Part shown: positions 1-64,000 of the stretch, piece after piece
How positions within the stretch are numbered: the first letter of the stretch is position 1
Layout of the letters: the number at the start of each line of letters is the position of its first letter
Assembly: GCA_902515775.1 (NCBI GenBank)
Contig: CABXVU010000004.1
Location: 2,746 to 66,745 of the forward strand
Length of the DNA: 64,000 nucleotides
Source: an uncultured SAR86 cluster bacterium
Lineage (GTDB): Bacteria > Pseudomonadota > Gammaproteobacteria > Magnimaribacterales > D2472
Direction: 5' to 3'
Notes under the pieces: generated by a model
Databases searched by the model: none
What the model saw: only the letters and a program-made list of their open reading frames with translations
What the model was told of the DNA's origin: nothing
Made by a program: the position numbers and the translations under genes

Positions 1-303
1 GTTATCATCAATCACAACCCTATCCACATAAAGAAATTTTTTTAGTCTCTGTTTAAAAAATTTATAATTTTCTGATTCATATATAGAACCTTCTCTCATA
101 CAAATTATAAATCCAACGATTTCTTTATCATTAAGCATCAATAAATTATATGCACTAAGTTCGATTAACTTTTTTAGATGCTCGATAGATTCAAGCGACC
201 CAACCTCTGGAGTATTTTGCTGGTTGAGTTTAAATATTGCGTCAATTTCAAATTCACAACAATTAGAGATATTAAAAGAACTCAATCTATAATTGGTATT
301 CAT
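1..303 (-). CDS. GNAT-like acetyltransferase, partial (first 101 codons; C-terminus lies left of the window)
   Basis: My own minus-strand translation from the ATG at 303-301 stays open to position 1 (MNTNYRLSSFNISNCCEFEID...KKFLYVDRVVIDDN). It is absent from the ORF track because it has no stop in the window. The family call rests on the LYVDRVVI-type strand and is from memory. Confidence 0.4.
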   Translation of the reverse strand, partial: MNTNYRLSSFNISNCCEFEIDAIFKLNQQNTPEVGSLESIEHLKKLIELSAYNLLMLNDKEIVGFIICMREGSIYESENYKFFKQRLKKFLYVDRVVIDDN

Positions 304-336
304 ATTTTTTTACTCAAAATATAATTACTTGAGCAG

Positions 337-927
337 TTAAGATAATTCTGGGCGCTTTCCAGCAAAGTTAGCAAAGTATTCTTTTATAAATTCGAGGTCC
401 TTCTCAACATCACCTGTGGGACTAAAAAAGTCCCCGAGTTCAACAGTTTTATTTGAAAAGTCAATTCCTGCCATCATAATCCTGCTATTTGTTTCATTTG
501 CAATTCGCAAAAATCCTGTTTTTAATCTTTCAACTTTTTTTCTTGTTCCCTCTGGGGAAATGGCGATAACAAATCCTTTATATTTTTCGGTTATGTTCTG
601 AATTTCTTGCTTTAAAGCTTGAGGGTTAGCTCTATTTACAGGGATTCCTCCCATTTTTCTCAGTAGTCTGCGAAAACCTTTTTTAAATATAGAGTGCTTG
701 CCCACCCAATGAATATGAACATCTAGACTTAAGATTAGTGACATTGCAAGAACAAAGTCCCAATTTGAGGTGTGTGGACCAGCAATAAGCACCACTCGCT
801 CGTCTTTAGGAAGATGCCCAGTTGTTTTCCAGCCAGTTAGCTTCATAAGTAATTTACCAAACCATCTTAAAGGTCTTGGTCTGTATGCGCGTAAATGTTG
901 AGGAATAAAAGTTTTATATTTTCTCAT
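337..927 (-). CDS. Lysophospholipid / 1-acyl-sn-glycerol-3-phosphate acyltransferase family protein
   Basis: 196 aa with the acyltransferase HX4D box (PHTSNWD) and an SPEGTR block. Confidence 0.75.
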   Translation of the reverse strand: MRKYKTFIPQHLRAYRPRPLRWFGKLLMKLTGWKTTGHLPKDERVVLIAGPHTSNWDFVLAMSLILSLDVHIHWVGKHSIFKKGFRRLLRKMGGIPVNRANPQALKQEIQNITEKYKGFVIAISPEGTRKKVERLKTGFLRIANETNSRIMMAGIDFSNKTVELGDFFSPTGDVEKDLEFIKEYFANFAGKRPELS

Positions 928-960
928 TTGGGCTAGTCTATATGGTTTTAGTCTCTAGTT

Positions 961-1665
961 CTAACTTTTGAGGCCAGTTAAATTTTCATACTTATCTATG
1001 GCATTTAATATTTTTTTTCTTACGTCTTCTTGAGCAGATTTTTTTGTATTTGCATAAAATGGATGAGGTAAAGATGCCAGTTCTTTCGCTTTTTCCATTG
1101 CTCTATTCATGAAATCAGTCTGGGGGACAACTTCATCAATAAAGCCAACCGCAATTGAATCCTGCATAGAATAAGCATCAGAATGATAAACAGCGGGATA
1201 AAAAAAGTTCTTATTGACTCTAGCTTTAAGGATTTCCATTATTGGTGTTGGAATGTCCATGTTATTTCGAACTTCGTTTGCCTGACATATATATTCACCA
1301 TCTACTGCAATCCGATAATCTGCTGAGCAAGTAACGAATAAACCTAATGCAATTGAATGACCTGAAACTGCTGCAATAATTGGTCTATCAAATGAATAAA
1401 GCTCTAGAAGCAAACGATAGCCCATCTGAACCATCTTTGTAATCTTTTCCATATCACCAGTAGCCATTGTTTTTAAGTCAAACCCTCCGGAAAATAATCC
1501 ACTTCTACCAGTAATTACAAGCGCGCCAGTATCTCTAGGCACTTGTGCAAGTAATTCATTTACTTGAGAGAGCATATCAAATGAAAAAGCATTTGCTTTT
1601 CCATCATCAAGTTTAATTATTGATATATCGCTCTCTTGAGATAGAGTTGCAATTGAATCTGTCAT
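961..1665 (-). CDS. Enoyl-CoA hydratase/isomerase (crotonase) family protein
   Basis: 234 aa with the crotonase oxyanion-hole segment GRSGLFSGGFDL and the typical length. Confidence 0.75.
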   Translation of the reverse strand: MTDSIATLSQESDISIIKLDDGKANAFSFDMLSQVNELLAQVPRDTGALVITGRSGLFSGGFDLKTMATGDMEKITKMVQMGYRLLLELYSFDRPIIAAVSGHSIALGLFVTCSADYRIAVDGEYICQANEVRNNMDIPTPIMEILKARVNKNFFYPAVYHSDAYSMQDSIAVGFIDEVVPQTDFMNRAMEKAKELASLPHPFYANTKKSAQEDVRKKILNAIDKYENLTGLKS

Positions 1666-1686
1666 ATTATTCTTGCGTACAAATTA

Positions 1687-2007
1687 TTAGGTTGAGTATA
1701 CATTAACAAGGATTACTCCGTTTACTATTAAGAATAAACCAAAAATTACTTGCCAACTTAATCCTTGGCCATAAATAAAATAGGATAACACCGCTATAAA
1801 TAAGACGCCCAGACCACTCCAACATGCATAAACTATGGCAAGTGGTATAGCTCTTAGAGCCAATGTTAAAAAATAAAAGGAAGCGAAATAACAAACACTC
1901 ATTATTAGTGTGGGTAGCTTTTCTGAGAACTCTTTTGTAAGGGGAAGCATTAAAGTTCCTGCAACTTCAAAAACAATTGCTCCAAGAAGTGATAAATATG
2001 CTGACAT
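1687..2007 (-). CDS. SMR family small multidrug-resistance transporter
   Basis: 106 aa with four predicted TM helices and a conserved Glu in TM1 (IVFEVAGT). Confidence 0.7.
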   Translation of the reverse strand: MSAYLSLLGAIVFEVAGTLMLPLTKEFSEKLPTLIMSVCYFASFYFLTLALRAIPLAIVYACWSGLGVLFIAVLSYFIYGQGLSWQVIFGLFLIVNGVILVNVYST

Positions 2008-2143
2008 TGGTAAATTGTGTCTTAATTATAAATATTGTCTAGAAAAGTATTCTGTATTTTAACAATAAGCAATAATTTTTTTCTGTTTATTCATGGTTTA
2101 ATATTTATACGAATTAATAAACTTTTTTCTAGGAGAAACAAAA

Positions 2144-2740
2144 ATGTATAAAAAATTTAGCTTATTTTCTTTATTTATTATTTCTATCTCAATGTCTCTT
2201 TCAGCTTATGAGCCTTATGGATCTCATGCTTCAGATAAATGGCAAATATGGGCTTACTCAACTGCAGCTCCATCTTTTTTGGGTGATAAAGCAACTATTA
2301 TCGGCAGCAATGGAAAAGTAATACGCGAAGGCACAAACGGATGGACCTGCCAAGCAGGAAATCCAAGACCAGTTCCTGCCAAAGGTTGGAAAAGCGCGCA
2401 TGATGCCATGCCAGCATGCTTTGACTCAGAAGGTGCAAAATGGATGGCAGCATTTATGAAGAATGAGAAGCCTCAACTTTCTCGCTATACTTTCATGTGG
2501 ATGTTGCATGGAGACGTTGGCGAGGATAATACAACTCCTTTGGTATTAAACAAAGAGGACTCTACTCCAGGTGAGTGGATTGAATCTGGACCTCATTTAA
2601 TGTTGATACCAAAAAATGCCTCAGAAGTTGCGGACTTTACTGATGACTTCATGCATGGTGAGCCATATGTAATGATGCGAGACACAGACTATGCTCACAT
2701 CATGATTCCTACAGAAGGATATTACAAATATACTGAGTAA
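2144..2740 (+). CDS. Secreted hypothetical protein
   Basis: 198 aa with an N-terminal signal-like segment (FSLFSLFIISISMSLSA) and an AGGAG-like RBS upstream. I recognised no family. Confidence 0.55.
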   Translation: MYKKFSLFSLFIISISMSLSAYEPYGSHASDKWQIWAYSTAAPSFLGDKATIIGSNGKVIREGTNGWTCQAGNPRPVPAKGWKSAHDAMPACFDSEGAKWMAAFMKNEKPQLSRYTFMWMLHGDVGEDNTTPLVLNKEDSTPGEWIESGPHLMLIPKNASEVADFTDDFMHGEPYVMMRDTDYAHIMIPTEGYYKYTE

Positions 2741-2755
2741 TTAAGTTAGATCGAT

Positions 2756-2783
2756 GAGTCTCCGCTGGATTAAGCGGAGTCTC
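2756..2783. terminator. Hairpin between convergent genes (possible bidirectional terminator)
   Basis: gagtctccgc-tggattaa-gcggagtctc: a GC-rich stem with one mismatch. It overlaps the pssA stop region and lies between convergent ORFs. Confidence 0.3.
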
Positions 2784-3504
2784 TATTTGAGCTATTTTGC
2801 CAAGCTATTATAGATATAGGTATAGTAAATAAGTATATCAAGGCTAATATATTTACCGTTATCCAAAGAAAGTTAATTATGCTAAGAGCAATTATGGAAA
2901 ACAAAATTAAAAACCCCAGCTTAGATTGAATAATAAGTTGCTTTCTTTTTATTGAAAATGTTGGAATTCTACTTACTAATAAGCCGCTTATTAGAATAAT
3001 ATAGCCAGCTACAAAATTAAGGTTTTCATAGGCCCAGTTATAACCCATGAATGAATGGGTTAATGGCAACATAATCAAAATTGCTCCAACAGGGGTTGGA
3101 ATGCCACTAAAATAATGCTCTGGGTCTCCTTCATCAGTTTTTGATTTCTCTAGCTGGACATTATATAAACCCAACCTCAAACAAGAAAATATAATGAAAG
3201 CCAGTGCAGCAAATGCACCTATGCTTTCTTGATTAAATATGGACATATAAATCAATAATCCAGGAGCAATTCCAAAGCTTAAAAAATCTGACAAAGAATC
3301 TAACTGAGCGCCGAGGTCTGATTCGCTTTGAAGATGTCTAGCTAACATACCATCCAAAACATCACATAAGCCCGCAAAAAGAATGCAAATAATGGCTAAA
3401 TTAAAATCCGACTCTAAAGCAAATCTAATTGAGCTCAAACCAAAGCTTAAGCCAGACAAAGTAATAATATTTGGCAATAAAATTTTTAAATCTAATTTCT
3501 TCAT
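2770..3504 (-). CDS. pssA: CDP-diacylglycerol--serine O-phosphatidyltransferase
   Basis: 244 aa, polytopic. Carries the CDP-alcohol phosphatidyltransferase motif DVLDGMLAR...GAQLDSLSD. Sits directly upstream of psd. Confidence 0.85.
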   Translation of the reverse strand: MKKLDLKILLPNIITLSGLSFGLSSIRFALESDFNLAIICILFAGLCDVLDGMLARHLQSESDLGAQLDSLSDFLSFGIAPGLLIYMSIFNQESIGAFAALAFIIFSCLRLGLYNVQLEKSKTDEGDPEHYFSGIPTPVGAILIMLPLTHSFMGYNWAYENLNFVAGYIILISGLLVSRIPTFSIKRKQLIIQSKLGFLILFSIIALSIINFLWITVNILALIYLFTIPISIIAWQNSSNRDSA

Positions 3505-3506
3505 TT

Positions 3507-4172
3507 CTAGTTTAAGGACGCTAGGATTGATTCTCCTGCGACTACCTTGTCTCCAACCTTACATTTTTCAACAGCATCCAATGGCAAGTAAATATCAACC
3601 CTAGAACCAAATCTTATAAGTCCAAATCTTTCTCCCTGATTAAGAAGCATATTAGGTGAAATAAAACTTAAGATTCTCCTAGCTATTAATCCTGCAATTT
3701 GAACTACTATAATTTTTGTTCCATTTTGAGTATTTAAAACTAAACTGCTTCTTTCATTTTTATCACTTGCTTTGTCTAAGCTAGCATTTAGAAATTTGCC
3801 TTCTTTATACACAATATGATCAACATTTCCCTGAACAGGGCTTCTGTTTACATGAACATTGAACACGTTCATAAAAACACAGATTCGCTTCATCTTTTGT
3901 GATTCTATTGGTAGCTCTTCTGGAGGGTAAGCTTCATCAATTAAACATACCTTTCCATCTGCTGAACTAATAATTAAATTTTCATCCTGTGGGGTATTTC
4001 TTTTAGGGTCTCTAAAAAACCATAGAACAAAAAAAGTAAGAAAAAATCCAATTATTGCTATCAAAATGGATGCAGATAAGTAGAAAAGAATTATGGAACT
4101 TACAAATAAAATTCCTGCAAACTTCCATCCTTCTGGATGAATAATATATCTTTTTTTATGAATTTTTTTCAA
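3507..4172 (-). CDS. psd: Phosphatidylserine decarboxylase (short, archaetidylserine-decarboxylase-like type)
   Basis: 221 aa with an N-terminal TM region and an FGSRVD self-cleavage-site-like motif near the C-terminus. Spaced 2 nt from pssA. Confidence 0.8.
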   Translation of the reverse strand: MKKIHKKRYIIHPEGWKFAGILFVSSIILFYLSASILIAIIGFFLTFFVLWFFRDPKRNTPQDENLIISSADGKVCLIDEAYPPEELPIESQKMKRICVFMNVFNVHVNRSPVQGNVDHIVYKEGKFLNASLDKASDKNERSSLVLNTQNGTKIIVVQIAGLIARRILSFISPNMLLNQGERFGLIRFGSRVDIYLPLDAVEKCKVGDKVVAGESILASLN

Positions 4173-4233
4173 TGATTAAATCTCAAATTAGTCGAGCATT
4201 TTAAGGTATAAAAAGATCTTTTAAAAATCTAAA

Positions 4234-5547
4234 TTAACTAAAACCAATGAGTTGGCTATATAAAATTAGGAATGCCATGGAAACTTGTAAGATCAAAGTG
4301 ATCCATAAAATCATCTTTGTAACTGGTTTGGGCTGCAATTCCATGCTTAATTTACTTGTAAGATATATAGCACCTATATTTATTATTGGAAGACCAACTG
4401 CTGCCCAAATTCCTGCGATCAATAATAGAGTGATTGGATTAGGAAGCAAAAAATAAGCAATGCAAGAAAATAAGGGTACAACTAATGCAATAATTTTAAT
4501 TAAATGCTTGCGGGTATTTTTTTGCTCATCAACAAATCCAATTGAGATTAAATAGTCTGAAATAGTTCTTGTAAATGCTGCAGTCCCTGAGAGTAGAGTA
4601 GAAAAAAGAACAAAGAAGGCGAGAGGAATAAAAAACCATTTGGCCCAGGTTCCTAAGATAGAGGTAAACATATTCAAGAGAGTTTGAATAATATCGCCAT
4701 CTGGTGGAGGATATAAACCCAATGTATTTAAGACAGCTGCACCTAAAAGAAAAAATGGAAGAGTGCCAATGGTTACAAAAAAGACTGTTGCCCAAACATC
4801 TGTTTGCATGACTTTAATCCATGCTTTCAGTTGGTTTAAATCATCGCCATGTTTGGCATAGCCTTTTTCTAGACACCAGTAAGTATATGCCATAATTTCA
4901 CCGTAACTGATTCCAGTGAAACCAAAAACTGCTAAAGCCAGTGCTGCATGTTCAAATGGAAATGTAAACGAAAAGCCGCCTAGAATTTGAGAGCCAGTAA
5001 TTGCATATGGAGTAGATTGCATTGCAATAGCGATCACCAGTGTAACCACTGAAAAAAAGAAAACCATGCCGAGAAGAAGTTTCTCCAGTGTTTGATAAGT
5101 TCCAAGATATAAAATAAACCAGGTAATAAAACATGCTGCTATAACCCATGTTTCTACGCTAAATATCGGTACCATCATGTGCCCAGCTTCTGCAACAGCT
5201 CCTGCAAGACCGCCCATGCCTGCAACAGAGGGCACTACACCTATAAACATAAACCAAACTAGCCAAGAGGCTTGTTTACCTCTGAAATTTGTTTTTGGTC
5301 CAGGCATATCTGAAAAAGCTTCTAAAAAAGTCTTATTTGTAGCAATTACATATCGACTTATTTCAGCTTGAATTAGTGGTTTGCTCCAAAGACTTAATAA
5401 AAGCCACCAAAGTAAGGCAAAGCCAGTTGCAGCACCAAGCAATGGCGATAAAGCAATTGAACCGCTCCCCACAACACTGCCAGTTACAATAATGCTAGGC
5501 CCAATAAATTTTAAACGCTGTATTAAAGTAGATGGTGTTTTATTCAT
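4234..5547 (-). CDS. Nramp-like polytopic membrane transporter
   Basis: 437 aa with about 11 TM helices. The N-terminal GPSIIVTGSVVGSGSI...LLW segment resembles Nramp/MntH-type transporters. Family call is from memory. Confidence 0.5.
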   Translation of the reverse strand: MNKTPSTLIQRLKFIGPSIIVTGSVVGSGSIALSPLLGAATGFALLWWLLLSLWSKPLIQAEISRYVIATNKTFLEAFSDMPGPKTNFRGKQASWLVWFMFIGVVPSVAGMGGLAGAVAEAGHMMVPIFSVETWVIAACFITWFILYLGTYQTLEKLLLGMVFFFSVVTLVIAIAMQSTPYAITGSQILGGFSFTFPFEHAALALAVFGFTGISYGEIMAYTYWCLEKGYAKHGDDLNQLKAWIKVMQTDVWATVFFVTIGTLPFFLLGAAVLNTLGLYPPPDGDIIQTLLNMFTSILGTWAKWFFIPLAFFVLFSTLLSGTAAFTRTISDYLISIGFVDEQKNTRKHLIKIIALVVPLFSCIAYFLLPNPITLLLIAGIWAAVGLPIINIGAIYLTSKLSMELQPKPVTKMILWITLILQVSMAFLILYSQLIGFS

Positions 5548-6178
5548 TATTTTTTCTTATAAGCACTATATCTTTCGATCTTATCTCACAAATCCAATTC
5601 CTTTGTGAAGCTATCACTTCAAAAGTTTTTTCACAATAAAAGGTTACGTGCGTTGGATCTCTTCGATAATACCAATTTTCAAACATTACGTCTGAGGTTA
5701 AAAATGAAGTCATAATACCCAACCACCCATTTGGCTTAAGAAGGGCATTTAGTGTATTAAATTCATTCCAAGGATTATGGAAGTGCTCTACAGTTTCTGT
5801 GCAAGTTATAAAATCGTATTGCTTGGTCAAAACATCTTTGTTTGGATAAAAGAATGGATCATATAAAGAAACATTGAAGCCATCTTTTTTTAAAATGTCT
5901 GCTAGGGCAGGACCATGGCCACATCCAAAATCAAGCCCAGTGGAGTTCGGTAGAATTTTTTCTTTTAAGGGCCTTGCAAGCTTTGATAGAAATGATCTGT
6001 ACTCAGGATCATTAATTTCATTATTGTGCTCTAAATAACGCTCTTTCTCATCAAGGCTTGAGGGCAAATAATCTTCATCTAAAAATTTGCCATTGCAATA
6101 AAGACAGTTCCAGTAAGTTTTTTGATCAGAGGTCTGAAAGCTTTCAACATGCTCTGAGCCACAAATTTTGCAAAGCAT
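5540..6178 (-). CDS. Class I SAM-dependent methyltransferase with N-terminal zinc ribbon
   Basis: 212 aa with CKICGS...CLYCNG cysteine pairs followed by SAM motif I (LDFGCGHG). Confidence 0.7.
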   Translation of the reverse strand: MLCKICGSEHVESFQTSDQKTYWNCLYCNGKFLDEDYLPSSLDEKERYLEHNNEINDPEYRSFLSKLARPLKEKILPNSTGLDFGCGHGPALADILKKDGFNVSLYDPFFYPNKDVLTKQYDFITCTETVEHFHNPWNEFNTLNALLKPNGWLGIMTSFLTSDVMFENWYYRRDPTHVTFYCEKTFEVIASQRNWICEIRSKDIVLIRKNNE

Positions 6179-6180
6179 TT

Positions 6181-6564
6181 CTAAATTATTTTTTTAATTC
6201 CATCAATTGAACTGAGCATGCCATGATGAATGCTTTCTGCAAAAATATCTGGCGAGATCTCAGTGATCCAGGTCAATAAGCACTCTTGCTCATTGATTGG
6301 AAATATTTGCATAGTTGCAAGATGATGTTCTATTGGTGCGGGTGTCTCAATAGCAGAATATTGAAGAATCATTTTTTGCTCATGACACTTAAGTATTTTT
6401 TCTTTAATCTTGCCCATTCCTTTCATTTCAAAGGACCGACAGTCGTCATTCAATATAATTTCTTCAATAGAGGGGACCCAATCACTTCTTCTTAGATCAG
6501 ATAAAATTGCCCATAATTCATTTGCTGGACATTGGAGTTTGATTTCTTCTTTAAGTATCTTCAT
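6181..6564 (-). CDS. SRPBCC (START/polyketide-cyclase-like) family protein
   Basis: 127 aa. Size and sequence pattern resemble SRPBCC proteins. Weak call. Confidence 0.4.
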   Translation of the reverse strand: MKILKEEIKLQCPANELWAILSDLRRSDWVPSIEEIILNDDCRSFEMKGMGKIKEKILKCHEQKMILQYSAIETPAPIEHHLATMQIFPINEQECLLTWITEISPDIFAESIHHGMLSSIDGIKKII

Positions 6565-6579
6565 AAATTTTCAAGACTT

Positions 6580-7059
6580 TTAGTATTCTTGAAAATTTTT
6601 CTCTCGAACATAACCAACTCTTGTTGTTTTGAAATGCTTTAGTGGAATCCCAAGGCGATTGATTGTATCGATGACACTTTTTGAAACATTACCGTAAATT
6701 TCAATTGTAAAGCCATCAGCCAACTCAGCATGCTTTGCAACATATTCTTGTACCGGTGGGTTGGCATCATGTTTTATAAAAGCATTGCTATTTGAATAAA
6801 CCTCTGTCCATGTAAATGCTAGAGGATCATCAGGATCTGCATCGAAATTATGAAAAAGCATGCCTGGCTCACTCAATTCAACAGCTTTATCAACCTCATC
6901 AGCTATCTCTAGGTACTCATCCACCATGTCTGGTTTTACTTGAATGCGAGCAATGAGAATAAATGGATTTTGTCCATCCATAACCAAGTCTTCATGGTGT
7001 CCTGCATGAATAAAATTTATTGAGAAGGCAAGGATAGAAATAGTAAGAAAAAATTTCAT
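6580..7059 (-). CDS. Secreted ABM (antibiotic-biosynthesis-monooxygenase-like) domain protein
   Basis: 159 aa with a signal peptide (FLTISILAFSINFIHA) and a ferredoxin-like ABM pattern. Weak call. Confidence 0.4.
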   Translation of the reverse strand: MKFFLTISILAFSINFIHAGHHEDLVMDGQNPFILIARIQVKPDMVDEYLEIADEVDKAVELSEPGMLFHNFDADPDDPLAFTWTEVYSNSNAFIKHDANPPVQEYVAKHAELADGFTIEIYGNVSKSVIDTINRLGIPLKHFKTTRVGYVREKNFQEY

Positions 7060-7104
7060 TTTATAAATAAATAATTAAAAAATTTATTCTAACGCATTGA
7101 TTGA

Positions 7105-7467
7105 TTATTTAGCATACGAATTTGCGCCGAGGAAATGAATCGAAACATAGGGCTCATCTCCAACCACCCAGCTATCGTGTGGTCTGGAAGGGACATAAAA
7201 AATATCTCCTGCTTTCATGACGGTAGTTTCTCCATCTGGGAATGATGCTGTTGCACTTCCTGAAACAACCATACCAACATGTTCAACGTCACAGAAGGGT
7301 TTTCCTATACCAGGTCCAACATCTTCAGACCATTTCCAGCCAGGTTGATATGTCGCCCTTCCTAAAACCATATTATTGATAGTAATTTTTTCAAATTTAC
7401 CTTTTGCAAAGTTTGTAATCTCGTCGGGTTGGTCAAATCTTTTTAGTATTACTTCTAAGTCTTCCAT
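7105..7467 (-). CDS. Cupin domain protein
   Basis: 120 aa with cupin-like strands (GDIFYVPSRPHDSW). Confidence 0.55.
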   Translation of the reverse strand: MEDLEVILKRFDQPDEITNFAKGKFEKITINNMVLGRATYQPGWKWSEDVGPGIGKPFCDVEHVGMVVSGSATASFPDGETTVMKAGDIFYVPSRPHDSWVVGDEPYVSIHFLGANSYAK

Positions 7468-7470
7468 TTC

Positions 7471-7833
7471 TTATTGCTCCGCTTGTAATAAAACTTCTTG
7501 TGGTATGCAAAATGCTGACCTCTCAAGCTGCCATATTTTTGAAATCATGTTTTTATTAAGAATCCCATAAAAATGAGGAAATTTACCATGCCTATTAATA
7601 GATTTGCTCGAAAATTCGTATTTTAAATTATTTTTAATTTTAGATTTATCGATCTGCAGCAGAACCACCCTTTTCTCATTCTCAAAATACAATGAAAGAG
7701 ATGCATTTAACTGAGACGCTTTGGACAGATGGACAAATCCATCTTTAAGATCAAGCTTAGTTATAATTTTTGATGAAACTTTTCCTTTCATCCATTCATC
7801 TTCAGTTAATATTTTATAAACATCATTTATCAT
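7471..7833 (-). CDS. DUF952 family protein
   Basis: 120 aa with the DGFVHLS and FPHFYG signatures I associate with DUF952. Confidence 0.55.
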   Translation of the reverse strand: MINDVYKILTEDEWMKGKVSSKIITKLDLKDGFVHLSKASQLNASLSLYFENEKRVVLLQIDKSKIKNNLKYEFSSKSINRHGKFPHFYGILNKNMISKIWQLERSAFCIPQEVLLQAEQ

Positions 7834-7877
7834 GTTTTATCTTACTCATGATTGAATAAATAAAATTCTTTTCGAAA

Positions 7878-8717
7878 TTATTCTTTTGTATGTGTAATTG
7901 GTGGACCAAAGATTACTTTTATTATTTCAATGAAACTATTTTTCTGCTTTAAATCATTGATCATAGACATCCATGCCATAAAGGTAACTTTAACTGGATT
8001 GAAAGTATTAACATTATTTACAAGTCCAAAATTCACTTCCTCATCTTCCGGCTCAAAGGTACCAAATAAGCGGTCCCAGATAATTAATAAATTTCCGTAA
8101 TTTTTATCTATGTATTGTTTATTTGAGCCATGGTGAACCCTGTGGTGGGATGGGGTATTAAAAATCCATTCAAGCGGTCCCAATTTACCAATAACTTGAG
8201 TATGTCCAACTATTCCCCACAAGGTACTTATTACTCCTGCTACAGCAATTATAGTTGGATCAAATCCTAGTAAGGGCAATATCATAAAAAAAGGTATCTT
8301 AGAAATTGGTCCAAACCAAGCCTGCCTAAACGAAACTGCGAAATTCATTTCCTCACTTGAATGATGACTGAGATGAATAGCCCAAAGAAATCTAATGCGA
8401 TGAGACATTCTGTGATAAACGTAAAAGACTAAATCAATGCTTATAAATGTAATGATCCATAAAGCCCAAATAGGAATCTGATTTACAAATTCAAATATCC
8501 TAAACTGATATAAGTAAATATGAAAAGCTAAAACCATGCCTTTGATTGCAAAGGCAACAATTATGTTTCCTGAAAGTAAGCCAATGGTGCAGAGTGTGTC
8601 ACCGCTTTTATAAAAGTTTTGGTTTCTAAAATTTGAAATTAGAATTTCTATAAAGATCATCGTCAGAACTATTGGGACACCTATAGCATAAACTTCATTT
8701 ACAGATATTGTGGTCAT
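7878..8717 (-). CDS. Fatty acid hydroxylase / sterol desaturase family membrane protein
   Basis: 279 aa with three His boxes (HRMSH, HLSHH, HHRVHH) and several TM helices. Confidence 0.8.
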   Translation of the reverse strand: MTTISVNEVYAIGVPIVLTMIFIEILISNFRNQNFYKSGDTLCTIGLLSGNIIVAFAIKGMVLAFHIYLYQFRIFEFVNQIPIWALWIITFISIDLVFYVYHRMSHRIRFLWAIHLSHHSSEEMNFAVSFRQAWFGPISKIPFFMILPLLGFDPTIIAVAGVISTLWGIVGHTQVIGKLGPLEWIFNTPSHHRVHHGSNKQYIDKNYGNLLIIWDRLFGTFEPEDEEVNFGLVNNVNTFNPVKVTFMAWMSMINDLKQKNSFIEIIKVIFGPPITHTKE

Positions 8718-8720
8718 AAA

Positions 8721-9338
8721 TTAACTTATTTTTCTTACTCTGATAGCAACTTTTTTACCTGTTACTTTTAAAATGTGTCCACTAAAAACAGCTTTGGAAA
8801 TAATCACTTTTTGCGATTTTTTTACTGGCAACCTATTATATACAGACTCTACAGATCTCCAGACCTGGCCATTATCAAGAGTAATATCAATTTTATAATT
8901 TCCTGTCTTTTTTACACTAACTATAGTTCCTAAGACATCTTTTTCCTCTTTTCTTAGCTGCCTTTCTATTTCTTGTGCTTTTTTTAATTCGCTTTTTACC
9001 TTTTTCAATTCACTTTCAGTCTCTTGAATTTTAATTTGAGCTTGTTTTAGCTCCTGATAGGGTTCAACAGACTGAATCGGTTCAATTGTAATTTTATTAG
9101 GAGGAGGCTTATAGTAATTTTCTGCCTTTTCCATTGATGGCGCACTTTCTTTCTTTTTCTGAGAAGGCGAACTTAAAAGAAAACTGTCATAACATTTTAG
9201 TCTTAGATTAGGATCTTCAATTTTTGCACATTCTGCAATACTTTTTTCATTTGAGAATGAAAAGCTGCTAAGGGCAAACATGCCTAGACAAAATATGGCT
9301 ATAAGTTTCATGTGTTTTGTCAGTATATCAAAATGCAA
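8721..9338 (-). CDS. Secreted coiled-coil hypothetical protein
   Basis: 205 aa with a signal-like N-terminus, a central charged coiled coil (ELKKVKSELKKAQEIERQLRKEEK) and a C-terminal beta-rich domain. Confidence 0.5.
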   Translation of the reverse strand: MHFDILTKHMKLIAIFCLGMFALSSFSFSNEKSIAECAKIEDPNLRLKCYDSFLLSSPSQKKKESAPSMEKAENYYKPPPNKITIEPIQSVEPYQELKQAQIKIQETESELKKVKSELKKAQEIERQLRKEEKDVLGTIVSVKKTGNYKIDITLDNGQVWRSVESVYNRLPVKKSQKVIISKAVFSGHILKVTGKKVAIRVRKIS

Positions 9339-9364
9339 GGAGTTAGATTTAATAAAAAGATTGT

Positions 9365-10396
9365 TTACCGGTCAAACAATAAATCAATTAATAATTTATT
9401 AAATTCAACAAATGCTTGATTTACTTCAAAAGAAATATCTACCATTTCATTAAAAGGGCCATCACAAATTTCAGTGATATTCCTTCTTATAACAAAATTA
9501 AGCGCTTCATACTTTCGTATAATTTCTGAATATTTTTCTGGGGCATTAATATTTTGAGGATATATAGATACTACTCTTTTTCCTGAAGAAATAGCTTCTG
9601 ACAACATTGTTGAGCTATCTTCAGTGACAAATATACTTGATGCTATGTACAAAAGATGAGAAAAACTGCCTCTTTTATTCTCAGAATGAAATAGGACTGA
9701 AAAAGAGGTGTCATATTTTGATTGAATGATATTTTCAACTTCAGTAGGTGTCCTTGGTGAGGTAATGAAAAGAGGTTTTGTATTACTGTTTGTGCAGAAG
9801 TCAGAAAAATTCCTTAAGATTTCCTCCCATTCATTCATATCATATTCATATCCAATTCCATTTCCTCCCAGTATCAATAATGAAAACTTATCTTCATTTA
9901 AATTATTTTCTTTAATGAAAGTCTGTCCTGCCTCCATGCACTTTGCGGGATCAAATAAATTTGGCACAATATCTGGGCTTAGATTGTTTCTTAGAGGTGA
10001 AATCTTTTTTGTTGTTATGTATGCCGTAAAGTCTTGGATATGCCAGTCTCGTTTTGAGCTTAAGTGAATATTTTTTGCATTATTTTGTTTTGTAAGTGCC
10101 AAATTTAAAGGGGCAAGATTTGCTCCAGAAGATATAAAAATATCTATATTCCTAAAGGATGAAAATGCATAACACATGGTTATTAAATTTATATTAATTG
10201 GATTTGGAAATCTTGATAATTTTCTTGATATGAATTTTAAAACTCCCCTCGTAAGCCTATTGCTCCATCCAACAGAGATAGTTGTTACATTTATGTTATA
10301 ACCGGAATCAACTAAATTTTTTATAACCCCTAAAGCTTGGCCATCATGCCCAGAAATACCTTCGGTAAGATGGCCAATATTAATCTGCATATTCAA
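9365..10396 (-). CDS. ELM1/DUF1022-like putative glycosyltransferase-associated protein
   Basis: 343 aa. The N-terminal GISGHDGQALGV pattern resembles ELM1-family proteins. Overlaps the GT4 gene by 17 nt. Call is from memory. Confidence 0.4.
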   Translation of the reverse strand: MNMQINIGHLTEGISGHDGQALGVIKNLVDSGYNINVTTISVGWSNRLTRGVLKFISRKLSRFPNPININLITMCYAFSSFRNIDIFISSGANLAPLNLALTKQNNAKNIHLSSKRDWHIQDFTAYITTKKISPLRNNLSPDIVPNLFDPAKCMEAGQTFIKENNLNEDKFSLLILGGNGIGYEYDMNEWEEILRNFSDFCTNSNTKPLFITSPRTPTEVENIIQSKYDTSFSVLFHSENKRGSFSHLLYIASSIFVTEDSSTMLSEAISSGKRVVSIYPQNINAPEKYSEIIRKYEALNFVIRRNITEICDGPFNEMVDISFEVNQAFVEFNKLLIDLLFDR

Positions 10397-11408
10397 ATAA
10401 ATCCTTCAATTTCCTCGATAATCTTTCCAAACTGAAATTCGTATTGATGTTGTCATGTGCGTTTTGAGCAAGTAAAAGTCTTTTTTCATCGTTGCTAAGA
10501 GCTTGAATCGCATTTTTTATTTCATCGGGAGAAGAAAAATCTACATAGATTGCGCCCTTTTTCTCTGGCTCTGTCCCAAAAATTTCCATGGCTCCGTCAG
10601 TTTGAGTGGAAATAACGGGCAATCCGCTCATCATTGCTTCTCCAATAATTAAACCGAATGGTTCCTCTAAAGAGGTTATACAAAAAACATCTGCTTTTCT
10701 AAATTCATTATGCAAATCTTCAGTCCATCCAATCAATCGAATATTTTTTAAAGCTTGATCATTTATTTTTTTTCTTAACTCAACTTCTAGTGGCCCAGAA
10801 CCAAAAAGTTCTATTTGTACTGGAAAATTGTCTCTTTGCAGTTTTTTAGCTGCTTTTATTAAGTCATTAAAACCTTTTTTAGTTACAAATCTACCTGCAG
10901 AAATTACTTTTAGGACTTTATTTTTTTTTAAGCTAAAAGCTTCTGATAATTGTTCAAATCCGTGCGGAATAACAAGATTAGTGGATTTATTATCAGGATA
11001 GTGAGAAATAAATCTTTCATATCCTGCATGAGTTAAAAATATATTAAAAGCCCTATGAAGGGTATTTCGAAGCTTACCAGAATGATTGATCATTCCGAGT
11101 TTAAAACTATATTTATTAAAAAAATTAATCAACCTTGAGTTATGAATAAATATCCACTTTGAATCCTCAATATGCTTTTTGCAATCTCGCTTAAAAATGA
11201 ATCTGGTTAAAAGATGAAAATAAAGTGAGGATTTTGTAATAGAAAAAATTTGGACATTTGGTAAATTTAGTAAGTCGTCTTTCGCAGCAGCATCGTTGGG
11301 CAAAATAATAAAATGTTTTTCTCCAATTAAATCAAGCGCTTTAGAATAAGAGATTAAACTGTTTGCTATTCCACCCTTTTTGCGATCAAGGGTGATGGAT
11401 AATATCAT
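10380..11408 (-). CDS. Glycosyltransferase family 4 (GT-B, LPS/capsule type)
   Basis: 342 aa with the EPFGLIIGEAMMSGLPVIST (E-x7-E) motif. Confidence 0.8.
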   Translation of the reverse strand: MILSITLDRKKGGIANSLISYSKALDLIGEKHFIILPNDAAAKDDLLNLPNVQIFSITKSSLYFHLLTRFIFKRDCKKHIEDSKWIFIHNSRLINFFNKYSFKLGMINHSGKLRNTLHRAFNIFLTHAGYERFISHYPDNKSTNLVIPHGFEQLSEAFSLKKNKVLKVISAGRFVTKKGFNDLIKAAKKLQRDNFPVQIELFGSGPLEVELRKKINDQALKNIRLIGWTEDLHNEFRKADVFCITSLEEPFGLIIGEAMMSGLPVISTQTDGAMEIFGTEPEKKGAIYVDFSSPDEIKNAIQALSNDEKRLLLAQNAHDNINTNFSLERLSRKLKDLFEYAD

Positions 11409-11677
11409 CTGTTTTTTCGTTTATCGTTCCAATAAACCCCTTTTAGATATTGCTCATATAGGAACTGAGAAAGTTTATTATCAGTATGATTTAGATCACT
11501 TGCATTATTTATTGTGTTATTTTTATTTTCCCAATATAAATGATCAAAAAATTTCCCAAAAACAAAAACAATAAGAAAGAAAAAAACTGCTGATATAAAA
11601 AAAATTAACGCTAAAGTAAATTGGCCTAAAAAAAGGAATGTGGCCGATAACAGGACTAAAAGAATAGATATATTCAT
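11405..11677 (-). CDS. Small membrane protein
   Basis: 90 aa with two hydrophobic helices. Overlaps the GT4 start by 4 nt. Confidence 0.4.
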   Translation of the reverse strand: MNISILLVLLSATFLFLGQFTLALIFFISAVFFFLIVFVFGKFFDHLYWENKNNTINNASDLNHTDNKLSQFLYEQYLKGVYWNDKRKNR

Positions 11678-11743
11678 TACATGATAGTTTATACCTATAA
11701 ATTGATTTGATAAAAGCAGATGTTTATTAAAAAAGGTTTTTTG

Positions 11744-13006
11744 TTAAGTTTCTGATGATCTTTGTTTGAATTCAAGAACAGTAGCATTAATGCAATATCT
11801 TGGCATGCCATTTGGTCCGTCAGAAAAAACATGGCCAAGGTGTATATCAGAAGTCACTGATCTTATTTCAGTCCTTCTCATCCCATAACTATTGTCAGGC
11901 TTAGAATAAACAGATCCTTCAATAGGTCTAGTAAAAGAAAGCCAACCCGTGGAAGAATTAAATCTATCTTTTGTATCAAATAATGGTGCTCCACTGAGCT
12001 TATCTACGAAAATTCCATCAGGCGTATTCTTGAAAATCTCATATTCTTTGCAAAATCTTGCATCTGTCCCTTTTTCGAATGCAACCCGGTAAGCCTCTGA
12101 GTCTCCCAATTTAAAGTAACCAAGGGCCTGATAAAATTCCTTTGGATTTAAGTATCCTTGATGAGCAAAAACCTCTTTGCCATTTTCTAAAAATAAAATA
12201 GTTGGAGTGGCCCATGTAGGAGAATCAATTTCAAGGCCTTCCAATTGGTGTGCAAATCTATAGATAACTGGAATATCGCCATCATAATTTTTCACAACAT
12301 TTGCGTTAAATTTTTCACAATAGGGACAAAACCCTTCTGCTTCAATAACTATTATTTTTTTTCCAATCAAAAGTTGAGAATTATCAATTATTGATGCCTT
12401 ATTGGTTTTGGCAAACTTAACTCCTGTAGAGTGATCGGGACAATATCCACTTGGATTTTTTGCAATGTAATCTTGATGATAGTTTTCGGCCATATAAAAT
12501 TTTTCAATTGGCTTAACTGAGGTAGCAATAACCCCATATCCTTCATTTGATAAAAGTGTTTGAAAAGTTTGAACTACGCTTTCAATGATCTTCTTTTGTT
12601 CTTCATTGCTGTACAAAATAATAGATCTATATTGAGTTCCTATGTCGTTACCTTGTCTATTTATTTGAGTTGGATCATGAGATTCAAAATAATGCATTAA
12701 AAGTTTTTCTGTTGAAATAATATTCTTGTTGTATGTAACCTCAACTACTTCAGCATGATTATTAGCATTAAACTTATTTTTCAACTTTGTAATTTCTCTA
12801 TAGGTCGGACGGATACCATTGCCATCAGCATATCCAGAAACTGCGTCTATTACTCCTGGTAATGCTTCATAACCTTTTTCAGCTCCCCAAAAACAACCTG
12901 ATCCAAGAATAATTTTTTCAGAATGAATGGTTGCTTCATTGACAGTTGAAGAAAGGGAAAAGCTCAATAAAGAGGTTGTTATTACAAATAAGGTTATATT
13001 TTTCAT
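11744..13006 (-). CDS. msrAB: Exported trifunctional methionine sulfoxide reductase: MsrA - thioredoxin-fold (CPYC) - MsrB
   Basis: 420 aa. Signal-like N-terminus, then MsrA (GSGCFWGAEKGY, HDPTQINRQGNDIGTQYRS), a Trx-fold with CPYC and cis-Pro TPT, and MsrB (GWLSF, HLGHVF, RYCINA). Confidence 0.85.
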   Translation of the reverse strand: MKNITLFVITTSLLSFSLSSTVNEATIHSEKIILGSGCFWGAEKGYEALPGVIDAVSGYADGNGIRPTYREITKLKNKFNANNHAEVVEVTYNKNIISTEKLLMHYFESHDPTQINRQGNDIGTQYRSIILYSNEEQKKIIESVVQTFQTLLSNEGYGVIATSVKPIEKFYMAENYHQDYIAKNPSGYCPDHSTGVKFAKTNKASIIDNSQLLIGKKIIVIEAEGFCPYCEKFNANVVKNYDGDIPVIYRFAHQLEGLEIDSPTWATPTILFLENGKEVFAHQGYLNPKEFYQALGYFKLGDSEAYRVAFEKGTDARFCKEYEIFKNTPDGIFVDKLSGAPLFDTKDRFNSSTGWLSFTRPIEGSVYSKPDNSYGMRRTEIRSVTSDIHLGHVFSDGPNGMPRYCINATVLEFKQRSSET

Positions 13007-13848
13007 TAATCTAAATGCTGAATGAGTAAAGTAGGCACATTATGATTGTGTGATTTAATTGTTGCAACAAGGGTTTTTTCTTTGATGCCTTTTTGCACAG
13101 GTGTAACTTCAATCCCCTCAGTTATGAGTCTTTTGTGAGCCTTTTCTATATCCTTTACATCCCAGGCAAGTCCCCACATTTGATCATTGGATGACAAATC
13201 ATCTTTTTGCTCAATGACCTCAATCGTGGTTTTATTGAGTCGAAAAAAAAGCATTCGTTTGTTCCAGTGCTCAATGATTTTGTCTAAAGCAAGTCGAATA
13301 TTAAAAGCATCTTTGTAAATTTTAATAAAACCGTCAGCATCATTGGTATTAATTACAACGTGATCCAATTTATGGGGTGAAGAGGCATTTAACGCTTTTG
13401 ATTGAGGGAGATTCTCATCTAAGTGCTCTATTACAAATGAAAATATACCTCTAGTAAGCTCAGGAGGCAAAAATAAATTTTTCCAATTTCTTGTCTGTTG
13501 ATCAGAATTATTTATTCCTTGTTCACTGGATGGCTCTTCAACTAGAAATCCTTTTTCTACAAGGGAATGCCTTGCTGAATTTATATCTTCAGTTGCAAAA
13601 ACCATTCCTATCAAGCCCTCTCCACTTTGCGCAAGATAATGATTAACTAGATCAGCGCCCGCGCCATTGCCAGAAGCAGATAAAAGTTCAAAATATGTAT
13701 TTTCAAAATTAAACAGTGAATTGCTTGTTCCTAAATCTTTGTGAGTACCCTTCCAAACTGGAGGGAAGCCAAATAATTTTTTATAGTTGTTTTCTGCCTC
13801 CTCTAAATCTTTAACAGCAACAATTAAATGATCTAGCTTTGTAAACAT
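13006..13848 (-). CDS. VOC (glyoxalase/bleomycin-resistance/dioxygenase) family protein, two-domain
   Basis: 280 aa with two LDH-type VOC modules (KLDHLIVAVKD; KLDHVVINTND). Its stop overlaps the msrAB ATG (TAATG). Confidence 0.6.
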   Translation of the reverse strand: MFTKLDHLIVAVKDLEEAENNYKKLFGFPPVWKGTHKDLGTSNSLFNFENTYFELLSASGNGAGADLVNHYLAQSGEGLIGMVFATEDINSARHSLVEKGFLVEEPSSEQGINNSDQQTRNWKNLFLPPELTRGIFSFVIEHLDENLPQSKALNASSPHKLDHVVINTNDADGFIKIYKDAFNIRLALDKIIEHWNKRMLFFRLNKTTIEVIEQKDDLSSNDQMWGLAWDVKDIEKAHKRLITEGIEVTPVQKGIKEKTLVATIKSHNHNVPTLLIQHLD

Positions 13849-13862
13849 CTTTATTTCCCTGC

Positions 13863-14966
13863 TTATAAACTTTTTTGATATCCAATAATAATTTGATAGT
13901 CTGTTTTCATTTGAAGGTTATTTTTATCTTGATCAAGAGGTTTTAGTATTTCAACGCCAATGGTATCTTTGCCACCAGGTAAGAGATCCAAGTTTAAATT
14001 CATACCTAGGCCCAAGTGTAATTCTTTACCACCATAATTATTTGGATTTGCAGTTTGGACTGGGGCCATAATTAATGGGTTTCTTCCAGACAAGCTATCT
14101 GCGTCAACAAACTTTAGTCTAGATGAGATAGACATTATCTTTGATAATGAATATTGTGCCCATGAGCTAAGCTCTGTTGCATCGCCAAAAGACCAATCTG
14201 CCTCTGAGACAACAATTTTTCTTTTAAGCTGATTGCCCAAGAAAATACCTTCACCTAATTCTCTTAAATTGGTTAAACCAAAGATTAGGCTTGTAGAGTC
14301 ATCCCCAGGCTGCATTGCATAGGGCATGATCATTTTCATTTTTTTTCCCATAGGTGTTAATGCCATTGCCGTAGAGTCATTTTTGCCAATTGATTCTTTT
14401 AGTGAAATCTCTCCATGCCATTTTGAATTATCGGTTTGACTAATATTAAAGAGACCGCTAAGAGTAAGGCTTGAAAGATCGCTTGCAGATGTACTAAATT
14501 GTCCCACTAGGTTTCTTGCCATCATGGGAGAAAATGAACTTAGGTTCATGTCTTTGGAAACATAGGTTGCCATCAACATAAAAGTAAAATTATTGTTGGG
14601 CGCAAACATGGCATCAATCATGGTCATCTTCATGTCCATGTTTTTAGGAATAATGGAAAGATTGGTAGGCATAGTGCTAAGGGGATTTCTCATACTAAGA
14701 ATCTCTGAGTCGCTAATATTTTTTCCGTCTAAAATATTGCCATCCATTTTCATTCGCCCATGTTTAATGGATAACATGAAACCTTTATGATGCATATTTC
14801 CCATTATCCCAATTGGAATAAAGCCGTGGCTCATGGAATGATGGCTTGAATCCATTTCTGTCATTGCTGAATGGTCATGCATTGCATGATCATGTTCTAA
14901 TGAATCAACTTCAGCAAAAAGAAAAGTTGAAAGGAGAAAAAATATTTTTAGTAAAAGAAATTTCAT
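13863..14966 (-). CDS. Met/His-rich secreted protein, probable outer-membrane beta-barrel
   Basis: 367 aa with a signal peptide and an N-terminal HDHAMHDHSAMTEMDSSHHSMSH tract. I counted 32 Met by hand (about 9%). The C-terminal half has alternating beta-strand-like sequence. Confidence 0.5.
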   Translation of the reverse strand: MKFLLLKIFFLLSTFLFAEVDSLEHDHAMHDHSAMTEMDSSHHSMSHGFIPIGIMGNMHHKGFMLSIKHGRMKMDGNILDGKNISDSEILSMRNPLSTMPTNLSIIPKNMDMKMTMIDAMFAPNNNFTFMLMATYVSKDMNLSSFSPMMARNLVGQFSTSASDLSSLTLSGLFNISQTDNSKWHGEISLKESIGKNDSTAMALTPMGKKMKMIMPYAMQPGDDSTSLIFGLTNLRELGEGIFLGNQLKRKIVVSEADWSFGDATELSSWAQYSLSKIMSISSRLKFVDADSLSGRNPLIMAPVQTANPNNYGGKELHLGLGMNLNLDLLPGGKDTIGVEILKPLDQDKNNLQMKTDYQIIIGYQKSL

Positions 14967-15505
14967 GATTTTTTAAAAAAAAGTATTACGCCGGAAATAG
15001 ACGTAAATAGAGCAATAAATGAAAAAATTTTTAAAAGTATATTATCAATATTATCTCGGTCAACCCAATCCATTATATGCAAGCCCCACATCAGATCCCA
15101 AATCCGCCATTCAGAGGATCTTATGGCAACGATTTCACCAGTAAATGGGTTTTGATAAACGTTGACCTCTTTGCCAAGTTTTGTAAGAGATATCACTTTA
15201 TACAAAGGCAATTCTCTTCCCCTGTATTCAGATCCTCTTTTTGATTCTTCAATTATTTCGATGCTCTGAGGAATAAGAGTTGTTTTTTTTTCTACAATTT
15301 TTTTTGCAGCGTTAAAATTAAGCTTATCTGCATTAAAACTTGTATCAATTGGTGCTTTTGTTGAAGCTACAAGATACTGCTCTCCTCGAATATTTTCTAT
15401 TTTGTTAAAAGAAAAATAAATGCCAGATATTGTCCACAACAGCAACTGGATTGCTATTAGCAGACTAATGTATTTATGAAATTTTCGTAGAGTAATCTTT
15501 GCCAT
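14963..15505 (-). CDS. PepSY-domain membrane protein
   Basis: 180 aa with N- and C-terminal TM helices (LRKFHKYISLLIAIQLLLW...), a central PepSY-like segment and a WGLHIMDW motif. Overlaps its neighbours by 4 nt and 1 nt. Confidence 0.5.
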   Translation of the reverse strand: MAKITLRKFHKYISLLIAIQLLLWTISGIYFSFNKIENIRGEQYLVASTKAPIDTSFNADKLNFNAAKKIVEKKTTLIPQSIEIIEESKRGSEYRGRELPLYKVISLTKLGKEVNVYQNPFTGEIVAIRSSEWRIWDLMWGLHIMDWVDRDNIDNILLKIFSFIALFTSISGVILFFKKS

Positions 15506-15900
15506 TAATCATGACAATCACAATCAAGTTTTCTGCACGCTTGAAAGTTTTGATAATGCGAATAAGCGACTATTAATGAGCCTAAAAAGGTTAAAATTTG
15601 TTCAGCCAGCTCTCCAAAAACGCCCTCTCCAAAAAAGACAGCAAAAATTAAGAGCCAAAGACCTGAAATGCCTAAATACATATAGGATATGATTTTGTGG
15701 TTTTGAAATCCAGAAACCAGAGCATACAGACTTATTGGTATAACCAATATTAAAAAGATTTTATGAATAAGCTCGTTATCAATTGTGAGGGCTAGAAAGC
15801 CAGAGGTCAGAATTAAAAATGAGGGCATTAACAGGCAGTGAATCATACATGCCATCGACAATGTGATTGATAGTTTGTCTGCTTTTAATTGCGTATTCAT
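15505..15900 (-). CDS. MerC-like metal-binding membrane protein
   Basis: 131 aa with four TM helices, a Cys pair in TM1 (MACMIHCLLMP) and a C-terminal CRKLDCDCHD cluster. Confidence 0.55.
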   Translation of the reverse strand: MNTQLKADKLSITLSMACMIHCLLMPSFLILTSGFLALTIDNELIHKIFLILVIPISLYALVSGFQNHKIISYMYLGISGLWLLIFAVFFGEGVFGELAEQILTFLGSLIVAYSHYQNFQACRKLDCDCHD

Positions 15901-15960
15901 AATTTTCGAAGAATGATTCTATTGAAGATAATTATTTTTCACAAGTAATTTTTATGCTTG

Positions 15961-16497
15961 CTATGCAGTTACCTTATTCTCAATTCTATTCATTATAATA
16001 TAGTAAATTGGTGTCATTAGGACTGTATATGCTATTACTTGTGGTCCTATAATTTCAAATAAAGCGAAACATGACATCCCGGCAACAAAAATAAAAAATA
16101 ATTCTAGATAGCTTTTAATAAAACCTTCTTGAAATGCAGCTTTGAATATTAAGAAATTAATAGGAAGATAAAGCAACACACCTGTAATAGCTCCTGGGCT
16201 GAAATCAGCAAAATAAAAGCTAAAGAAAACATGAAACAGTGCATTTACTACCTGGGTAGTCATTAAGAAGAATAGAACAATGTGGGCACTACCTCTGTTA
16301 TTTTTTAATAGGTGTATAAAGACCATTATCAATAGCAGTGAAATCAATCTAATGAGCACCTCTTCTGTTGCTATCGCATTATTATCTGCAAAATAAGTGA
16401 GTCGCCAGTCTCTAAAGTTAAAAATTATGTGCTCTTCAAAGTGATGAATAGCATAAATCAAAGGACCTAAAACAATAAGATTTTTAAACTCGGTCAC
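15961..16497 (-). CDS. HXXEE domain membrane protein
   Basis: 178 aa, polytopic, with HHFEEH near the N-terminus. Confidence 0.55.
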   Translation of the reverse strand: MTEFKNLIVLGPLIYAIHHFEEHIIFNFRDWRLTYFADNNAIATEEVLIRLISLLLIMVFIHLLKNNRGSAHIVLFFLMTTQVVNALFHVFFSFYFADFSPGAITGVLLYLPINFLIFKAAFQEGFIKSYLELFFIFVAGMSCFALFEIIGPQVIAYTVLMTPIYYIIMNRIENKVTA

Positions 16498-16506
16498 AGA
16501 GATCCT

Positions 16507-17148
16507 TTAGCTTTTATAAAATTTTTTATAAAAAAAATAACATAAAGCAGGCAAAACTGCGGCGCCAGTAAATGCAAGAAAAGACGAGTTGCTATCTATT
16601 GCTGCGGCGCCTATTCCTGAAAAAACTATCGCAACTCCTAAATTAGTTATTCCGACAACAAAAATAAAATTCTTAAAAGGCATTTTAGATAAACCTGCAC
16701 TTAAAGTTATAAGCTCGGCAAAACCTGGGACTGGTCTAGATAGAATTAATCCAAGAGTATTAAAGTTTTTCAATGCTTTTTCAGCATCATTAAATTCTTC
16801 ATTAGAGATAATCTTCTTTGCGATTGGGCGAGCTGCAATGCTACCAAGTAAATATCCAATGCAGGCTCCTAAATTAAGGCCTATCCAAACCACGATTGAA
16901 GACATACCCCAACCCAGCGACATCCCAGACAAAGTATTGGTAAGGCCATTAGGCACTGGCAAGATTACGTCTGCCGTTAACGCACCAATTACTATCAATG
17001 AAATAGCCATTTTATTAGTTCCTGCCCAAGCCAACGCAGCATCTGCATAAGTTGATAAAGGAGTTTCTAAAAAAATTAAAGGTAAAAGAATAGAAGTAAA
17101 AAATATGATGCTAAAGGAAGTCCATTTAATGATTGGCATTAAGCGCAT
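16507..17148 (-). CDS. DedA/TVP38-like (VTT domain) membrane protein
   Basis: 213 aa, polytopic. Pattern call only. Confidence 0.45.
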   Translation of the reverse strand: MRLMPIIKWTSFSIIFFTSILLPLIFLETPLSTYADAALAWAGTNKMAISLIVIGALTADVILPVPNGLTNTLSGMSLGWGMSSIVVWIGLNLGACIGYLLGSIAARPIAKKIISNEEFNDAEKALKNFNTLGLILSRPVPGFAELITLSAGLSKMPFKNFIFVVGITNLGVAIVFSGIGAAAIDSNSSFLAFTGAAVLPALCYFFYKKFYKS

Positions 17149-17175
17149 AATTTTTGTGAGTTTATTTTTAATTGT

Positions 17176-17973
17176 CTACCAATTATCACGCAATCCTCGT
17201 AAGCCAATAAAGGTTTTTTGACGATCTAAACTATTCACATCAATTTTTAATGAATCTGCGATTCCAAGTCGAACCTGCTGTTCATCGAGTCTAAAAAAAA
17301 CGTTGATTTCTCTTTCTAATCCAATATCACTTATAAAGCTTTCAGCATCGAGACCGCTTTTAAACTTATCTCTCAGTTGTTTAGCAGACTGATTATCTGG
17401 TTCTCTATCTAATGTAAACTCTAAATTATTTTCAATATAATCATGTCCTGGATATATACGAACATTGTCTGAAAGCAAAAAGATCTGTTCTTCAAATGTT
17501 TTATGAAGAATTGATGGCTCTCCTCCAAAATCACATCGCCCTACTCCTGCATTGAATAAAGTGTCACCGCAAAATAAAGCAGGCATTTCATTATCGCTGC
17601 CCTCATAATATAAACAAATATGGCTCATTGTATGACCGGGAGTATCCATTACCTTCAAAGTTAATTCTCCGCATGTCAACTCATCCCCAGCATTTAAGCC
17701 TCTATCAACATTGGGAATAGCATTCATGGCTTCAATATGAGCTACTAATTTAGCGCCAGTTTCAGAAATTACAGGGTCGTTGCCACCTATATGGTCATGA
17801 TGATGGTGGGTGTTAGCAACTGTTTTTATTGTCCAACCATTTTTTTTAGCAATTTTAAGACATAAAGCATGATCCAACGGATCAATTGCAATTGCCTCGT
17901 GAGTTTTTTCACATGCCAATAAATACATATAATTTTTTAGGTTATTTCTTATAGGTATCTGCTTAATAAGCAT
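17176..17973 (-). CDS. gloB: Hydroxyacylglutathione hydrolase (glyoxalase II), MBL fold
   Basis: 265 aa with THHHHDHIGGN, TPGHT and a C-terminal substrate-binding tail of GloB length. Confidence 0.8.
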   Translation of the reverse strand: MLIKQIPIRNNLKNYMYLLACEKTHEAIAIDPLDHALCLKIAKKNGWTIKTVANTHHHHDHIGGNDPVISETGAKLVAHIEAMNAIPNVDRGLNAGDELTCGELTLKVMDTPGHTMSHICLYYEGSDNEMPALFCGDTLFNAGVGRCDFGGEPSILHKTFEEQIFLLSDNVRIYPGHDYIENNLEFTLDREPDNQSAKQLRDKFKSGLDAESFISDIGLEREINVFFRLDEQQVRLGIADSLKIDVNSLDRQKTFIGLRGLRDNW

Positions 17974-18137
17974 TTATTTCACGCACGTGGGAAATACCGC
18001 TAGAAAAGAGGTATTAATTTCAAGTTTAATCGTTGCTTATGAGCAACAATCGCAAGTACAGCAACTACAACATTTACACATGAGTGTAATGTTAAACTAA
18101 TTTTACAGGCATTTCACCTTTGCTAGAATCTTTCCAC

Positions 18138-18464
18138 TTATGTCAAATTATTTTTTATAAATAATCTGTCGATCATATTTAATGGATCTTTGTAAATGTT
18201 TTTTCCATTTACAAGAACAGAAATCTTGACAGAAAAAAATCCGCCTATGAAGACCTCAATTGAATCAATATCTTCAGAAAAATTATAACTTTTTAAAAAA
18301 GGCTTACTTGTATTAGGGATCATGCTTGTATTCTGGTCAAGATGTTGATTATCAATATATAAATCTGCAGATCCCTTGAGATTCCAACCCCACCAATTAG
18401 ATATCAAAATATTATGCTTTTGATAATTGATCTCCCATTTTTGAAGGTTGGGTTTTTTTTGCAT
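18138..18464 (-). CDS. Hypothetical protein
   Basis: 108 aa, 3 nt downstream of the preceding secreted-protein gene. I recognised no family. Confidence 0.4.
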   Translation of the reverse strand: MQKKPNLQKWEINYQKHNILISNWWGWNLKGSADLYIDNQHLDQNTSMIPNTSKPFLKSYNFSEDIDSIEVFIGGFFSVKISVLVNGKNIYKDPLNMIDRLFIKNNLT

Positions 18465-18467
18465 TTA

Positions 18468-18905
18468 TTATTTTAAAATATAGGCCTTTATAACAAACGT
18501 ATCTTTCAACATATCAATATCAATTACATCTAAATTCTGAGTACCATCACTAATTTGCACGATTTGTCGTATCTTGATTGTTGAGCCCTCACGATTCCAA
18601 ACCCCTCTAAATGCTCCGGCAGCAACAGTATCAGCATCGAGTGCACCCCTGCCATTTCCGGTAACAAAGCCACTTGTTCTAGTCACATAGGTTAGGTTAT
18701 AGGTAACATAAACTGTTCCATATACTCCCATTTTTCCTGTAGCACTAATCGTTGACGATTCATCTCCAATGTCAACATTAGTCACAGTCATAACTGCATC
18801 AGCCTGGCGTTTTTCAAGGTGAAGAAACTCTTCTCCTTTATGATCATTGCTGAAAGTTGGACTTGAAAAAGCTGCCAGGATCATAGCTAACATAATATTT
18901 TTCAT
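18468..18905 (-). CDS. Secreted hypothetical protein
   Basis: 145 aa with a signal peptide (MLAMILAAFSSPTFS) and an AGGAG RBS upstream. Confidence 0.5.
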   Translation of the reverse strand: MKNIMLAMILAAFSSPTFSNDHKGEEFLHLEKRQADAVMTVTNVDIGDESSTISATGKMGVYGTVYVTYNLTYVTRTSGFVTGNGRGALDADTVAAGAFRGVWNREGSTIKIRQIVQISDGTQNLDVIDIDMLKDTFVIKAYILK

Positions 18906-19031
18906 ATTTTCTCCTTAAATTTATATCTAAATATACTTTTTATTAAAACATATTTTTTTTATTGATAGAAAGATGAAATGCTGAGTGTTTTTAAATAAAC
19001 ATCTAGCTTGGTTTAAAAGTGCAGTAATAAC

Positions 19032-19478
19032 TTATATCCACCGTCTAGTGTTTTCCTTGTAAGAGGCAAATTCTTTTGGAAACAACTTATGCATTGCAGC
19101 CTCTTCAGGGATAATTTGAAATTTTTTAATGAATAAAACAAACATTGAGGTTATCAGTAATCCCCCTAATAGATTAAATTTAATTGATATAGAAATTAAG
19201 ATAAAAACCATCCCTAAATACATTGGATTTCTTGAAAAGCTAAAGACTCCAGAAATAACCAATGAAGAAGCTTGTTCAGGTTTAAGAGGATTAATTGTTG
19301 TTTGATGTTTCTTAAAAGATGCAGCTGAGATAAATAAAATTCCTAAGCCAAGAAATAAAATAAAGATACTTAAAATATTGTTAGCGCTAAGAATATATTC
19401 AGAGAAAAATGGCCTAGAAAAGTAAATCGCTAATCCGAATATTAGGGTAACTATTGGGGGGGGAATTTTGTTGTTCAT
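19032..19478 (-). CDS. Isoprenylcysteine carboxyl methyltransferase (ICMT/PEMT-like) family membrane protein
   Basis: 148 aa, polytopic, with an SRNPMYLG motif. Contains a C8 (coding-strand) homopolymer at codons 6-8. Confidence 0.65.
   Translation of the reverse strand: MNNKIPPPIVTLIFGLAIYFSRPFFSEYILSANNILSIFILFLGLGILFISAASFKKHQTTINPLKPEQASSLVISGVFSFSRNPMYLGMVFILISISIKFNLLGGLLITSMFVLFIKKFQIIPEEAAMHKLFPKEFASYKENTRRWI
19456..19463. repeat. G8/C8 homopolymer inside the ICMT-family ORF
   Basis: ggggg ggg on the plus strand at 19456-19463, encoding PPP at codons 6-8. Confidence 0.9.
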
Positions 19479-19494
19479 ATAGTTTTATATCTCC

Positions 19495-19854
19495 TTAGAT
19501 CCATTGATCATTTTCGACTGTGAAGTCATTCGTAATATCTCCAGTATTTGTTACTCCTTTGGGTTCAATGAGCATAATTTTTGCTTCTTCGTCAGCAAAG
19601 GGTTTGTGTGTTTTTCCTTTTGGAATAACAATCATCTCTCCTGCAGCTAATTCAACGATTTCGTCTTCAAACTCAATGCCCATTTTACCCTCAATAACAA
19701 AAAAAGTTTCATCTGTATCCTCGTGTTTATGCCAAGTAAAATGATTTTCTATTTTTACAAGCTTAAATTGATAATCGTTCATCTCTACAATGATTTTGGG
19801 AGACCAATGATCGCTAAACTGCTCAAATTTGTCTTGCAGGTTAATCTTTTTCAT
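19495..19854 (-). CDS. Cupin domain protein
   Basis: 119 aa with HKHEDTDETFFVIEG and IPKGKTHKP cupin motifs. Confidence 0.65.
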   Translation of the reverse strand: MKKINLQDKFEQFSDHWSPKIIVEMNDYQFKLVKIENHFTWHKHEDTDETFFVIEGKMGIEFEDEIVELAAGEMIVIPKGKTHKPFADEEAKIMLIEPKGVTNTGDITNDFTVENDQWI

Positions 19855-19924
19855 ATTTCCTCTATAAGCTTACTTATGCTGATATTTTAGATTATTATTA
19901 ATTTAACATCATAAAAAGTTAAAA

Positions 19925-21028
19925 ATGGGCAAAAAAAGATTCTTTGATGATCGATTAAAGTATTTATCGTTTATTCAGAATACAGGAGAGAAAAAAGCAA
20001 TTTCTGAGAAAGTTTATTCACATATTGCGAGCTTATCTGATAACAAATCATATTTAAGAATTTTAGATGCTGGGACAGGTGATGGGACAATCTTCTCTAA
20101 TATTATTAAAAGCTTTCATAAATATCATCCTTACTCTTCCCTATTAATCACTGGAAAAGAAATCAGTTATGAAGATTTAAAAAATACTCTTGAAAAAATG
20201 CCAGATAGATTTGTTGAGCACCCAAACCTATTAATAACAATGACTAACGTAAAATTTGCTGAACTAGGATTAATTGAGAATTCAAATAAAATTAAAGATA
20301 AAAGAATTAAAGAATTTAATTTAATCCTTAAAAGCAACAACTCGTTTGACTTTAATTCTCAAATAACTGGAAATCTTTTAGGAAATTTTGTGAAGAAGAA
20401 TTGGGGAATAGAAATTGATAAAAAAGATCGAACTTCATACTCGTCTCCGTGCATTATTCGAGTTTATAGAGAAGACAATGAAAAGCAGTTAAAGAAGTTT
20501 TTGAAAAATAATTACAAAAACAATAACTATGATTTGATACTAGCATCCCAGGCATACAGAGCAGCATCATCTGTAAACGTTAAAGTTAAAAATGTTATTG
20601 GGCCCTTGATGAGGTTATTGAATAAATCAGGAAAGCTTTTAATAACTCATTCAGTTGGGGGAGACACTGTTCAAAATGTCTTAAAGTTAGCGTTTAAAGA
20701 TAAAGAAGCTTTTCCAAATAAAGCAAAAGATATAATTGGGTATTTAAAAGATAACCCATTTGGAGTAAATAATATTTATAAGTTTTCTAAACCTCAAAAT
20801 TATTATTTCACTTTCAAAAGAGCGCCCGATAAAACAGTTACAGAATTATTCGGCCATAACACAGATGCTAAATGGGCAAATATGTTATATGTTGGTCAAA
20901 TAGCGGAAAAAGATATTCAAGCATTGGAAAAAAACGCAGCGCTTAAAAGAAAGATCAAAGGAGTCATAGATAAATCAAAAGACATTCAATTTCAAAATGA
21001 AATATTTAGTATTACAAAGTTAAGATGA
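19925..21028 (+). CDS. Putative SAM-dependent methyltransferase with a large insertion
   Basis: 367 aa with motif-I-like ILDAGTGDGT, then DLILASQAYR and GKLLITH. Weak call. Confidence 0.4.
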   Translation: MGKKRFFDDRLKYLSFIQNTGEKKAISEKVYSHIASLSDNKSYLRILDAGTGDGTIFSNIIKSFHKYHPYSSLLITGKEISYEDLKNTLEKMPDRFVEHPNLLITMTNVKFAELGLIENSNKIKDKRIKEFNLILKSNNSFDFNSQITGNLLGNFVKKNWGIEIDKKDRTSYSSPCIIRVYREDNEKQLKKFLKNNYKNNNYDLILASQAYRAASSVNVKVKNVIGPLMRLLNKSGKLLITHSVGGDTVQNVLKLAFKDKEAFPNKAKDIIGYLKDNPFGVNNIYKFSKPQNYYFTFKRAPDKTVTELFGHNTDAKWANMLYVGQIAEKDIQALEKNAALKRKIKGVIDKSKDIQFQNEIFSITKLR

Positions 21029-21067
21029 TCTCACTTTTAAAATATATGTTAAATTGATTTACGCGTT

Positions 21068-21502
21068 ATGAAAATTATATTGTTAATACTTTTTATTTTT
21101 TCTTCTTTTTCTTATGGGCATGGTGCTAACAAGGGTGACTTAATGGGAACCTGGAGACTGGTTGAATATGCAGTAGATGAAAAATATCAAGATGTGCCAA
21201 ACCCTACTCCGATAAAGATGTACATGAATGGAGAATTTGTAATTATTTTTTATTTAGAAAATAAAATGAACTTTAATAAGGGCAGATATGTCATTAAAGA
21301 TGGGAAAGTAACCGAAACGATTTTATCAAGTAGTACTGAATCACTTGAAGGCGAAGTAATCTCTTTTAAACCAAACTTTATGGGCGATAAAAACTCATTC
21401 AAAATAAATATTGATTTTGGAGATTATCAAACCTTTGAAAGATGGGAAAAAACCTACTGCGATGTTGTGGAGTGTGCAAAAATTAGAACTAGAAATAACT
21501 AG
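21068..21502 (+). CDS. Secreted hypothetical protein (lipocalin-like size)
   Basis: 144 aa with a signal peptide (IILLILFIFSSFSYG). Confidence 0.5.
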   Translation: MKIILLILFIFSSFSYGHGANKGDLMGTWRLVEYAVDEKYQDVPNPTPIKMYMNGEFVIIFYLENKMNFNKGRYVIKDGKVTETILSSSTESLEGEVISFKPNFMGDKNSFKINIDFGDYQTFERWEKTYCDVVECAKIRTRNN

Positions 21503-21528
21503 AATTTTTTAGCGCTTACATTTTTAAA

Positions 21529-22449
21529 TTAAAAGTCTAGTGCATCAACAATTTTCCTAATTTCTTTTATGTGAGAAGTTGTTGTTCTGCAACAGCCGCC
21601 TATCACCGAAGCTCCTTTAGTAATCCATTCGGAAACAAACTCTCTATACTCTAAATGATTGATATGTTGATGATTGTGATAATGCCATTCTTCAGAGTCA
21701 GTAACAAAACCCTCTAACTTATTTTTTTTATATATAGAGGAGTTTGCATATATACCAAAACTTTTTTCTTTTTTAAGTTTATCGATTGCCATGCTCGCAG
21801 TATCTGCGTGTACACAATTTACTAGTTGACAATCGACATTTAATTTTAGCCCTTCATCAATTGCAAGATCTAATAACTCTGTGCTTGGGAGTCTGTTAAG
21901 TTTATTTCCCCTTGTTGTCCAACTTAACCAAACTCGGTCTGAAAAATTTTTAGCAGTTGATGCTGCAATAGTGCCCTCATAAATTGATGCCATTGTTTCA
22001 CAGATAATTAAATCTACATCATCTTTGTAAATTTCGCCTAAGGTTGCATAAAACTTTTTTAATTTTTTTTCTTTTGCACTTAAATCAGGCCTAAAGGTTA
22101 TGTGGATTGGTGGAAAGCAACCAGCGATCTTTGTATTTGCTCCAGTTTCAATAACAGCTTCTTTGCATAATTCAAGTGATTTTTTTGCAAGATCTTCATA
22201 TGAAGGAGCCTTTGGCTCTCTAATAAGTAATTCTGGGGTGGCCTGATAATTTGATGTGGTAATTACATCAGCTCCCGCTTCAATGTTATCAACATGTATT
22301 TGTTTAATAACTTCTGGCTTATGTATTAAACAATGTGCTGACCAAATAGAAGTTTTAAAACTTGGGAGGTATTCGCCTCTATTTTCAAGCTCAGTGCCCA
22401 AGGCTGAATCAAGTATTAATGGTTTTTTAATTTTCATTTTTAAAGACAT
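21529..22449 (-). CDS. Homocysteine S-methyltransferase (MmuM/BHMT-like)
   Basis: 306 aa with a Pfam-S-methyl_trans-like layout, the C-terminal zinc ligand motif GGCCRTT, and an AGGAGG RBS. Confidence 0.8.
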   Translation of the reverse strand: MSLKMKIKKPLILDSALGTELENRGEYLPSFKTSIWSAHCLIHKPEVIKQIHVDNIEAGADVITTSNYQATPELLIREPKAPSYEDLAKKSLELCKEAVIETGANTKIAGCFPPIHITFRPDLSAKEKKLKKFYATLGEIYKDDVDLIICETMASIYEGTIAASTAKNFSDRVWLSWTTRGNKLNRLPSTELLDLAIDEGLKLNVDCQLVNCVHADTASMAIDKLKKEKSFGIYANSSIYKKNKLEGFVTDSEEWHYHNHQHINHLEYREFVSEWITKGASVIGGCCRTTTSHIKEIRKIVDALDF

Positions 22450-22533
22450 TCACACCTCCTTTATTTGCTGAACGCCATATCTTTTTTCCACCTTGCCGGA
22501 GTTGGCAGGTTGGAGAGGAAATAAATCCTTCTC
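22450..22533 (-). promoter_or_regulatory. Structured GC-rich 5' leader of the homocysteine methyltransferase gene (candidate riboswitch-like element)
   Basis: Two adjacent hairpins: 22513-22533 (gagagga/tccttctc) and 22488-22513 (ccaccttgcc/ggcaggttgg). A CCUCU-containing strand could alternatively pair with the AGGAGG SD at 22455-22460. Confidence 0.3.
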
Positions 22534-22575
22534 ATGATATATAGTCCGAATTTTATCAAAAATTTAAAGAATTTG

Positions 22576-22607
22576 ATCTTAAAACAATAATTGTTAAGAT
22601 TTTTTTT
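22576..22607. terminator. Hairpin plus T7 tract (terminator-like; orientation ambiguous)
   Basis: atcttaaaacaataattgttaagat forms 7+3 bp with a 2-nt bulge, followed by ttttttt on the plus strand. It lies just downstream of the minus-strand sulfotransferase stop. Confidence 0.4.
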
Positions 22608-22610
22608 ACG

Positions 22611-24566
22611 CTAAGGAAAATGTTTCATTAAGATTTCTAGATGATCAGCATAATTCTTCCAATAATTTAAACCGGACTTGTAGATTGGCTGCCTTACTTG
22701 TTCAGAACTTGCAGTTTTTACTGGGCGTTTTGATTTATGAAAATTTAAACAATTGTCTTCGAACTTCACATTACAAAATTCTAATAGAGCTGCAATCCTT
22801 TTATTAGGATTTTTGATGACATCCTCATAATTGATTGTAAAAATCTCTCCTGGAAAAAGCTTTTTCCAATAATCCATTAACCTAATATAGTCTTTGTAAT
22901 ATCTCGCAATATCATCTAGGTCATAGGTAAAGTGTTGTCCTTTAGCAAAATATTGTTTAAAGCAGCTAAAACAAGCATCCATTGGATTTCTTCTTGCATC
23001 TATTATTTTAGCCTCAGGCAAAATTAATTTTATAAGGCCAATGTGTACAAAATTATTTGGCATTTTATCAATAAAAAATGGTTTAGAAGATCTAGCCCAT
23101 TTTGTTTCATCAATATATTTTTCTCCTAGCTCTTCAAATGAAGATTGGTCAAGTGCTAATAAGTTATTTGGATACCCATTTTCTTGATCAATTAACTTTA
23201 TATCTCTAGAAATTGCCAAAATATTCGGTAATTCTTGTGTGCCCTCTATTAAAGAATGAGATGCGAGGATCTGCTCGATCATTGTTGATCCTGATCTGGG
23301 TAAACCCAAAATAAAAATTGGATCTTCAAAACTTGATTTAGCTTTTAATTTGTAAAGATCATGATTTTTTTCAAAAAAATCTATTAACTCATCGATGGAG
23401 ATTTTATAGTCTTCAGCGTTATAACTTATCTGCTTTCTCTGCAACCAATTCCCTTGAGCATAATGTTTAAATGACCTATCAAAATGTTTTTTTGACTCAT
23501 AAGCTTTTCCAAGAGCAAAGTGCATCTGAATTAGCTCTTTTGGATGTATATTTTTGTTAAGGGATGATTCCATGCTAATGATTTCTTTGTCTGAAAATTC
23601 ATAAGTCTTTAGATTGGCTAAGCTCCAATATGCTTCACCAGATAATGGAAAATGCTTTATTGCATTTTGATATGCATCCTCACATCTTTTTCTTTCTCCA
23701 ACTGTTTTCAAAGCGTGGCCAAGACTAAGAAAAACTCGAGGATTTTCAGGATTAATTTTTAATGACTTATCATATAATTTAATACCTTCGTGATATTTAG
23801 ATAACTTGATATAAACAGTTCCTAAGGATACCAATGCTTCAAAATTATTTGGATCCAACTTAATGAGATTCTTAAATGCTGGGATAGACTTTGAAAGTTT
23901 ATTTTGAATCCTATAAAGTTTTGCTAGATTATCCCAAGCTAATGAAAAAGTTGGATCTAATTCAAGGACTCTTAAAAAAAGTCTCTCAGATACCTCATAA
24001 TCTTTTGTTTTAAATGCAAGCAGTCCTAATAACCTTAAAGCATCGATATTATTCTTATCTTTTTTAAGAACTCGTTTATATGAATCTTCAGCAAGCTTTA
24101 ATCTACCAGCTTTAACATGTCTGATTCCCTTGTATAAATCGCTGTATGTTTTATTTGATTCAAAAAAACTCTGAATCACTTGATCAGATTCCTCTTCCCT
24201 ATCATTTTCAATATGTATATTTGAAATTAAACGAGCGGTTGTAATGGATGGAAATTTTTTATGAAAATCAATTAATGCAGACTCGTATGCGCTATTGTCA
24301 TTAAGAAATTGATGAATTTTTACTAATTTTTCATGATGCTCCTTGCTATCAGGTTCAAGTTGAATAAGTTTTTTGATAATTTTTAAGGCTTTCTCAGCTC
24401 TATTTAATTTAATATTGATCTCTAAAAGTAAAGACAAGGCTTTAAGGTTAGAAGGATGGATATTTAAAATTTCTTCAAGTTGTTCTATAGATTCATTTAA
24501 ATTATTATTGTTAAATAAATCACTAGCGTTATCTAATGCAATCTTAAGGTTGGTATTCTCTGACAT
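22611..24566 (-). CDS. TPR-repeat protein with C-terminal sulfotransferase domain
   Basis: 651 aa with several TPR units in the N-terminal 400 aa, then the PAPS-binding loop GLPRSGSTM and a sulfotransferase-like C-terminus. Confidence 0.75.
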   Translation of the reverse strand: MSENTNLKIALDNASDLFNNNNLNESIEQLEEILNIHPSNLKALSLLLEINIKLNRAEKALKIIKKLIQLEPDSKEHHEKLVKIHQFLNDNSAYESALIDFHKKFPSITTARLISNIHIENDREEESDQVIQSFFESNKTYSDLYKGIRHVKAGRLKLAEDSYKRVLKKDKNNIDALRLLGLLAFKTKDYEVSERLFLRVLELDPTFSLAWDNLAKLYRIQNKLSKSIPAFKNLIKLDPNNFEALVSLGTVYIKLSKYHEGIKLYDKSLKINPENPRVFLSLGHALKTVGERKRCEDAYQNAIKHFPLSGEAYWSLANLKTYEFSDKEIISMESSLNKNIHPKELIQMHFALGKAYESKKHFDRSFKHYAQGNWLQRKQISYNAEDYKISIDELIDFFEKNHDLYKLKAKSSFEDPIFILGLPRSGSTMIEQILASHSLIEGTQELPNILAISRDIKLIDQENGYPNNLLALDQSSFEELGEKYIDETKWARSSKPFFIDKMPNNFVHIGLIKLILPEAKIIDARRNPMDACFSCFKQYFAKGQHFTYDLDDIARYYKDYIRLMDYWKKLFPGEIFTINYEDVIKNPNKRIAALLEFCNVKFEDNCLNFHKSKRPVKTASSEQVRQPIYKSGLNYWKNYADHLEILMKHFP

Positions 24567-26048
24567 ATGTTTATAAGAATAAGTGCAGAATGGAATAAAA
24601 CTATTATCTCACTTGCGATTGTACTATCTTTGCTCTTATCAATATATGTGTTGTCTGATCCTGTTGGAAGTTCAAAGCTACTTTTCAAACTATATGACTC
24701 TTTGACAATTTTTTTTGAACCAACCTATATGTATGGAAGTTTTTCGGTATTAATTTTTCTAATGTTTATTGCGCTATCAAAATATGGTGATATAAAAATT
24801 TCTTTACAAAATAAGGAAGCGCATTCATTTTTTTCATGGGGATCAATGCTCTTTGCCGCAGGTATTGGCGCAGCTCTTTTGTACTGGGCAACAATTGAAT
24901 GGATAGATTATTTTAATATATTAAAACTCCAAGACTTAGACATAGATAACGCGTTGTTGTATTCAAGAACGTATCCTATTTTCCATTGGTCATTTACTGC
25001 ATGGGCTATATATTGCTTGCCTGCAATTGCATTTGGGTTGGCAATCACAATAAATCAAAAATCTAAATTAACATTTTCAGGAATATTTAATATCAAAAAT
25101 AAATTCTTGGAGGTTTTATTTGATTCATTGTTCATTGGAGCAATACTTTGTGGAGCAGGAGTTGGACTTGGCTTATCTTTCCCGTTAATTTCTTCGATCT
25201 TATCAAATCTCTTTAATATTGAAAAAACTTTTAATCTAGATATTTTTACAATAGCTGTTTGTCTGTCAATATTTGCAACCAGTGCATATCTTGGAATTCA
25301 AAAAGGAATAAGGAGGCTCAGCAATTTTAATATTATTTTAGTTTTATTATTTTTAGTCTTAATTTTTATTCTGGGGCCAACGCAATATATTTTTTCTAAA
25401 TCAATCGAAAGTTACTTGTTCTTATTTAAACAATATCCTGAATTCAGTTTTGCGACTGGAACAGAAATCAGTAAGGATTGGTCTGTTTTTTATTGGGCTT
25501 GGTGGATGGCATTAGCCCCCATGGTCGGCGCCTTCATTGTTAATATATCTAATGGCAAGTCATTGAGATCTATTATTCTAGGAGTAATATTTATTGGCAG
25601 TGTTGGTTGCATGATAAGCATGTCTGTATTATCAAATTTATCGATCTATCTATTTGAATCAGGACTTTTGAATTCGCCCATGCTTTTAGAAGGCGGGATG
25701 CTAAATAGAGAGCAAATAATAATTAAAACTTTATCGACTTTGAGTTTTAGTAAATATCTTTTAATTGGCTTTGGAATAATTTGTATTATCTTTTTATGCA
25801 CAACCTATGACTCTACCTCATACATTCTAGCTTCAGCATCTATGAAAAGTTCAAATATTGAGAGCTCAGGTAATTTAAGGTTGATATTTGCGATTTTACT
25901 TGTTATCCAACCCGCCCTATTGATGTTTCTTGGAGGAGTTGATTCATTTAAGTGGATAATGGTTATATTCTCAGTTCCGTTATTGTTTGTATATCTATTG
26001 CTGATGATTTCTATAGTTAAAAATATTATTGCGATTAAAAAAGCATAG
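24567..26048 (+). CDS. BCCT family (betaine/carnitine/choline) transporter
   Basis: 493 aa with about 12 TM helices and the BCCT signature WSVFYWAWWMALAPMVGAFIV. Confidence 0.8.
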   Translation: MFIRISAEWNKTIISLAIVLSLLLSIYVLSDPVGSSKLLFKLYDSLTIFFEPTYMYGSFSVLIFLMFIALSKYGDIKISLQNKEAHSFFSWGSMLFAAGIGAALLYWATIEWIDYFNILKLQDLDIDNALLYSRTYPIFHWSFTAWAIYCLPAIAFGLAITINQKSKLTFSGIFNIKNKFLEVLFDSLFIGAILCGAGVGLGLSFPLISSILSNLFNIEKTFNLDIFTIAVCLSIFATSAYLGIQKGIRRLSNFNIILVLLFLVLIFILGPTQYIFSKSIESYLFLFKQYPEFSFATGTEISKDWSVFYWAWWMALAPMVGAFIVNISNGKSLRSIILGVIFIGSVGCMISMSVLSNLSIYLFESGLLNSPMLLEGGMLNREQIIIKTLSTLSFSKYLLIGFGIICIIFLCTTYDSTSYILASASMKSSNIESSGNLRLIFAILLVIQPALLMFLGGVDSFKWIMVIFSVPLLFVYLLLMISIVKNIIAIKKA

Positions 26049-26092
26049 AGCCATCATCTTTCAATAAAGGCTTGTGATTTAACGAATTATAT

Positions 26093-28423
26093 CTAGTATC
26101 TATACTTGAATCTTAAACCAATAACTCTTGGTCTATTTTGAGTCCGTCTAATATCTCCAAAATCGTCATACCTTGATAGATATCCATTTTCATCAGTAAG
26201 ATTGCTAATAAATACTTCCATAGACCTATTATTTGATTCAACACCAACTCTCATATTGGCTATAGCATATGAAGGTAATTTGAGTTCATTTGCCTGACTG
26301 GTGTATCTATCACCAGTATATGAGTAATCAACGGACACATATCCGGGCATACCAAAAATACTTAACACCTTATCTAATCCTAAAACATAAGAGAGCTCGG
26401 GAACGTATGCAAGTCTATTTCCTGAATTAGCCTGGAGAACTCCAGAGACATCATAGTAATCCTCTGATAAAGAGGGATCGTTAGAAACGACATAGCCTGA
26501 CAAAGTTAATGAGTCGTTAGGTTTGTAGGTAGCATCAAGTTCAAGACCATTAATTTCTGCATTACCCACATTATCAACAAAAGCTACTGTTGAATAAGCC
26601 AAATTGTATGTAGTAGATTGAAAATCACTCCAATCCATCATGAAGTATGCCCCATTTAGAATAAGTTTTCCGTCTGCAAGGGTTGACTTGAATCCGAGCT
26701 CAAGACTTTCCAAATAGTCAGAGTCATATGTTTCAGGAATAAAAGCAGTTTGAGCAGGCCTGACCCTATTAATACCGCTGGCCCTAAAACCCTCTGAATA
26801 GGTTCCATACAACATCACATCATCATTTAAGTTGTGAGCTATATTCACTTTTGGTACAACTCCTGAATCACTAGAATTAAATACTTTGTCTACTCCATCA
26901 AATACACCAAAGTAGCCATCTTTTGCGTTTACCATAGTGTCCTGATCATATGATCTAAAACCTAAGGTTAACTTGGTTTTATCATTAAGGTTGAAGCGAC
27001 CCTCTCCAAAAAAGGCCTCTGTATCCTCCTCTCTTGTGTTATCTAGATTCCACCACTGGCCATTGGGAACATTCCATGACAAATTACCTGGATTTGATCC
27101 AGGCCATAGGTAAGCAATTTCATAGTCTCTATTAGAAGATTCGCTGAATGCTCCAAGGATCCACTGAAAGCCTGAATCGCCTTTTGATTGAATTCTTACT
27201 TCGTAAGAATCTCTTTCATGATTATCGATTTGCGTGTATGACATTCTTGGATCCTGACAACCTGAGATATTGTAATAATAATAGTAGTCATAATAGTCAC
27301 AGGTATAGGTGGGACCATCATAGTTATAGTATTCTACATATTCTGAATAGTCATAAGTGTATTCAACATCCCTTTCAAAAGAAGAAGCAGTAAATATATA
27401 TTCAACGTTATCGTTTAAATCACCGCTCAATGATAATGAAATTTGACTAAAATCATCATCAAAATACTCTTCATTAAATCGAGAATTTGATCTCGGACCG
27501 ACAGCTTCATCAGTCTCCCAAGATCCACCAAATTCAGAAGTTTGATCAAGCATAGAAAGATCAAGGTTTTGCCCCATGATTTCTGAGGATAATCTAATTC
27601 TATATCCACTTTTATCAAGCTCATTGTAATCATCTTCTGCAAATCCGCTGTTATCAATTGTATAGCCGCTATTTGTAAAAGTTTTGGTTGAAAGTTCGTT
27701 ATCAATCCAACCTCCATCTTGAAGATCATATGCGCTGACTCTTACAGCGGTATTAGCACCAAGAGGCATGTTTACGTATGCTTCTAACGATTGATCATTT
27801 GATCCATCTTCAATAGATCCATACTCAAGGTCAAAACCATAATCTACAGAAGTAACATCGGGTTTTTTTGTAATAATTTTTATGTTTCCAGAAGTTGAGC
27901 TTGAGCCATATAAAGTTCCTTGTGGCCCACTAAGAATTTCCACTCGCTCAACATCAAAAACATGTAAATCAGGCGTTTGGCCAATTGTGGTTAAAGGCTG
28001 CTCATCTAAATATAAGGCTGTTGTTGAGGCGGCTCCTGAAGGATTTCCAAATCCACCATCTGAGACACCTCTGATATAAAAAGTAGAATTACCTGGCCCG
28101 CCGGCATCCAATGTAACTGCTGGAGATAGACTTGCAATATCATCAAGACCTTTAACATTTTTGAGGTCTAATTCAGCTGCACCTATTGCTTGAACGCTCA
28201 TTGGAACGTCTTGCAGGTTTTCTGACCTTTTGCTCGCTGTTACAACAACTTCCTCTAAGTTCTCCTGAGCAGAAACATTTGATGATTGAGCTACGCCTAG
28301 TCCAAGTGTTAAGGCCCCAAGATACGGCAAAGCAAAATTATTTTCTTTGAATATATCTTTTAATATATGAGTTACTGGATCTACTTTTTTTTCAAAAAGC
28401 GGTTTTAAATAAATAGATGACAT
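26093..28423 (-). CDS. TonB-dependent receptor
   Basis: 776 aa with a signal region, plug domain (EEVVVTASKRSENLQDVPMSVQAI, ILSGPQGTLYGSSS) and a C-terminal barrel ending RFKYRY. Confidence 0.85.
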   Translation of the reverse strand: MSSIYLKPLFEKKVDPVTHILKDIFKENNFALPYLGALTLGLGVAQSSNVSAQENLEEVVVTASKRSENLQDVPMSVQAIGAAELDLKNVKGLDDIASLSPAVTLDAGGPGNSTFYIRGVSDGGFGNPSGAASTTALYLDEQPLTTIGQTPDLHVFDVERVEILSGPQGTLYGSSSTSGNIKIITKKPDVTSVDYGFDLEYGSIEDGSNDQSLEAYVNMPLGANTAVRVSAYDLQDGGWIDNELSTKTFTNSGYTIDNSGFAEDDYNELDKSGYRIRLSSEIMGQNLDLSMLDQTSEFGGSWETDEAVGPRSNSRFNEEYFDDDFSQISLSLSGDLNDNVEYIFTASSFERDVEYTYDYSEYVEYYNYDGPTYTCDYYDYYYYYNISGCQDPRMSYTQIDNHERDSYEVRIQSKGDSGFQWILGAFSESSNRDYEIAYLWPGSNPGNLSWNVPNGQWWNLDNTREEDTEAFFGEGRFNLNDKTKLTLGFRSYDQDTMVNAKDGYFGVFDGVDKVFNSSDSGVVPKVNIAHNLNDDVMLYGTYSEGFRASGINRVRPAQTAFIPETYDSDYLESLELGFKSTLADGKLILNGAYFMMDWSDFQSTTYNLAYSTVAFVDNVGNAEINGLELDATYKPNDSLTLSGYVVSNDPSLSEDYYDVSGVLQANSGNRLAYVPELSYVLGLDKVLSIFGMPGYVSVDYSYTGDRYTSQANELKLPSYAIANMRVGVESNNRSMEVFISNLTDENGYLSRYDDFGDIRRTQNRPRVIGLRFKYRY

Positions 28424-28430
28424 CTTTTCT

Positions 28431-28438
28431 CCCCCCCC
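28431..28438. repeat. C8 (plus strand) = G8 in the TonB-dependent receptor leader
   Basis: cccccccc at 28431-28438. The mRNA reads UUUCGGGGGGGGAGAAAAG-AUG. Confidence 0.9.
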
Positions 28439-28515
28439 GAAAGAATAAATATAGTTATTATTTTATAATGTAATTAGAGCTCAAACACAAGTTTTGGCAT
28501 GTAAAACTCAATTAC

Positions 28516-29604
28516 TTAATCTTTTAGGCCAAATAACAGATTTATTAAAAAATCATTGCCCCATTCATTAGCAATTGAAAAATCGCACTTTGAATAATCA
28601 AGGTCTGATTGAGGTGGTGAGTAACAAAACCCTACATTTCTATCTATACCGGGCCAAAAATGTCCTGCATCTTTATTTAAAAGGCTAATGACTTGAACAT
28701 CATTCTTGCAACCTGAAGCTACATTCTTTTCAAAATCATCATATAAATTAAAATCTGATTGTTTGGAGGTCTTGCATTCAAATTGTTTTGACCAAGCATT
28801 AAATGTATCTTCCATTGGCTCATAAAAATAGCCATCTGACGCTCTGATATTAATTGGGGGAACGACCGTGTCTTTAACGCTTCCATAGATAATAAAATTC
28901 ACTGGCTCTTTAGGAATGCAACTAAGGTCTTTTTGTTGCATGCCTACAATATTTACAACACCTCTAAAAATGCTTGGATATTTACAAGCCAGTGCTTGAG
29001 CCATCATGCCACCATTGCTCATGCCTAATAAATATATATCTCTAATCTTATGGTCTTCCTTTGCGCGATCAATTATTTTTTTTATAAAGCCAAGATCATC
29101 ACTACAGCTTGCCCAAGCACAACGCCCTCCTCCACTACAATTAGGATACTGGGGATAAATATCTGCATCTATAGCACATATTTCACCATTTGGTGTTTGA
29201 GTCTTTGAGCCTGCCAGATCATTCCAAGAGGAAACAAATGAGCTAGGGTCATCCTCAACACTATTAAAGTAAAGCCCTTGTGGATAAATTGCTAAAAATT
29301 TATATTTGTCTGCTGCATCATTAAATCCACCAGTGGTTTGCTTTTCAAATCCGGTAGCTGTTCCTGTGTAGCCGTGGATGCCAATAAATAAATCAACTTC
29401 ATTTTTAAGATCTAGGTCTGCTGGAATATATTTTAAGTAAGTTCTATTAATTGATTCATGATTTATCGCATGCTCCGTCATTGACTCTGATAGCACCGAT
29501 AAAGACAAGAAAAGCATAGCTAAGACGTTGATTTTTTTGCTAATTAAATACACTTTTTTAAATCTACTCTTCGGCAAAGGAGTATCAACAAGAAAACTTC
29601 TCAT
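28516..29604 (-). CDS. Secreted alpha/beta-hydrolase esterase (PHB-depolymerase / LpqC-like family)
   Basis: 362 aa with a signal-like hydrophobic segment, the nucleophile elbow GMSNG and several Cys pairs. Confidence 0.6.
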   Translation of the reverse strand: MRSFLVDTPLPKSRFKKVYLISKKINVLAMLFLSLSVLSESMTEHAINHESINRTYLKYIPADLDLKNEVDLFIGIHGYTGTATGFEKQTTGGFNDAADKYKFLAIYPQGLYFNSVEDDPSSFVSSWNDLAGSKTQTPNGEICAIDADIYPQYPNCSGGGRCAWASCSDDLGFIKKIIDRAKEDHKIRDIYLLGMSNGGMMAQALACKYPSIFRGVVNIVGMQQKDLSCIPKEPVNFIIYGSVKDTVVPPINIRASDGYFYEPMEDTFNAWSKQFECKTSKQSDFNLYDDFEKNVASGCKNDVQVISLLNKDAGHFWPGIDRNVGFCYSPPQSDLDYSKCDFSIANEWGNDFLINLLFGLKD

Positions 29605-29619
29605 TTTTTATAATTTCCA

Positions 29620-29880
29620 TTAAAAGTTATTTGCTTTGAACAATATATATCCTGAAATGAACTCGCCTAAGAAAGTAATCACTGTTATAAGCAGCCCAAC
29701 AATTAAATAGAGTTTATACGATTTGGATTGTGCTTTATGCTCATTCCATCCAATTAATAAATACAGAAGGCCCAAAATGTACAAGGATAATGGAGAGAAA
29801 TAATTGTCTAAGTACAGTAACAAGATGGATAATGCGAGTCCAATAACTGCGGTAATATGAAGAAACTTAAGCATAATCAA
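29620..29880 (-). CDS. Small membrane protein
   Basis: 86 aa with three hydrophobic helices. Confidence 0.4.
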   Translation of the reverse strand: MIMLKFLHITAVIGLALSILLLYLDNYFSPLSLYILGLLYLLIGWNEHKAQSKSYKLYLIVGLLITVITFLGEFISGYILFKANNF

Positions 29881-29906
29881 TACTATACTTTAGTATCAAG
29901 CTTGTT

Positions 29907-30593
29907 TCATCGCCTTGATAGAATAACGATCCAACGACCAAGGTTTAAAATGTCGGCTAGCGCAGCCGAAACATAGGTAAGGGCCGCTGCCCTCAGAATG
30001 CTGCTAACTGCTCTTTCGTTTGACTGCGATACGTAATTCCCCTCCCTTAATATAGGAAGAGCCTTGGAAAAACTTGCATCAAATTCAATTGGCAGAGTCA
30101 CCGCATGAACCATCATGCGAGCGATAAATCCGGATAGCCCAACGATAAGCAATAAAGAAAATGGCATTGGATGCCGTGTAATAATACCGATCACTGGCGA
30201 TAAAGAGATAATTAAAGCACTCCAACGGGCCACCTTATCAATAACGGGTACCATCTTTGTTCTAGTAGCCAGACGTTTATCACCTTGCTGATCCTGAATG
30301 GCATGTCCAACCTCATGTGCGGCAATTGCAATTGCTGTTAACGATTTGGATTCATAGTGCTCTCGCAAAAGCCTAACTTTTTTTTCAATTGGATCATAAT
30401 GATCTCCCAGCTCAGTTACTTCGACCGTCACATCTTTTAAAGAAAATCGCTCAATCAAATGCTTTGCAAGTTCTCCCCCAGTGCCTGGCATTTCAGGCTT
30501 TACAGTTGAATACCTCTTCATAACCAACTTCACCCATAAAGATGGCCCAAATATTAGTGCTAGAACTATGAGCGCGCCGGCTGCTAAAACCAT
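29907..30593 (-). CDS. Membrane zinc metallopeptidase (YugP / Zn_peptidase_2-like)
   Basis: 228 aa with HEVGHAIQ, flanking TM helices and an AGGAG RBS. Confidence 0.75.
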   Translation of the reverse strand: MVLAAGALIVLALIFGPSLWVKLVMKRYSTVKPEMPGTGGELAKHLIERFSLKDVTVEVTELGDHYDPIEKKVRLLREHYESKSLTAIAIAAHEVGHAIQDQQGDKRLATRTKMVPVIDKVARWSALIISLSPVIGIITRHPMPFSLLLIVGLSGFIARMMVHAVTLPIEFDASFSKALPILREGNYVSQSNERAVSSILRAAALTYVSAALADILNLGRWIVILSRR

Positions 30594-30678
30594 GTTTGAT
30601 ACTCCTAAAATTTATTCTGCAAACGAAACAAATTTGCAACTATAAAGTTTATATAGTGATTTAATTTTATTTTAAAAG

Positions 30679-31476
30679 TTATCCATGTTTTTTTACTAAG
30701 TTTATCGCCCACTTTATTACATTTGGATTTTTCTCAGTATCAAAAATGAATTCTTGCCCAAACCCTTTATAGAAGATTCTAGATTCCTTCTCATTCTCCC
30801 ACTGCATTCTATTTAAAAATAATCCTTCTGTATTTGAAAAATATTCTGAGGGCAGCTTCCATCTAGATCGTGTTTTGTTTGCTTCGGTCAGAATTAAATC
30901 ATCATGTGTCTTTTTAAATAAACCGTGGCCCCTGTCAAAAACCTTTTTTTCATTTATCTCTAAAGTTTTTTTTCCTACATAGATAGTATTATTTGAAAAT
31001 TTAGAGGTGTCTCCAAATCCATGAGGATGAGCAATGTTCTTTTCTTTGAGATATGTGATAATTGCCTCTGATCCTTCTATGATTTCTTTTATTTGTAACC
31101 ATCCAAACAGATGATGTAAATCTCTTCCTTTAATTGAAAAGTTCTTAAACCATCCAAAGAATAAAAATAAGTCTCCTGGACCTACACTATTATTTTTTAA
31201 TTCGGTTTGAGAGGAACTTGCTTGACCGAAAATACCGATATCTTCATTTAGAAGTGGGTCATTGTGACAATAATCTGAAGGTTTGATCTTAGATGACACC
31301 TCTTTTAATAATTCTATGCCAGATGTTCCACAAAAGTTTAAATCTTCGTACTTTTTTGGAGAGGGATGATCTTGAGGAATCGGTATAGAAAAAATTCTTC
31401 CATCACTGAATATAGGTGAGGCGCTCCCCCCTGCTTTAGCATCAAATCCTTTTCTGCTTAGAATTATTCTTTTCAA
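30679..31476 (-). CDS. Conserved-looking hypothetical protein (no confident family)
   Basis: 265 aa with a TTG start. Soluble. Distinctive blocks: ILSRKGFDAKAGGSASPIF, GDLFLFFGWF, HHLFGWLQIKE. Confidence 0.5.
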   Translation of the reverse strand: MKRIILSRKGFDAKAGGSASPIFSDGRIFSIPIPQDHPSPKKYEDLNFCGTSGIELLKEVSSKIKPSDYCHNDPLLNEDIGIFGQASSSQTELKNNSVGPGDLFLFFGWFKNFSIKGRDLHHLFGWLQIKEIIEGSEAIITYLKEKNIAHPHGFGDTSKFSNNTIYVGKKTLEINEKKVFDRGHGLFKKTHDDLILTEANKTRSRWKLPSEYFSNTEGLFLNRMQWENEKESRIFYKGFGQEFIFDTEKNPNVIKWAINLVKKHG

Positions 31477-31507
31477 CTTATGAAATTAAAAAAACATGCC
31501 TATAAAT

Positions 31508-31525
31508 CAATTCCACCGTAACGGA
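31508..31525 (-). repeat. glmS 3'-end relic D (encodes SVTVE-L; stop lost)
   Basis: Plus strand caattccaccgtaacgga. The reverse complement reads tcc gtt acg gtg gaa ttg. It is followed at 31532-31542 by ttgaaatcact, the same 11-mer that sits beside the live glmS end at 35221-35231. Confidence 0.55.
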
Positions 31526-31559
31526 TTAAATTTGAAATCACTTTCATTGTCTTAATATA

Positions 31560-31850
31560 TTAAGTTATAAGCTTCGGTATTATTCCTAGTTGAGCCAGAA
31601 TACCAAAGATAATTAGCAATATAATGCTAGTGAGCGTTTTAAGGTTCTTCTGTTTAATAAATTCAAATAAGTCGTCTTCTATAAATTTTCTTATACAATC
31701 ATCAGCTTTACCCATCAACTTAACAGCTTTTCTTGTCCATTTGTCAGTCACATCAATTATTAACAAAGAAAATCCTGCAATGATAAGCCACACAAAACCA
31801 TTAAGAGTCATGTCGATTAGCCAACCTATAATCACCCAATTTATTTCCAT
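31560..31850 (-). CDS. Small membrane protein (module 1)
   Basis: 96 aa with N- and C-terminal TM helices. It is the only ORF between relics D and E. Confidence 0.45.
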   Translation of the reverse strand: MEINWVIIGWLIDMTLNGFVWLIIAGFSLLIIDVTDKWTRKAVKLMGKADDCIRKFIEDDLFEFIKQKNLKTLTSIILLIIFGILAQLGIIPKLIT

Positions 31851-31881
31851 TATTAAGCCCTAAAAAGCTAATTTTATTTTT

Positions 31882-31899
31882 CTACTCCGCGGTCATAGA
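31882..31899 (-). repeat. glmS 3'-end relic E (encodes SMTAE-stop)
   Basis: Plus strand ctactccgcggtcataga. The reverse complement reads tct atg acc gcg gag tag. The next codons (..S L I Y) share the taaact (S-L) block with relic A. Confidence 0.55.
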
Positions 31900-32018
31900 G
31901 TAGATTAAACTAACTACCTTTATTAAACCTCATGACTATTATACTTACAGTACTTTTTTTTAGACTTTTTCCTATCCATTTTTTTAAAAGAAAAGTGTTT
32001 TTCTAGTATCATATCGCC

Positions 32019-33134
32019 ATGAAAATAAATTCATTCACACCGCCAAATAGGATTTTAATGGGTCCCGGTCCATCTGATGTTTGCGACAGAGTTTTGGAGG
32101 CTATGGCTAGACCAACTATTGGTCATCTCGATCCTATTTTTATAACAATGATGGATGAAACAAAACAGTTACTTCAATATGCATTTCAAACACAGAATGA
32201 GTTAACTTTTGCCTTATCAGCTCCTGGTATGGCAGGAATGGAATCTTGCTTTGCAAATCTTGTTGAGCCTGATGATAAGGTAATTATTGCTAAAAATGGG
32301 TTCTTTGGCGAAAGAATGAAAGAGAATGTTGAGCGATTTGGCGGAATACCAATAGTTATTGATGATGAATGGGGAACAAAAGTAGACTTAAATAAAATTG
32401 AATCAGCCTTAAATGAACATAAGGATGCAAAAATTGTTGCTTCAGTTCATGCTGAAACCTCTACCGGGGCTCTTACAGATCCAAAATCAATTACAAAATT
32501 AGCACATGACCACGGATGTTTATCAATTGTAGATACTGTAACTGGTTTGGCTGGAGTTCCTTTAAAAGTAGATGAATGGGGAATTGACGCAATTTATTCT
32601 GGTACACAAAAGTGTTTGTCCGCTTCTCCTGGTTTATCGCCAATTAGTTTTAGTAATGCTGCAAAGGAAAAGATTAAGAATAGAAAATCAAAAGTAAAGA
32701 GTTGGTTTCATGATTTAAACTTAATCATGTCATATTGGGAAGGAGAAGGAGGCCGATCCTATCATCATACTGCACCAATAAATTCATTATATGGACTACA
32801 TGAAGCCTTGATTATGTTAAATGAAGAAGGCCTAGAAAATTCATGGAAAAGACATAAAGAGAACCATCTTCAACTCCGAGAGGGCTTAGAAAAATTAAAT
32901 ATTAAATTTTTAGTAAAAGAAGAGGACAGATTACCTCAATTAAATGCTATCTATATTCCTGATGGTGTAAATGATCTTGAATCAAGACAAAGACTGTTAA
33001 ACGAATTTAATCTCGAAATTGGAGCTGGTCTTGGAGTTCTTGCAGGAAAAGTTTGGCGAATTGGACTTATGGGACAATCTTCCAATAAAAAGAATATTGA
33101 ATATTGTTTAAACTCTCTTGCGGAAGTAATTTAA
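32019..33134 (+). CDS. Class V aminotransferase (alanine-glyoxylate / serine-pyruvate aminotransferase type)
   Basis: 371 aa with the PLP-lysine block SGTQKCLSASPGLSP and an N-terminal MGPGPS pattern. Confidence 0.8.
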   Translation: MKINSFTPPNRILMGPGPSDVCDRVLEAMARPTIGHLDPIFITMMDETKQLLQYAFQTQNELTFALSAPGMAGMESCFANLVEPDDKVIIAKNGFFGERMKENVERFGGIPIVIDDEWGTKVDLNKIESALNEHKDAKIVASVHAETSTGALTDPKSITKLAHDHGCLSIVDTVTGLAGVPLKVDEWGIDAIYSGTQKCLSASPGLSPISFSNAAKEKIKNRKSKVKSWFHDLNLIMSYWEGEGGRSYHHTAPINSLYGLHEALIMLNEEGLENSWKRHKENHLQLREGLEKLNIKFLVKEEDRLPQLNAIYIPDGVNDLESRQRLLNEFNLEIGAGLGVLAGKVWRIGLMGQSSNKKNIEYCLNSLAEVI

Positions 33135-33291
33135 AAATTATTAAATTCGCCATCTTCCAACCACTGTTAAAACCTGCTTTACCTTAACAGAGTATCCATA
33201 ACCAAATTCACATTTTTTATATATTTTTGCAAATAAAATATAACCAATAAGATCGGAATTAACCTTAATTTTTTAATTTATTTTGAATCTT

Positions 33292-33942
33292 CTATTTAAT
33301 CTGATTTCCATTAAAGTCATACTCCTCGATCACCCTAAGTATAGCTCCGTTTTGATATTCTATTTTTGACTTTAGTTGTCCGTTTTGATGGTATGTCACG
33401 GATATACCATGCAATTCCTCATCGTTGTTATATACTTCCTTCGATGCTATTTGACCGTTGTCATAATATGAAAATGATGTAAGAGTAACGGTTACGCCAT
33501 TTTTAACATTTTCTTTCCAGGATACTTGACCATATTCATAGCCAATCCATTCGCCCTCGTCAACACCATCAACTCTATTTCCTTCCATGGATGGAAAGCC
33601 TTCCATAAACTCGATATATTTTCCGTGCTCAAGTCCATTTTTATATCCAGTCTTAAATGAAAATAAGGTCCCACAGCCCTCATATCCCTCAAATGGTCCA
33701 TGAAGAAGCCCCCTTTTATATGACCCTGCCTCTATTGCACAAAATCCATATTCATCCTCATAGGTTACGAATCTTCCAGAAAAAGGAGTATTAGTATTTA
33801 CCTGATATTTCAAGCCCTGTCTTTCAACAAGTGATGACGAATTTATAGATTTATCTGCATATTTGATATACAAGGCTTCATTAGCCTGTAAATTTAGTAT
33901 TAAAAAAGCAAATAAAAACACATTTCTTGAAAGTATCTTCAT
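33292..33942 (-). CDS. Secreted MORN-variant repeat (YwqK-like) protein
   Basis: Repeats of the Y-x-NG-x-x-x-G type (YKNGLEHGKY, YHQNGQLKS, YQNG). I prefer the second ATG (MKILSRNVFLFAFLILNLQA) because a GGGGAA SD lies inside the first five codons of the 221-aa track ORF. Confidence 0.6.
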   Translation of the reverse strand: MKILSRNVFLFAFLILNLQANEALYIKYADKSINSSSLVERQGLKYQVNTNTPFSGRFVTYEDEYGFCAIEAGSYKRGLLHGPFEGYEGCGTLFSFKTGYKNGLEHGKYIEFMEGFPSMEGNRVDGVDEGEWIGYEYGQVSWKENVKNGVTVTLTSFSYYDNGQIASKEVYNNDEELHGISVTYHQNGQLKSKIEYQNGAILRVIEEYDFNGNQIK

Positions 33943-33999
33943 ATTTTCCCCACACAACTTAATAGTACTTTTATTTATTCTAACGCTATCTGTTAGATA

Positions 34000-34026
34000 T
34001 TTAAAATTACTCCGCCGTGACTGATT
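34000..34026 (-). repeat. glmS 3'-end relic A (27 nt, 26/27 identical to the live glmS end; encodes SVTAE-stop)
   Basis: tttaaaattactccGccgtgactgatt here versus tttaaaattactccAccgtgactgatt at 35233-35259. Confidence 0.85.
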
Positions 34027-34048
34027 GAAATAAACTCAACCTGTTTTT

Positions 34049-34318
34049 TTATAATTCAAAGGTCTCGTCTAGAATAAACATCTCAACACCGCCTGTTATT
34101 TTGTCCTCTGACATTGCCTCTGCAGTTGATGGATCATTAAATATTCTTACAAACTTATCAACATCATTTGTTTCAAAAACAGCAATTACTGTTTTATCAT
34201 TTGCTGTCCCCATATGTGCAAGAGAGACGCCCTGACTTTTAAATAAATCATCGTGAGTCTTAAACTTTTCTCTCCAGTGATCAACGCTCTCAACTTCTGC
34301 TCTTACTGCTATTAACAT
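34049..34318 (-). CDS. Small soluble hypothetical protein (ferredoxin-like alpha+beta pattern)
   Basis: 89 aa with an AAGGAG RBS upstream. I recognised no family. Confidence 0.5.
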   Translation of the reverse strand: MLIAVRAEVESVDHWREKFKTHDDLFKSQGVSLAHMGTANDKTVIAVFETNDVDKFVRIFNDPSTAEAMSEDKITGGVEMFILDETFEL

Positions 34319-34349
34319 TTAGTATCTCCTTAATAAATCATTGTTAATT

Positions 34350-34542
34350 ACTTTTTTATTCATAAACCTCTCCTAAGCAAAATAAAATTAATAATGCGGT
34401 TTAGAAAGGTTAATAATGCCACAAACCACCATTTGAATTGACCTCCATCTTCAAGAATAGATGTTAAGACAACTCCTAGAAAAACAGAATGAATAAACCA
34501 TCTTTTTTTTAAATATTTTACATTCTGTAAAAAGGACGTATT
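34350..34542 (-). pseudogene. Start-less 63-codon open frame encoding a two-TM-like peptide (possible gene remnant or non-canonical start)
   Basis: My own translation: NTSFLQNVKYLKKRWFIHSVFLGVVLTSILEDGGQFKWWFVALLTFLNRIINFILLRRGL-stop. There is no in-frame ATG/GTG/TTG; the only near-cognate codon is ATT at 34494. Confidence 0.25.
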
Positions 34543-34614
34543 TTAGAATTCTCAGTACTTATATAATAAATTCAAAACTTCTCACTATAATTTTATCAAC
34601 CAATAAATCTTTCT

Positions 34615-34632
34615 CTATTCAACTGTGACTGA
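34615..34632 (-). repeat. glmS 3'-end relic C (encodes SVTVE-stop with different codons)
   Basis: Plus strand ctattcaactgtgactga. The reverse complement reads tca gtc aca gtt gaa tag. Confidence 0.6.
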
Positions 34633-34636
34633 GTGT

Positions 34637-34652
34637 TTTTAAACAGTGATTT
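34637..34652. repeat. Left arm of the perfect 16-bp inverted repeat bracketing the ZnR-SWIM module
   Basis: ttttaaacagtgattt is the exact reverse complement of aaatcactgtttaaaa at 35224-35239. Confidence 0.9.
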
Positions 34653-34665
34653 GATTTTTTGCAAT

Positions 34666-35010
34666 TCATTTTTTCATTACAGATTTAAATTTTTGAAGAA
34701 CTATTTTCTTTTTGGCAGCAATTTCTTTTTTTATTTCTGCCTCTTGTTTTTTAATTTCTTCTAACTCAATCCACGCTTCTTCTAAATCACTTCCTGGTAA
34801 CCAAGATTTAATTTCATTAATTTGCGAATCATCTAGACCTATATACTTTTGTTTTTTCCCCTCAAAAACACTCATCCAGTGTTTGCAATGAGTTCCCATC
34901 GATCCTGCAGGACAATCACAAATGCATTTCAAATTTGTGCCACTCAAACTTATTGTTATGTTGTATGGTTGTGCTGCACTTCCTTGAACCTGATAACTAA
35001 TTTCTTTCAT
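34666..35010 (-). CDS. SWIM zinc-finger protein with C-terminal coiled coil
   Basis: 114 aa with the SWIM signature CxCx(n)CxH (CICDCPAGSMGTHCKH) after a beta-rich N-terminus, then a K/E-rich helix. Spaced 2 nt from the upstream ORF. Confidence 0.65.
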   Translation of the reverse strand: MKEISYQVQGSAAQPYNITISLSGTNLKCICDCPAGSMGTHCKHWMSVFEGKKQKYIGLDDSQINEIKSWLPGSDLEEAWIELEEIKKQEAEIKKEIAAKKKIVLQKFKSVMKK

Positions 35011-35012
35011 CT

Positions 35013-35219
35013 TTAAACATCTCTAGAGCAGAATCTACAAACTGTCGCATCTTTTTTTATATGCTCTTTGCAAAACTGGCACACTTTGTAACCACTTGGA
35101 CTTGCTAGTTGTTGGAAAAATACAACAACAAGGTGAAGCATTATTGATAAAAGTACTGCTGAACCCCATACGGAAATCATATATAAATGAAGTACTAAAA
35201 AAATGCCATGTATTATCAT
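35013..35219 (-). CDS. Small two-TM protein with C-terminal zinc ribbon
   Basis: 68 aa with two hydrophobic helices followed by CQFCKEHIKKDATVCRFC. Confidence 0.5.
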   Translation of the reverse strand: MIIHGIFLVLHLYMISVWGSAVLLSIMLHLVVVFFQQLASPSGYKVCQFCKEHIKKDATVCRFCSRDV

Positions 35220-35223
35220 CTTG

Positions 35224-35239
35224 AAATCACTGTTTAAAA
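35224..35239. repeat. Right arm of the 16-bp inverted repeat (abuts the glmS stop codon)
   Basis: aaatcactgtttaaaa, immediately next to the glmS TAA (35240-35242). Confidence 0.9.
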
Positions 35240-35259
35240 TTACTCCACCGTGACTGATT
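35233..35259 (-). repeat. Live glmS 3' end (copy B of the 27-nt repeat)
   Basis: tttaaaattactccaccgtgactgatt: the last 17 coding nt of glmS (K-SVTVE), the stop, and 7 nt downstream. Confidence 0.9.
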
Positions 35260-37066
35260 TAGCTAAGTTCCTTGGTTGATCTAAATCAGTGCCTCTTTGG
35301 CATGCAACTTGATATGCAAGAATTTGAAGTGGAATGGTATAAATAATTGGGGCTAACAATTCGCTACATTCTGGCATTTGAATGTATTCACCTCTTTCGA
35401 TTTTAATTTTTGAATTTTCTCCACCAAATACATATAGCGTGCCGCCCCTTGCCTTTACCTCCTCTAAGTTGGAGACTAGTTTTTCAGTTAAAGTGTTTTC
35501 AGGGGATAATGCCACCACTGGAATTTGATCATCGACCAATGCCAATGGCCCGTGTTTCAGCTCTCCTGCTGGGTAAGCCTCAGCGTGAATGTATGAAATT
35601 TCTTTCAGTTTCAGTGCGCCTTCTTGAACAATTGGAAAAAACATTCCCCTTCCTAGGAATAAAGCATTGTGTTTATCAGCTATATTAGGAACGATCCTCA
35701 TGATCTCATTTGATAATTTCAATGTCTTATCGATTATCTCTGGCAAATTTCTTAATTCGTTTACAAGTTTTTTTCTTAATTTTTTATCTTTATTTAAGCT
35801 TTTTGCAATAGACATGGCTAACAACATTAAACCTGCCAGCTGAGTAGTAAATGCCTTTGTTGATGCAACGCCAATTTCTGGGCCTGCATTAGTAAAAAGA
35901 ACATGCTCTGATTCTCTAGCCAACGAGCTGGTTGGAACGTTACAGATTGACAATGTGCTTAAATAGTTTTTCTCTTTTGCGTATTTGAGGGCAGCCAAAG
36001 TATCTGCGGTTTCTCCGGATTGTGAAATGGTAACAAACAATGTGCCTTCTTCTACAAGAGGCTCTCTATATCTATACTCACTTGCAAAATCTACATAACA
36101 TGGAATTTTAGCTATTCGCTCAAACCAAAACCTTCCTACTTTGCCTGCATGTAAGCTTGTTCCACATGCAACAAACTGAATTCTTTTAATCTTACTAAAA
36201 AGCTCTGATGAGCCTAAACCAAATATATTATCTAATACGTCCTCATCTCCAAGTTTCCCATTTATGGTATTGGCAACAGCATCAGGCTGTTCATATATTT
36301 CTTTCTCCATAAAGTGAGAATATTTTCCTTTAGTAACTGTATTAACTGCTATGTCTATTTCAGTTACATCTCTTTTTACAGGGGAACTCTTTCCGTCGAA
36401 CACTTGATAACTTTGCTTAGTTATTTCTGCAACATCGCCATCTTCAAGAAATACAAACTCATTGGTAAGTTGTGATAAAGCTAAGGGGTCCGAAGCAGCA
36501 AAATTTTCCTCTAAGCCTAACCCAATCAATAATGGGCTTTTGTTTCTTGCAACAACTAATCTGTTTTTATTTTTAATATGAATGGCCGCTATGGCGTAAG
36601 CGCCATCAAGTTCTTTTATAGCGTCATGCATGGCCGACAGCAAATCGCCGCTTGATTGTATGTGTTGATGAAGTAAGTGTGCTATGACCTCTGAGTCAGT
36701 TTCAGATTGAAAAGCATATCCGACCTTTTTTAATTTTTCTATAAGCTCAAGGTAGTTTTCTATAATTCCATTGTGAACAATGTGAACCTCTCCACTTGAT
36801 GCGTGTGGGTGTGCATTTTCTTTAGAAGGTTGACCGTGAGTTGCCCAACGAGTGTGAGCAATTCCAAGTTTGCTTTTTGGCCGATGCTCAATCATCCCAT
36901 CTTCGAGCAAACTTACTTTTCCCAAAGTTCTTAAATTAAAAATACTGTCTTTTTGATGGAGAGCTATACCTGCTGAGTCATAACCACGATACTCCATTTT
37001 ATGAAGGCCTTGAACTAATAACTTTCCTACGTTGCGAGATGATGCCGCCCCTATAATTCCACACAT
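35240..37066 (-). CDS. glmS: Glutamine--fructose-6-phosphate aminotransferase
   Basis: 608 aa with the N-terminal MCGIIGA nucleophile, SIS domains and the C-terminal KSVTVE. Confidence 0.97.
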   Translation of the reverse strand: MCGIIGAASSRNVGKLLVQGLHKMEYRGYDSAGIALHQKDSIFNLRTLGKVSLLEDGMIEHRPKSKLGIAHTRWATHGQPSKENAHPHASSGEVHIVHNGIIENYLELIEKLKKVGYAFQSETDSEVIAHLLHQHIQSSGDLLSAMHDAIKELDGAYAIAAIHIKNKNRLVVARNKSPLLIGLGLEENFAASDPLALSQLTNEFVFLEDGDVAEITKQSYQVFDGKSSPVKRDVTEIDIAVNTVTKGKYSHFMEKEIYEQPDAVANTINGKLGDEDVLDNIFGLGSSELFSKIKRIQFVACGTSLHAGKVGRFWFERIAKIPCYVDFASEYRYREPLVEEGTLFVTISQSGETADTLAALKYAKEKNYLSTLSICNVPTSSLARESEHVLFTNAGPEIGVASTKAFTTQLAGLMLLAMSIAKSLNKDKKLRKKLVNELRNLPEIIDKTLKLSNEIMRIVPNIADKHNALFLGRGMFFPIVQEGALKLKEISYIHAEAYPAGELKHGPLALVDDQIPVVALSPENTLTEKLVSNLEEVKARGGTLYVFGGENSKIKIERGEYIQMPECSELLAPIIYTIPLQILAYQVACQRGTDLDQPRNLAKSVTVE

Positions 37067-37067
37067 A

Positions 37068-38420
37068 TTATTTTTTGTTCTTTGCCCAGTCTTCTTTGAT
37101 AACTTGTTTACCTCGACCTACAGCCAATGCATTGTCAGGTACATCTTTTGTAATTACAGAGCCGGCTCCTACATAAGCGCCCTTACCAATATTAACTGGT
37201 GCAACCAAGGAAGAGTTTGTGCCAATGAAACTATCTTCACCAATAGAAGTGTTATGCTTATTTGTTCCATCGTAATTGCATGTAATTGTTCCAGCGCCAA
37301 CATTTGTTTTATTACCAATGTTTGCATCGCCTAAGTAGGCTAAATGATTGGCTTTGGCGCCATCTCCAAGTTTAGTTTTTTTAGTCTCAACAAAATTACC
37401 AATTTTGGCATTATTACCTATCTCTGACCCCTCCCTAATGCGGGCATATGGACCAATGTTGCAATTCGAACCAACTGAAGCTGATGAAAGATGACTAAAT
37501 GATTCTATGATCGAGTTATCTCCAATGAAAACATCTTGTAAAACGACATTTGATTTAATAGTAACGTTATTGCCAAAGGTAACATCGCCTTCCAAAATAA
37601 CATTGACATCAATAGAACAATCTTTTCCAGCGACGACTTTGCCACGAACGTCAACACGAGTTTTATCAATAAGTGTTATTCCTTGTTCTAATAATTTTTT
37701 AGCGCTCATTTTTCTTAAAATTAATTCTAGCTCATGTAATTCATGCTTATTGTTTGCCCCCAACACTTCTGCATGATTTGCTTGAATACATTTTATTTTA
37801 ACTCCTTTTCCAGAAAGTATCTCCACCAAGTCTGTAAGATAATATTCATTAGCTGAATTTTGGTTCTTAATTTCTTCTAAAGCAGGTCTAAGCAAACTTC
37901 CATCAATTAATAAAATACCTGTAAAAACCTCTTCAATTTTAAGTTCGTCTTCTGATGCATCTTTTTGTTCAATAATTTTTAAAGCTAATTTTTGCCCATT
38001 TGTAATCACCCTGCCGTAGCCGGTTGGATCATTTAATTGCATAGTTAGGAGCGTGCACTCGTATCCAGAGTTTATAAGTCCCTCTATAGTTTTGGAGCTA
38101 ATCAATGGAACATCACCATATAGAATTAATATTTTTTCATCATCCTTAATCAAATGCGAAGCCATTTTGACTGCATGTGCTGTTCCTAGCTGATTATCTT
38201 GATCTGCTGTTTTTATATTATGGTCGATTTTTGCTATATGAGTTTTTAAGATATTTTTTTGATGGCCAACAATAACAGTTATATTTTCACTGCTTTCTTT
38301 TGCAGTTTGAATAACATGCGAAATTAAAGTTTGCCCCCCAAGGGGTTGCATAACCTTTGGCAAATTGGTGTTCATTCGAGTGCCCTTACCAGCTGCTAGG
38401 ATAATAGTATGAATATTCAA
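37068..38420 (-). CDS. glmU: Bifunctional UDP-N-acetylglucosamine pyrophosphorylase / GlcN-1-P acetyltransferase
   Basis: 450 aa with LAAGKGTRM and C-terminal hexapeptide repeats. Spaced 1 nt from glmS. Confidence 0.95.
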   Translation of the reverse strand: MNIHTIILAAGKGTRMNTNLPKVMQPLGGQTLISHVIQTAKESSENITVIVGHQKNILKTHIAKIDHNIKTADQDNQLGTAHAVKMASHLIKDDEKILILYGDVPLISSKTIEGLINSGYECTLLTMQLNDPTGYGRVITNGQKLALKIIEQKDASEDELKIEEVFTGILLIDGSLLRPALEEIKNQNSANEYYLTDLVEILSGKGVKIKCIQANHAEVLGANNKHELHELELILRKMSAKKLLEQGITLIDKTRVDVRGKVVAGKDCSIDVNVILEGDVTFGNNVTIKSNVVLQDVFIGDNSIIESFSHLSSASVGSNCNIGPYARIREGSEIGNNAKIGNFVETKKTKLGDGAKANHLAYLGDANIGNKTNVGAGTITCNYDGTNKHNTSIGEDSFIGTNSSLVAPVNIGKGAYVGAGSVITKDVPDNALAVGRGKQVIKEDWAKNKK

Positions 38421-38452
38421 AACAAGTACGAGTTAATATAGATACAAGTACC

Positions 38453-38866
38453 TTACTTGTTTTTTCTTAATTTTTGAATGGTTTTGATTCTAGCAGCAGC
38501 TTCGGCTAGTTGTGCAGCTGCTTTGGTGTAATCTAGTTCTGACTCTTTGTCGAGCATGTTTTTTTCAGCGAGTTCTTGAGCTTTAGTGGCTTCTGCCTCA
38601 TCCATGGATTCAGCTCGTTCAGCTCTATCAGATAAAAATGTTACCAAATCAGGCTGTATTTCAATAAATCCACCTGAGCAAAAAAAGGTTTTTTCATCAT
38701 CGCCGTTTTGTACTCTCACGGGCCCAGGTGCGAGGCCGGTCAATAAAGGTGTGTGTCCTGGTGCAATACCTATTTCACCCAAGGACCCAGTTGCAAAAAC
38801 CATAGTGCCTTCACCAGAGTAAATTTCCTCACTTGATGAAACTATGCTGACTTTAATAGTGGACAT
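38453..38866 (-). CDS. atpC: ATP synthase F1 epsilon subunit
   Basis: 137 aa, in the last position of the atp operon. Confidence 0.93.
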   Translation of the reverse strand: MSTIKVSIVSSSEEIYSGEGTMVFATGSLGEIGIAPGHTPLLTGLAPGPVRVQNGDDEKTFFCSGGFIEIQPDLVTFLSDRAERAESMDEAEATKAQELAEKNMLDKESELDYTKAAAQLAEAAARIKTIQKLRKNK

Positions 38867-38869
38867 TAA

Positions 38870-41141
<2,272 letters not shown>

Positions 41142-41151
41142 TAGTTATAGA

Positions 41152-42696
41152 TTAAAATGTCTGTGTTTTTTTAAACTGCTCAACAACTTCTGTGAATTGC
41201 TTTTCAATATCATCATTCCAATCACCGGTATCATTAATGCTCTTTTCTAAGTCTGCTTTTTCAGATGTAAAGTAACCATGCAATGCTTCTTCAAAGCTGC
41301 CAATCTTTTCGACCTCAACATCATCCATATAGCCTCTATCTGCAGCAAAAATACTCAGTGATTGCTGGGCAACACTCATTGGAGAATATTGCTTCTGCTT
41401 AATCAGCTCAGTAATTCTTATTCCTCTAGCAAGCTGAGCTTTGGTTGCATCGTCTAGATCAGACGCAAACTGAGAAAAAGCTGCAAGTTCTCTATATTGA
41501 GCTAATGCAGTTCTGACGCCTCCACTTAACTTTTTCATAATCTTAGTTTGAGCAGCTCCACCTACCCTAGAAACAGAAATACCAGGATTGATAGCAGGTC
41601 TAATACCTGAATTAAAAAGGTCAGTTTCTAAGAAAATTTGACCATCGGTAATTGATATAACGTTGGTTGGAACAAAAGCTGAAACATCTCCTGCCTGTGT
41701 TTCGATAATCGGGAGTGCTGTTAAAGATCCGGTTTTCCCTTTCACCTTACCGTTGGTAATTTTTTCTACATAATCTGCATTCACCCTAGCTGCTCTTTCT
41801 AGCAATCTTGAATGAAGATAAAAAACATCTCCAGGGTAAGCCTCTCTTCCGGGAGGTCTTTTTAAAAGTAAAGATACTTGTCTATATGCAACGGCTTGTT
41901 TTGAGAGGTCATCATAAACAATCAATGCGTCTTCACCTTTATCCCTAAAATATTCACCCATTGAACAACCTGAGTATGCGGAAAGATATTGCATAGGTGC
42001 AGGATCAGATGCTGATGCTGAGACAATAATTGTATGTTCTAGAGCTCCATGTTCTTCAAGCTTTTTAACAACATTAACGACGGTTGATTGTTTTTGGCCA
42101 ATAGCAACATATATACATTTGATACCTGTTCCTTTCTGATTGATGATTGCATCAACCGCAACAGCAGTCTTACCGGTTTGTCTATCACCAATAATAAGCT
42201 CTCTTTGACCTCGACCAATTGGTACCATTGCATCAACTGCTTTTAAACCAATTTGAACCGGTTGATCAACTGACTGCCTAGCAATTACACCGGGGGCTAC
42301 AACTTCTACTGGAGCAGTCATCTCTGTTTTAATTTCTCCCTTACCATCAATGGGGCTGCCCAGGGCATCTACAACTCTACCTAGTAACTCTTCGCCCACT
42401 GGAACCTCTAAAATTCTTCCAGTACAAACAGCTTTCTGGCCTTCGATTAGTCCCAAATAATCTCCTAAAACTACTGCTCCTACAGAATCTTGCTCTAGAT
42501 TTAGTGCCAATCCAAGAACACCGTTTTCAAACTCTATCAGCTCACCATACATTACGTCGCCCATACCATGAATTCTCACAATCCCGTCTGAAACACTTAC
42601 GATAATACCTTCATTTTTTCTTTCTGCAGAAAGATCAAGACCTGAAATTTTTTCCTTTAAAACGCTGGAAATTTCTGATGGATTTAGTTGGCTCAT
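41152..42696 (-). CDS. atpA: ATP synthase F1 alpha subunit
   Basis: 514 aa with Walker A GDRQTGKT. Confidence 0.97.
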
Positions 42697-42705
42697 TTTT
42701 TCACC

Positions 42706-43242
42706 TTAAAAATTTAATTGATTTACTAATTTTTTGACCTTTCCTCTAATGGATAGATCCAGAGTTTCATCTCCGATTTTGATTGACAGACCACCCATGA
42801 TAGAGGGATCCTTTGAAAATTCTATATTCGAACCCTCTCCGTGTTCTGCAAGCAGTTTTTCTGTGATAATTTTTTTATTATCCTCAGAAGGTTGGTCGGC
42901 AACATTCACAAGGATAGAGCTTGTCTTATTATGTTGCTCTAAAAGTTCTTGATAGCTTACATTAATTGCTTCAATAAGATTAAGTCTTTTGTTATCCGCA
43001 AGAAGTTCCAACATCTTGTTAGACAAATCGCCCACTTCTCCGTCTGCTAAACCAATAATAGTGTTGGCTATTTTTTCTTTTGAAAGTTGTGGATCTTGAA
43101 TTAAACTGGCAACCTCTTTGGTTTGAGACACAGCTGACAATAAGGCAAGATCCTGTGCAACCGACTCATGCTTTCCGTCATCTAAAGCTGCCTTAAAAAT
43201 AGCTTTGGCATAGGGTCTTGCGAGTGGAGAAAGTTCTATCAT
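42706..43242 (-). CDS. atpH: ATP synthase F1 delta subunit
   Basis: 178 aa, consistent by operon position. Confidence 0.9.
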   Translation of the reverse strand: MIELSPLARPYAKAIFKAALDDGKHESVAQDLALLSAVSQTKEVASLIQDPQLSKEKIANTIIGLADGEVGDLSNKMLELLADNKRLNLIEAINVSYQELLEQHNKTSSILVNVADQPSEDNKKIITEKLLAEHGEGSNIEFSKDPSIMGGLSIKIGDETLDLSIRGKVKKLVNQLNF

Positions 43243-43245
43243 TTT

Positions 43246-43716
43246 TTATAACTCTGAAGCGGCTTTTTTGAGCAACTCTTGATGTTTCTCTGGGCTAATT
43301 TCATCGCCCAATATTTTTTCAGAAGTATCGATAATAAGTTCTGACATTTTTTGTCTTAACTCTTCTTTGGCTTTATTGACGTCATTCTCAATGGTTTTGG
43401 ATGCTGAGGATAAAATCTTTTCAGCTTCTGTCTCTGCTTTTGCTGTCGCATCGTTAACAATTTGAGAGGCTCTAAGGTTGGCTTTTTCTAATATTTCCGC
43501 GGCCTCTGCTTTTGCCTTGTTCATCTCTTGATCAAAAGCAAGTTGTGCTTCCTCCAAGGAATCATCGGCTTTTTTTGCTGCCTCTAAACCATCCGCTATA
43601 CGCTTCTCTCTTTCTTCCATTATTGCAATGATAGGAGGCCATACATACTTCCAACAAATTGCTACAAAAATAACAAATGCTAATGTTTGACCTAAGAGTG
43701 TTGCGTTAATATTCAT
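43246..43716 (-). CDS. atpF: ATP synthase F0 b subunit
   Basis: 156 aa with a single N-terminal TM helix and a long charged helix. Confidence 0.9.
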
Positions 43717-43723
43717 TGTTTAT

Positions 43724-43960
<237 letters not shown>

Positions 43961-43973
43961 CTAAAAATAAGAC

Positions 43974-45123
<1,150 letters not shown>

Positions 45124-45218
45124 GGCAGATAACTGATTATTTTTTAAAGTGTTAATTTTAAGCTAAGTATGTTTTTTTACGAGGCAGATTATAAAAATTA
45201 ATGGTCTATAGGACAAGC

Positions 45219-46085
45219 TTAATTTTTCTTTAATTTTAATAATTTGCTTATAATTGCTTCGCGTTCATCCTTGGATGAGTATGAAATAGAAATTTTTCCT
45301 TTTGATGAGGTTTGTTGATCAATTTGGGTTTTGTGGCCAATGTTTTCAGATAGCTCCTCCTCTATGTTTAAAAGATCTCTATTTTTTATTTTGGTGGTGT
45401 TTTTTGCGCTTTTAGTTTTGTTTGAAGAGGCCGCATCTTTTACGGTCATGCCTAAAGAAACTATTTTTTGTGCAAGCTCCTCTGCTTCGCTGGGCTCCAT
45501 TGATGCAAGGATTTTTGCATGTCCTTTTTCTAAGTCCCCGGAATACAAGAGCTCAATAATCGATGATGGGAGGTTTAAAAGCCTCATCGAATTAGCGACA
45601 GAACTTCTAGCCTTTCCTGTAACTTCTGCGATTTTATCTTGCGTCAAAGAAAACTCTTTTTTTAAACGATCGTAACCCCTAGCCTCTTCAATTGGATTTA
45701 AGTCTTCCCTTTGAAGGTTTTCAATAAGGGCAAGTTCAAGCGAAAGCTGATCCTCTGCTGAATCGATCATACATGGAGCGGTTTGCAGTCCAGCTTCTTT
45801 TGCTGCTCTTAATCTTCTTTCACCAGCTATAAGTTCATAGCCTCCAGCCCCTGTTTCCCTAACAAGGATAGGTGATAAAATGCCGTGCTTTGTAATGGAT
45901 TGTGAAAGTTCTGTGATTTTTTGCTCGTCGAATGATTGCCTGGGTTGAAATCGATTTGGTTTAATTTGAGATAGCTCTATTTCTTTGATAGTTTGTTTGT
46001 TGGGAGACGCAACATTTCCCAATAGTGCGTCTAGGCCCGTGTTAAGTATTTTATCCGCCAACTTCAATTCTCCTGATAAGTTCAC
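45219..46085 (-). CDS. parB: Chromosome partitioning protein ParB
   Basis: 288 aa with GLDALLG and LIENLQREDLNPIEEA. The true start may be the TTG at 46061 (AGGAGA is 7 nt upstream), which would shorten the overlap with parA. Confidence 0.9.
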   Translation of the reverse strand: MNLSGELKLADKILNTGLDALLGNVASPNKQTIKEIELSQIKPNRFQPRQSFDEQKITELSQSITKHGILSPILVRETGAGGYELIAGERRLRAAKEAGLQTAPCMIDSAEDQLSLELALIENLQREDLNPIEEARGYDRLKKEFSLTQDKIAEVTGKARSSVANSMRLLNLPSSIIELLYSGDLEKGHAKILASMEPSEAEELAQKIVSLGMTVKDAASSNKTKSAKNTTKIKNRDLLNIEEELSENIGHKTQIDQQTSSKGKISISYSSKDEREAIISKLLKLKKN

Positions 46086-46806
46086 CGGCTAGGGCTAAAT
46101 AAGCTTTTGCACCAAATGACGACGGCATGTATTGAATTGCCGAAGTTCCATGGCTTGGCGCTTCTGCTAATTTAACATTTCTTGGAATGAGTGTGTTAAA
46201 AACCAAAGATGGGAAATGTTTTTCGAGCTCTTCAGATACCTCTTTTGCTAGATTGTTTCTCATATCAACCATTGTTCTGACAATTCCAAAAACCTTATTG
46301 TTTGTAAGGTTTTTGTTTTTGAGGGTATTTATTGTGTTAATAAGAGATGAGATGCCTTCTAAGGAATAATATTCACATTGGAGGGGTATAAGTGTTGCTG
46401 TCGCAGCAAAAAGAGACTCTAGTGTTAGTTGGTTTAAAGACGGTGGTGTATCCATTATTATAAACTCATACTCTAGGGGGTCTAATTGTTTTTTTAGTTC
46501 GCCTTGTTTGTTATCGCTTCTTATATAAACCTCCAATGCTATTAAATTTTCACCCCCCGGTATGACGTCATATCCACTAGGTGACTTTGATATGTGCTCT
46601 ATTATATTTAGGCCTTCATAGTAGATCCTATATAGGGTTTTTTCATTTTTGGGCACTCCCGCGGCTGTGCTTGCATTTCCTTGGGGGTCTAGGTCAATTA
46701 AAAGAACTTTGCGTTTAGTCGCGGCGAGGGCTGCAGCAAGGTTTACTGCTGTGGTTGTTTTTCCAACTCCTCCTTTTTGATTGGCAATAGCGATAATGTG
46801 TTTCAT
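46051..46806 (-). CDS. parA: Chromosome partitioning ATPase ParA/Soj
   Basis: 251 aa with the deviant Walker A KGGVGKTT. Confidence 0.93.
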   Translation of the reverse strand: MKHIIAIANQKGGVGKTTTAVNLAAALAATKRKVLLIDLDPQGNASTAAGVPKNEKTLYRIYYEGLNIIEHISKSPSGYDVIPGGENLIALEVYIRSDNKQGELKKQLDPLEYEFIIMDTPPSLNQLTLESLFAATATLIPLQCEYYSLEGISSLINTINTLKNKNLTNNKVFGIVRTMVDMRNNLAKEVSEELEKHFPSLVFNTLIPRNVKLAEAPSHGTSAIQYMPSSFGAKAYLALAGELIRRIEVGG

Positions 46807-47387
46807 TTTTTGGTTATCTCTAAAATGTGCCTCTGCTTGTCTTTAATGTTTGTTTTATGGATATTGTAAGAGTATGTATTATTATCCAACTGAGCAACCT
46901 CTTCTTTTATTTTTTCTATTGTTCCCTTCATAAGAACGTATTTACCATTTTTTGCTAGCAAGTGTTCTGACCAGTTAATTATTTTTGGTGTTGGTGCTAG
47001 GGCTCTTGCTGTAATAATATCAAAGAGTTTTTTTGTTGTTGTGTTGGGGCTTATAGCTTTGTTTTTGATTTTAGCGTTAGAGAGCCCAAGCGTTTGAATT
47101 GTTTTTTTTATAAAGTATGCTTTTTTTTGACTTTTTTCTGACATTGTTATGTATGATCGAGGCTGCAGAATTGCTATAAGTAAACCTGGAAGCCCGGCTC
47201 CACTTCCAATATCAAGTATTTTTTTTTCTGGTGGTATGTGTTTTAGAACCATCTGACAATCAAAGATGTCTTGTAAATAGATTTCTTCTTTTGTTTGTCG
47301 GCCAACTAAATTGTGGGCTTTGTTGAATTTTAGTATTTCCTTTACATAGATTTCTATGAGGTTGTGTTGTTGGTCGTTTTTTTTAAT
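46803..47387 (-). CDS. rsmG: 16S rRNA m7G527 methyltransferase RsmG (GidB); start assigned to ATT
   Basis: SAM motif DIGSGAGLPGL. The track ORF starts at ATG 47252, but 46 further in-frame codons (IKKNDQQHNLIEIYVKEILKFNKAHNLVGRQTKEEIYLQDIFDCQ) match the conserved RsmG N-terminus. They contain no ATG/GTG/TTG. Confidence 0.8.
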   Translation of the reverse strand: MKKNDQQHNLIEIYVKEILKFNKAHNLVGRQTKEEIYLQDIFDCQMVLKHIPPEKKILDIGSGAGLPGLLIAILQPRSYITMSEKSQKKAYFIKKTIQTLGLSNAKIKNKAISPNTTTKKLFDIITARALAPTPKIINWSEHLLAKNGKYVLMKGTIEKIKEEVAQLDNNTYSYNIHKTNIKDKQRHILEITKK

Positions 47388-47391
47388 TGGG

Positions 47392-49209
47392 CTATGCCTT
47401 TTCTAGTGGTTGGTTTTTTTTAATTGTTATGGCAAGTAGATTTATGGCTGCAGGTGTGATTCCCTCCAGCCTGCTTGCTTGTCCAAGAGATACTGGTTTG
47501 TGTTTGTTTAATTTTTCAATCGCTTCGTTTGATAGGCCCTTTATAAGTGAGTAATCTATTTCTTTCGGTATTTTTGTTTTTTCATTTTTTTTGGAGCCCT
47601 CTACTTCTCTTTGTTGTTTTGATATATAGCCCTTATATTTAATTTCGTTTGATGCTCTGTTGAAAAACTTCTCTTCTTTTTTTGAAATCTGTAATACTTT
47701 TTTTAACTCTGTTGTATCAAGGTCGGTTCTTTTTAGCAGATCGTCGCCTGAAGCTAGTTTGTCGTTTATGTTAACTTTTAGTTTTTTTATTTGGTTTAAA
47801 AATGCTTGGTATTTATTTTCTAACTCTACAAAGGGCTGAAAAACATCATCGCTTATAAGACCTAAAGAGTGGCCTTTTTTGGTGAGTCTTTGGCATGCTG
47901 TATCTTGTGATAGCATAAGTCGATACTCTGCTCGGCTGGTAAACATTCTATATGGTTCTGTGACTCCGTTAAGTGTTAAGTCATCTATTAACACACCAAT
48001 ATATGCTTCGCTTCTATCGAATATTACCTCAGGTTTTTTTAAAATTGATTGGCCTGCGTTTATACCAGCAATTAAGCCCTGGGCCGCTGCCTCCTCATAA
48101 CCCGTTGTTCCATTAATTTGACCTGCGAGATAAAAGCTCTCTATAAACTTTGTTTCTAAGGTTGGGTTTAGTGATCTTGGATCAATAAAATCATATTCAA
48201 CAGCATAACCAAATTCTTCTATTTCTGAGTTTTCAAGCCCATTTATTGACTCTATAAAATCTTTCTGAGCAGCGCTTGGTAAGCTTGTTGAAATACCGTT
48301 TGGATAAACTAAATCTTTATCTAGGCCTTCTGGTTCTATAAATATTTGATGGCTATCTTTTTCGCTAAACCTATTAATTTTATCTTCTATTGATGGGCAA
48401 TATCGGGGGCCTATTCCTGATATTTTTCCTGAATATATAGCAGATAAGTGTGTGTTGTTTGAAATTATTTGATGAGTTTTTTTGTTTGTTCTGGTGATAT
48501 AGCAAGATATTTGTGGGAGCGTTTTTGCTGGGGGTTGCAGAACTGACATAGAGGGCGGATTTAGGTCTCCCGGTTGTTCCTCCATAACACTAAGATCAAT
48601 ACTAGATAGTTTGATTCTCGCGGGGGTTCCTGTTTTCAACCTTCCCATAGGTAGTTTCAAATCATAGAGTTTTTTGGATAGCGGGACAGATGAATCATCG
48701 TCGACGCGCCCACCTAGAGCAGTCTCTTCGCCTTTATACATGACCCCATTAAGAAAAGTTCCTGTTGTTAGGATGGTCTTTAGTGATTCTATTTTCTCAC
48801 CATTTTTTAACACAACGCCTTTAATCGTTTCATTGTGAAGAAGAATGTCAACTACCTCTCCTTCCTTAATATCAATGGTTGTCTTATACAAAGCATCTTG
48901 AATTGCTTTTTTGTATTTATCTCTGTCGCATTGCACTCGAAGTGCTTGTACGGCAAAACCCTTTCTTGTATTAAGAGTTCTCGACTGAATGCCAGATTGG
49001 TCTGTAGCCTGGGCCATAATGCCCCCTAACGCATCGACCTCTCTAACTAAATGTGATTTTCCCAAACCACCTATAGCTGGATTGCAGGACATCTGACCAA
49101 TAGTATCTCTCTTAAAGGTGACAAGACAACATTTAAGCCCCTGCCTAAAAACAGCATGCGCCGCTTCAACACCAGCATGCCCACCGCCTATTACTATTAC
49201 ATCAAACAT
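47392..49209 (-). CDS. mnmG: tRNA uridine 5-carboxymethylaminomethyl modification enzyme MnmG (GidA)
   Basis: 605 aa with the FAD motif [14 protein letters not shown]. Confidence 0.96.
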
Positions 49210-49224
49210 ATATATAAGAATGTT

Positions 49225-49251
49225 ATAACAACAATATATTATTGTTGTTAT
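49225..49251. repeat. Perfect 12-bp inverted repeat with 3-nt loop in the mnmE-mnmG spacer
   Basis: ataacaacaata-tat-tattgttgttat. Confidence 0.8.
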
Positions 49252-49269
49252 TATTGGAGGAGTTTTTTT

Positions 49270-49411
49270 TGTGCATAAAATTAATAAACCTCTTATATAA
49301 AAGACTAACTGAACCTAGTAAGTTATGTAAACTCATCATCATAAATTGTAGTTTTCTACTAAATAAGATGTGGATAAAAATAAAATAAAAACTAATCACA
49401 AATTACCCACA
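49270..49411. promoter_or_regulatory. DnaA-box cluster in the mnmE-mnmG intergenic region
   Basis: tgtggataa at 49369-49377 is a perfect reverse complement of TTATCCACA. tgtgcataa (49270-49278) and ttacccaca (49403-49411) each have one mismatch. Confidence 0.5.
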
Positions 49412-49417
49412 TTTTAT

Positions 49418-50725
49418 CTACTTCCCTATGCAGAAATCTTTAAAAATATCACCAAGCAAATCATCAGAATGCTTGATACCCAAAAACTCATCAAAGGAGG
49501 ATCTCACCAATCTCAAATCCTCTGCCGCAACATCAATATCACGCTCATTAGAAATTTTCTCAATACAGGCATTTAGGTTTGAAAGAGCTGAGTTAAAACA
49601 TTCAAGGTGTCGCTCCCTGATAATAAATGTTTTTCTTGTAATATCTTTATCCTCTTGCATTAATTCAAAAATTTTATTTTTCAACTCCCGCACACCATCA
49701 CCTGACTTTGCAGAAACAACACAGTCACAACAACTTTTTGGATGCTGCTTATCAGATTTGTTAAAAACAATCAGATGTTTTTTATCAGACAACCTAGATT
49801 TAAAACTTGGTAACAGCTCCTCTGTATCATGATCTAAAATTACAAGAATTAAATTAGAATTTTTAAGCTCATCACCAGAAAGCGCAACACCGCTTTTCTC
49901 GATCAAATCATCCGTTTCCCGAACACCCGCCGAATCTACCAACTCCATATTTACACTGTTATAAAACACCTCAGAGTCAATTAGATCTCTTGTCGTTCCA
50001 GGAATGTTTGAAACCAAAGCCCTGTCAAAACCAAGCATACGATTAAACAAAGATGATTTACCTGTATTAGGGGGCCCAAAAAACAAAACCCTATTTTTTG
50101 ATAGTTTTTTACTTGAAACCAGTGAGTTATCTATTAAATCAATCAAAGAAGATTTTATTTTAATCAGCCTTTCTTCAATGTTTCCCGCGACAATAAAATC
50201 ATAATCTTCATCTGAAAAATCAATACTTCCCTCAATAAAAACTCTCAAGGCATCAACCTCTTTACCTAGCGTATGAACCACATCACTTAATTTACCAGCT
50301 ATAGCCTCTGAGGAAAGCTGGCTTCTTTCGGCGTCTTCTGAATTAATCAAATCAACAACAGCCTCAGCCTCATTTAAAGAAAGCTTACCGTTTTCAAACG
50401 CAATCCTTGAAAACTCTCCTGGGTTGGCCTCCCTAAAACCCAGCGACAAAAAAACCTCCGTTAATGAACCAATAATCGAAAGGCCTCCATGACAAAAAAT
50501 CTCTACAGAATCCTCACCCGTATAACTGTTTGGACCTGAATAGTAAACAATAGAGCACCTATCAACCAGAGCCCCCTCCCAAAGAACATCTCTTAAAAAA
50601 ACCTCCCGGAAATTTGAGATGGGTTTATTAATAACACTATTAAATTTTTGACAACAACCCTCACCAGATATTCGAAACACAGCAATTGCGGATTGAGCCA
50701 CGGGAGTTGCTAATGCAAAAATCAA
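49418..50725 (-). CDS. mnmE: tRNA modification GTPase MnmE (TrmE)
   Basis: 435 aa with G1 GPPNTGKSS and the C-terminal CIGK. Confidence 0.93.
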   Translation of the reverse strand: MIFALATPVAQSAIAVFRISGEGCCQKFNSVINKPISNFREVFLRDVLWEGALVDRCSIVYYSGPNSYTGEDSVEIFCHGGLSIIGSLTEVFLSLGFREANPGEFSRIAFENGKLSLNEAEAVVDLINSEDAERSQLSSEAIAGKLSDVVHTLGKEVDALRVFIEGSIDFSDEDYDFIVAGNIEERLIKIKSSLIDLIDNSLVSSKKLSKNRVLFFGPPNTGKSSLFNRMLGFDRALVSNIPGTTRDLIDSEVFYNSVNMELVDSAGVRETDDLIEKSGVALSGDELKNSNLILVILDHDTEELLPSFKSRLSDKKHLIVFNKSDKQHPKSCCDCVVSAKSGDGVRELKNKIFELMQEDKDITRKTFIIRERHLECFNSALSNLNACIEKISNERDIDVAAEDLRLVRSSFDEFLGIKHSDDLLGDIFKDFCIGK

Positions 50726-50736
50726 AGCACAAACCC

Positions 50737-52293
50737 CTAACCACCAGCAGGGAAGTCAGATGCACCATATTTTTTATACATTGCTCTTTGTTGAACGAGA
50801 GATATCGCACTATTTGCGACAGAATACAAAACAAGACCTGCTGGCATAATTACAAAAACAACAGCGATCATCACCGGCATAAACTTCAGTATCTGTGCCT
50901 GCATAGGATCCATGCCGGGAGGCTGAGGGTTAAGTTGTTGAGTTAGATACATAAGAGCGGCAAACACGACTGGCAAAATAAAAAATGGGTCAGGCGCAGA
51001 CAAGTCTTGTATCCAGAAAAAGAAAGACTCATGTCTCAGCTCAACACTTTCTCTTAAACAAAAAAAGAAAGCTACAAAAACCGGTAACTGAAGAAATAAT
51101 GGAAAACAACCACCAGCAGGGTTTATACCCTCTTTTTTATATATCGCCATCATTTCTGTTCCAATTTTTGTCCTGTCGTCTTTATAACTCTCTTGTATTT
51201 CTTTTAATTTTGGCTGCACTGTTCTCATTTTAGCCATACTGGAAAAACCCTTAGCGGAAATAGGCCAAAGCAGTAATTTAACCAAAACTGTCAAAAGTAA
51301 AATCGATACTCCCCAGTTACCCACAAAAGCATTGATCATGCTTAATAACATCATCAGGGGTTGAGCCAAAAACCAAAACCAACCCATATCAATTGTAAGC
51401 TCTAGATCAGAAGCCCGACTCATCAGATCAGAACGAATTTTAGGCCCAAGAAAAATCCTATGATCTACACCAGACATCAGCTCGCTTGCTTTTACCTCCC
51501 GAGACAGAGCCCCCATTACATATGTATCAGAGCCAGAAGCCGGAGGAATTGCAATCAATGCTTGGACCCTGTCTGGGGGGGTTAGAATTGCCGCCATAAA
51601 ATATTTTTGAATGAAGGCAACCCAACCACCTCGTTGAAAATATTCTATTCTTTCGTCAATAGACCTAAGCCTACTATTTGCATATGGCTCATCAGGAGTA
51701 TTAAAAGCGACTCCTGTATAGGAACTGTTCTCAAAAAAATTATCCCTTGCGTCTAATGCCTTTCCATCTGTTCTGTACATTGCAATATATGGAGTAGGCA
51801 GGTCAATAGGAAGACCTCCAACCCAAACATCTTTTATTAACAACTCATAATCATTCTCTTTAAGAGCTATATTTTTATTAATCTTGCCATCAACTGATAC
51901 AAGTTCAACTGATGAGGGCTGCACATTTACAACCTCAAAACTTTGATCCTCAGAAGCAAAGCCGCTATTAAGATAAAATTTAAACCCCTTACTATCATCA
52001 AAGCCAAACAACCTTACGCCCAAAGAGTTATTATTATTAAGGTAGGTATGCTCTTTAAGCCTTGCCTCCCAAATTTTTCCAGTGACAGGGCTTATCTTCA
52101 CAATCAATTTATTGTTTTGTATTTCAATAAAATCTTCTGTTTCCCCAGCGGGAAGAACTTGCTGATTTTTATTAAAATCTATGGCGGTTGCCTCAGCAAC
52201 CTCTTGCTTAATTTCCTTTTCCGCGTTCCAAGATAAAAATAAAACGTAGGATAAAATAACCACAGAAGCTATGTAAAAATATCTCCAATTCAT
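50737..52293 (-). CDS. yidC: Membrane protein insertase YidC
   Basis: 518 aa with an N-terminal TM helix, a periplasmic domain and a conserved C-terminal five-TM core. Confidence 0.93.
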   Translation of the reverse strand: MNWRYFYIASVVILSYVLFLSWNAEKEIKQEVAEATAIDFNKNQQVLPAGETEDFIEIQNNKLIVKISPVTGKIWEARLKEHTYLNNNNSLGVRLFGFDDSKGFKFYLNSGFASEDQSFEVVNVQPSSVELVSVDGKINKNIALKENDYELLIKDVWVGGLPIDLPTPYIAMYRTDGKALDARDNFFENSSYTGVAFNTPDEPYANSRLRSIDERIEYFQRGGWVAFIQKYFMAAILTPPDRVQALIAIPPASGSDTYVMGALSREVKASELMSGVDHRIFLGPKIRSDLMSRASDLELTIDMGWFWFLAQPLMMLLSMINAFVGNWGVSILLLTVLVKLLLWPISAKGFSSMAKMRTVQPKLKEIQESYKDDRTKIGTEMMAIYKKEGINPAGGCFPLFLQLPVFVAFFFCLRESVELRHESFFFWIQDLSAPDPFFILPVVFAALMYLTQQLNPQPPGMDPMQAQILKFMPVMIAVVFVIMPAGLVLYSVANSAISLVQQRAMYKKYGASDFPAGG

Positions 52294-52502
52294 TTTTTTA
52301 CCTCATCAATGCCGCCAGCAGACCATGGCCCACATTTAAGAATCCTTATCAAAGAATAGAAACCACCAACAATCACACCATGAACCTCAACGCTTTCTTT
52401 TGCATATTGCGAGCATGTTGGCTCAAACCTGCAATTTTTACCGAATAAAAAACTTAGATATTTTTGATAAAAATCAATCATAAATATAAAAAAATTTTTC
52501 AC
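52290..52502 (-). CDS. yidD: Membrane protein insertion efficiency factor YidD
   Basis: 70 aa with YQKYLS...CRFEPTCSQYA. Overlaps yidC by 4 nt. Confidence 0.85.
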   Translation of the reverse strand: MKNFFIFMIDFYQKYLSFLFGKNCRFEPTCSQYAKESVEVHGVIVGGFYSLIRILKCGPWSAGGIDEVKK

Positions 52503-52504
52503 AT

Positions 52505-52783
52505 CTAAACCCTCTTATTATTAACAAATTTTTTCAACACAGGATTAAATTCTTTAACAATATTTTTGTAACCCATTTCTAAAAAACCAAGTCTGACAAC
52601 CACAACATACCCCTCATTAAGATCACTATAATGAAAAATTTCTCTAATCCACCGTTTAATTTTATTCCGATGAACCGCCAATGAATAGTCTGCCTTCTTA
52701 ACCACTATTTTAAGCTTTGTATCGGGCGAGCTTTCATCATAAAAAATTGATGCAAAGTCCGAGTGATAGATTTTCTTTGAGAT
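52505..52783 (-). CDS. rnpA: Ribonuclease P protein component; start uncertain (ATC proposed)
   Basis: RNRIKR-type motif (AVHRNKIKRWIRE). The track ORF (GTG 52705) gives 66 aa, but the frame stays open up to the rpmH stop. It encodes (D)ISKKIYHSDFASIFYDESSPDTKLKI, which matches the RnpA N-terminal F-x-x-V-F region. That stretch has no ATG/GTG/TTG. Confidence 0.7.
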   Translation of the reverse strand: MSKKIYHSDFASIFYDESSPDTKLKIVVKKADYSLAVHRNKIKRWIREIFHYSDLNEGYVVVVRLGFLEMGYKNIVKEFNPVLKKFVNNKRV

Positions 52784-52799
52784 ATCGAAGCCTAAATAA

Positions 52800-52934
52800 T
52801 TAAGCGGTTAAAACCTTGCGACCTTTTTTTCTTCGGTTTGCAATTACAGCCCTTCCTGCTTTTGTTGCCATTCTCGCTCTAAAGCCATGAGTTCTTTTTC
52901 TTTTTAATGTACTGGGTTGAAATGTTCTTTTCAT
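52800..52934 (-). CDS. rpmH: 50S ribosomal protein L34
   Basis: My own translation: [44 protein letters not shown] (44 aa). Too short for the ORF track. Confidence 0.93.
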
Positions 52935-53025
52935 AGTTGCTCAAAATTAAGCCAAAAATTATATATTATTGGGTATGAAATGAAAGAAAAAACAATAAAA
53001 ATTAAATACATAGCATGCTAACAAG

Positions 53026-53034
53026 TTATCCACA
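53026..53034 (+). promoter_or_regulatory. Perfect DnaA box upstream of dnaA
   Basis: ttatccaca, 77 nt upstream of the dnaA start. The rpmH-dnaA spacer is very AT-rich. Confidence 0.6.
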
Positions 53035-53110
53035 GAAAATACATATGCTTATGCTGTAGATATCTTGTTAGTTTTTGTTAGACTAACTTTTCTACCGGAG
53101 GTCTATAAAA

Positions 53111-54400
53111 TTGAAATTTTGGTCTGAATGCACTGAAAAACTTGAAGCTAAGCTATCGCAAGAAGAATTTAATACCTGGATTAAGCCCTTAAAAGCTGAT
53201 ATTCGTGAAAATAATTTAGAAATAAGTGCCCCGAATGACTTTGTACTGACCTATGTTAGAGAAAATCTCGGACAAATTATAGAAAACTTAGTAAGTAAAT
53301 CTAATGAATCACTAATTGTAAAGTTTAAAACACTAGATAAGTCAACATTTGTCGATAAACTTAATGTCTCAGAAGAAAATAAGCCTTCTCTTGTCCAAAA
53401 TTTTACATTTAGCAGTTTTGTAGAGGGAAAATCTAACCACATGGCCCTTGCTGCAGCCAAACAGGTGGCAGCAAATCCTAAAGGTGATTATAACCCACTG
53501 TTCATATATGGTGGGGTTGGGCTAGGAAAAACACATCTTATGCATGCTGTTGGAAACGAAATCCTGAGCGCAGATACTACAAAGAGGATAGTTTATGTTC
53601 ATTCAGAAAAGTTTGTAGCAGACATGGTAAAAGCTCTTCAATTAGGTGCTATGAGCGAGTTTAAAGAGTTTTACAGGAACGCTGATGCTCTATTAATTGA
53701 TGATATTCAGTTTTTTGCTGGCAAAGAACAGTCACAAGAGGAGTTTTTTCACACTTTTAACACTCTTCTAGATAGAAATCATCAAATGATACTTACATGT
53801 GATAAGTACCCTAAGGAGATAGATGGTCTCGAAGAGCGCTTAAAATCAAGGCTTGGCTGGGGCTTGCCTGTAATTATAGAGCCCCCTGAGCTTGAAACTC
53901 GTGCAGCAGTCCTTCTAAGTAAGGCTAATTCTATGGGGGTAAAGCTTCCAAATGATTGCGCTATTTATATTGCACAAAGAATTAGGTCTAATATTAGAGA
54001 GTTAGAGGGAGCACTTAAAAGGGTTGTTGCAAACTCAAGGTTTACTGATCAAGAGATCGATGTTCCTTTTGTGAAAGATGCATTAAAAGATTTGTTTGTT
54101 ATCTCAGCAAAGATGGTAAGCATTGATAATATTCAAAAAACTGTTGCTGAGTATTACAACATTAAACTATCTGATCTTCTTTCTAAAAGAAGAAGCCGGT
54201 CAATCACCCGACCAAGACAATTGGCTATGGCGCTTACAAAATCATTAACCAATCACAGCTTACCAGAAATAGGTGAGGCCTTTAATGGTAGAGACCATAC
54301 AACTGTGCTGCATGCGTGTAGTAAAATAAAAGAACTAAGAAAAGAAATTCCATCCCTTGAAGAAGACTATAGAAATTTGAATAGGACACTTACAAACTAA
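53111..54400 (+). CDS. dnaA: Chromosomal replication initiator DnaA
   Basis: 429 aa with a TTG start, a GGAGG RBS 9 nt upstream, the AAA+ motif [13 protein letters not shown] and a C-terminal DNA-binding domain ([10 protein letters not shown]). Confidence 0.95.
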
Positions 54401-55498
54401 ATGGAAATAACCTTAAAAAAAGAGGATATTGTTTCTGCTCTTAATATTACACTGGGGGTTGTTGAAAAGAGACAAACACTTCCAATTCTTGCAAATGTTT
54501 TATTCGAGGTAGATGAAAATTCATTTAAATTAACAGCCACAGATTTAGAATCAGAGGTTACTACCACGGGTTCAATACTAGGCATGGAATCGGTTGGAAA
54601 AATAACAACATCTGCTAAAAAATTAAACGAGCTTTGCAGATTAATTCCTGACGGAGAGGAAATTAGTTTGTCATTAAGATCTGAAAAATTGAATATTAAA
54701 ACTAAAAATGGTAAGTACTTACTATCAACTCTACCCAGTGCAGACTTTCCTATTTTTGATATTGATCCCGGTGACAACCCTTTAGTAATTCCTGCCAAAG
54801 ACCTACAAGAACTTATAAAAAATACATCTTTTGCAATGGGAAACCAAGATTGGCGACATTATTTGAATGGTCTTTTTATTTCAATTGGCGATAGACAAAT
54901 CACTGCTGTTTCGACTGATGCCCATAGATTGGCTGTAGCTAACATTGCCATAAATTCTGATCACTCGTTTTCCGGCATTATTCCAAGAAAATCTATAAAT
55001 GAGATGGCCAAATTTCTTTCTGATCAACCCGGTGATGCTGAGCTCAAAATTAATGATTCCTCATTAGAACTTGTGGTTGGAAATCTAATTTTTAAAAGTA
55101 AATTAATTGATGGAAAGTTTCCAGATTATCAACAGGTTATTCCGTCTGGCGAGAGCTCTATGTTAGAAATTAACGTTAAGGAATTTTCAGAATGTCTCAG
55201 TAGAGTCTCCATTTTATCTAGTGAAAAATATAAAGGCGTTAGATTAATTACTTCATCAGATGGAGTAAGAATTTCTGCTAATAATCCAGAGCAAGAAGAG
55301 GCTGAAGAATTCTTCCCAGCTTCTTACAAGGGTGAAGATTTAGATATAGCTTTCAATGTTACCTATCTTCAAGAAATAATGTCACACATGCAAACAGATA
55401 CATGTAATATAAATTTCTTTGGATCTGATAAAAGCTGCCTGCTAACACCGCCAAGCAGCGATAGCCCTAAATATGTTGTTATGCCACTCCTAATATAG
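54401..55498 (+). CDS. dnaN: DNA polymerase III beta sliding clamp
   Basis: 365 aa. Its ATG directly abuts the dnaA TAA. Confidence 0.93.
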   Translation: MEITLKKEDIVSALNITLGVVEKRQTLPILANVLFEVDENSFKLTATDLESEVTTTGSILGMESVGKITTSAKKLNELCRLIPDGEEISLSLRSEKLNIKTKNGKYLLSTLPSADFPIFDIDPGDNPLVIPAKDLQELIKNTSFAMGNQDWRHYLNGLFISIGDRQITAVSTDAHRLAVANIAINSDHSFSGIIPRKSINEMAKFLSDQPGDAELKINDSSLELVVGNLIFKSKLIDGKFPDYQQVIPSGESSMLEINVKEFSECLSRVSILSSEKYKGVRLITSSDGVRISANNPEQEEAEEFFPASYKGEDLDIAFNVTYLQEIMSHMQTDTCNINFFGSDKSCLLTPPSSDSPKYVVMPLLI

Positions 55499-55501
55499 GT
55501 A

Positions 55502-59084
<3,583 letters not shown>

Positions 59085-59237
59085 AATCCAAACTTTACCA
59101 ACATACTGGAGTTTTGCTGTCGAGAGGAATAGCGATGCAACAATAATAATTAAAGATACAAAAATTAAACTTATTAGAAAAACTAAATAAAATATTAAGA
59201 TACTAATTATATGAATTTACTAAATATAAACTTTTGT

Positions 59238-60587
59238 CTAGTTTATTATCAAGTCCTCCACATATTTAGAGAGTTCTGAGATTGCAATTCTTTCTTGTTG
59301 CATTGTATCCCTATCACGAATGGTTACTGAATCATCATCAAGAGTTTCAAAGTCCACAGTAATGCATAAGGGAGTTCCAACCTCGTCATGGCGTCTATAA
59401 CTCTTTCCAATATTTCCGGAGTTCTCTAGCAAAACTCTACCGAGTCTTAAACTTTGCAAAGTTTTTTTAATCTTTGATGCAATTTCAACTAATTGCTTGT
59501 TATTTTTCTTTAGGGGAATAACAGCGGCTTTAATTGGTGATAAATGAGGTTTAAGTTTTAGAACTGTTCTAGTTTTACCGCCCTCCAATTCCTCTACTCT
59601 GTATGCCTCATTTAAAACAGCTAGTACACCTCTATCAACACCTGCCGAGGGTTCAATAACATAAGGCACAAACCATTTTTTTGTTTCTATGTCTTGAAGT
59701 GCAAGTCTTGAATTTGATTCACTGTTCTCTAATACGTTTGAATGTATATCAAGATCTTTTTGATTTTTGCTGTGTGATCCAAGATCAAAATCTGTTCTAT
59801 TAGCAATGCCTTCTAATTCTTCAAGACCGTGAGGGAATTTATACATTATATCTACTGTGGCTTTAGAATAATGAGCAAGCTCATTTGGGGGTACATTGTA
59901 TAGCTCAATATTCTCTTTACCTACCCCTTGTTCATCCCACCACTTAAGTCGGGTATCTACCCATTTTTTATGCCAGTCATCATCTGTTCCAGGAGCAACG
60001 AAAAATTCAAGTTCCATTTGTTCGAATTCTCTCACTCTAAATACAAAATTTCTTGGTGTTATTTCATTTCTAAAAGCTTTGCCAATTTGCGCAATTCCAA
60101 ACGGGACCTTTCTAGAAGTAGAATCAACAACGTTTTTAAAGTTTGTAAATATATTTTGAGCAGTCTCAGGTCTCAGATATGCAAAAGAGTCTTTATCCTC
60201 AATTGGTCCTACAGCTGTCTTAAACATAAGGTTAAATTGTCTTGGCTCTGTAAGATCTTCTTTCTTACAATGATCTGGAATTTGATCAGCTCGAAAACGT
60301 TGATTACAGGATTTACAATCTACCATTGGATCCGAAAACGTATCCTCATGACCTGAAAACTTTAAAACACTTGGCTTCGTTAAAATTGCTGCATCTAGGC
60401 CTTCAACATCATCCCTATCAAAGACTATATCTCTCCACCAAGCTTGTTTTAGGTTGTTCTTAAGCTCAACACCCAACGGTCCATAATCATATAATCCTTG
60501 AAGACCACCGTAGATTTCATTAGATTGAAATATAAAACCCCTTCTTTTGCAAAGAGCTACGAGTTCATCCATTGTTTTTGCTGTCAA
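59238..60587 (-). CDS. glyQS: Glycine--tRNA ligase, homodimeric alpha2 (GlyQS) type
   Basis: 449 aa with the N-terminal [24 protein letters not shown] pattern typical of class II alpha2 GlyRS. Confidence 0.9.
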
Positions 60588-60725
60588 AATTAACCCTTAT
60601 TTTTATATTTCGGAAACTATATTATGCAGTCATTTTAATCATATCTATAGGATTTTTATAAACTCTACACACATAACCCTATTAAATATGTGATTAAGAG
60701 ATGATAATTAACAAAATGACCTGAA

Positions 60726-61589
60726 ATGAAAATATTTTTTTATATTTTATCGATTCTACCTTTAAAATTTATATTTTCATTTTTAGATATTTCCTTTAAA
60801 TTTTTACCACTTAGCCTTTTAAGAATTTTATCTCCTTTCAAGGTTACAAGAAAAAATTTATCTATCGTTTTCCCGGATACAACTTCGCATGAGTTAGACA
60901 TCCTTGCAAAAGAAAGTTACAAAGAAACAATTAAAAGTTTATATGAAACTTTATATACATGGTCAAGGTCGTCTCATAAAATTATTCTAGAGGTTAAAAA
61001 GATTAATAACAGATTTTTATTAAACGCTTCAAATCATAAAGATGGATTAATTATTTTTGCTCCCCATAATCGAAGTATTGATTTTATGTTGAGATGGATA
61101 AGCACTCAAAGGTCACACACATCCCTCTACAAGAAAATTAAGTTTAGTCCGATTGATAAATTCGTAAAAAAATTTAGAGAGGAAAAAAATTGTAAGATGG
61201 TTGAAACCGGAATAGGGGGCGTGAAATCAATTTTGAATGCTTTAGAAAAAAATCAGATGACATGTATGGCATCAGACCAAGTCCCAGCTGATGGACTCGG
61301 AACCTATTCTAAATTTTTTGGACATGAATGTTATTCGTTTGCTTTGGCTCCAAAATTGGCAAGAAAAACAAAGAAAGAAATTCTTTTAAGTTATCTTTCT
61401 TATAAAAGAGATATTGGTCATATTATTAATTTTAAAAAACCCAGTATTGAAATTTATGAAAAAAATGGTGTTGATGTGATGAATAAAGAAATAGAAAACG
61501 TGATTAAGAAATCACCTTTAGAGTATTCTTGGGAATATAAAAAATTTAGAAAACTGTCAGGAGATATAAAAGACATCTATAAAAATTAA
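60726..61589 (+). CDS. Lipid A biosynthesis (Kdo)2-lipid IVA acyltransferase family (LpxL/HtrB-like)
   Basis: 287 aa with an N-terminal TM helix, an HX4D box (PHNRSID) and family-typical length. Confidence 0.6.
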   Translation: MKIFFYILSILPLKFIFSFLDISFKFLPLSLLRILSPFKVTRKNLSIVFPDTTSHELDILAKESYKETIKSLYETLYTWSRSSHKIILEVKKINNRFLLNASNHKDGLIIFAPHNRSIDFMLRWISTQRSHTSLYKKIKFSPIDKFVKKFREEKNCKMVETGIGGVKSILNALEKNQMTCMASDQVPADGLGTYSKFFGHECYSFALAPKLARKTKKEILLSYLSYKRDIGHIINFKKPSIEIYEKNGVDVMNKEIENVIKKSPLEYSWEYKKFRKLSGDIKDIYKN

Positions 61590-63028
61590 CGTCGCCAAAA
61601 AGCTGGAGTAAACAATACAAGAAGAGTAAATATTTCTAGTCTTCCTAAAATCATCGCAAAGCATAAAATTATTTTTCCAACTTCACTTACACTTTTGTAG
61701 TTGCTAGCAACATCACCCAAGCCAGGCCCTAAATTATTTAAACATGCTCCAATAGCAGAAAATGCAGATTCAAAATTTAATCCAGTTCCTAGCATTGCCA
61801 TTAGCAAGAACATAAATATAAATACATAAATAGAGAAAAATCCCCAAACCTTCTCAGCAATTTTTGAGTCTATTACTTTATTTCCAATCTTTGTAGAAAG
61901 AACAGCATTTGGATGGATGATACTTAAAATTTCTTTATAAGCCTGATTGAGCATAATTAAAACTCGCCAGGTTTTTATGCCTCCACCAACAGACTGTGAA
62001 CAGGCTCCCATAAAAGCACCAACCAGCAAAAGATAGGGCAAAAAACTTGGCCAAAGAGAGAAGTTTTCTGTGGTAAAACCTGAGGTTGTTACTATGGAAA
62101 CGGTATGAAAAATCGATGCCCTTAAAGTTAATAAAATATCCGCATATGAGTTACTTATAGTATGAACTATTAAAATTATTAAAATTATTGACATGACTGC
62201 TATCAAGAAGAATCGAAACTCTGAATCATAAAAGTATCTCAGAGGTTTACCACCAAATATTGCTGCATAATGTACAGCAAATGAAGCTGCAGAAAGCAGC
62301 ATAAAAATAATACAAACAGCTTCTATTAGGCCGCTATCAAAAAAACCTATACTCTTATCATGAGTTGAGAAACCACCTCCAGCTACTGTGCTTAGACTAT
62401 GCGCAATTGCATCAAATAAATCCATGCCTGAAAGAATGTAAAGAAGAGCACAAGCTAGGGTAAGACCAAAATAAATTCTCCATAGAGCTTTTGCACTGTC
62501 TGTTATTTTTGGGGTAAGCTTTTGATCACCATGGCTGCCCGGAAGTTCCATCTTATATAATTGACTTCCTCCAATTCCGAGAGCTGGCATAACTGCAACA
62601 GCTAAAATTATTAATCCCATTCCACCAATCCACTGCAGAAGTTGTCGATATAAAAGTAGAGACTTTGGTAGCTCATCAAGACCGACGATGAGAGTTGCTC
62701 CGGTAGTAGTTATTCCAGATACTGATTCAAAAATAGCATCATTAAAACTAAGACCAAAAAAGTAAAATGGTATTGATCCAGCACAAGCTAAAACAACCCA
62801 GAACATGGTTGTGATAATAAAGCCATCTGAAATATTTAGTGGAAGACCTTTTTGCCGACTGATAAACCACATAAGACCACCTAAAGAAATTAAAAATAAA
62901 AATGAATATAAAAATATTTCACTAAGTGGCTCCTCATAAATAAAGGTAACTATTAAAGGGGGAATAAATGCAAAACTAAATATAGCAAGCAGAATACCTA
63001 TAAGATTTAAAATCGATTTGTAATTCAT
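61586..63028 (-). CDS. trkH: Trk system potassium uptake protein TrkH
   Basis: 480 aa, polytopic, with TrkH-type pore-loop glycine motifs. Next to trkA. Confidence 0.9.
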   Translation of the reverse strand: MNYKSILNLIGILLAIFSFAFIPPLIVTFIYEEPLSEIFLYSFLFLISLGGLMWFISRQKGLPLNISDGFIITTMFWVVLACAGSIPFYFFGLSFNDAIFESVSGITTTGATLIVGLDELPKSLLLYRQLLQWIGGMGLIILAVAVMPALGIGGSQLYKMELPGSHGDQKLTPKITDSAKALWRIYFGLTLACALLYILSGMDLFDAIAHSLSTVAGGGFSTHDKSIGFFDSGLIEAVCIIFMLLSAASFAVHYAAIFGGKPLRYFYDSEFRFFLIAVMSIILIILIVHTISNSYADILLTLRASIFHTVSIVTTSGFTTENFSLWPSFLPYLLLVGAFMGACSQSVGGGIKTWRVLIMLNQAYKEILSIIHPNAVLSTKIGNKVIDSKIAEKVWGFFSIYVFIFMFLLMAMLGTGLNFESAFSAIGACLNNLGPGLGDVASNYKSVSEVGKIILCFAMILGRLEIFTLLVLFTPAFWRR

Positions 63029-64000
63029 TAATCCTTTAGAAATAGATTGTCTATATTTTCTTTTTCAGTTTTGCCGAGTATAAAAACAATAATTTTATCG
63101 TTAGGTTTAAGAAGTAAATTTTTAGAATGCATAAAAATTTCATCTTGTCTTATTACTGCGGCGATTACACAATTCTTGGGCAGCGGTATTTCTGAAATTG
63201 GTCGATCAAAGAAGTTTTCTGTAAATTTATTTTTATGGATAATTCCTTCAATTGCCTCTGCTCCACTTTGCATCTTAAGCATTACTTCTTGGGGAACATC
63301 TCCTTTAGCAAGATGTTGCAGCACCATAGATACAGTTAATCTTTGTGGAGAAAGAGCTATGTCAACAAAGTTCTTTGGGAGAATATTTATATATGTATAG
63401 TTATTTACAATAATGATAGTTTTTTTAGCACCCAGTTTCTTTGCTAAAAAAGCGGACATAATATTTGTTTCATCATCATTTGTTAAAGAGCAAAAAATAT
63501 CAATATTCTCAATATTCTCACTTTTAAGCAGCTCTTCATCAGAGCCTTCCCCTTTTAGAACAATTGTTCTATTAAGCTTATTTGATATTATTTCACACCT
63601 GTCTTCACTTGGATCAATGATTTTAATTTTATAATTTTCTTCTAGGGCTTTTGCAAGCGCAAAGCCTATTTTACCTCCACCTACTATCATCATCCTCGAG
63701 GATGAATTATCTTGAAGCCTCATTTCTTGAACAACACTATCAATATCGTTTTCTGCTGCTAGGAAATATATTTCATCATTTTCTTTAATAATTGTTTTGC
63801 CGTCAGGTATTAGAGGTTTTCCCTTTCTATAAATAGCAGGAACAAAAGTATTTGTATCTGGCATATCGCTTTCAATACTTTTTAACTCTCTATTGACTAA
63901 CATTCCGTCTTTTTTAGCTTTTACAGATACAACTTTTATTGATCCATTTGCAAATGACTCAATCTGTTCTGCACCAGGATGTTTGATTAAATCCACTAAG
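63028..64000 (-). CDS. trkA: Trk system potassium uptake protein TrkA, partial (N-terminus beyond the right edge)
   Basis: The frame is open to the window end. It aligns with E. coli TrkA from about residue 137 and includes the second Rossmann motif MIVGGGKIGFALA and RCK_C domains. Confidence 0.9.
   Translation of the reverse strand, partial: LVDLIKHPGAEQIESFANGSIKVVSVKAKKDGMLVNRELKSIESDMPDTNTFVPAIYRKGKPLIPDGKTIIKENDEIYFLAAENDIDSVVQEMRLQDNSSSRMMIVGGGKIGFALAKALEENYKIKIIDPSEDRCEIISNKLNRTIVLKGEGSDEELLKSENIENIDIFCSLTNDDETNIMSAFLAKKLGAKKTIIIVNNYTYINILPKNFVDIALSPQRLTVSMVLQHLAKGDVPQEVMLKMQSGAEAIEGIIHKNKFTENFFDRPISEIPLPKNCVIAAVIRQDEIFMHSKNLLLKPNDKIIVFILGKTEKENIDNLFLKD

Follow-up and report, generated by a model that had tools for sequence, protein, structure and literature searches.

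The window analysed here is a stretch of 64,000 nucleotides from an uncultured SAR86 cluster bacterium (assembly GCA_902515775.1, contig CABXVU010000004.1, positions 2,746 to 66,745 of the forward strand). Three overlapping open reading frames (ORFs) lie on its minus strand. The first (15505–15900) encodes a 131-aa MerC-family membrane protein, the second (14963–15505) a 180-aa PepSY_TM protein, and the third (13863–14966) a 367-aa protein with a signal peptide that is predicted to form an outer-membrane β-barrel. The junctions were read directly from the sequence. The TAA stop codon of the MerC-family gene and the ATG start codon of the PepSY gene share 1 nt (GATTAATGG), and the stop codon of the PepSY gene overlaps the start of the barrel gene by 4 nt (ATGA; AATCATGAAA). 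The 131-aa protein carries MACMIHCLLMP and a C-terminal CRKLDCDCHD, and HDHAMHDHSAMTEMDSSHHSMSH, KNMDMKMTMIDAM and GKKMKMIMPYAM are present in the 367-aa protein. The 367-aa protein contains exactly 32 methionines (8.7%), whereas the 51 long ORFs of the window average 2.36% (binomial P of about 4e-10), making it the most methionine-rich ORF in the window. Thus, everything that the first-pass annotation had described at this locus, including the two overlaps, the cysteine motifs and a hand count of 32 methionines, is confirmed.

However, the coupling extends beyond these three genes, which the first-pass annotation had missed. The same strand carries a nine-gene array from 18081 to 11744 with gaps of 63 nt or less, and this array is probably the real unit. 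It is headed by a 14-codon polycysteine micro-ORF (18037–18081), MCKCCSCCTCDCCS, with nine cysteines and no Shine-Dalgarno sequence, and a -10-like box just upstream suggests a leaderless transcript. The micro-ORF is followed by a metallo-β-lactamase (MBL)-fold, glyoxalase-II-like protein (17176–17973; Pfam Lactamase_B plus HAGH_C), which is the commonest first gene after the micro-ORF and the first downstream gene in 23 metagenome loci. Next are a DedA/VTT-domain membrane protein (16507–17148; Pfam VTT_dom), which is in the array in this genome and its closest relatives only, and an HXXEE-family membrane protein (15961–16497; PF13787), which recurs beside the micro-ORF and the MerC/PepSY genes. 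Downstream of the barrel gene, a two-domain glyoxalase-like (VOC) protein (13006–13848; Pfam Glyoxalase_3/4) starts after 14 nt and is adjacent in 11 genome loci. The array ends with a secreted MsrA-thioredoxin-MsrB fusion (11744–13006; Pfam PMSR, Thioredoxin_2 and SelR), whose start overlaps the stop of the previous gene by 1 nt; it is syntenic in seven genome loci (L001–L007) and in metagenome loci, and is proposed to repair oxidised methionine in envelope proteins. A simple promoter and terminator scan of 13700–18300 was no better than shuffled sequence.

The 131-aa protein matches MerC (PF03203) with E=2.1e-24 and 86.6 bits against a cutoff of 27.6, covering residues 8–119. CxxHC in TM1 is conserved in all 12 homologues, and the C-terminal CxxxxCxCH cluster is conserved in 11 of 12, the protein of locus L002 being truncated before it. 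None of the eight neighbouring genes scanned is a mer gene. The 180-aa protein matches PepSY_TM (PF03929) with E=1e-7 and 32.5 bits against a cutoff of 28.8. Hydropathy gives two hydrophobic segments at 11–33 and 155–178, consistent with a layout of TM, periplasmic PepSY domain, amphipathic helix and TM. The AF2 secondary structure shows a helix, four strands and then helices, but the model has low confidence (pLDDT 59.6) and was too poor for a fold search. With only two TM segments the protein lacks the four TM helices that bind two haems in FoxB-type reductases, and it cannot be such a reductase as a monomer; because His10 and His143 are invariant, a haem-binding homodimer remains possible. 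Sequence searches of the PDB with the PepSY and MerC-family proteins gave nothing. Homologue searches with the MerC-family and PepSY proteins gave 455 and 2,622 hits, respectively; the best 120 of each, all at 76% identity or more, did not widen the context analysis.

The 367-aa protein has no Pfam or NCBIfam hit, and sequence searches of the PDB, both as a single sequence and as a profile, gave only chance hits. However, its AF2 model (pLDDT 79.5, pTM 0.76) shows a barrel of 12 long strands with residues 16–47 disordered. The best Foldseek matches in the PDB are FapF (5o65, E=3e-12) and the COG4313 channel Pput2725 (4rl8, E=1e-10, TM-score 0.74 normalised to the target). A disordered His/Met tract occupies residues ~20–47, but this tract is not conserved: it is present in 19 of 30 homologues and short or absent in the other 11. 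In contrast, about 17 methionines are invariant in 30 homologues of 47–82% identity. M64, 72, 74, 110, 112, 114, 116, 120, 130, 132 and 140 share the conserved, polar face of strands 1–3, whereas the opposite face is variable and hydrophobic. The orientation of this methionine stripe towards the lumen is inferred from sequence alternation.

The barrel family is large and unnamed, with 1,925 clusters at 50% identity (E<=1e-3), and several independent genomic clues link it to copper. A csoR gene (PF02583, E=3.5e-26, Y-C...H-x3-C signature) is divergent from the barrel gene in 11 genomes. Ten of the 11 TACCC-N-GGGTA boxes found in 1.17 Mb lie 55–75 nt upstream of the barrel start. These loci belong to Porticoccaceae, Cellvibrionales and Woeseiaceae. 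The box matches the published CsoR operator TAC-X9-GTA (PMC3902906), and the Cu(I)-sensor signature of CsoR (x-C-H-C) has been described (PMC8643695). CstR-type persulfide sensing was considered for the CsoR homologue and rejected, because the Y-position His and the Tyr before the first Cys are both present. Furthermore, distant family members carry N-terminal fusions to the copper chaperone domains PCuAC (E=4e-32 and 2e-36), NosL (3e-13, 2e-9 and 1e-13) and CusF (4e-13). In Tenacibaculum, a NosL-barrel fusion lies inside a nos cluster, between nosL and a CopD-like gene, with nosZ upstream and nosD downstream. However, no copper regulator or classical copper gene lies in the window's own array, and no CsoR box was found anywhere in the window. 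Literature searches on MerC with PepSY, COG4313, Phenol_MetA_deg with copper, PCuAC with a barrel, CsoR with an outer-membrane protein, and SAR86 with copper found no prior description of this family as a copper channel.

These findings bear on an alternative in which the barrel is an ordinary COG4313-type channel for hydrophobic or amphipathic molecules, with its methionines acting as a sacrificial antioxidant surface recycled by the co-encoded periplasmic MsrAB. The closest solved folds, the implication of COG4313 channels in uptake of hydrophobic molecules (PMC4493636) and the co-linearity of MsrAB in this SAR86 clade are consistent with it. However, it does not explain the CsoR operators, the CusF, PCuAC and NosL fusions or the nos-cluster location, and the methionines are invariant and periodic on three adjacent strands rather than scattered over the surface. 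It is considered very unlikely.

The first-pass annotation had made general co-occurrence of the three families, a barrel fold and conservation of the Cys/Met/His positions conditions of its reading. The families do not co-occur generally. Among 80 species-level genomes that have the barrel, PepSY is adjacent in 21, at 44–100% barrel identity and once in inverted order, and MerC is nearby in 12, all of them SAR86; elsewhere the barrel stands alone or with CsoR. In SAR86 metagenome variants, PepSY is followed by the barrel in only about half of the informative loci, and in about half of the micro-ORF loci where PepSY could be followed downstream, PepSY lacks the barrel. The micro-ORF itself is adjacent to MerC, or separated from it only by the MBL gene, in most informative loci. 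The result is a modular island rather than an obligate three-part machine. One may suppose that only the barrel is copper-related, that the other genes are neighbours in a variable stress island with no shared pathway, and that the short overlaps reflect genome streamlining in SAR86 rather than a functional complex. The barrel occurs without PepSY or MerC in 59 of 80 species, next to many unrelated genes, gene order in the island is heavily shuffled, and other junctions in the array also have 1-nt overlaps. However, the recurrent PepSY-barrel pairing argues against this view. In some SAR86 island variants a CsoR box precedes genes for a small OMP, a periplasmic HMA protein, a MerT-like protein, CsoR and PepSY, and MerC-type and MerT-type thiol transporters recur in the same island. 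PepSY_TM is a known partner of copper outer-membrane transporters, and PepSY_TM genes follow more than 75% of crtA copper TonB-dependent transporter genes (PMC12914433). This alternative is possible but unlikely.

The micro-ORF is present in more than 120 metagenome copies with 38 peptide variants, carries 8–9 Cys codons and has a strictly conserved CxCCxCCxCxCC pattern. A -10-like box lies 4–6 nt before the ATG. These features raise the possibility that the array is a cysteine or sulphur-status regulon, in which the micro-ORF is a leaderless, Cys-tRNA-sensing attenuator as in mycobacteria (bioRxiv 10.1101/834739) and the downstream genes, including the barrel, MerC-like, MsrAB and MBL-fold genes, scavenge or salvage reduced sulphur. 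SAR86 is not known to carry out assimilatory sulphate reduction, and Met- and sulphur-related genes such as MsrAB and an MTA-nucleosidase-like gene occur in the island. In two lineages a hairpin overlaps the last Cys codons and the stop codon, with a T-rich tail in some. However, the hairpin is significant only in the L003 group (z=-3.2), is weaker in the window (z=-1.7), and z-scores are about 0 in 5 of 8 groups, so that no RNA structure is conserved across lineages. The spacing to the next gene varies from 27 nt to more than 300 nt. Marine phage copies sit behind strong Shine-Dalgarno sequences in dense gene arrays, which indicates a translated product rather than a leader, and the links of the barrel family are to copper, not sulphur. 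The attenuator reading is unlikely. A nascent-chain copper sensor like CruR or CutF was also rejected as unlikely, because a 14-residue chain is inferred never to leave the ribosomal tunnel before release.

With moderate confidence, the 367-aa protein is interpreted as an outer-membrane copper channel belonging to a methionine-rich branch of the COG4313/PF13557 12-strand barrel superfamily. In this model, a conserved N-terminal H-x-P-I-G-x-M-G-x-x-H-H segment and the stripe of about 11 invariant methionines would line the lumen and pass Cu(I) from thioether to thioether. Because the pore would be passive, net direction would be set by what sits on the periplasmic side, namely a fused or partner chaperone (PCuAC, NosL or CusF) when copper is being acquired, or a high periplasmic Cu(I) load when the gene is derepressed by CsoR. 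The barrel gene is translationally coupled to genes for two partners: a two-TM PepSY_TM protein, of a family that usually partners copper-importing TonB-dependent transporters, and a MerC-family protein, whose TM1 CxxHC motif and cytoplasmic Cys cluster would carry Cu(I) across the inner membrane. The micro-ORF product may be a cytoplasmic thiol sink or buffer for the imported metal, and the periplasmic MsrA-Trx-MsrB would keep the Met ligands reduced. Copper-stress defence is only slightly favoured over acquisition, with a mer-like logic that removes Cu(I) from the periplasm, outward through the barrel and inward to a thiol sink. The regulatory contexts point in opposite directions, since CsoR implies induction by excess copper whereas the nos and PCuAC fusions imply acquisition. 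In addition, many array members (MBL fold, VOC, DedA, HXXEE, methyltransferases and cupin) have no known copper role, and MerC is characterised only for Hg(II) uptake. The predicted fold, Met conservation, gene coupling, CsoR operators, chaperone fusions and synteny statistics come directly from the analysis, whereas the lumen-facing methionines, Cu(I) selectivity, physical interaction of the three proteins, the direction of transport and the role of the micro-ORF, including any metal binding by its product, are inferred.

The first-pass annotation had proposed a trans-envelope route for a soft metal, for either uptake or detoxification, and had likened the Met/His tracts to CopB/PcoB, CusF and CopC types. 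This interpretation is partly supported: the predicted barrel, the conserved Met and MerC-like Cys residues and the link of the barrel family to Cu(I) agree with it, whereas a CopB/PcoB-type identity by sequence, conservation of the N-terminal tract and a generally co-occurring trio are not supported.

A more far-reaching reading is not excluded but remains doubtful. SAR86 may use a previously undescribed mer-like copper defence, in which a Met-lined passive outer-membrane pore and thiol-based inner-membrane carriers (MerC-like and MerT-like) clear Cu(I) from the periplasm and a 13–16-residue polycysteine micro-protein acts as the cytoplasmic sink. This would be the smallest metallothionein-like product known, carried by marine phages as an auxiliary gene. 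More broadly, the Met-stripe barrels would be the missing general passive route for copper across Gram-negative outer membranes, feeding PCuAC, NosL and CusF directly.

Copper passage across the outer membrane is known only for a few TonB-dependent transporters (OprC, NosA, CrtA and MbnT) and for PcoB/CopB, whose direction is still disputed. A family of about 1,900 sequence clusters, with a methionine stripe, CsoR control and direct fusions to the chaperones that metallate cytochrome oxidase and N2O reductase, would be a widespread and so far unannotated route. It would matter for copper limitation and toxicity in abundant ocean bacteria (SAR86, PS1 and Porticoccaceae), for maturation of N2O reductase and for annotation of 'hypothetical' and 'transporter' outer-membrane proteins. 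The micro-ORF shared with phages adds a candidate new class of micro-protein or ribosome-based sensor in a streamlined genome with few regulators.

The architecture of the 367-aa protein resembles that of PcoB/CopB (PF05275), which also has a signal peptide, a poorly conserved disordered His/Met-rich N-terminal region and a 12-strand barrel (PMC9210255; PMC12509749), and copper-responsive regulation is found in part of the barrel family. However, none of 30 family members matches PF05275 at E<=10, PcoB was not among the top 50 Foldseek matches, PcoB has an electronegative Asp/Glu funnel instead of a Met stripe, no multicopper oxidase partner was seen, and regulation is by CsoR rather than by a two-component system. 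The COG4313/PF13557 (Phenol_MetA_deg) channels Pput2725, SphA and TcpY share the 12-strand barrel with an N-terminal segment ahead of strand 1. The SAR86 protein and its 29 closest relatives do not match PF13557, the SAR86 protein being too divergent to hit the model, whereas distant relatives found with the family profile score 24.8–31.9 bits against a cutoff of 22 and keep the SGxGD and LPTGS motifs. The characterised COG4313 members have no copper link, and the Met stripe, His/Met tail, CsoR control and copper-chaperone fusions are specific to the present branch.

The cruR-crtA-PepSY_TM and oprC-type copper uptake operons (PMC9426467, PMC12914433) likewise place an outer-membrane copper transporter gene next to a PepSY_TM gene in an operon headed by a small Cys-containing upstream ORF. 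However, they use a 22-strand TonB-dependent transporter rather than a 12-strand passive barrel, their PepSY_TM protein has two large periplasmic domains rather than a 180-aa single repeat, CruR is a DUF2946 protein with a CXXC and a RAPP arrest motif rather than a 14-residue polycysteine peptide, and the gene order is different. The mer transport genes (MerC, MerT and MerP) share MerC-family membership with a TM1 Cys pair and a cytoplasmic C-terminal Cys cluster, and island variants carry a MerT-like CC protein and a periplasmic HMA (MerP-like) protein, in line with thiol-based inward transfer of a soft metal. However, there is no merR, merA or merP in the window, the regulator is CsoR (Cu(I) type) where one is present, and the Cys spacing is CxxxC with a His against CxxC in Tn21 MerC. 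The leaderless polycysteine attenuators of mycobacteria are also very short ORFs dominated by Cys codons at the first position of an operon, but they belong to a different phylum, whereas the SAR86 micro-ORF shows no conserved RBS-sequestering structure, keeps a strictly conserved cysteine pattern, has phage-borne copies with their own ribosome-binding sites and precedes genes that are not cysteine-biosynthetic.

Three ORFs on the minus strand, at 15505-15900, 14963-15505 and 13863-14966, overlap one another at junctions that read TAATG (a 1-nt overlap) and ATGA (a 4-nt overlap). The first-pass annotation described these ORFs as a tightly coupled trio with Cys-, His- and Met-rich motifs, and this observation is confirmed, as the ORFs lie where they were placed and the motifs are all present. 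Consistently with the hand count of that annotation, the 367-aa product of the last ORF contains exactly 32 Met residues (8.7%), whereas the 51 long ORFs of the window average 2.36% (binomial P of about 4e-10), and no other ORF in the window is as Met-rich. Pfam places the first protein in the MerC family (E=2e-24) and the second in PepSY_TM (E=1e-7, just above the cutoff), whereas searches with the third return no Pfam, NCBIfam or PDB sequence match.

AlphaFold2 modelling with 30 homologues confidently predicts that the 367-aa protein forms a 12-strand barrel (pLDDT 79.5, pTM 0.76), which is preceded by a signal peptide and a disordered segment at residues 16-47. An alignment of 30 homologues at 47-82% identity shows about 17 invariant Met residues and a C-terminal GYQKSF beta-signal. 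When the strand boundaries are combined with the alignment, M64, M72 and M74 in strand 1, M110, M112, M114, M116 and M120 in strand 2, and M130, M132 and M140 in strand 3 all fall on the conserved face with polar or small residues, whereas the opposite face is variable and hydrophobic and carries the aromatic girdle. This suggests a lumen-facing Met stripe, although the orientation is inferred from strand boundaries and sequence conservation rather than from model coordinates. In contrast to the invariant Met residues, the N-terminal His/Met tract is variable, being short or absent in 11 of the 30 homologues.

Three independent lines of evidence from other genomes link the barrel family to copper. 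First, in 11 genomes of Porticoccaceae, Cellvibrionales and Woeseiaceae, the barrel gene is divergent from a gene for a CsoR-family repressor (PF02583, E=3.5e-26) that carries the Cu(I)-sensor signature Y-C...H-x3-C. Of the 11 TACCC-N-GGGTA sites found in 1.17 Mb of loci, 10 lie 55-75 nt upstream of the barrel start, and these sites match the published CsoR operator TAC-X9-GTA. Because the flanking genes are unrelated housekeeping genes, csoR plus the barrel gene is a self-contained module. Second, among 16 family members with N-terminal extensions that were scanned, six carry a periplasmic Cu(I) chaperone domain, which is PCuAC in two, NosL in three and CusF in one. Third, in Tenacibaculum (locus L086, 7001-8413; GCA_022347705.1), a NosL-barrel fusion of the same family, which NCBI names simply "NosL", lies in a nos cluster, following nosZ and a separate nosL and preceding a CopD-like gene, nosD and nosF. 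Literature searches found no paper that describes this family as a copper channel.

The association of the barrel gene with its two coupled neighbours is modular and lineage-specific. Among 80 species-level genomes with the barrel, PepSY is adjacent in 21, all SAR86-type, and the gene order is inverted in one of them. MerC is nearby in 12, and in four of those other genes separate it from PepSY. The CxxHC motif of the MerC-like protein is conserved in all 12 homologues and its C-terminal CxxxxCxCH cluster in 11 of them, and His10 and His143 of the PepSY protein are invariant. However, in SAR86 metagenome variants, PepSY is followed by the barrel in only about half of the informative loci. The three genes are recurrent neighbours. 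PepSY_TM genes are the usual partners of copper-importing TonB-dependent transporters, and such operons can be headed by a copper-sensing upstream ORF. In one SAR86 clade (loci L051, L072, L076 and L078, +5 genes from the barrel, and L062), a protein of about 750 aa that resembles a TonB-dependent receptor by eye, with long His/Asp/Glu-rich inserts (for example HDDDHGDEHGDDDHDDDHGDDHGDDDHDD), is encoded within a few kb of the barrel gene.

The trio is a SAR86-specific arrangement within a probable larger operon. The same strand carries nine genes with gaps of 63 nt or less. A 14-codon ORF, MCKCCSCCTCDCCS, at 18037-18081 is followed by genes for an MBL-fold, glyoxalase-II-like protein (17176-17973), a DedA protein (16507-17148) and an HXXEE protein (15961-16497), and then by the MerC-like (15505-15900), PepSY_TM (14963-15505) and barrel (13863-14966) genes. 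These are followed by a gene for a glyoxalase-like (VOC) protein (13006-13848) and by one for a secreted MsrA-Trx-MsrB protein (11744-13006). The latter is a triple fusion with an N-terminal signal-like sequence, its start overlaps the stop of the preceding glyoxalase-like gene by 1 nt, and it is syntenic with the barrel in loci L001-L007, of which L001 is a SAR86 single-cell genome to which the window is 99% identical. Glyoxalase_3-type VOC proteins flank the barrel in two unrelated arrangements, in which one lies downstream in 11 loci and a different one of 248 aa lies upstream in 8 loci of another SAR86 clade (gene -1 relative to the barrel in L055-L066). Elsewhere in the window, a SAM-I/IV riboswitch (22451-22545, minus strand; 70.5 bits, E=1e-9) lies directly upstream of a 306-aa ORF at 21529-22449, which by eye looks like a homocysteine S-methyltransferase with a GGCCRTT motif near the C-terminus.

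The micro-ORF at 18037-18081, which encodes 9 Cys, is the most unexpected element. It is present, conserved as CxCCxCCxCxCC, in 18 of the 80 genome loci, which are SAR86 loci, always on the strand of the barrel gene and upstream of it, and a pattern scan found more than 120 marine metagenome copies encoding 38 peptide variants that all keep CxCCxCCxCxCC. Cellular copies lack a Shine-Dalgarno sequence and have a -10-like TAnnnT box 4-6 nt before the ATG, suggesting a leaderless mRNA. The next gene downstream is most often the MBL gene, then a methyltransferase gene and then MerC, whereas in other loci MerC lies immediately upstream of the micro-ORF. A hairpin overlapping the last Cys codons is significant in only one lineage and absent in most, and hence a mycobacterial-type cysteine attenuator is possible but not well supported. 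Eight copies, encoding MCKCCKCC[NS]CTCC(E), lie in phage contigs, four in IMG/VR (L209-L212) and four in metagenome contigs with strong PHROG matches (L107, L141, L165 and L187). These copies sit behind strong Shine-Dalgarno sequences in at least three different flanking contexts, indicating a translated micro-protein.

Copper genes also occur inside SAR86 islands. In some metagenome variants (L110, L149 and L183, at about +1340 to +3800 from the micro-ORF, and L154 and L158 in a divergent arrangement), a canonical CsoR box directly precedes a small, Pfam-less OMP-like gene of about 200 aa, which is followed by genes for a periplasmic His-rich HMA protein and a MerT-like CC membrane protein, and then by csoR and PepSY. 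This is a mer-like layout under a copper sensor, and it puts PepSY and thiol-type soft-metal carriers into a copper-derepressed operon in SAR86 itself.

The interpretation in the first-pass annotation, namely a possible trans-envelope route for a soft metal serving either uptake or detoxification, is thus partly supported. The predicted fold, the conserved Met residues, the gene junctions, the CsoR sites, the chaperone fusions and the gene neighbourhoods come directly from the analysis, whereas the lumen-facing orientation of the Met stripe and the transport mechanism are inferred. In the proposed mechanism, the barrel would be a passive Cu(I) pore whose direction depends on its periplasmic partners. 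In SAR86, it would work with the PepSY_TM and MerC-like proteins in a copper-stress operon, which would also supply a cytoplasmic polycysteine sink as well as periplasmic MsrAB to keep the Met ligands reduced. However, neither a copper regulator nor a CsoR box was found in the window itself, which is the main weakness of this proposal for this particular locus. Defence is slightly favoured over acquisition because both CsoR contexts imply induction by excess copper, but the nos, PCuAC and PepSY_TM precedents keep acquisition a live alternative.

The barrel family is large, as an exhaustive profile search finds 1,925 clusters at 50% identity with E<=1e-3, and its members are called "hypothetical protein", "Transporter" or, for fusions, "NosL". 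The best solved-structure matches of the predicted barrel are FapF and the COG4313 channel Pput2725, both of which are 12-strand barrels. None of the 30 close members hits CopB/PcoB (PF05275) or PF13557, whereas several distant members score above the PF13557 cutoff. The family is therefore a divergent, Met-rich branch of the COG4313 superfamily, in which the fold is already known and the link to copper is new. It resembles PcoB in architecture, with 12 strands plus a disordered His/Met N-terminal domain, but it is not a sequence member of that family.

What the first reader, a model, noticed from the sequence alone, without database searches (positions are those of the whole stretch)
31508..35259. 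Ladder of five glmS 3'-end copies divides the 3.7 kb downstream of glmS into four small modules, with no recombinase in sight
Reading the minus strand, the 18 nt that end glmS recur four more times downstream. All copies share the same orientation and all lie in intergenic gaps.
- B, 35240-35257: tca gtc acg gtg gag taa (SVTVE*), the live glmS end.
- C, 34615-34632: tca gtc aca gtt gaa tag (SVTVE*).
- A, 34007-34024: tca gtc acg gcg gag taa (SVTAE*).
- E, 31882-31899: tct atg acc gcg gag tag (SMTAE*).
- D, 31508-31525: tcc gtt acg gtg gaa ttg (SVTVEL).
Most differences sit at synonymous third positions (Ser tca/tct/tcc, Val gtc/gtt/gtg, Thr acg/aca/acc, Glu gag/gaa, stop taa/tag). This implies each copy was once a functional glmS terminus under purifying selection. 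That is the signature expected when elements integrate into the 3' end of a gene and bring their own replacement terminus, stacking up in tandem.
The four modules are:
- 31526-31881: a 96-aa TM protein.
- 31900-34006: a class V aminotransferase on the opposite strand plus a MORN-repeat protein.
- 34025-34614: an 89-aa protein plus a start-less TM frame.
- 34633-35239: a zinc-ribbon TM protein plus a SWIM protein.
The modules are only 0.36 to 2.1 kb and none encodes an integrase or transposase. glmS is the classical Tn7 target, but Tn7 does not duplicate the gene end. I do not know of a described mechanism that fits this pattern.
Basis: seen in the sequence. Interest (0 to 1): 0.8.

Follow-up and report, generated by a model that had tools for sequence, protein, structure and literature searches.

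The report
Serine-recombinase gene-cassette array behind glmS
The repeated glmS gene-ends are real: they are the junctions of small mobile gene cassettes that stack up behind glmS in the abundant marine SAR86 bacteria, most likely inserted by large serine recombinases that are carried on related 6-9 kb circular elements and are absent from this window.

Summary
The degenerate 18-mer, allowing one mismatch, occurs five times in the window. All five lie downstream of glmS on its strand, against 0.07 expected by chance.

It is a clade-wide feature. Of 64 SAR86 glmS loci with at least 3 kb downstream, 56 carry such ladders: 187 copies on the glmS strand, against 1-2 in each control compartment.

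Each unit is a cassette (median 681 bp) with its own terminal inverted repeats. Once circularised, it would carry a roughly 54-bp dyad centred on the invariant AC of the Thr codon. Population linkage puts the exchange point at the same AC.

Cassettes are 90-100% identical between species whose glmS genes are only 60-77% identical, so they move horizontally.

The missing recombinase exists in relatives. Two families of large serine recombinase sit at the right end of 6-9 kb elements integrated directly after glmS. A free 6.8-kb circle with the predicted attP was recovered.

The mechanism is therefore of a described type: SCCmec at rlmH, Dehalococcoides ssrA islands and tandem accretion. The glmS target, the SAR86 host and the integron-sized recombinase-less cassettes appear undescribed.

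Trans-mobilisation of the cassettes is inferred, not shown.

The parts
35240..37066 (-). glmS (608 aa), preceded by glmU and the atp operon. Its last 18 nt are the live junction.
   Evidence: ORF. 80 SAR86 homologous loci. Protein ends ...RNLAKSVTVE*.
35240..35257 (-). Copy B, the live glmS end TCAGTCACGGTGGAGTAA. It is an attL-type junction: glmS half up to AC, then the first cassette's half.
   Evidence: 31.3 bits. Exchange point at bases 7-8.
34633..35239 (-). Cassette 1, an intact mobile unit. It holds a 68-aa zinc-ribbon membrane protein (35013-35219) and a 114-aa SWIM-like protein (34666-35010). Left arm 35224-35239 and right arm 34637-34652 form a perfect 16-nt inverted repeat, TTTTAAACAGTGATTT.
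   Evidence: (21 of 27 dyad matches). The cassette is 98.8% identical (607 nt) to L037 cassette 0, while glmS is 67.7% identical at nucleotide level. It is absent from L011 and L001.
34615..34632 (-). Copy C, TCAGTCACAGTTGAATAG.
   Evidence: 25.2 bits. Its downstream flank agaaagattt..ggttg is the type that follows the live glmS end in L016 and L024.
34343..34614 (-). ORF-less remnant with no match in the 11 relatives compared. The junction that should separate it from the next cassette is eroded.
   Evidence: no blastn match in those 11 loci. In L011 the homologous 89-aa cassette is preceded by its own copy at +525.
34025..34342 (-). Cassette with the 89-aa protein (34049-34318).
   Evidence: 97% identical to L011 positions 551-884, which is L011's second cassette.
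34007..34024 (-). Copy A, TCAGTCACGGCGGAGTAA. With its flanks it is a 34-nt repeat, 88% identical to B.
   Evidence: family D5; 25.0 bits.
31900..34006 (-). Older cassette with a MORN-repeat protein (33292-33957, minus strand) and a class-V aminotransferase (32019-33134, plus strand). Terminal inverted repeat is partly eroded (15 of 27).
   Evidence: Pfam. Dyad count. Collinear with L001; the aminotransferase part is shared with L011, L008 and L006.
31882..31899 (-). Copy E, TCTATGACCGCGGAGTAG, a decaying junction.
   Evidence: 12.2 bits. Homologous flanks surround clearer copies in L001, L011 and L008.
31526..31881 (-). Unit with the 96-aa membrane protein (31560-31850). This gene family occurs in 27 loci, mostly just beyond the last detectable copy, so it looks like an old, largely fixed cassette.
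   Evidence: Cluster 0. In L007 it is likewise followed by a glmS-end copy.
31508..31525 (-). Copy D, TCCGTTACGGTGGAATTG, with the stop codon lost.
   Evidence: 20.4 bits. The L011 deletion of Nmad3 starts after base 7 of this copy.
30663..31507 (-). Nmad3-domain gene (30679-31476). Present in the window and L001, absent in L011.
   Evidence: Pfam PF18754. Presence and absence.
30612..30662 (-). Eroded junction: right-arm-like AAATCACTATATAAAC, a decayed glmS-end copy, then left arm TTTCGTTTGCAGAATAA, in front of the Zn-peptidase gene (29907-30593).
   Evidence: The homologous site in L008 still reads CCAGTAACTGAAGAGCAC.

Best explanation
The ladder is an array of site-specifically integrated cassettes at the 3' end of glmS.

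What the data show:
- The attachment site is the last codons of glmS (TCN GTN ACN GTN GAR stop).
- Strand exchange lies at or next to the invariant AC of the Thr codon.
- An incoming circle carries a roughly 54-bp imperfect palindrome: right arm, about 4 nt, TCNGTN-AC-NGTNGARTAR, left arm.
- Integration leaves glmS intact, because the circle supplies the last 10 nt and the stop codon. The previous terminus is pushed downstream as a relic.

What is inferred:
- The enzymes are large serine recombinases of two related families (about 551 aa; about 568 aa plus a roughly 200-aa small serine recombinase).
- They are encoded on cryptic 6-9 kb elements that integrate at the same site and also occur as free circles.
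- The small cassettes (0.2-2 kb, usually one gene, mostly co-oriented with glmS) encode no recombinase but keep a complete dyad. I infer that the recombinase moves them in trans, as non-autonomous elements.
- New units enter next to glmS. Older units move distally and their junctions decay. In this window the order from youngest to oldest is B/C, A, E/D, then 30612-30662.
For: Shown directly:
1. The ladder is clade-wide and strictly polar. There are 187 copies of at least 12 bits in 654 kb downstream on the glmS strand, against 2, 1 and 2 in the three control compartments. Of 64 loci with at least 3 kb downstream, 56 have copies, up to 9 per locus.
2. Cassettes have their own terminal inverted repeats. 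41% score at least 10, against 4-5% for same-junction or random arm pairs.
3. In reconstructed circular junctions the best palindrome centre falls between bases 7 and 8 of the glmS-end copy in 112 of 186 cassettes. 64 have at least 18 of 27 matches, against 3 for junctions as they stand in arrays.
4. Linkage agrees. Relics with the same right arm but a different left arm share base 3 (81%) and base 6 (55%), while bases 9-18 are at baseline. Relics with the same left arm show the reverse pattern.
5. There are 69 whole-cassette matches between species at 90-100% identity, while glmS is 60-77% identical. 52 of the 69 sit at a different rank in the array.
6. Recombinases are present in relatives. 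L050 has a 551-aa protein with Resolvase and Recombinase domains. Homologues sit directly after glmS as the last gene of an element in L081, L085 and L101.
7. The second family, with its small resolvase, is integrated after glmS in L106. It matches the A118 and TP901-1 serine integrase structures.
8. In every contig that extends past the gene, the recombinase gene is followed by a right arm and a glmS-end copy about 7-50 nt after its stop.
9. One identical recombinase occurs in four contigs. The flanking sequence is identical through TCCGTTAC and then diverges.
10. A free form exists. L107 is a 6,824-bp contig with a 30-bp terminal overlap, and L108 is a circular permutation of it. Its attP is ATTCTCTGTTCGAAA-acac-TCTGTGACTGTCGAGTAG-TTTCGAACAGAGAAT.
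11. L096 and L097 show the attP junction of the first family.
12. The arms of the window's cassette 1 (TTTTAAACAGTGATTT) are of the type carried by elements of the second family.
Against: - No recombinase was found in this window, nor in 79 of the 80 species-representative loci. The enzyme acting on this array is therefore unidentified.
- Trans-mobilisation of recombinase-less cassettes is inferred. No circular cassette junction was recovered.
- Canonical large serine integrases recombine only attP with attB. Stacking requires integration at a junction made of a glmS half and a cassette half.
- The linkage signal declines gradually toward the centre. It is not a sharp step, so a slightly wider exchange zone cannot be excluded.
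- Arm sequences vary widely between cassettes. One enzyme may not recognise them all.
- Three of the window's four units have weak or no inverted repeats. They may now be immobile.
Confidence: 0.8

Rival explanations
1. The units are only decayed remnants of recombinase-bearing elements: cis-mobilizable elements or fossils. They do not move on their own. Sharing between species comes from transfer of larger segments followed by homologous recombination, or from co-excision with a neighbouring autonomous element.
For: - This is the accepted account for recombinase-less islands in Streptococcus and Dehalococcoides.
- L101 shows an element in decay, invaded by insertion sequences and with a frameshifted recombinase.
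- L091 carries a 549-bp fragment of an element's left end as a 'cassette'.
- Most window units lack inverted repeats.
Against: - Cassette cargo is unrelated to the element genes. The 288 ORFs fall into 188 families, and no recombinase fragments were found.
- 60% of cassettes keep a dyad centred exactly on AC.
- Single cassettes recur at different ranks with different neighbours, at 95-100% identity, across deep species divergence.
- Shared sequence at the junctions (the 18-nt copy plus arms) is short for homologous recombination.
Confidence: 0.15
2. An integron-like or Xer-like system. A tyrosine recombinase encoded elsewhere in the genome captures the cassettes, and the glmS-end copies act like attC or dif sites.
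For: - Cassette size, one-gene content, orientation bias (244 against 44 ORFs) and extreme gene diversity resemble integron arrays.
- No recombinase is present locally.
Against: - The two arms at an array junction come from different cassettes and are not complementary. They become a palindrome only after circularisation. In an attC site both arms lie in one cassette and the crossover is at the edge.
- The only recombinases found linked to these sites are serine recombinases.
- No tyrosine recombinase was seen in any array or element examined.
Confidence: 0.04
3. Tn7-like transposition, or chance or slippage duplication of the gene end.
For: glmS is the classical Tn7 target.
Against: - No tnsABCD-like genes were found, and many units are only a few hundred bases.
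- The gene end is duplicated, which Tn7 does not do.
- Chance is excluded.
- Copies differ in sequence and are bounded by cassette-specific arms, so they are not local slippage products.
Confidence: 0.01

Closest known systems
Dehalococcoides ssrA genomic islands (DsiB/DsiA; McMurdie et al. 2011, PMC3146451)
   Same: - Multiple tandem islands lie downstream of a single-copy essential gene.
- They are bounded by about 20-bp direct repeats of that gene's 3' end.
- The integration module has a roughly 540-aa large serine recombinase plus a roughly 200-aa small one. The second SAR86 family has the same pairing.
- About half of the islands lack the module and are read as cis-mobilizable.
   Different: - The target is an RNA gene (ssrA), not the coding end of glmS.
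- The integration module there lies adjacent to attL, on the reverse strand; here the recombinase is the last gene of the element, next to the distal junction.
- Cross-species cassette shuffling and per-unit dyads were not reported there.
- Sequence relationship between DsiB and the SAR86 enzymes was not tested here.
SCCmec / enterococcal cassette chromosome (CcrAB large serine recombinases at rlmH)
   Same: - Insertion is into the 3' end of a conserved housekeeping gene.
- About 50-bp att repeats have dyad symmetry in attR and in the circular form.
- Composite arrays occur with several attR sites, and cargo is highly variable.
- From my own knowledge, not checked here: recombinase-less pseudo-SCC elements occur in the same arrays.
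   Different: - The target gene and the host phylum differ.
- ECC elements are 21-78 kb, against a median of 0.7 kb here.
- Arrays hold a few elements rather than up to nine.
- Homology of the SAR86 enzymes to Ccr proteins was not tested.
Integron gene-cassette arrays
   Same: - A fixed insertion point accumulates many promoter-poor, mostly single-gene, co-oriented cassettes of very diverse function.
- The cassettes encode no recombinase of their own.
- Arrays without a local recombinase exist.
   Different: - Integrons use a tyrosine recombinase, with folded single-stranded attC sites that lie wholly within one cassette.
- Here the site is a dyad split at its centre, so each array junction is a hybrid of two cassettes.
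- The linked enzymes here are serine recombinases.
Tandem accretion of cis-mobilizable elements (ICESt1/ICESt3 family; reviewed in PMC5704250)
   Same: Elements that have lost integration genes but keep attL and attR accumulate in tandem at the 3' end of a target gene. They can be mobilised by a related integrase.
   Different: - That system uses tyrosine integrases and conjugative elements.
- Those units are decay products of large elements. They are not a large, diverse population of single-gene cassettes.
Tn7 at attTn7 (downstream of glmS)
   Same: The same landmark gene is used, and insertion is orientation-specific downstream of it.
   Different: - Tn7 uses a transposase and inserts beyond the stop codon with a 5-bp duplication (my own knowledge, not checked here).
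- It does not copy the gene end.
- No Tns genes are present here.

Membership tests
Large-serine-recombinase integrative element | A recombinase with an N-terminal resolvase catalytic domain, a recombinase domain and a zinc-ribbon/coiled-coil region, encoded next to the attachment site | tested here: met
   Met in related loci, not in the window. PF00239 and PF07508 hit L050, L081, L085, L102, L106 and L107. PF13408 is precomputed for many homologues. The second family matches A118 integrase 4KIS and the TP901-1 catalytic domain. In contigs that extend past the gene, its stop lies about 7-50 nt before the right arm and glmS-end copy. The window itself has none.
Large-serine-recombinase integrative element | An attP of about 50 bp with imperfect dyad symmetry around a central dinucleotide | tested here: met
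   Free circle L107 has 15-nt perfect arms and a 22-nt spacer centred on A|C. The attP junctions of L096 and L097 span 54 bp. In 112 of 186 reconstructed cassette junctions the best palindrome centre lies between bases 7 and 8.
Large-serine-recombinase integrative element | Crossover at the central dinucleotide | tested here: inconclusive
   Linkage switches between bases 6 and 9. An identical recombinase in four contexts diverges right after TCCGTTAC. Both agree with a 2-bp crossover at AC.
Large-serine-recombinase integrative element | Catalysis of attP x attB integration by the encoded enzyme | not testable with these tools
   Needs an in vivo or in vitro recombination assay.
SCC (staphylococcal/enterococcal cassette chromosome) | ccr-family recombinase genes and integration into rlmH (orfX) | tested here: not met
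   The target here is glmS. Relationship of the enzymes to CcrA/B/C was not tested. Works like SCC; not a member.
SCC (staphylococcal/enterococcal cassette chromosome) | Direct repeats containing the target gene's 3' end, inverted repeats at element termini, and composite arrays with several attR sites | tested here: met
.
Dehalococcoides ssrA-GI type | A large plus a small serine recombinase in one module, with tandem islands bounded by repeats of an essential gene's 3' end, some lacking the module | tested here: met
   A small resolvase (198-213 aa) overlaps the start of the 568-aa recombinase in L102, L106 and L107. The first family has a single recombinase. The target gene differs (ssrA against glmS), so this is an analogue; homology was not tested.
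Integron | An intI tyrosine recombinase next to attI, and attC sites whose two arms lie within one cassette with the crossover at the site's edge | tested here: not met
   No tyrosine recombinase was found in the window ORFs tested or in the arrays. Arms at one junction belong to two cassettes and are not complementary. No attC covariance model was available.
Tn7-like transposon | TnsABC(D) genes, with insertion downstream of the glmS stop without copying the gene end | tested here: not met
   No such genes were found in the window region or in the arrays. The gene end is copied at every junction.
Cis-mobilizable element / accretion | A unit flanked by attL- and attR-type sites with no integration genes, lying in tandem with related units at the target gene's 3' end | tested here: met
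   All the window units fit. 186 such units occur in the relatives. Actual mobilisation was not tested.

The most novel reading that the evidence does not exclude
SAR86 and relatives run a functional counterpart of the integron built on serine recombinases. A large pool of single-gene, recombinase-less cassettes each carries a complete attP-type dyad that mimics the glmS terminus. Recombinases supplied in trans by small episomes capture these cassettes next to glmS. They are expressed by read-through from glmS and exchanged freely between species. Several arm types would correspond to several recombinase specificities that share one chromosomal landing site.
Probability: 0.45. Interest if true: 0.85.

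Novelty: new variant of a known kind. Interest (0 to 1): 0.7.

Why it matters
- SAR86 is among the most abundant heterotrophic bacteria of the surface ocean and has a small, streamlined genome. How such cells exchange genes is poorly understood.
- This locus appears to be a general gene-capture site for the clade. Cargo includes restriction-modification systems, HNH nucleases and many small membrane proteins.
- Cassettes are shared almost unchanged between species that are otherwise far apart.
- It extends the SCCmec and ssrA-island principle to a Gram-negative marine clade and to integron-sized units.
- It raises the same open question as integrons: how cassettes are born.
- It offers a natural set of related serine integrases with one conserved target and varied attP arms. 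That is of practical interest for genome engineering.

Tried and rejected
- Viral collection. No close relative of the L050 recombinase, no left-end motif of the first element family and no generic attP of the second family were found. There is no evidence that the elements are packaged in phage particles.
- Element genes. Pfam and PHROGs on the other genes of the 6-9 kb elements gave nothing beyond a weak precomputed REP_ORF2-G2P hit. The elements remain cryptic.
- Recombinase in this window. tblastn of seven recombinases from the first family against the window and all loci found no fragments outside the known elements. A recombinase pseudogene in this window is therefore rejected.
- Rfam. 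The only match in the window is a SAM-I/IV riboswitch at 22451-22545. This explains the weak 18-mer hit at 22483-22500 as chance.
- Terminators. The terminator scan found none in the intergenic gaps between glmS and the cassettes; its single hit (32439-32458, minus strand) lies inside the aminotransferase coding region. This is only a weak hint of read-through.
- Decay with rank. Copy score falls only slightly with rank (Spearman rho -0.13, p = 0.085). I do not claim a general decay gradient.
- Literature. I found no paper in the held library on SAR86 with glmS, islands, recombinases or cassettes. Misiura et al. 2013 on Ccr site choice is not held.
- Other contexts for the SWIM gene. The exact-sequence look-up gave one 625-bp Tara contig. 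It is a different array context, not a circle.

Full report
**Setting**

The window is a low-GC (about 34%) stretch near the replication origin of a SAR86 gammaproteobacterium. The atp operon, glmU (37068-38420) and glmS (35240-37066) lie on the minus strand. The closest relatives in the genome collection are SAR86 single-cell genomes, with GlmS 98% identical in L011 and 96% in L001.

TCNGTNACNGYNGARTAR, allowing one mismatch, hits only these five sites in both strands of the window. Dinucleotide-preserving shuffles give 0.07 hits.

I built a weight matrix from the live glmS ends of the SAR86 loci plus the window's own end. It scores B 31.3, C 25.2, A 25.0, D 20.4 and E 12.2 bits. One unrelated hit of 12.6 bits lies inside a gene at 4893-4910. 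Mononucleotide shuffles give 0.26 hits of at least 12 bits per window. A and B share 30 of 34 nt. E is weak alone, but the same flanks surround clearer copies in L001, L011 and L008.

**It is a property of the clade**

I scanned 10 kb on each side of glmS in the SAR86-clade loci. There were 187 copies of at least 12 bits downstream on the glmS strand. The downstream opposite strand had 2, the upstream same strand 1 and the upstream opposite strand 2. Of 64 loci with at least 3 kb of downstream sequence, 56 have at least one relic. The maximum is nine and the median distance of the last relic is 2.5 kb.

**Anatomy of a unit**

- The 186 intervals between successive copies have a median length of 681 bp.
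- ORFs inside arrays are co-oriented with glmS 244 to 44. Beyond the arrays the ratio is 529 to 196 (Fisher p = 6e-5).
- The 288 ORFs fall into 188 families, of which 143 are singletons.
- Cargo includes a type III restriction-modification pair, a C5 methylase, several HNH nucleases, an HSDR_N protein and DUF6607.

The flanks are structured. After each stop codon come about 5 nt and then a 10-12 nt arm. The reverse complement of that arm sits just before the next copy. Arms of the same cassette match with a score of at least 10 in 41% of cases, against 4-5% for arms at the same junction or for random pairs. Each cassette therefore has terminal inverted repeats, and each array junction is a hybrid of two cassettes.

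**Where the exchange happens**

I joined each cassette's right end to its own left end in silico. In 112 of 186 cases the best palindrome centre falls between bases 7 and 8 of the 18-mer, the invariant AC. 64 cases have at least 18 of 27 matches, against 3 for junctions as found in the arrays.

Linkage gives the same answer independently:

| Relic pairs compared | Base 3 | Base 6 | Base 9 | Base 12 | Base 15 | Base 18 |
|---|---|---|---|---|---|---|
| Same right arm, different left arm | 81% | 55% | 33% | 34% | 48% | 49% |
| Same left arm, different right arm | 31% | 29% | 54% | 64% | 83% | 87% |
| Baseline (neither arm shared) | 31% | 28% | 35% | 35% | 49% | 49% |

The first 8 nt of a relic therefore travel with the upstream cassette. 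The last 10 nt and the stop travel with the downstream cassette.

**Cassettes are mobile**

There are 69 whole-cassette matches between loci of different species, at 90-100% nucleotide identity. The glmS genes of the same pairs are 60-77% identical, a median excess of 23 points. 52 of the 69 sit at a different rank in the array.

Comparison with close relatives:
- The window's first cassette is 98.8% identical to the first cassette of L037, whose glmS is 67.7% identical. It is absent from L011 and L001.
- The 89-aa cassette is shared only with L011.
- The segment from copy A onward is collinear with L001.
- L011 lacks the Nmad3 gene.

**The missing recombinase**

One of the 80 loci, L050, has a 6-kb insert directly after glmS. 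Its last gene is a 551-aa protein with Resolvase and Recombinase domains. Its stop lies about 25 nt before a right arm and a glmS-end copy.

Homologues are common in marine metagenomes. Their contexts are as follows:
- In L081 (Porticoccaceae-labelled), L085 (a SAR86 single-cell genome) and L101, the gene order is glmU, glmS, a 6.5-9 kb element with the recombinase last, then a glmS-end copy and, in L085 and L101, further copies.
- One identical recombinase occurs in four contigs. The sequence is identical through TCCGTTAC and then differs.
- A metagenome scan for the element's conserved left-end motif gave 12 contigs. Seven have varied glmS alleles directly upstream.
- L096 and L097 join the recombinase 3' end to the left end through a 54-bp dyad. 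That is the attP junction of a circular or tandem form.

A second family came to light in L102. It is about 568 aa, 29% identical to the first, and preceded by an overlapping small resolvase of about 200 aa. Its element has a perfect 22-nt inverted repeat of the AACAGTGAATT type, which is the commonest arm type among the small cassettes. This family is also abundant. It matches the A118 and TP901-1 serine integrase structures. It is integrated directly after glmS in L106 with a 19-nt perfect inverted repeat.

This family was also recovered as a free circle. L107 has a 30-bp terminal overlap and L108 is a 100%-identical circular permutation. The attP is exactly as predicted: ATTCTCTGTTCGAAA, acac, TCTGTGACTGTCGAGTAG, TTTCGAACAGAGAAT. 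The arms of the window's cassette 1, TTTTAAACAGTGATTT at 35224-35239 and 34637-34652, are of this type.

**Interpretation**

*Shown:*
- a polar ladder of glmS-end copies;
- a dyad in each cassette;
- the exchange point at AC;
- horizontal transfer at the level of single cassettes;
- recombinase-bearing elements at the same site;
- a circular form carrying attP.

*Inferred:*
- these serine recombinases make the junctions;
- the small cassettes are moved in trans;
- insertion is next to glmS.

In support of proximal insertion, 12 recombinase elements lie directly after glmS. Four left ends or elements lie further in: L090, L091 and L099, and the second-family element in L102, which lies behind a first-family element.

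*Caveats:*
- Canonical serine integrases pair only attP with attB.
- No enzyme was found in this window.
- No cassette circle was recovered.
- Only cassette 1 of the window is intact: 21 of 27 dyad matches, against 15, 11 and 9 for the others.

**Comparison with what is known**

The closest described system is the Dehalococcoides ssrA island family. It has tandem islands bounded by 20-bp repeats of the ssrA end, a 540-aa serine recombinase plus a 200-aa one, and 15 islands without the module that are read as cis-mobilizable.

SCCmec and the enterococcal cassette chromosome work the same way at rlmH. They have 50-bp att repeats with dyad symmetry and multiple attR sites. The accretion model for cis-mobilizable elements is reviewed in PMC5704250.

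Integrons resemble these arrays in cassette size, orientation and diversity, but they fail the site-architecture test. Tn7 fails every test.

I found no paper in the held library that links SAR86 or glmS with such arrays.

**Verdict**

It is a new variant of a known kind. The mechanism is of the SCC and ssrA-island type. The target gene, the host clade and the dominance of integron-sized recombinase-less cassettes with intact attP dyads are new as far as I could check.

Noticed in passing
window 22451-22545 (-): A SAM-I/IV riboswitch (RF01725, 70.5 bits) lies upstream of the homocysteine S-methyltransferase gene at 21529-22449. The weak 18-mer hit at 22483-22500 lies inside it and is unrelated to the ladder.
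   Followed up: partly
window 31519 and 30713; L011 about 2,833 nt after the glmS stop: L011 lacks the Nmad3 gene. Its deletion starts right after base 7 of copy D (TCCGTTA|) and ends inside the Nmad3 3' end. That start is the inferred cleavage position, so this may be recombination with a pseudo-site.
   Followed up: partly
window 30612-30662 (-): An eroded junction (right-arm-like sequence, decayed glmS-end copy, left arm TTTCGTTTGCAGAATAA) lies in front of the Zn-peptidase gene. Genes that look like backbone, including the 96-aa membrane protein found in 27 loci, may be old fixed cassettes.
   Followed up: partly
L015, L035, L048, L053 (DUF6607, 365 aa); L029 (413-aa esterase-like ORF): These cassette ORFs run into the next glmS-end copy in frame. 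They end ...SVTVE* (L048: ...SVTEE*) and use its stop codon.
   Followed up: no
e.g. L035 +553, L036 +521, L043 +868, L048 +979 (positions after the glmS stop): One class of cassettes has a left arm like that of the first recombinase family. It is followed by a conserved small hairpin, TTTTAACC(T/C)CGCATTCTGCGGGGGTTT. It could be a terminator or a regulatory or replication element.
   Followed up: no
L050, L081, L085, L089-L100: Elements of the first family carry a conserved motif, CTTATTAATNCTCCATRARYTCTC, exactly 18 nt after the stop codon. In L050 it is followed by short repeats (ATAAGTTC). This may be an origin or a binding site. Precomputed Pfam hits give a weak REP_ORF2-G2P match for one element protein.
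   Followed up: partly
L115 (625-bp Tara contig): The window's SWIM-like gene occurs alone between a left arm and a right arm plus glmS-end copy, with different neighbours. The two-gene cassette in the window therefore has a one-gene variant.
   Followed up: partly
L102: Two recombinase-bearing elements of different families lie in tandem. The first-family element is followed directly by a second-family element.
   Followed up: partly
L101: A glmS-linked element in a 1-Mb contig (its downstream genes match the Porticoccaceae-labelled L081/L084) is in decay. It is invaded by IS256-like and IS3-like transposases, and its recombinase is split into two ORFs.
   Followed up: no
L059 +1345 to +6242 after the glmS stop; L052: Defence genes ride in the arrays. 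L059 carries a complete type III restriction-modification pair, and L052 carries a C5 cytosine methylase.
   Followed up: no

What the first reader, a model, noticed from the sequence alone, without database searches (positions are those of the whole stretch)
34000..35259. 27-nt direct repeat (26/27) of the glmS terminus flanks a 1.2-kb segment
tttaaaattactccGccgtgactgatt (34000-34026) and tttaaaattactccAccgtgactgatt (35233-35259) differ at one base. The repeat covers 17 coding nt of glmS, the stop codon and 7 nt beyond. The flanking sequence outside the repeat is unrelated. This is attL/attR-like and is the youngest-looking duplication in the ladder. It encloses three small ORFs and one start-less frame, all on the glmS strand.
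Basis: seen in the sequence. Interest (0 to 1): 0.65.

Follow-up and report, generated by a model that had tools for sequence, protein, structure and literature searches.

The report
Mobile gene-cassette array at glmS stop codon
The repeat is real and marks recombination-site copies that separate small, horizontally exchanged gene cassettes stacked behind the essential gene glmS of the marine bacterium SAR86, a layout resembling an integron but linked to serine recombinases, which I could not find described.

Summary
The 27-nt repeat (34000-34026 / 35233-35259, 26/27) is real and not chance. It is not a simple attL/attR pair. A third intact copy lies at 34615-34635, a degenerate one at 34356-34373, and two more at 31882-31902 and 31508-31528.

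The window is from SAR86. In 80 SAR86 species genomes the 21-nt glmS terminus NAN-TCN-GTN-ACN-GTN-GAR-TAR recurs 200 times downstream of glmS, always in the glmS sense. It bounds 191 cassettes (83-2378 nt, 140 sequence types).

Each cassette starts and ends with inverted arms. Joined as a circle, they form a ~56-bp palindrome centred on the invariant AC of the core, which is also where exchange maps.

Window cassette 1 is 98.8% identical to a copy in a genome whose glmS is only 70% identical.

Two large-serine-recombinase families encode 6-9-kb elements inserted at the same site, each lineage with its own arm sequence. Cassette 1 has the arm type of the second family.

Best reading: recombinase-less mini-elements moved in trans by rare serine-recombinase elements. 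This is SCCmec-like in logic and integron-like in scale. No recombinase lies in the window, and activity is inferred.

The parts
35240..37066 (-). glmS (glutamine-fructose-6-phosphate aminotransferase), 608 aa, ends KSVTVE*. Its last codons form the chromosomal attachment site.
   Evidence: ORF list. It is 96-98% identical at protein level to SAR86 single-cell genomes. glmU, atpC and atpD lie upstream.
35240..35260 (-). Core 0: AAATCAGTCACGGTGGAGTAA, the glmS terminus (attL-like). The left part belongs to glmS; from the AC dinucleotide rightwards it travels with cassette 1.
   Evidence: Crossover mapping.
35224..35239 (-). Start arm of cassette 1 (TTTTAAACAGTGATTT on the glmS strand).
   Evidence: It is the inverted repeat of 34636-34652 (pair I8, 22 nt, 91%). 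The arm type matches that next to the LSR2 gene in L158.
34636..35239 (-). Cassette 1 (625-nt unit, cluster c25). It holds ORFs 35013-35219 (68 aa, membrane segment plus CxxC...CxxC) and 34666-35010 (114 aa).
   Evidence: It is 98.8% identical over 604 nt to L037, whose glmS CDS is 70% identical. It is absent from L001 and L011. Pfam gives no hit; there are weak PHROG hits of unknown function.
34636..34652 (-). End arm of cassette 1 (AAATCACTGTTTAAAAA on the glmS strand).
   Evidence: The reconstructed circle junction folds as a long hairpin, i.e. is a palindrome.
34615..34635 (-).
   Evidence: 14/14 specified consensus positions.
34374..34614 (-). Gene-poor unit starting AGAAAGATTTATTGGTTG. 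It holds the 'start-less frame'.
   Evidence: 87.9% identical to metagenome locus L168. The same start motif follows cores in many arrays.
34356..34373 (-). Degenerate core (GGAGAGGTTTATGAATAA): the right half is kept, the left half is lost.
   Evidence: L011 has an intact core at the homologous place, upstream of the 89-aa ORF.
34028..34355 (-). 89-aa ORF cassette (ORF 34049-34318).
   Evidence: 97% identical to L011, where it is a separate 343-nt cassette. No Pfam or PHROG hit.
34007..34027 (-). Core 2: CAATCAGTCACGGCGGAGTAA.
   Evidence: The same right half plus 'ttttaaatat' precedes the MORN cassette in L001.
31903..34006 (-). Cassette 3 (2125 nt, cluster c8). It holds a MORN-repeat protein (33292-33957, minus strand) and a class-V aminotransferase (32019-33134, plus strand).
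   Evidence: Pfam. The same cassette occurs in L001; its aminotransferase part occurs in L008, L011 and L006.
31882..31902 (-). Core 3: TACTCTATGACCGCGGAGTAG (12/14), the distal end of the variable array.
31529..31881 (-). Conserved 96-aa gene (31560-31850), found at the distal end of the array in nearly all SAR86 genomes. It is either the ancestral neighbour of glmS or an old, fixed cassette.
   Evidence: 76-88% identical copies occur in more than 35 loci, usually directly after the last core.
31508..31528 (-). Core 4: TAATCCGTTACGGTGGAATTG (13/14, stop codon lost), an old degenerate copy.
   Evidence: It is also present in L001 and L007.

Best explanation
The two 27-mers are copies of a recombination site that sits on the last codons of glmS. 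In SAR86 this site anchors an array of small mobile cassettes. In its circular form, each cassette would carry a ~56-bp site. That site has a 10-nt asymmetric centre (NGTN-AC-NGTN) flanked by inverted half-sites: a conserved inner TAnTC/GAnTA and a variable outer arm. Recombination with the glmS terminus at the central AC dinucleotide inserts the cassette. The right half of the cassette's site supplies new ...T-V-E-stop codons to glmS. The left half stays at the distal end of the cassette. Repetition builds a ladder of cores. The enzymes are most likely large serine recombinases (LSRs). They are encoded by rare 6-9-kb self-replicating elements that use the same site. The outer arms match the LSR lineage. 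The cassettes, including the window's, encode no recombinase and would be moved in trans, as ccr-less SCC cassettes are. Most cassette genes point the same way as glmS, so read-through expression is plausible. Shown: the site anatomy, the array across the clade, the exchange point, horizontal transfer, and the physical link between LSR genes, the site and arm type. Inferred: catalysis by the LSRs, trans-mobilisation, circular intermediates and expression.
For: Site census: the 14-position consensus occurs 176 times in the glmS sense against once antisense. There are 200 copies downstream against 11 weak ones upstream in 80 SAR86 loci plus the window. Position -2 (A) is invariant in all 154 unique cassette junctions although it was not part of the search pattern.

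Cassettes: 191 cassettes form 140 sequence clusters, median 697 nt. The same clusters occur at different ranks and with different neighbours.

Arms: complementarity between the start and end of the same cassette averages 9.0, against 5.7 for shuffled partners and 5.7 around the same core. Reconstructed circle junctions fold at -18.5 kcal/mol, against -12.7 for shuffled partners and -12.2 in situ (p ~1e-19). Dyad symmetry peaks only at the centre between A6 and C7 (0.61 against ~0.27) and runs from 6 to ~28 nt out.

Exchange point: variable positions up to +5 of an internal core follow the left cassette and those from +8 do not. On the other boundary, positions up to +5 do not follow the right cassette, +14 and +17 do, and +8 and +11 only partly.

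Mobility: window cassette 1 is 98.8% identical to L037 while glmS is 70% identical (46% at third codon positions). 34 of 113 same-cluster pairs are at least 95% identical while the adjacent glmS is below 80%. Relatives at 93-96% identity differ exactly between cores.

Recombinase link, family 1: L050, L081 and L085 have glmS, then Rep, then further genes, then the LSR, then a core. L089 has tandem copies with a perfect palindromic junction.

Recombinase link, family 2: L158 and L201 carry the LSR2 gene followed directly by an arm and a core. L221 and L222 show the whole layout: glmS, then the element ending in a resolvase and LSR2, then a core.

Arm specificity: five arm types correspond to five LSR lineages. 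Both ends match wherever both are known. Small cassettes carry the same types (E/E 37, A/A 7, C/C 1; 10 discordant). The L050 LSR has Resolvase, Recombinase and Zn-ribbon domains and matches SPbeta SprA, TP901-1 and phiC31 integrases.

Orientation: the longest ORF is on the glmS strand in 103 clusters and opposite in 20.
Against: No recombinase gene lies in the window. Both LSR families give no tblastn hit. ORFs of at least 130 aa downstream of glmS, from 337 to 33957, give no recombinase or transposase Pfam hit.

Only 1 of 80 species loci carries an LSR within 10 kb of glmS. Any mobilisation would therefore have to be rare or rely on transient helpers.

Canonical LSRs recombine attP with attB only. 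Growth of an array needs insertion into a site whose right half is already element-derived (attL-like). That requires relaxed site choice, as reported for Ccr, or entry of multi-cassette circles. Neither is shown.

72 of 191 cassettes have arms matching no sampled LSR lineage, and about half lack clearly symmetric arms.

The 5' boundary mapping is noisier than the 3' one.

No circular cassette or empty-site read was observed directly. The viral-contig scans found nothing.
Confidence: 0.7

Rival explanations
1. The cores are scars only. Full-length LSR elements inserted one after another at glmS and then lost most of their interior by deletion. On this view the small cassettes are dead remnants that never move by themselves.
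For: Some ~1-kb cassettes share both ends with LSR elements (arm type A). Decay is visible in the window: a degenerate core at 34356-34373, and a deletion in L011 that starts inside a core.
Against: Identical small units with identical boundaries occur in very distant hosts: c25 at 98.8%, c3 at 99.6% and c13 at 99.7%, against glmS at 68-71%. The same units occur at different ranks and with different neighbours. Independent identical deletions are unlikely. Most cassettes carry intact ORFs on the glmS strand.
Confidence: 0.12
2. An integron-like system. The palindromic cassette sites act as folded single-stranded hairpins (like attC) and are recombined by a tyrosine recombinase (IntI- or Xer-like) encoded elsewhere in the genome.
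For: Cassette size, number and one-way gene orientation resemble integron arrays. Arms vary in sequence but stay complementary, as expected for a structure-based site.
Against: Arm sequence tracks the lineage of the adjacent LSR, which explains 'variable but symmetric' without folding. The exchange point is at the dyad centre inside the conserved core, not at an R' box at the site edge. No RYYYAAC/GTTRRRY boxes are visible by inspection. No integrase lies next to the array: the window has none downstream, and the atp operon and glmU lie upstream. Tyrosine recombinases were not searched for in the 80 loci.
Confidence: 0.06
3. Cassette circles are produced by rolling-circle replication. The Rep protein of the helper element would nick one core and terminate at the next, as CTX-phi genomes are made from tandem prophages. 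The LSR would serve only for integration.
For: Family-1 LSR elements carry a Rep of family PF23343 (G2P-like) near the glmS-proximal end. This would yield exactly the core-to-core units seen.
Against: The LSR2 elements whose arm type matches window cassette 1 show no PF23343 (Rep) family among their called genes in L221 and L222, and the three ORFs of L158 scanned directly gave no Rep hit. No nick-site motif was identified. The symmetric arms are better explained as recombinase half-sites.
Confidence: 0.08
4. Chance similarity, or an assembly or duplication artefact of the glmS end.
For: None beyond the low complexity of an AT-rich genome.
Against: 0 of 100 shuffles reach two matches. The same junctions occur in independent single-cell genomes and metagenomes. 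Strand and position bias is 176:1 and 200:11.
Confidence: 0.01

Closest known systems
Staphylococcal cassette chromosome elements (SCCmec, SCC composite islands, ccr-less pseudo-SCC) moved by the large serine recombinases CcrAB/CcrC
   Same: Both insert into the 3' end of a conserved housekeeping gene and restore it. Both have a copy of the integration-site sequence at every junction, inverted repeats at element ends, and tandem arrays of several units. In both, recombinase-less units flanked by att sites can be excised by the LSR of a neighbour (PMC11470126, plus established knowledge of SCC).
   Different: The target is glmS, not rlmH, and the hosts are marine Gammaproteobacteria. The LSRs match SPbeta, TP901-1 and phiC31 integrases only distantly and no Ccr was among the PDB hits. 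Units are 0.08-2.4 kb (median 0.7 kb), against 3-60 kb for SCC. Several LSR lineages with distinct arm sequences share one target. Helper elements carry Rep and DNA-polymerase-like genes.
Integrons (sedentary chromosomal integrons, CALINs)
   Same: Both have arrays of many short, mostly single-gene cassettes in one orientation behind a fixed point. Each cassette has its own imperfectly palindromic site, and cassettes are shuffled and exchanged between genomes.
   Different: There is no IntI tyrosine recombinase and no attC consensus boxes. The exchange point is in the centre of the site, so half of it stays at each end of a cassette. The conserved part is the centre and the variable part is the arms, the reverse of attC. 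The associated enzymes are serine recombinases.
Tycheposons of Prochlorococcus
   Same: Both are site-specific integrative elements with a replication module in a streamlined, abundant marine bacterium. Both show tandem accumulation and leave att-repeat remnants in a variable island (10.1101/2020.12.28.424599).
   Different: Tycheposons mostly use tyrosine recombinases (910 of 937). They are kilobases long and carry their own integrase. Here the target is a protein-coding stop region and most units are recombinase-less mini-cassettes.
CIME/ICE accretion at the fda 3' end in Streptococcus thermophilus (cis-mobilisable elements)
   Same: Both have non-autonomous elements bounded by att sites, stacked beside an integrase-bearing element at the 3' end of a gene (established knowledge, not re-read here).
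   Different: That system uses a tyrosine integrase and has few, large units.
Tn7 and Tn7-like transposons at attTn7
   Same: Both use the conserved glmS terminus as the landmark.
   Different: Tn7 inserts about 25 bp downstream with a 5-bp duplication and carries tnsABCD. Here the coding end itself is duplicated and no Tns genes are present. In Pseudidiomarina (L218) an LSR element sits next to a Tn7-like end, so the two systems can share the locus.

Membership tests
Large-serine-recombinase (LSR) integrative elements | The element encodes an LSR (Resolvase catalytic domain, Recombinase domain and zinc-ribbon/coiled-coil region). | tested here: not met
   The window and its cassettes encode none. 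The feature is met only in related loci using the same site: L050, L081, L085, L089, L093, L094, L158, L201, L221 and L222. The window's cassettes are therefore at best non-autonomous members.
Large-serine-recombinase (LSR) integrative elements | The att site has imperfect dyad symmetry (~40-50 bp) around a central, non-palindromic crossover dinucleotide. | tested here: met
   A single sharp symmetry peak lies between A6 and C7 (0.61 against 0.27). Arms run from 6 to ~28 nt each side. AC is 99-100% conserved.
Large-serine-recombinase (LSR) integrative elements | Conservative exchange occurs at the central dinucleotide, with no target-site duplication beyond the shared core. | tested here: inconclusive
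   Linkage of variable positions places the exchange between +5 and +8, consistent with AC at +6/+7. The 5' side is noisy, and a 6-8-bp tyrosine-type overlap cannot be excluded.
Large-serine-recombinase (LSR) integrative elements | Recombination of the sites is catalysed by the LSR. | not testable with these tools
   Only co-location (the LSR gene is always the last gene before a core) and lineage-specific arms support it.
SCC-type cassette chromosome arrays | Insertion into the 3' end of a conserved housekeeping gene, with integration-site repeats at each junction and terminal inverted repeats. | tested here: met
SCC-type cassette chromosome arrays | Ccr-family recombinases and the rlmH (orfX) target. 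| tested here: not met
   The target is glmS. The best solved relatives are SPbeta, TP901-1 and phiC31 integrases at E 1e-12 or weaker, and no Ccr was listed. This is an analogue, not a member.
Integron | An intI tyrosine recombinase gene with adjacent attI and promoter. | tested here: not met
   Upstream are glmS, glmU and the atp operon. ORFs of at least 130 aa downstream of glmS (337-33957) give no recombinase Pfam hit. The 80 loci were not screened for tyrosine recombinases.
Integron | attC sites with R''/L''-L'/R' boxes (RYYYAAC...GTTRRRY) and crossover at G|TT of R'. | tested here: not met
   No such boxes appear in the aligned sites, by inspection. The exchange point is at the site centre. 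No attC model was run.
Integron | An array of short, mostly promoterless cassettes in one orientation. | tested here: met
   Median 697 nt; 103 against 20 clusters on the glmS strand. The promoter scan is not above chance (21 found against 18.5 expected) and the terminator scan is not enriched (1 against 1.9).
Tn7-like insertion at attTn7 | tnsABC(D) genes, Tn7 ends, and a 5-bp duplication downstream of glmS. | tested here: not met
   No Tns Pfam hits in the window. The duplicated sequence includes the glmS coding end.

The most novel reading that the evidence does not exclude
SAR86, and probably other marine Proteobacteria, run a serine-recombinase counterpart of the integron. Promoterless mini-cassettes of 0.1-2.4 kb are captured at the glmS stop codon and expressed by read-through. 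They are traded across deep lineages. Each carries an attP-like palindrome whose outer arms specify which LSR lineage can move it, and the enzymes are supplied in trans by rare 6-9-kb replicons.
Probability: 0.45. Interest if true: 0.85.

Novelty: new variant of a known kind. Interest (0 to 1): 0.74.

Why it matters
SAR86 is among the most abundant heterotrophs of the surface ocean. It has a small, streamlined genome, and I found no described route for gene gain in it.

A dedicated capture site behind an essential gene, holding 0-9 tiny cassettes per genome with 140 types in 81 genomes, would be such a route. Near-identical cassettes occur in hosts whose glmS differs by 30%.

The system would extend cassette-chromosome logic (LSR, 3' end of a housekeeping gene, recombinase-less passengers) from staphylococci to marine Gammaproteobacteria, at integron scale.

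It also offers a natural set of LSRs that share one conserved target but differ in arm recognition. That is a useful series for studying, or engineering, how serine integrases read their sites.

In practice, the 21-nt core is a simple marker for locating and cataloguing this flexible gene pool in metagenomes.

Tried and rejected
- **Viral contigs.** Scans with the L050 LSR and with the arm-plus-core pattern found nothing, so there is no evidence that the helpers are recognised viruses.
- **Rfam.** A search on 29000-37500 gave no family.
- **Promoter and terminator scan.** On 31400-35400 the counts are at chance level and not informative.
- **Circular contigs.** No contig among the loci from L081 onwards has terminal overlaps, and L158 is not demonstrably circular.
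- **Hairpin in the chromosome (RNA or DNA).** Rejected. In-situ sites fold no better than shuffled partners; only the reconstructed circle junction does.
- **Target-site duplication by a transposon with inverted ends.** Rejected. The two cores flanking a cassette differ, and each half follows a different neighbour.
- **Weak core-like hit at 4893-4913.** It lies inside the Nramp-family ORF (4234-5544) with 12/14 positions and no stop codon. I treated it as chance.
- **Pfam, PHROGs on the three small proteins of the 1.2-kb segment.** No function was assigned. The CxC...CxH pattern in the 114-aa protein resembles a SWIM zinc finger by eye only.
- **Literature.** Nine full-text searches found no description of a glmS-linked array or glmS-targeting LSR in SAR86. 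The library covers open-access papers and bioRxiv only.
Full report
**1. The observation**

A search with the 21-nt core at up to three mismatches finds only these two places, and none of 100 shuffles gives two.

glmS is the minus-strand ORF 35240..37066, ending KSVTVE*. glmU, atpC and atpD lie upstream. The repeat covers 17 coding bases, the stop and 7 further bases, as stated. The three small ORFs on the glmS strand are there: 68, 114 and 89 aa.

The 1.2-kb segment is not a single unit. A further intact copy of the glmS end lies at 34615-34635 (encoding HSVTVE*). A degenerate copy lies at 34356-34373. Two more lie further out at 31882-31902 and 31508-31528.

**2. The organism and the wider pattern**

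The glmS protein is 96-98% identical to SAR86 single-cell genomes. One scan returned 80 SAR86-type species genomes with 10 kb on each side.

In nearly all of them, copies of the glmS terminus recur downstream of glmS. The consensus is NAN-TCN-GTN-ACN-GTN-GAR-TAR.
- Perfect matches to the 14 specified positions number 176 in the glmS sense and 1 in the antisense.
- At a looser threshold there are 200 copies downstream and 11 weak ones upstream.
- The A at position -2 was not in the search pattern, yet it is invariant in all 154 unique cassette junctions.

Genomes carry 0 to 9 copies. These bound 191 units of 83-2378 nt (median 697), which fall into 140 sequence clusters. The same cluster appears at different ranks and next to different neighbours in different genomes. 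The longest ORF is on the glmS strand in 103 clusters and on the other strand in 20.

**3. Anatomy of a unit**

After each core, and a few bases on, comes an arm. Just before the next core comes the reverse complement of that arm. Arms differ between units, for example AACAGTGATTT, GGTTGTACC and GAGTGCAGAATT, but match within a unit.
- Mean complementarity score is 9.0 for the two ends of one unit. It is 5.7 for shuffled partners and 5.7 for the two arms around one core.
- Joining the end of a unit to its start gives a sequence that folds at -18.5 kcal/mol on average. Shuffled partners give -12.7 and the site as it stands in the chromosome gives -12.2.
- Symmetry has one sharp centre, between A6 and C7 of the core (0.61 complementary against about 0.27 elsewhere). 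It runs from 6 to about 28 nt on each side.

The circular form of a unit would therefore carry a ~56-bp site. It has conserved inner half-sites TAnTC/GAnTA, variable outer arms, and a 10-nt asymmetric centre NGTN-AC-NGTN.

In the window, 35224-35239 and 34636-34652 are the arms of the first unit (pair I8).

**4. Where exchange happens**

I compared copies of the same unit that have different neighbours.
- At the distal core of a unit, variable positions -3 to +5 follow the unit (0.77-0.98 agreement) and positions +8 onward do not (0.26-0.49).
- At the proximal core, positions up to +5 do not follow the unit (0.21-0.34). Positions +14 and +17 do (0.83-0.87). Positions +8 and +11 are intermediate.

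The exchange point therefore lies between +5 and +8, at or next to the AC at the dyad centre. It follows that glmS keeps its own codons up to ...S-V. It receives T-V-E-stop from the incoming unit. This explains why the right half of every core must keep those codons.

**5. Mobility**

Window unit 1 (604 nt between cores) is 98.8% identical to the first unit of L037. The glmS CDS of L037 is 70% identical to the window's, and 46% at third codon positions.

Across the data set, 34 of 113 same-cluster pairs are at least 95% identical while the adjacent 900 nt of glmS is below 80%.

Close relatives show turnover.
- L001 is colinear with the window at 93-94% on both sides.
- L011 (96% identical) lacks unit 1 and the following ~290 nt, has a different unit in that place, and also lacks about 870 nt of the MORN-gene region.

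**6. The recombinase link**

L050 has a 6047-nt unit directly after glmS. It carries a Rep-like gene (PF23343) near the start. A 551-aa protein with Resolvase, Recombinase and zinc-ribbon domains ends 25 nt before the next core. Its ends form a 20-bp perfect palindrome around the core. The protein matches the serine integrases of SPbeta, TP901-1 and phiC31.

Homologues at 45-72% identity sit in the same layout: glmS, Rep, further genes, LSR, core, then further units. This is seen in L081 and L085. L089 has tandem copies with a perfect palindromic junction.

Homologues at 35-37% identity in other bacteria are also followed by a glmS-type core.

A metagenome scan for the window's arm type plus core returned 120 loci. 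Two of them (L158, L201) carry a second LSR family (28% identical to the first) directly upstream of that arm and core. L221 and L222 show the complete layout for this family. It is glmS, then a 7-11-kb element ending in a small resolvase and the LSR, then a core, with matching arms at both ends.

Five LSR lineages have five different arm sequences. Small units carry the same arm types: E/E 37, A/A 7, C/C 1, against 10 discordant pairs. This explains arms that are variable yet symmetric. They are most simply half-sites read by a dimer of a lineage-specific enzyme, rather than a hairpin.

**7. What is not shown**

The window has no recombinase. tblastn with both LSR families gives no hit. Pfam on ORFs of at least 130 aa downstream of glmS, from 337 to 33957, gives no recombinase or transposase. 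Only one of the 80 species loci has an LSR near glmS.

No circle, empty site or activity was observed.

Canonical serine integrases join attP to attB only. Stacking units requires insertion into a site whose right half already comes from an element. This needs relaxed site choice or entry of multi-unit circles. Ccr enzymes do excise tandem and recombinase-less cassettes (PMC11470126), which is a precedent but not evidence here.

72 of 191 units have arms that match no sampled lineage.

**8. Comparison and novelty**

In logic this is closest to SCC elements. The shared features are a large serine recombinase, the 3' end of a housekeeping gene, site copies at every junction, terminal inverted repeats, tandem units and recombinase-less passengers. 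It is not a member: the target gene, host and enzymes differ, and the units are about tenfold smaller.

In scale and layout it resembles an integron, but it fails the defining tests (no IntI, no attC boxes, central exchange point).

Tycheposons are the nearest marine parallel, but they carry mostly tyrosine recombinases.

Nine full-text searches found no description of this array. The library is limited to open-access papers and preprints.

**9. Verdict**

The att-site reading is right in kind but too simple.

The finding opens onto a clade-wide, horizontally active cassette array tied to serine recombinases. I rate it a new variant of a known kind. I put confidence at 0.7 for the stated mechanism, and much higher for the claim that these are recombination-site copies bounding mobile cassettes.

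Noticed in passing
window 30679-31476: A gene of the Nmad3 family (nucleotide-modification-associated domain 3, E 6e-54) sits just beyond the last core. It is missing in the close relative L011 through a deletion that begins inside that core and ends in the gene's last codons. This deletion is therefore not site-specific.
   Followed up: partly
window 31560-31850: A 96-aa membrane-like ORF with no Pfam hit is conserved (76-88% DNA identity) at the distal end of the glmS array in most SAR86 genomes. In several genomes it is itself followed by a degenerate core. It may be an ancient cassette that became fixed.
   Followed up: partly
L015 15014-16118 (cluster c2) and L035 13594-13959 (cluster c6): Some cassette ORFs run in frame into the distal core and end ...GYSVTVE* or ...VETVE*. 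They use the glmS-type stop codon as their own.
   Followed up: no
L016 +279/+303, L027 +1804/+1828, L069 0/+24 (relative to the glmS core): A second core starts 24 nt after another core and overlaps an AACAGTGA-type arm. This may be an 'empty' unit or a by-product of recombination. The arm AACAGTGA also resembles the left half of the core (ATCAGTGAC).
   Followed up: no
L089 1-16130; L093 1197-3087: The LSR helper elements carry DNA-polymerase-like proteins (phrog_11768; PF03175 family-B polymerase in L093) as well as a G2P-like Rep. L089 holds at least two tandem copies with a period of about 7.1 kb. What kind of replicon these are is open.
   Followed up: partly
L218 10001-13600 (Pseudidiomarina taiwanensis): An LSR of this family is followed by a degenerate glmS-type core and then the end of a Tn7-like transposon (TnsA, TnsB, repeated TnsB-site-like motifs). 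The two glmS-targeting systems appear to be stacked at one locus.
   Followed up: no
L222 269 and 11753: In an IS-rich genome, glmS ends AAAAGCGTGACGGTGGAGTAG (Ser as AGC), while the element-side left half keeps TCA (CAGTCAGTCAC). This fits the left half of the site travelling with the element rather than being copied from the host.
   Followed up: no
window 34374-34614, and after cores in L008, L016, L024, L028, L043, L060, L085, L086, L089, L093: A recurrent start motif AGAAAGATTTCyyGGTTGG follows many cores. In L024 it directly follows glmS, with no further core detected. It could be the original sequence downstream of glmS, or a very common gene-poor cassette.
   Followed up: partly
window 4893-4913: A weak core-like match (GAATCAGTTACGGTGAAATTA, 12/14, no stop) lies inside the Nramp-family transporter ORF, 30 kb from glmS. 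It is most likely chance.
   Followed up: partly
L223 3623, L224 2641 (MAG labelled Alphaproteobacteria): An LSR2 homologue (46% identity) with an upstream small resolvase is followed by AAGTCAACCACTGTGGAGTAG, a variant core. The contigs start inside the element, so the target gene is unknown.
   Followed up: no

Follow-up and report, generated by a model that had tools for sequence, protein, structure and literature searches.

The whole stretch of DNA analysed here (the window, 64,000 nucleotides from an uncultured SAR86 cluster bacterium) carries on its minus strand the genes atpD, atpC, glmU and glmS in this order, followed by two short open reading frames, ORF68 and ORF114, which are 2 nt apart (Table 1). 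The two ORFs are enclosed by a 16-bp inverted repeat, TTTTAAACAGTGATTT at the left arm being the exact reverse complement of the right arm, and exact copies of this 16-mer occur at just these two places within the 64-kb window. The right arm abuts the stop codon of glmS and is separated by 4 nt from the ATG of ORF68; at the other end, 13 nt lie between the ORF114 stop codon and the left arm, which in turn adjoins a copy of the glmS 3′ end, referred to as relic C. Further copies of the glmS end are found at 34007, 31883 and 31503. The exact repeat, the spacings and the ORFs are as given in a first-pass annotation, which described a coupled two-gene module and offered four readings of it, i.e., a non-autonomous mobile cassette, an invertible segment, a split terminator hairpin or 5′–3′ pairing of the mRNA. 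An exact 16-nt inverted repeat within 1 kb was obtained in 8.5% of Markov-simulated windows, so the repeat on its own is merely suggestive and the case rests on its recurrence. Identical arms bracket the same genes in the independent contigs L002, L003, L012, L013, L031 and L041 (L-numbers label the comparison loci, of which 80 were fetched), the 5′ arm preceding ORF68 or ORF114 in the first five of these. Among the four readings, the non-autonomous mobile cassette is the right one.

Table 1. Features of the region behind glmS in the window, with forward-strand coordinates.
Feature	Position	Strand	Description
glmS	35240..37066	-	From the ORF list; last 18 nt plus stop codon (35240-35257, TCAGTCACGGTGGAGTAA) are the attachment core anchoring the array
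5′ arm of cassette (IR-R)	35224..35239	-	TTTTAAACAGTGATTT in gene direction; right half of palindromic site
ORF68	35013..35219	-	Hydrophobic N-terminus and CxxC...CxxC zinc ribbon; its own single-gene cassette originally
Fusion scar	35011..35012	-	Place of the deleted ~59-nt palindrome (IR-L, core, IR-R, few flanking bases)
ORF114	34666..35010	-	N-terminal SWIM-type zinc finger, then long C-terminal helix; its own single-gene cassette originally
3′ arm of cassette (IR-L)	34637..34652	-	AAATCACTGTTTAAAA in gene direction; left half of palindromic site
Displaced glmS-end core (relic C)	34615..34636	-	ACAC-TCAGTCACAGTTGAATAG; hybrid
Degenerate 5′ arm of next, older cassette (putative)	34599..34614	-	AGAAAGATTTATTGGT; resembles AAGAAAACAGTGATTT of L003 with a 5-nt deletion
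Whole cassette array	30620..35260	-	Between glmS and conserved flank gene (29907-30593)
Further sites in array	33998-34028; 33160-33194 (weak); 31881-31909; 31510-31536; ~30625-30662 (decayed, terminal)		

ORF68 encodes a hydrophobic N-terminus of ~35 residues and a C-terminal CxxC-x11-CxxC motif, in agreement with the zinc ribbon that had been assigned to it, and its Pfam zinc-ribbon matches are weak. It resembles PHROG 8436 (E 3.5e-6), and its weak matches are phage families without an assigned function. Two close homologues of ORF68, both near-identical, and 29 close homologues of ORF114 were found, and among five ORF68 variants synonymous changes far exceed non-synonymous ones (e.g., 10 vs. 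1). Both ORFs look like real genes, ORF68 by this excess of synonymous changes and ORF114 by the invariant residues given below. Neither of them has a match in NCBIfam.

ORF114 contains a CxC...CxH motif, whose residues C31, C33, C42 and H44 are invariant in 23 homologues. The earlier SWIM zinc-finger call stands at the level of the family, with PF04434 matching 33 of 48 sampled relatives (best E 3.5e-6), but not for the window protein itself, which gives no Pfam SWIM match at E<=0.1. A profile search returned 1026 cluster representatives at E<=1e-3, mostly stand-alone proteins of ~110 aa. Judged from these matches, ORF114 belongs to the SWIM-finger family (PF04434). Its AlphaFold2 (AF2) model is confident (mean pLDDT 86.9) and comprises three strands, short helices and a long C-terminal helix, with the CxC predicted at the end of strand 3 and the CxH at the start of a helix; the model has no significant match among solved structures. 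Part of PDC-S62, a candidate defence protein, is similar to ORF114 (E 2.8e-7), as is PHROG 13130; viral contigs gave no relatives of ORF114. One relative, a 174-aa ORF in another glmS array (L011 4001-4525, on a 257-kb contig), matches in its first 79 residues alone (95% identity) and is thus a truncated or fused copy. Another, 82% identical, rides on elements of ~6-8 kb in L005-L010 (e.g., L005 354-4169), which have a GC content of 35-37% and encode a P4-type tyrosine integrase, a Rep-like protein (YagK_YfjJ_C / REP_ORF2-G2P) and a DUF723 protein. These elements contain no glmS-type site and no tRNA gene and thus do not explain the array.

The site to which the inverted repeat belongs is found again between all cassettes of the glmS array, a point that the first-pass annotation missed. 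Read in the direction of glmS, the general site is AAATCAC-N9-N4-TCAGTCACGGTGGA-N4′-N9′-GTGATTT, 54 nt in all, with arms of 20 nt on each side of a 14-nt centre; the four bases adjoining each arm travel with the cassette. The suspected link to glmS is real. The centre of the site equals the last codons of glmS, and the sites recur behind this gene. The half-site pattern was found in 26 stretches when one genome per species was scanned, mostly in SAR86 single-cell genomes and metagenome-assembled genomes (MAGs), and a metagenome scan for the full site added 40 more stretches. A profile built from the sites detected 183 of them in 67 loci, nearly all from SAR86, with an average identity of ~81%, and viral contigs gave no match to the site pattern. 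Many of the supporting contigs are short metagenome assemblies or MAGs, in which the joining of strains across the shared 54-nt repeat could mimic a new cassette context; single-cell genomes, however, also contain such matched-arm arrays.

The arrays, widespread in SAR86, are uniform in their polarity. None of the 183 sites lies on the opposite strand within its own locus, and every copy of the cassette has the same orientation, which makes an invertible segment unlikely. The segments between sites (n = 116) have a median length of 554 nt, with a range of 132-2844, and the longest ORF runs in the same direction as the sites and glmS in 100 of them and in the opposite direction in 7, the other 9 having no ORF of at least 40 aa. 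Some cassettes in L037 (2531-3004) have just ~140-220 nt between sites and yet code for mini-proteins (42-59 aa) that have one hydrophobic helix each. The same site, with a first cassette of 132-141 nt behind glmS, is also found in L028 (3094-3333) and L038 (1453-1701), on contigs with a GC content of ~49-51% that are labelled as an Acidobacteria MAG and Pseudomonadales and whose glmS is just 46-53% identical. The system may extend past low-GC SAR86, or these bins may be mislabelled. Defence-like cargo is present in other SAR86 arrays (L079 425-1855, L034 5654-6978 and L036 5010-7227) and includes a Schlafen/AlbA_2 protein, an HNH endonuclease beside a HIT-like protein (the latter named by reading its sequence, not by a scan), two EEP-family nucleases and DUF6994.

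Site-profile matches within the 64-kb window are confined to 31.5-35.3 kb. The profile matches the glmS end itself at 35260-35224 (E 2e-10), and the glmS-end core is repeated downstream. The cargo of the array comprises ORF89, a MORN lipoprotein, a class-V aminotransferase on the opposite strand, ORF96 and Nmad3 (Pfam), and seven other loci also have the conserved flank gene on the far side of their arrays. The Nmad3-domain protein (PF18754, E 6e-54; 30679-31476, minus strand) is the last cassette of the array, flanked by the two decayed sites at 31510-31536 and ~30625-30662; it is absent from the otherwise similar arrangement of L017 and present in L034 at 77% identity. The class-V aminotransferase (32019-33134, plus strand) lies between the weak site and the site at 31881-31909. 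Its counterpart in L017 shares 95% identity and is followed straight away by ORF96 and the flank gene, with no Nmad3; the aminotransferase may be a long-standing and by now fixed constituent of the island. Beyond relic C, the ~280 nt upstream of ORF89 (34320-34600, minus strand) hold just short broken reading frames and may be a decayed gene for a small membrane protein. An Rfam search over 28-38 kb of the window returned nothing relevant. Farther away, four consecutive plus-strand ORFs of 429, 365, 359 and 642 aa (53111-58515) look like dnaA-dnaN-recF-gyrB, and further ORFs hold the gidA/gidB/parAB positions upstream of the atp operon, all of these being named by lengths and gene order alone; with a dnaA-dnaN-recF-gyrB-like order, the array would be near the replication origin.

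Both genes between the arms are also found singly. ORF114 alone lies between the same 16-mer pair in L002 and L003, in the latter directly behind the glmS gene, and ORF68 alone lies between the same arms in L013/L014 and L041. The fused form is present in the window, L012 and L031, with the identical junction GATGTTTAAAG-ATGAAAG, whereas in the single-gene forms the sequence is GATGTTTAAAT-TAAATCAC...(site) and (site)...GTGATTTATAG-ATGAAAG. Comparison of the fused junctions (window, L012, L031) with the single-gene ones (L013, L041, L003, L002) thus identifies the 2-nt gap as the scar of a deleted palindrome of ~59 nt, and the unit of ORF68 and ORF114 is, on the evidence of these junctions, two adjacent cassettes fused by loss of the recombination site between them. 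The palindrome was probably deleted via slippage across its hairpin; the two cassettes would have had identical arms before the fusion, which would since have spread as one cassette. Since each gene occurs alone with the same arms, the supposed two-gene module is neither a functional nor a coupled pair, and beyond the fusion nothing ties ORF68 to ORF114.

A fixed two-gene operon, be it a toxin/partner or a sensor pair, whose repeat works in cis, whether as an invertible switch, as a split terminator or through 5′–3′ mRNA pairing, would account for the 2-nt spacing of the ORFs and for the conservation of the pair in three sources (window, L012 and L031). However, both genes are known alone with the same arms, relatives of ORF114 occur on other elements without a neighbouring ORF68, the orientation is identical in all copies, and no terminator-like site was found, so such an operon is extremely unlikely. 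Neither the split terminator nor the mRNA pairing proposed earlier is needed to explain the repeat, and the two junctions of the window, as they lie, do not fold.

The position of strand exchange was deduced from how the two arms covary. Junctions were reconstituted by joining the 3′ half-site of a cassette to its own 5′ half-site, as in a circle, and the 71 distinct junctions so obtained were compared with 63 distinct array sites as they lie. In the reconstituted junctions, 84.6% of the cells were paired, vs. 76.6% after shuffling (0/500), whereas the sites as they lie gave 75.0% vs. 75.2% (334/500). Cells that had changed on both sides numbered 153 vs. 63 shuffled (0/500) in the reconstituted junctions and 63 vs. 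60 (190/500) in the sites as they lie, with covariation scores of 0.250 vs. 0.121 (0/500) and 0.127 vs. 0.129 (288/500), respectively. Similarly, the complementarity of the N9 segments was 7.28/9 across one cassette, vs. 5.14/9 within one site and 5.02 for random pairing. The arms thus covary across the cassette and not within the site, showing that the inherited unit is arm–ORF–arm and that exchange takes place between the arms. This pattern places the crossover at the centre of the site and would imply a circular intermediate. The reconstituted junctions fold as strong hairpins (-15.5 to -20.7 kcal/mol, z -7.6 to -10).

A comparison of the window with L031 locates the exchange more precisely. 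The cassette is 97.2% identical in nucleotide sequence between the two, the adjacent glmS 68.9% and the downstream DNA 50%; the fused cassette has moved between divergent genomes. The identity begins at TGGAGTAA on the left side and ends on the right side after CACTCAGTCAC, inside relic C, i.e., at positions 28-30 of 54, which is the dyad centre. The exchange points of the left and right junctions are 1 nt apart (positions 28 and 29 or later), and this offset requires either a staggered overlap region or a later mutation. Relic C is, as far as this alignment tells, a hybrid, its left part travelling with the cassette and its right part having been left by the previous occupant. The degenerate arm behind relic C was assigned by reading the window against L003 and would be the decayed 5′ arm of that older cassette. 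Matched halves on either side of the insert, together with a central exchange, are the expected trace of the integration of a circle by a site-specific recombinase.

These junctions bear on two further explanations. In the first, cassettes are exchanged by ordinary homologous recombination, e.g., after DNA uptake, with the repeats between cassettes as short homology anchors and with no dedicated recombinase or circle. The mean site identity of ~81% offers some homology for this, and no recombinase was found near the arrays; however, the matched inverted arms on both sides of a cassette and the break of similarity at the dyad centre are left unexplained, and the shared central segment of just ~14-22 nt is short for RecA-dependent exchange. 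We consider this explanation unlikely. In the second, the unit is a non-autonomous, MITE-like transposon with terminal inverted repeats of 16-20 bp and a preferred target that is duplicated on insertion. Terminal inverted repeats flanked by direct repeats of the glmS end would suit such an element, as would the lack of a mobility gene in the unit. However, the flanking repeats (~18-22 nt) always have the same sequence and are hybrids instead of identical duplications; in the window, the right copy differs from the left at 4 of the last 10 nt, though the cassette is 97% conserved. Moreover, the four bases adjoining each arm travel with the cassette, the arm sequences vary between cassettes, and no transposase was seen, which renders a transposon of this type very improbable.

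We regard it as likely that a palindromic recombination site of ~54 bp marks the boundaries of small mobile cassettes behind glmS and that each arm is one half of this site. In outline, a small promoterless cassette would exist, at least transiently, as a circle with an intact site, for which the predicted junction is ...AATTGCAAAAAATC-AAATCACTGTTTAAAA-ACAC-TCAGTCACGGTGGAGTAA-TTTTAAACAGTGATTT-CAAGATGATAATA. A site-specific recombinase would then swap strands at the dyad centre with its exact counterpart in the last nucleotides of glmS; this gene would be regenerated, the right arm would come to form the 5′ end of the cassette and the left arm its 3′ end, and the old glmS end would be displaced downstream as a relic. 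Repeated rounds would stack cassettes in one orientation between glmS and the conserved flank gene, and the resulting array would probably depend on read-through from glmS for its transcription. Neither a circle nor an empty site was seen directly in the examined loci.

The enzyme itself was sought with phmmer, using XerD, Hin and a P4-type integrase as seeds. Neither the 64-kb window nor any of the 80 fetched loci yielded a tyrosine or serine recombinase; with the XerD and Hin seeds used, the sensitivity of this search is limited, and it does not prove the absence of a serine recombinase. One weak match, an ORF of ~140 aa in L034, was discarded since it had no integrase features on inspection. 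The ten largest ORFs inside the arrays were assigned by Pfam to nucleases, a methyltransferase, Schlafen/AlbA_2 and DUF6994, with no recombinase among them. With none in the window or the loci, the enzyme must act in trans. The attP/attB geometry of large serine recombinases was also considered but is not claimed here, as it is at odds with the 17-nt offset of the AAATCA motif in glmS.

The arrays resemble those of integrons in several respects: the cassettes are short, lack promoters and mostly hold a single ORF, they all face the same way behind a fixed point of entry, and they are set apart by imperfect palindromes whose outer parts are conserved and whose inner parts are variable but complementary. 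Cassettes also move between genomes and, as is known from integrons, become fused by loss of a recombination site (PMC4670013). A classical integron whose integrase gene lies elsewhere, leaving a CALIN-type cluster of attC sites, would share these features. In contrast to integrons, however, cassettes enter here at the glmS 3′ end instead of at an attI adjoining intI, there is no integrase nearby and no tyrosine recombinase in the window, and the site has a conserved, non-palindromic centre that equals the glmS end. An attC remains nearly intact on the 3′ side of its cassette, with the crossover at the R′ edge, whereas here the crossover is central and leaves half a site at each end of the cassette. 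The arms accordingly covary across cassettes and not within sites, which is the opposite of attC. RYYYAAC and GTTRRRY boxes were not seen on reading the sites; in the aligned sites, the arms are AAATCAC-TGTTYAAAN and its complement, and GTTTAAA and GTTCAAA misfit GTTRRRY. The attC-like reading of the site was rejected by this inspection, and an integron in this sense is even less probable than the MITE-like transposon.

The closest geometry is that of the staphylococcal cassette chromosome (SCC) at rlmH/orfX, which likewise integrates into the 3′ end of a conserved gene and regenerates it. Composite SCC islands form tandem arrays with direct repeats of the gene end and adjacent inverted repeats, and they contain recombinase-less members, with psiSCC as small as 2.6 kb (PMC9430635). 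However, SCC elements are kilobases to tens of kilobases long, with many genes and with Ccr large serine recombinases in the island, whereas the cassettes described here measure 0.13-2.8 kb and usually have one ORF, with no recombinase seen in any array; the host phylum is different, and the target is glmS instead of rlmH. As defining features fail in both cases, integrons and SCC are only the closest analogues.

Tycheposons and related elements at tRNA genes build a flexible island in a streamlined ocean bacterium by repeated site-specific integration that leaves partial copies of the target (10.1101/2020.12.28.424599). The glmS arrays share with them the ecological role and the additive island, and the 82%-identical relative of ORF114 rides on small integrase-plus-Rep elements. 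In contrast, tycheposons have their own tyrosine recombinase and replication module, are kilobases long and target tRNA/tmRNA genes, whereas the cassettes here have neither module and target glmS. Tn7-like elements at attTn7 likewise take the conserved glmS end as their safe-harbour landmark and have nothing else in common with the cassettes. The insertion point of Tn7 lies ~23-25 bp downstream of glmS, where 5 bp are duplicated; its ends are TGT...ACA with TnsB repeats, and the element encodes TnsABCD. In the arrays, in contrast, insertion is at the stop codon, the repeated core is 18-22 nt, and no tns genes were found on reading the ORFs across the window. Xer sites (dif/pdif) were also tried and rejected, as their 28-bp 11-6-11 architecture is not matched and a CATAA/TTATG inner motif is missing, both by reading against a dif consensus. 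No prior description of glmS or SAR86 cassette arrays was found in a literature search whose coverage of papers was incomplete.

On balance, we lean toward the view that SAR86 possesses a second, integron-independent system of cassette capture, in which a trans-acting recombinase, possibly of a new type, would recombine the centre of a 54-bp site with the end of glmS and thereby stock an array with mini-genes, including defence-like ones, that circulate between lineages sharing just ~69% identity in glmS. If true, this would be integron-like logic in an independent form, with entry at a housekeeping gene, exchange in the middle of the site and a site geometry unlike that of integrons. The proposal lends itself to direct testing, the site being short and clearly delimited and its circular junctions being predictable to the base, and a site that targets the near-universal end of glmS could be of interest for genome engineering. 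SAR86 is among the most abundant bacterial groups of the surface ocean. For Prochlorococcus, tycheposons have shown how ocean bacteria with streamlined genomes and few plasmids or prophages may exchange genes; the glmS cassette system, if true, would be a comparable route of gene exchange for SAR86.
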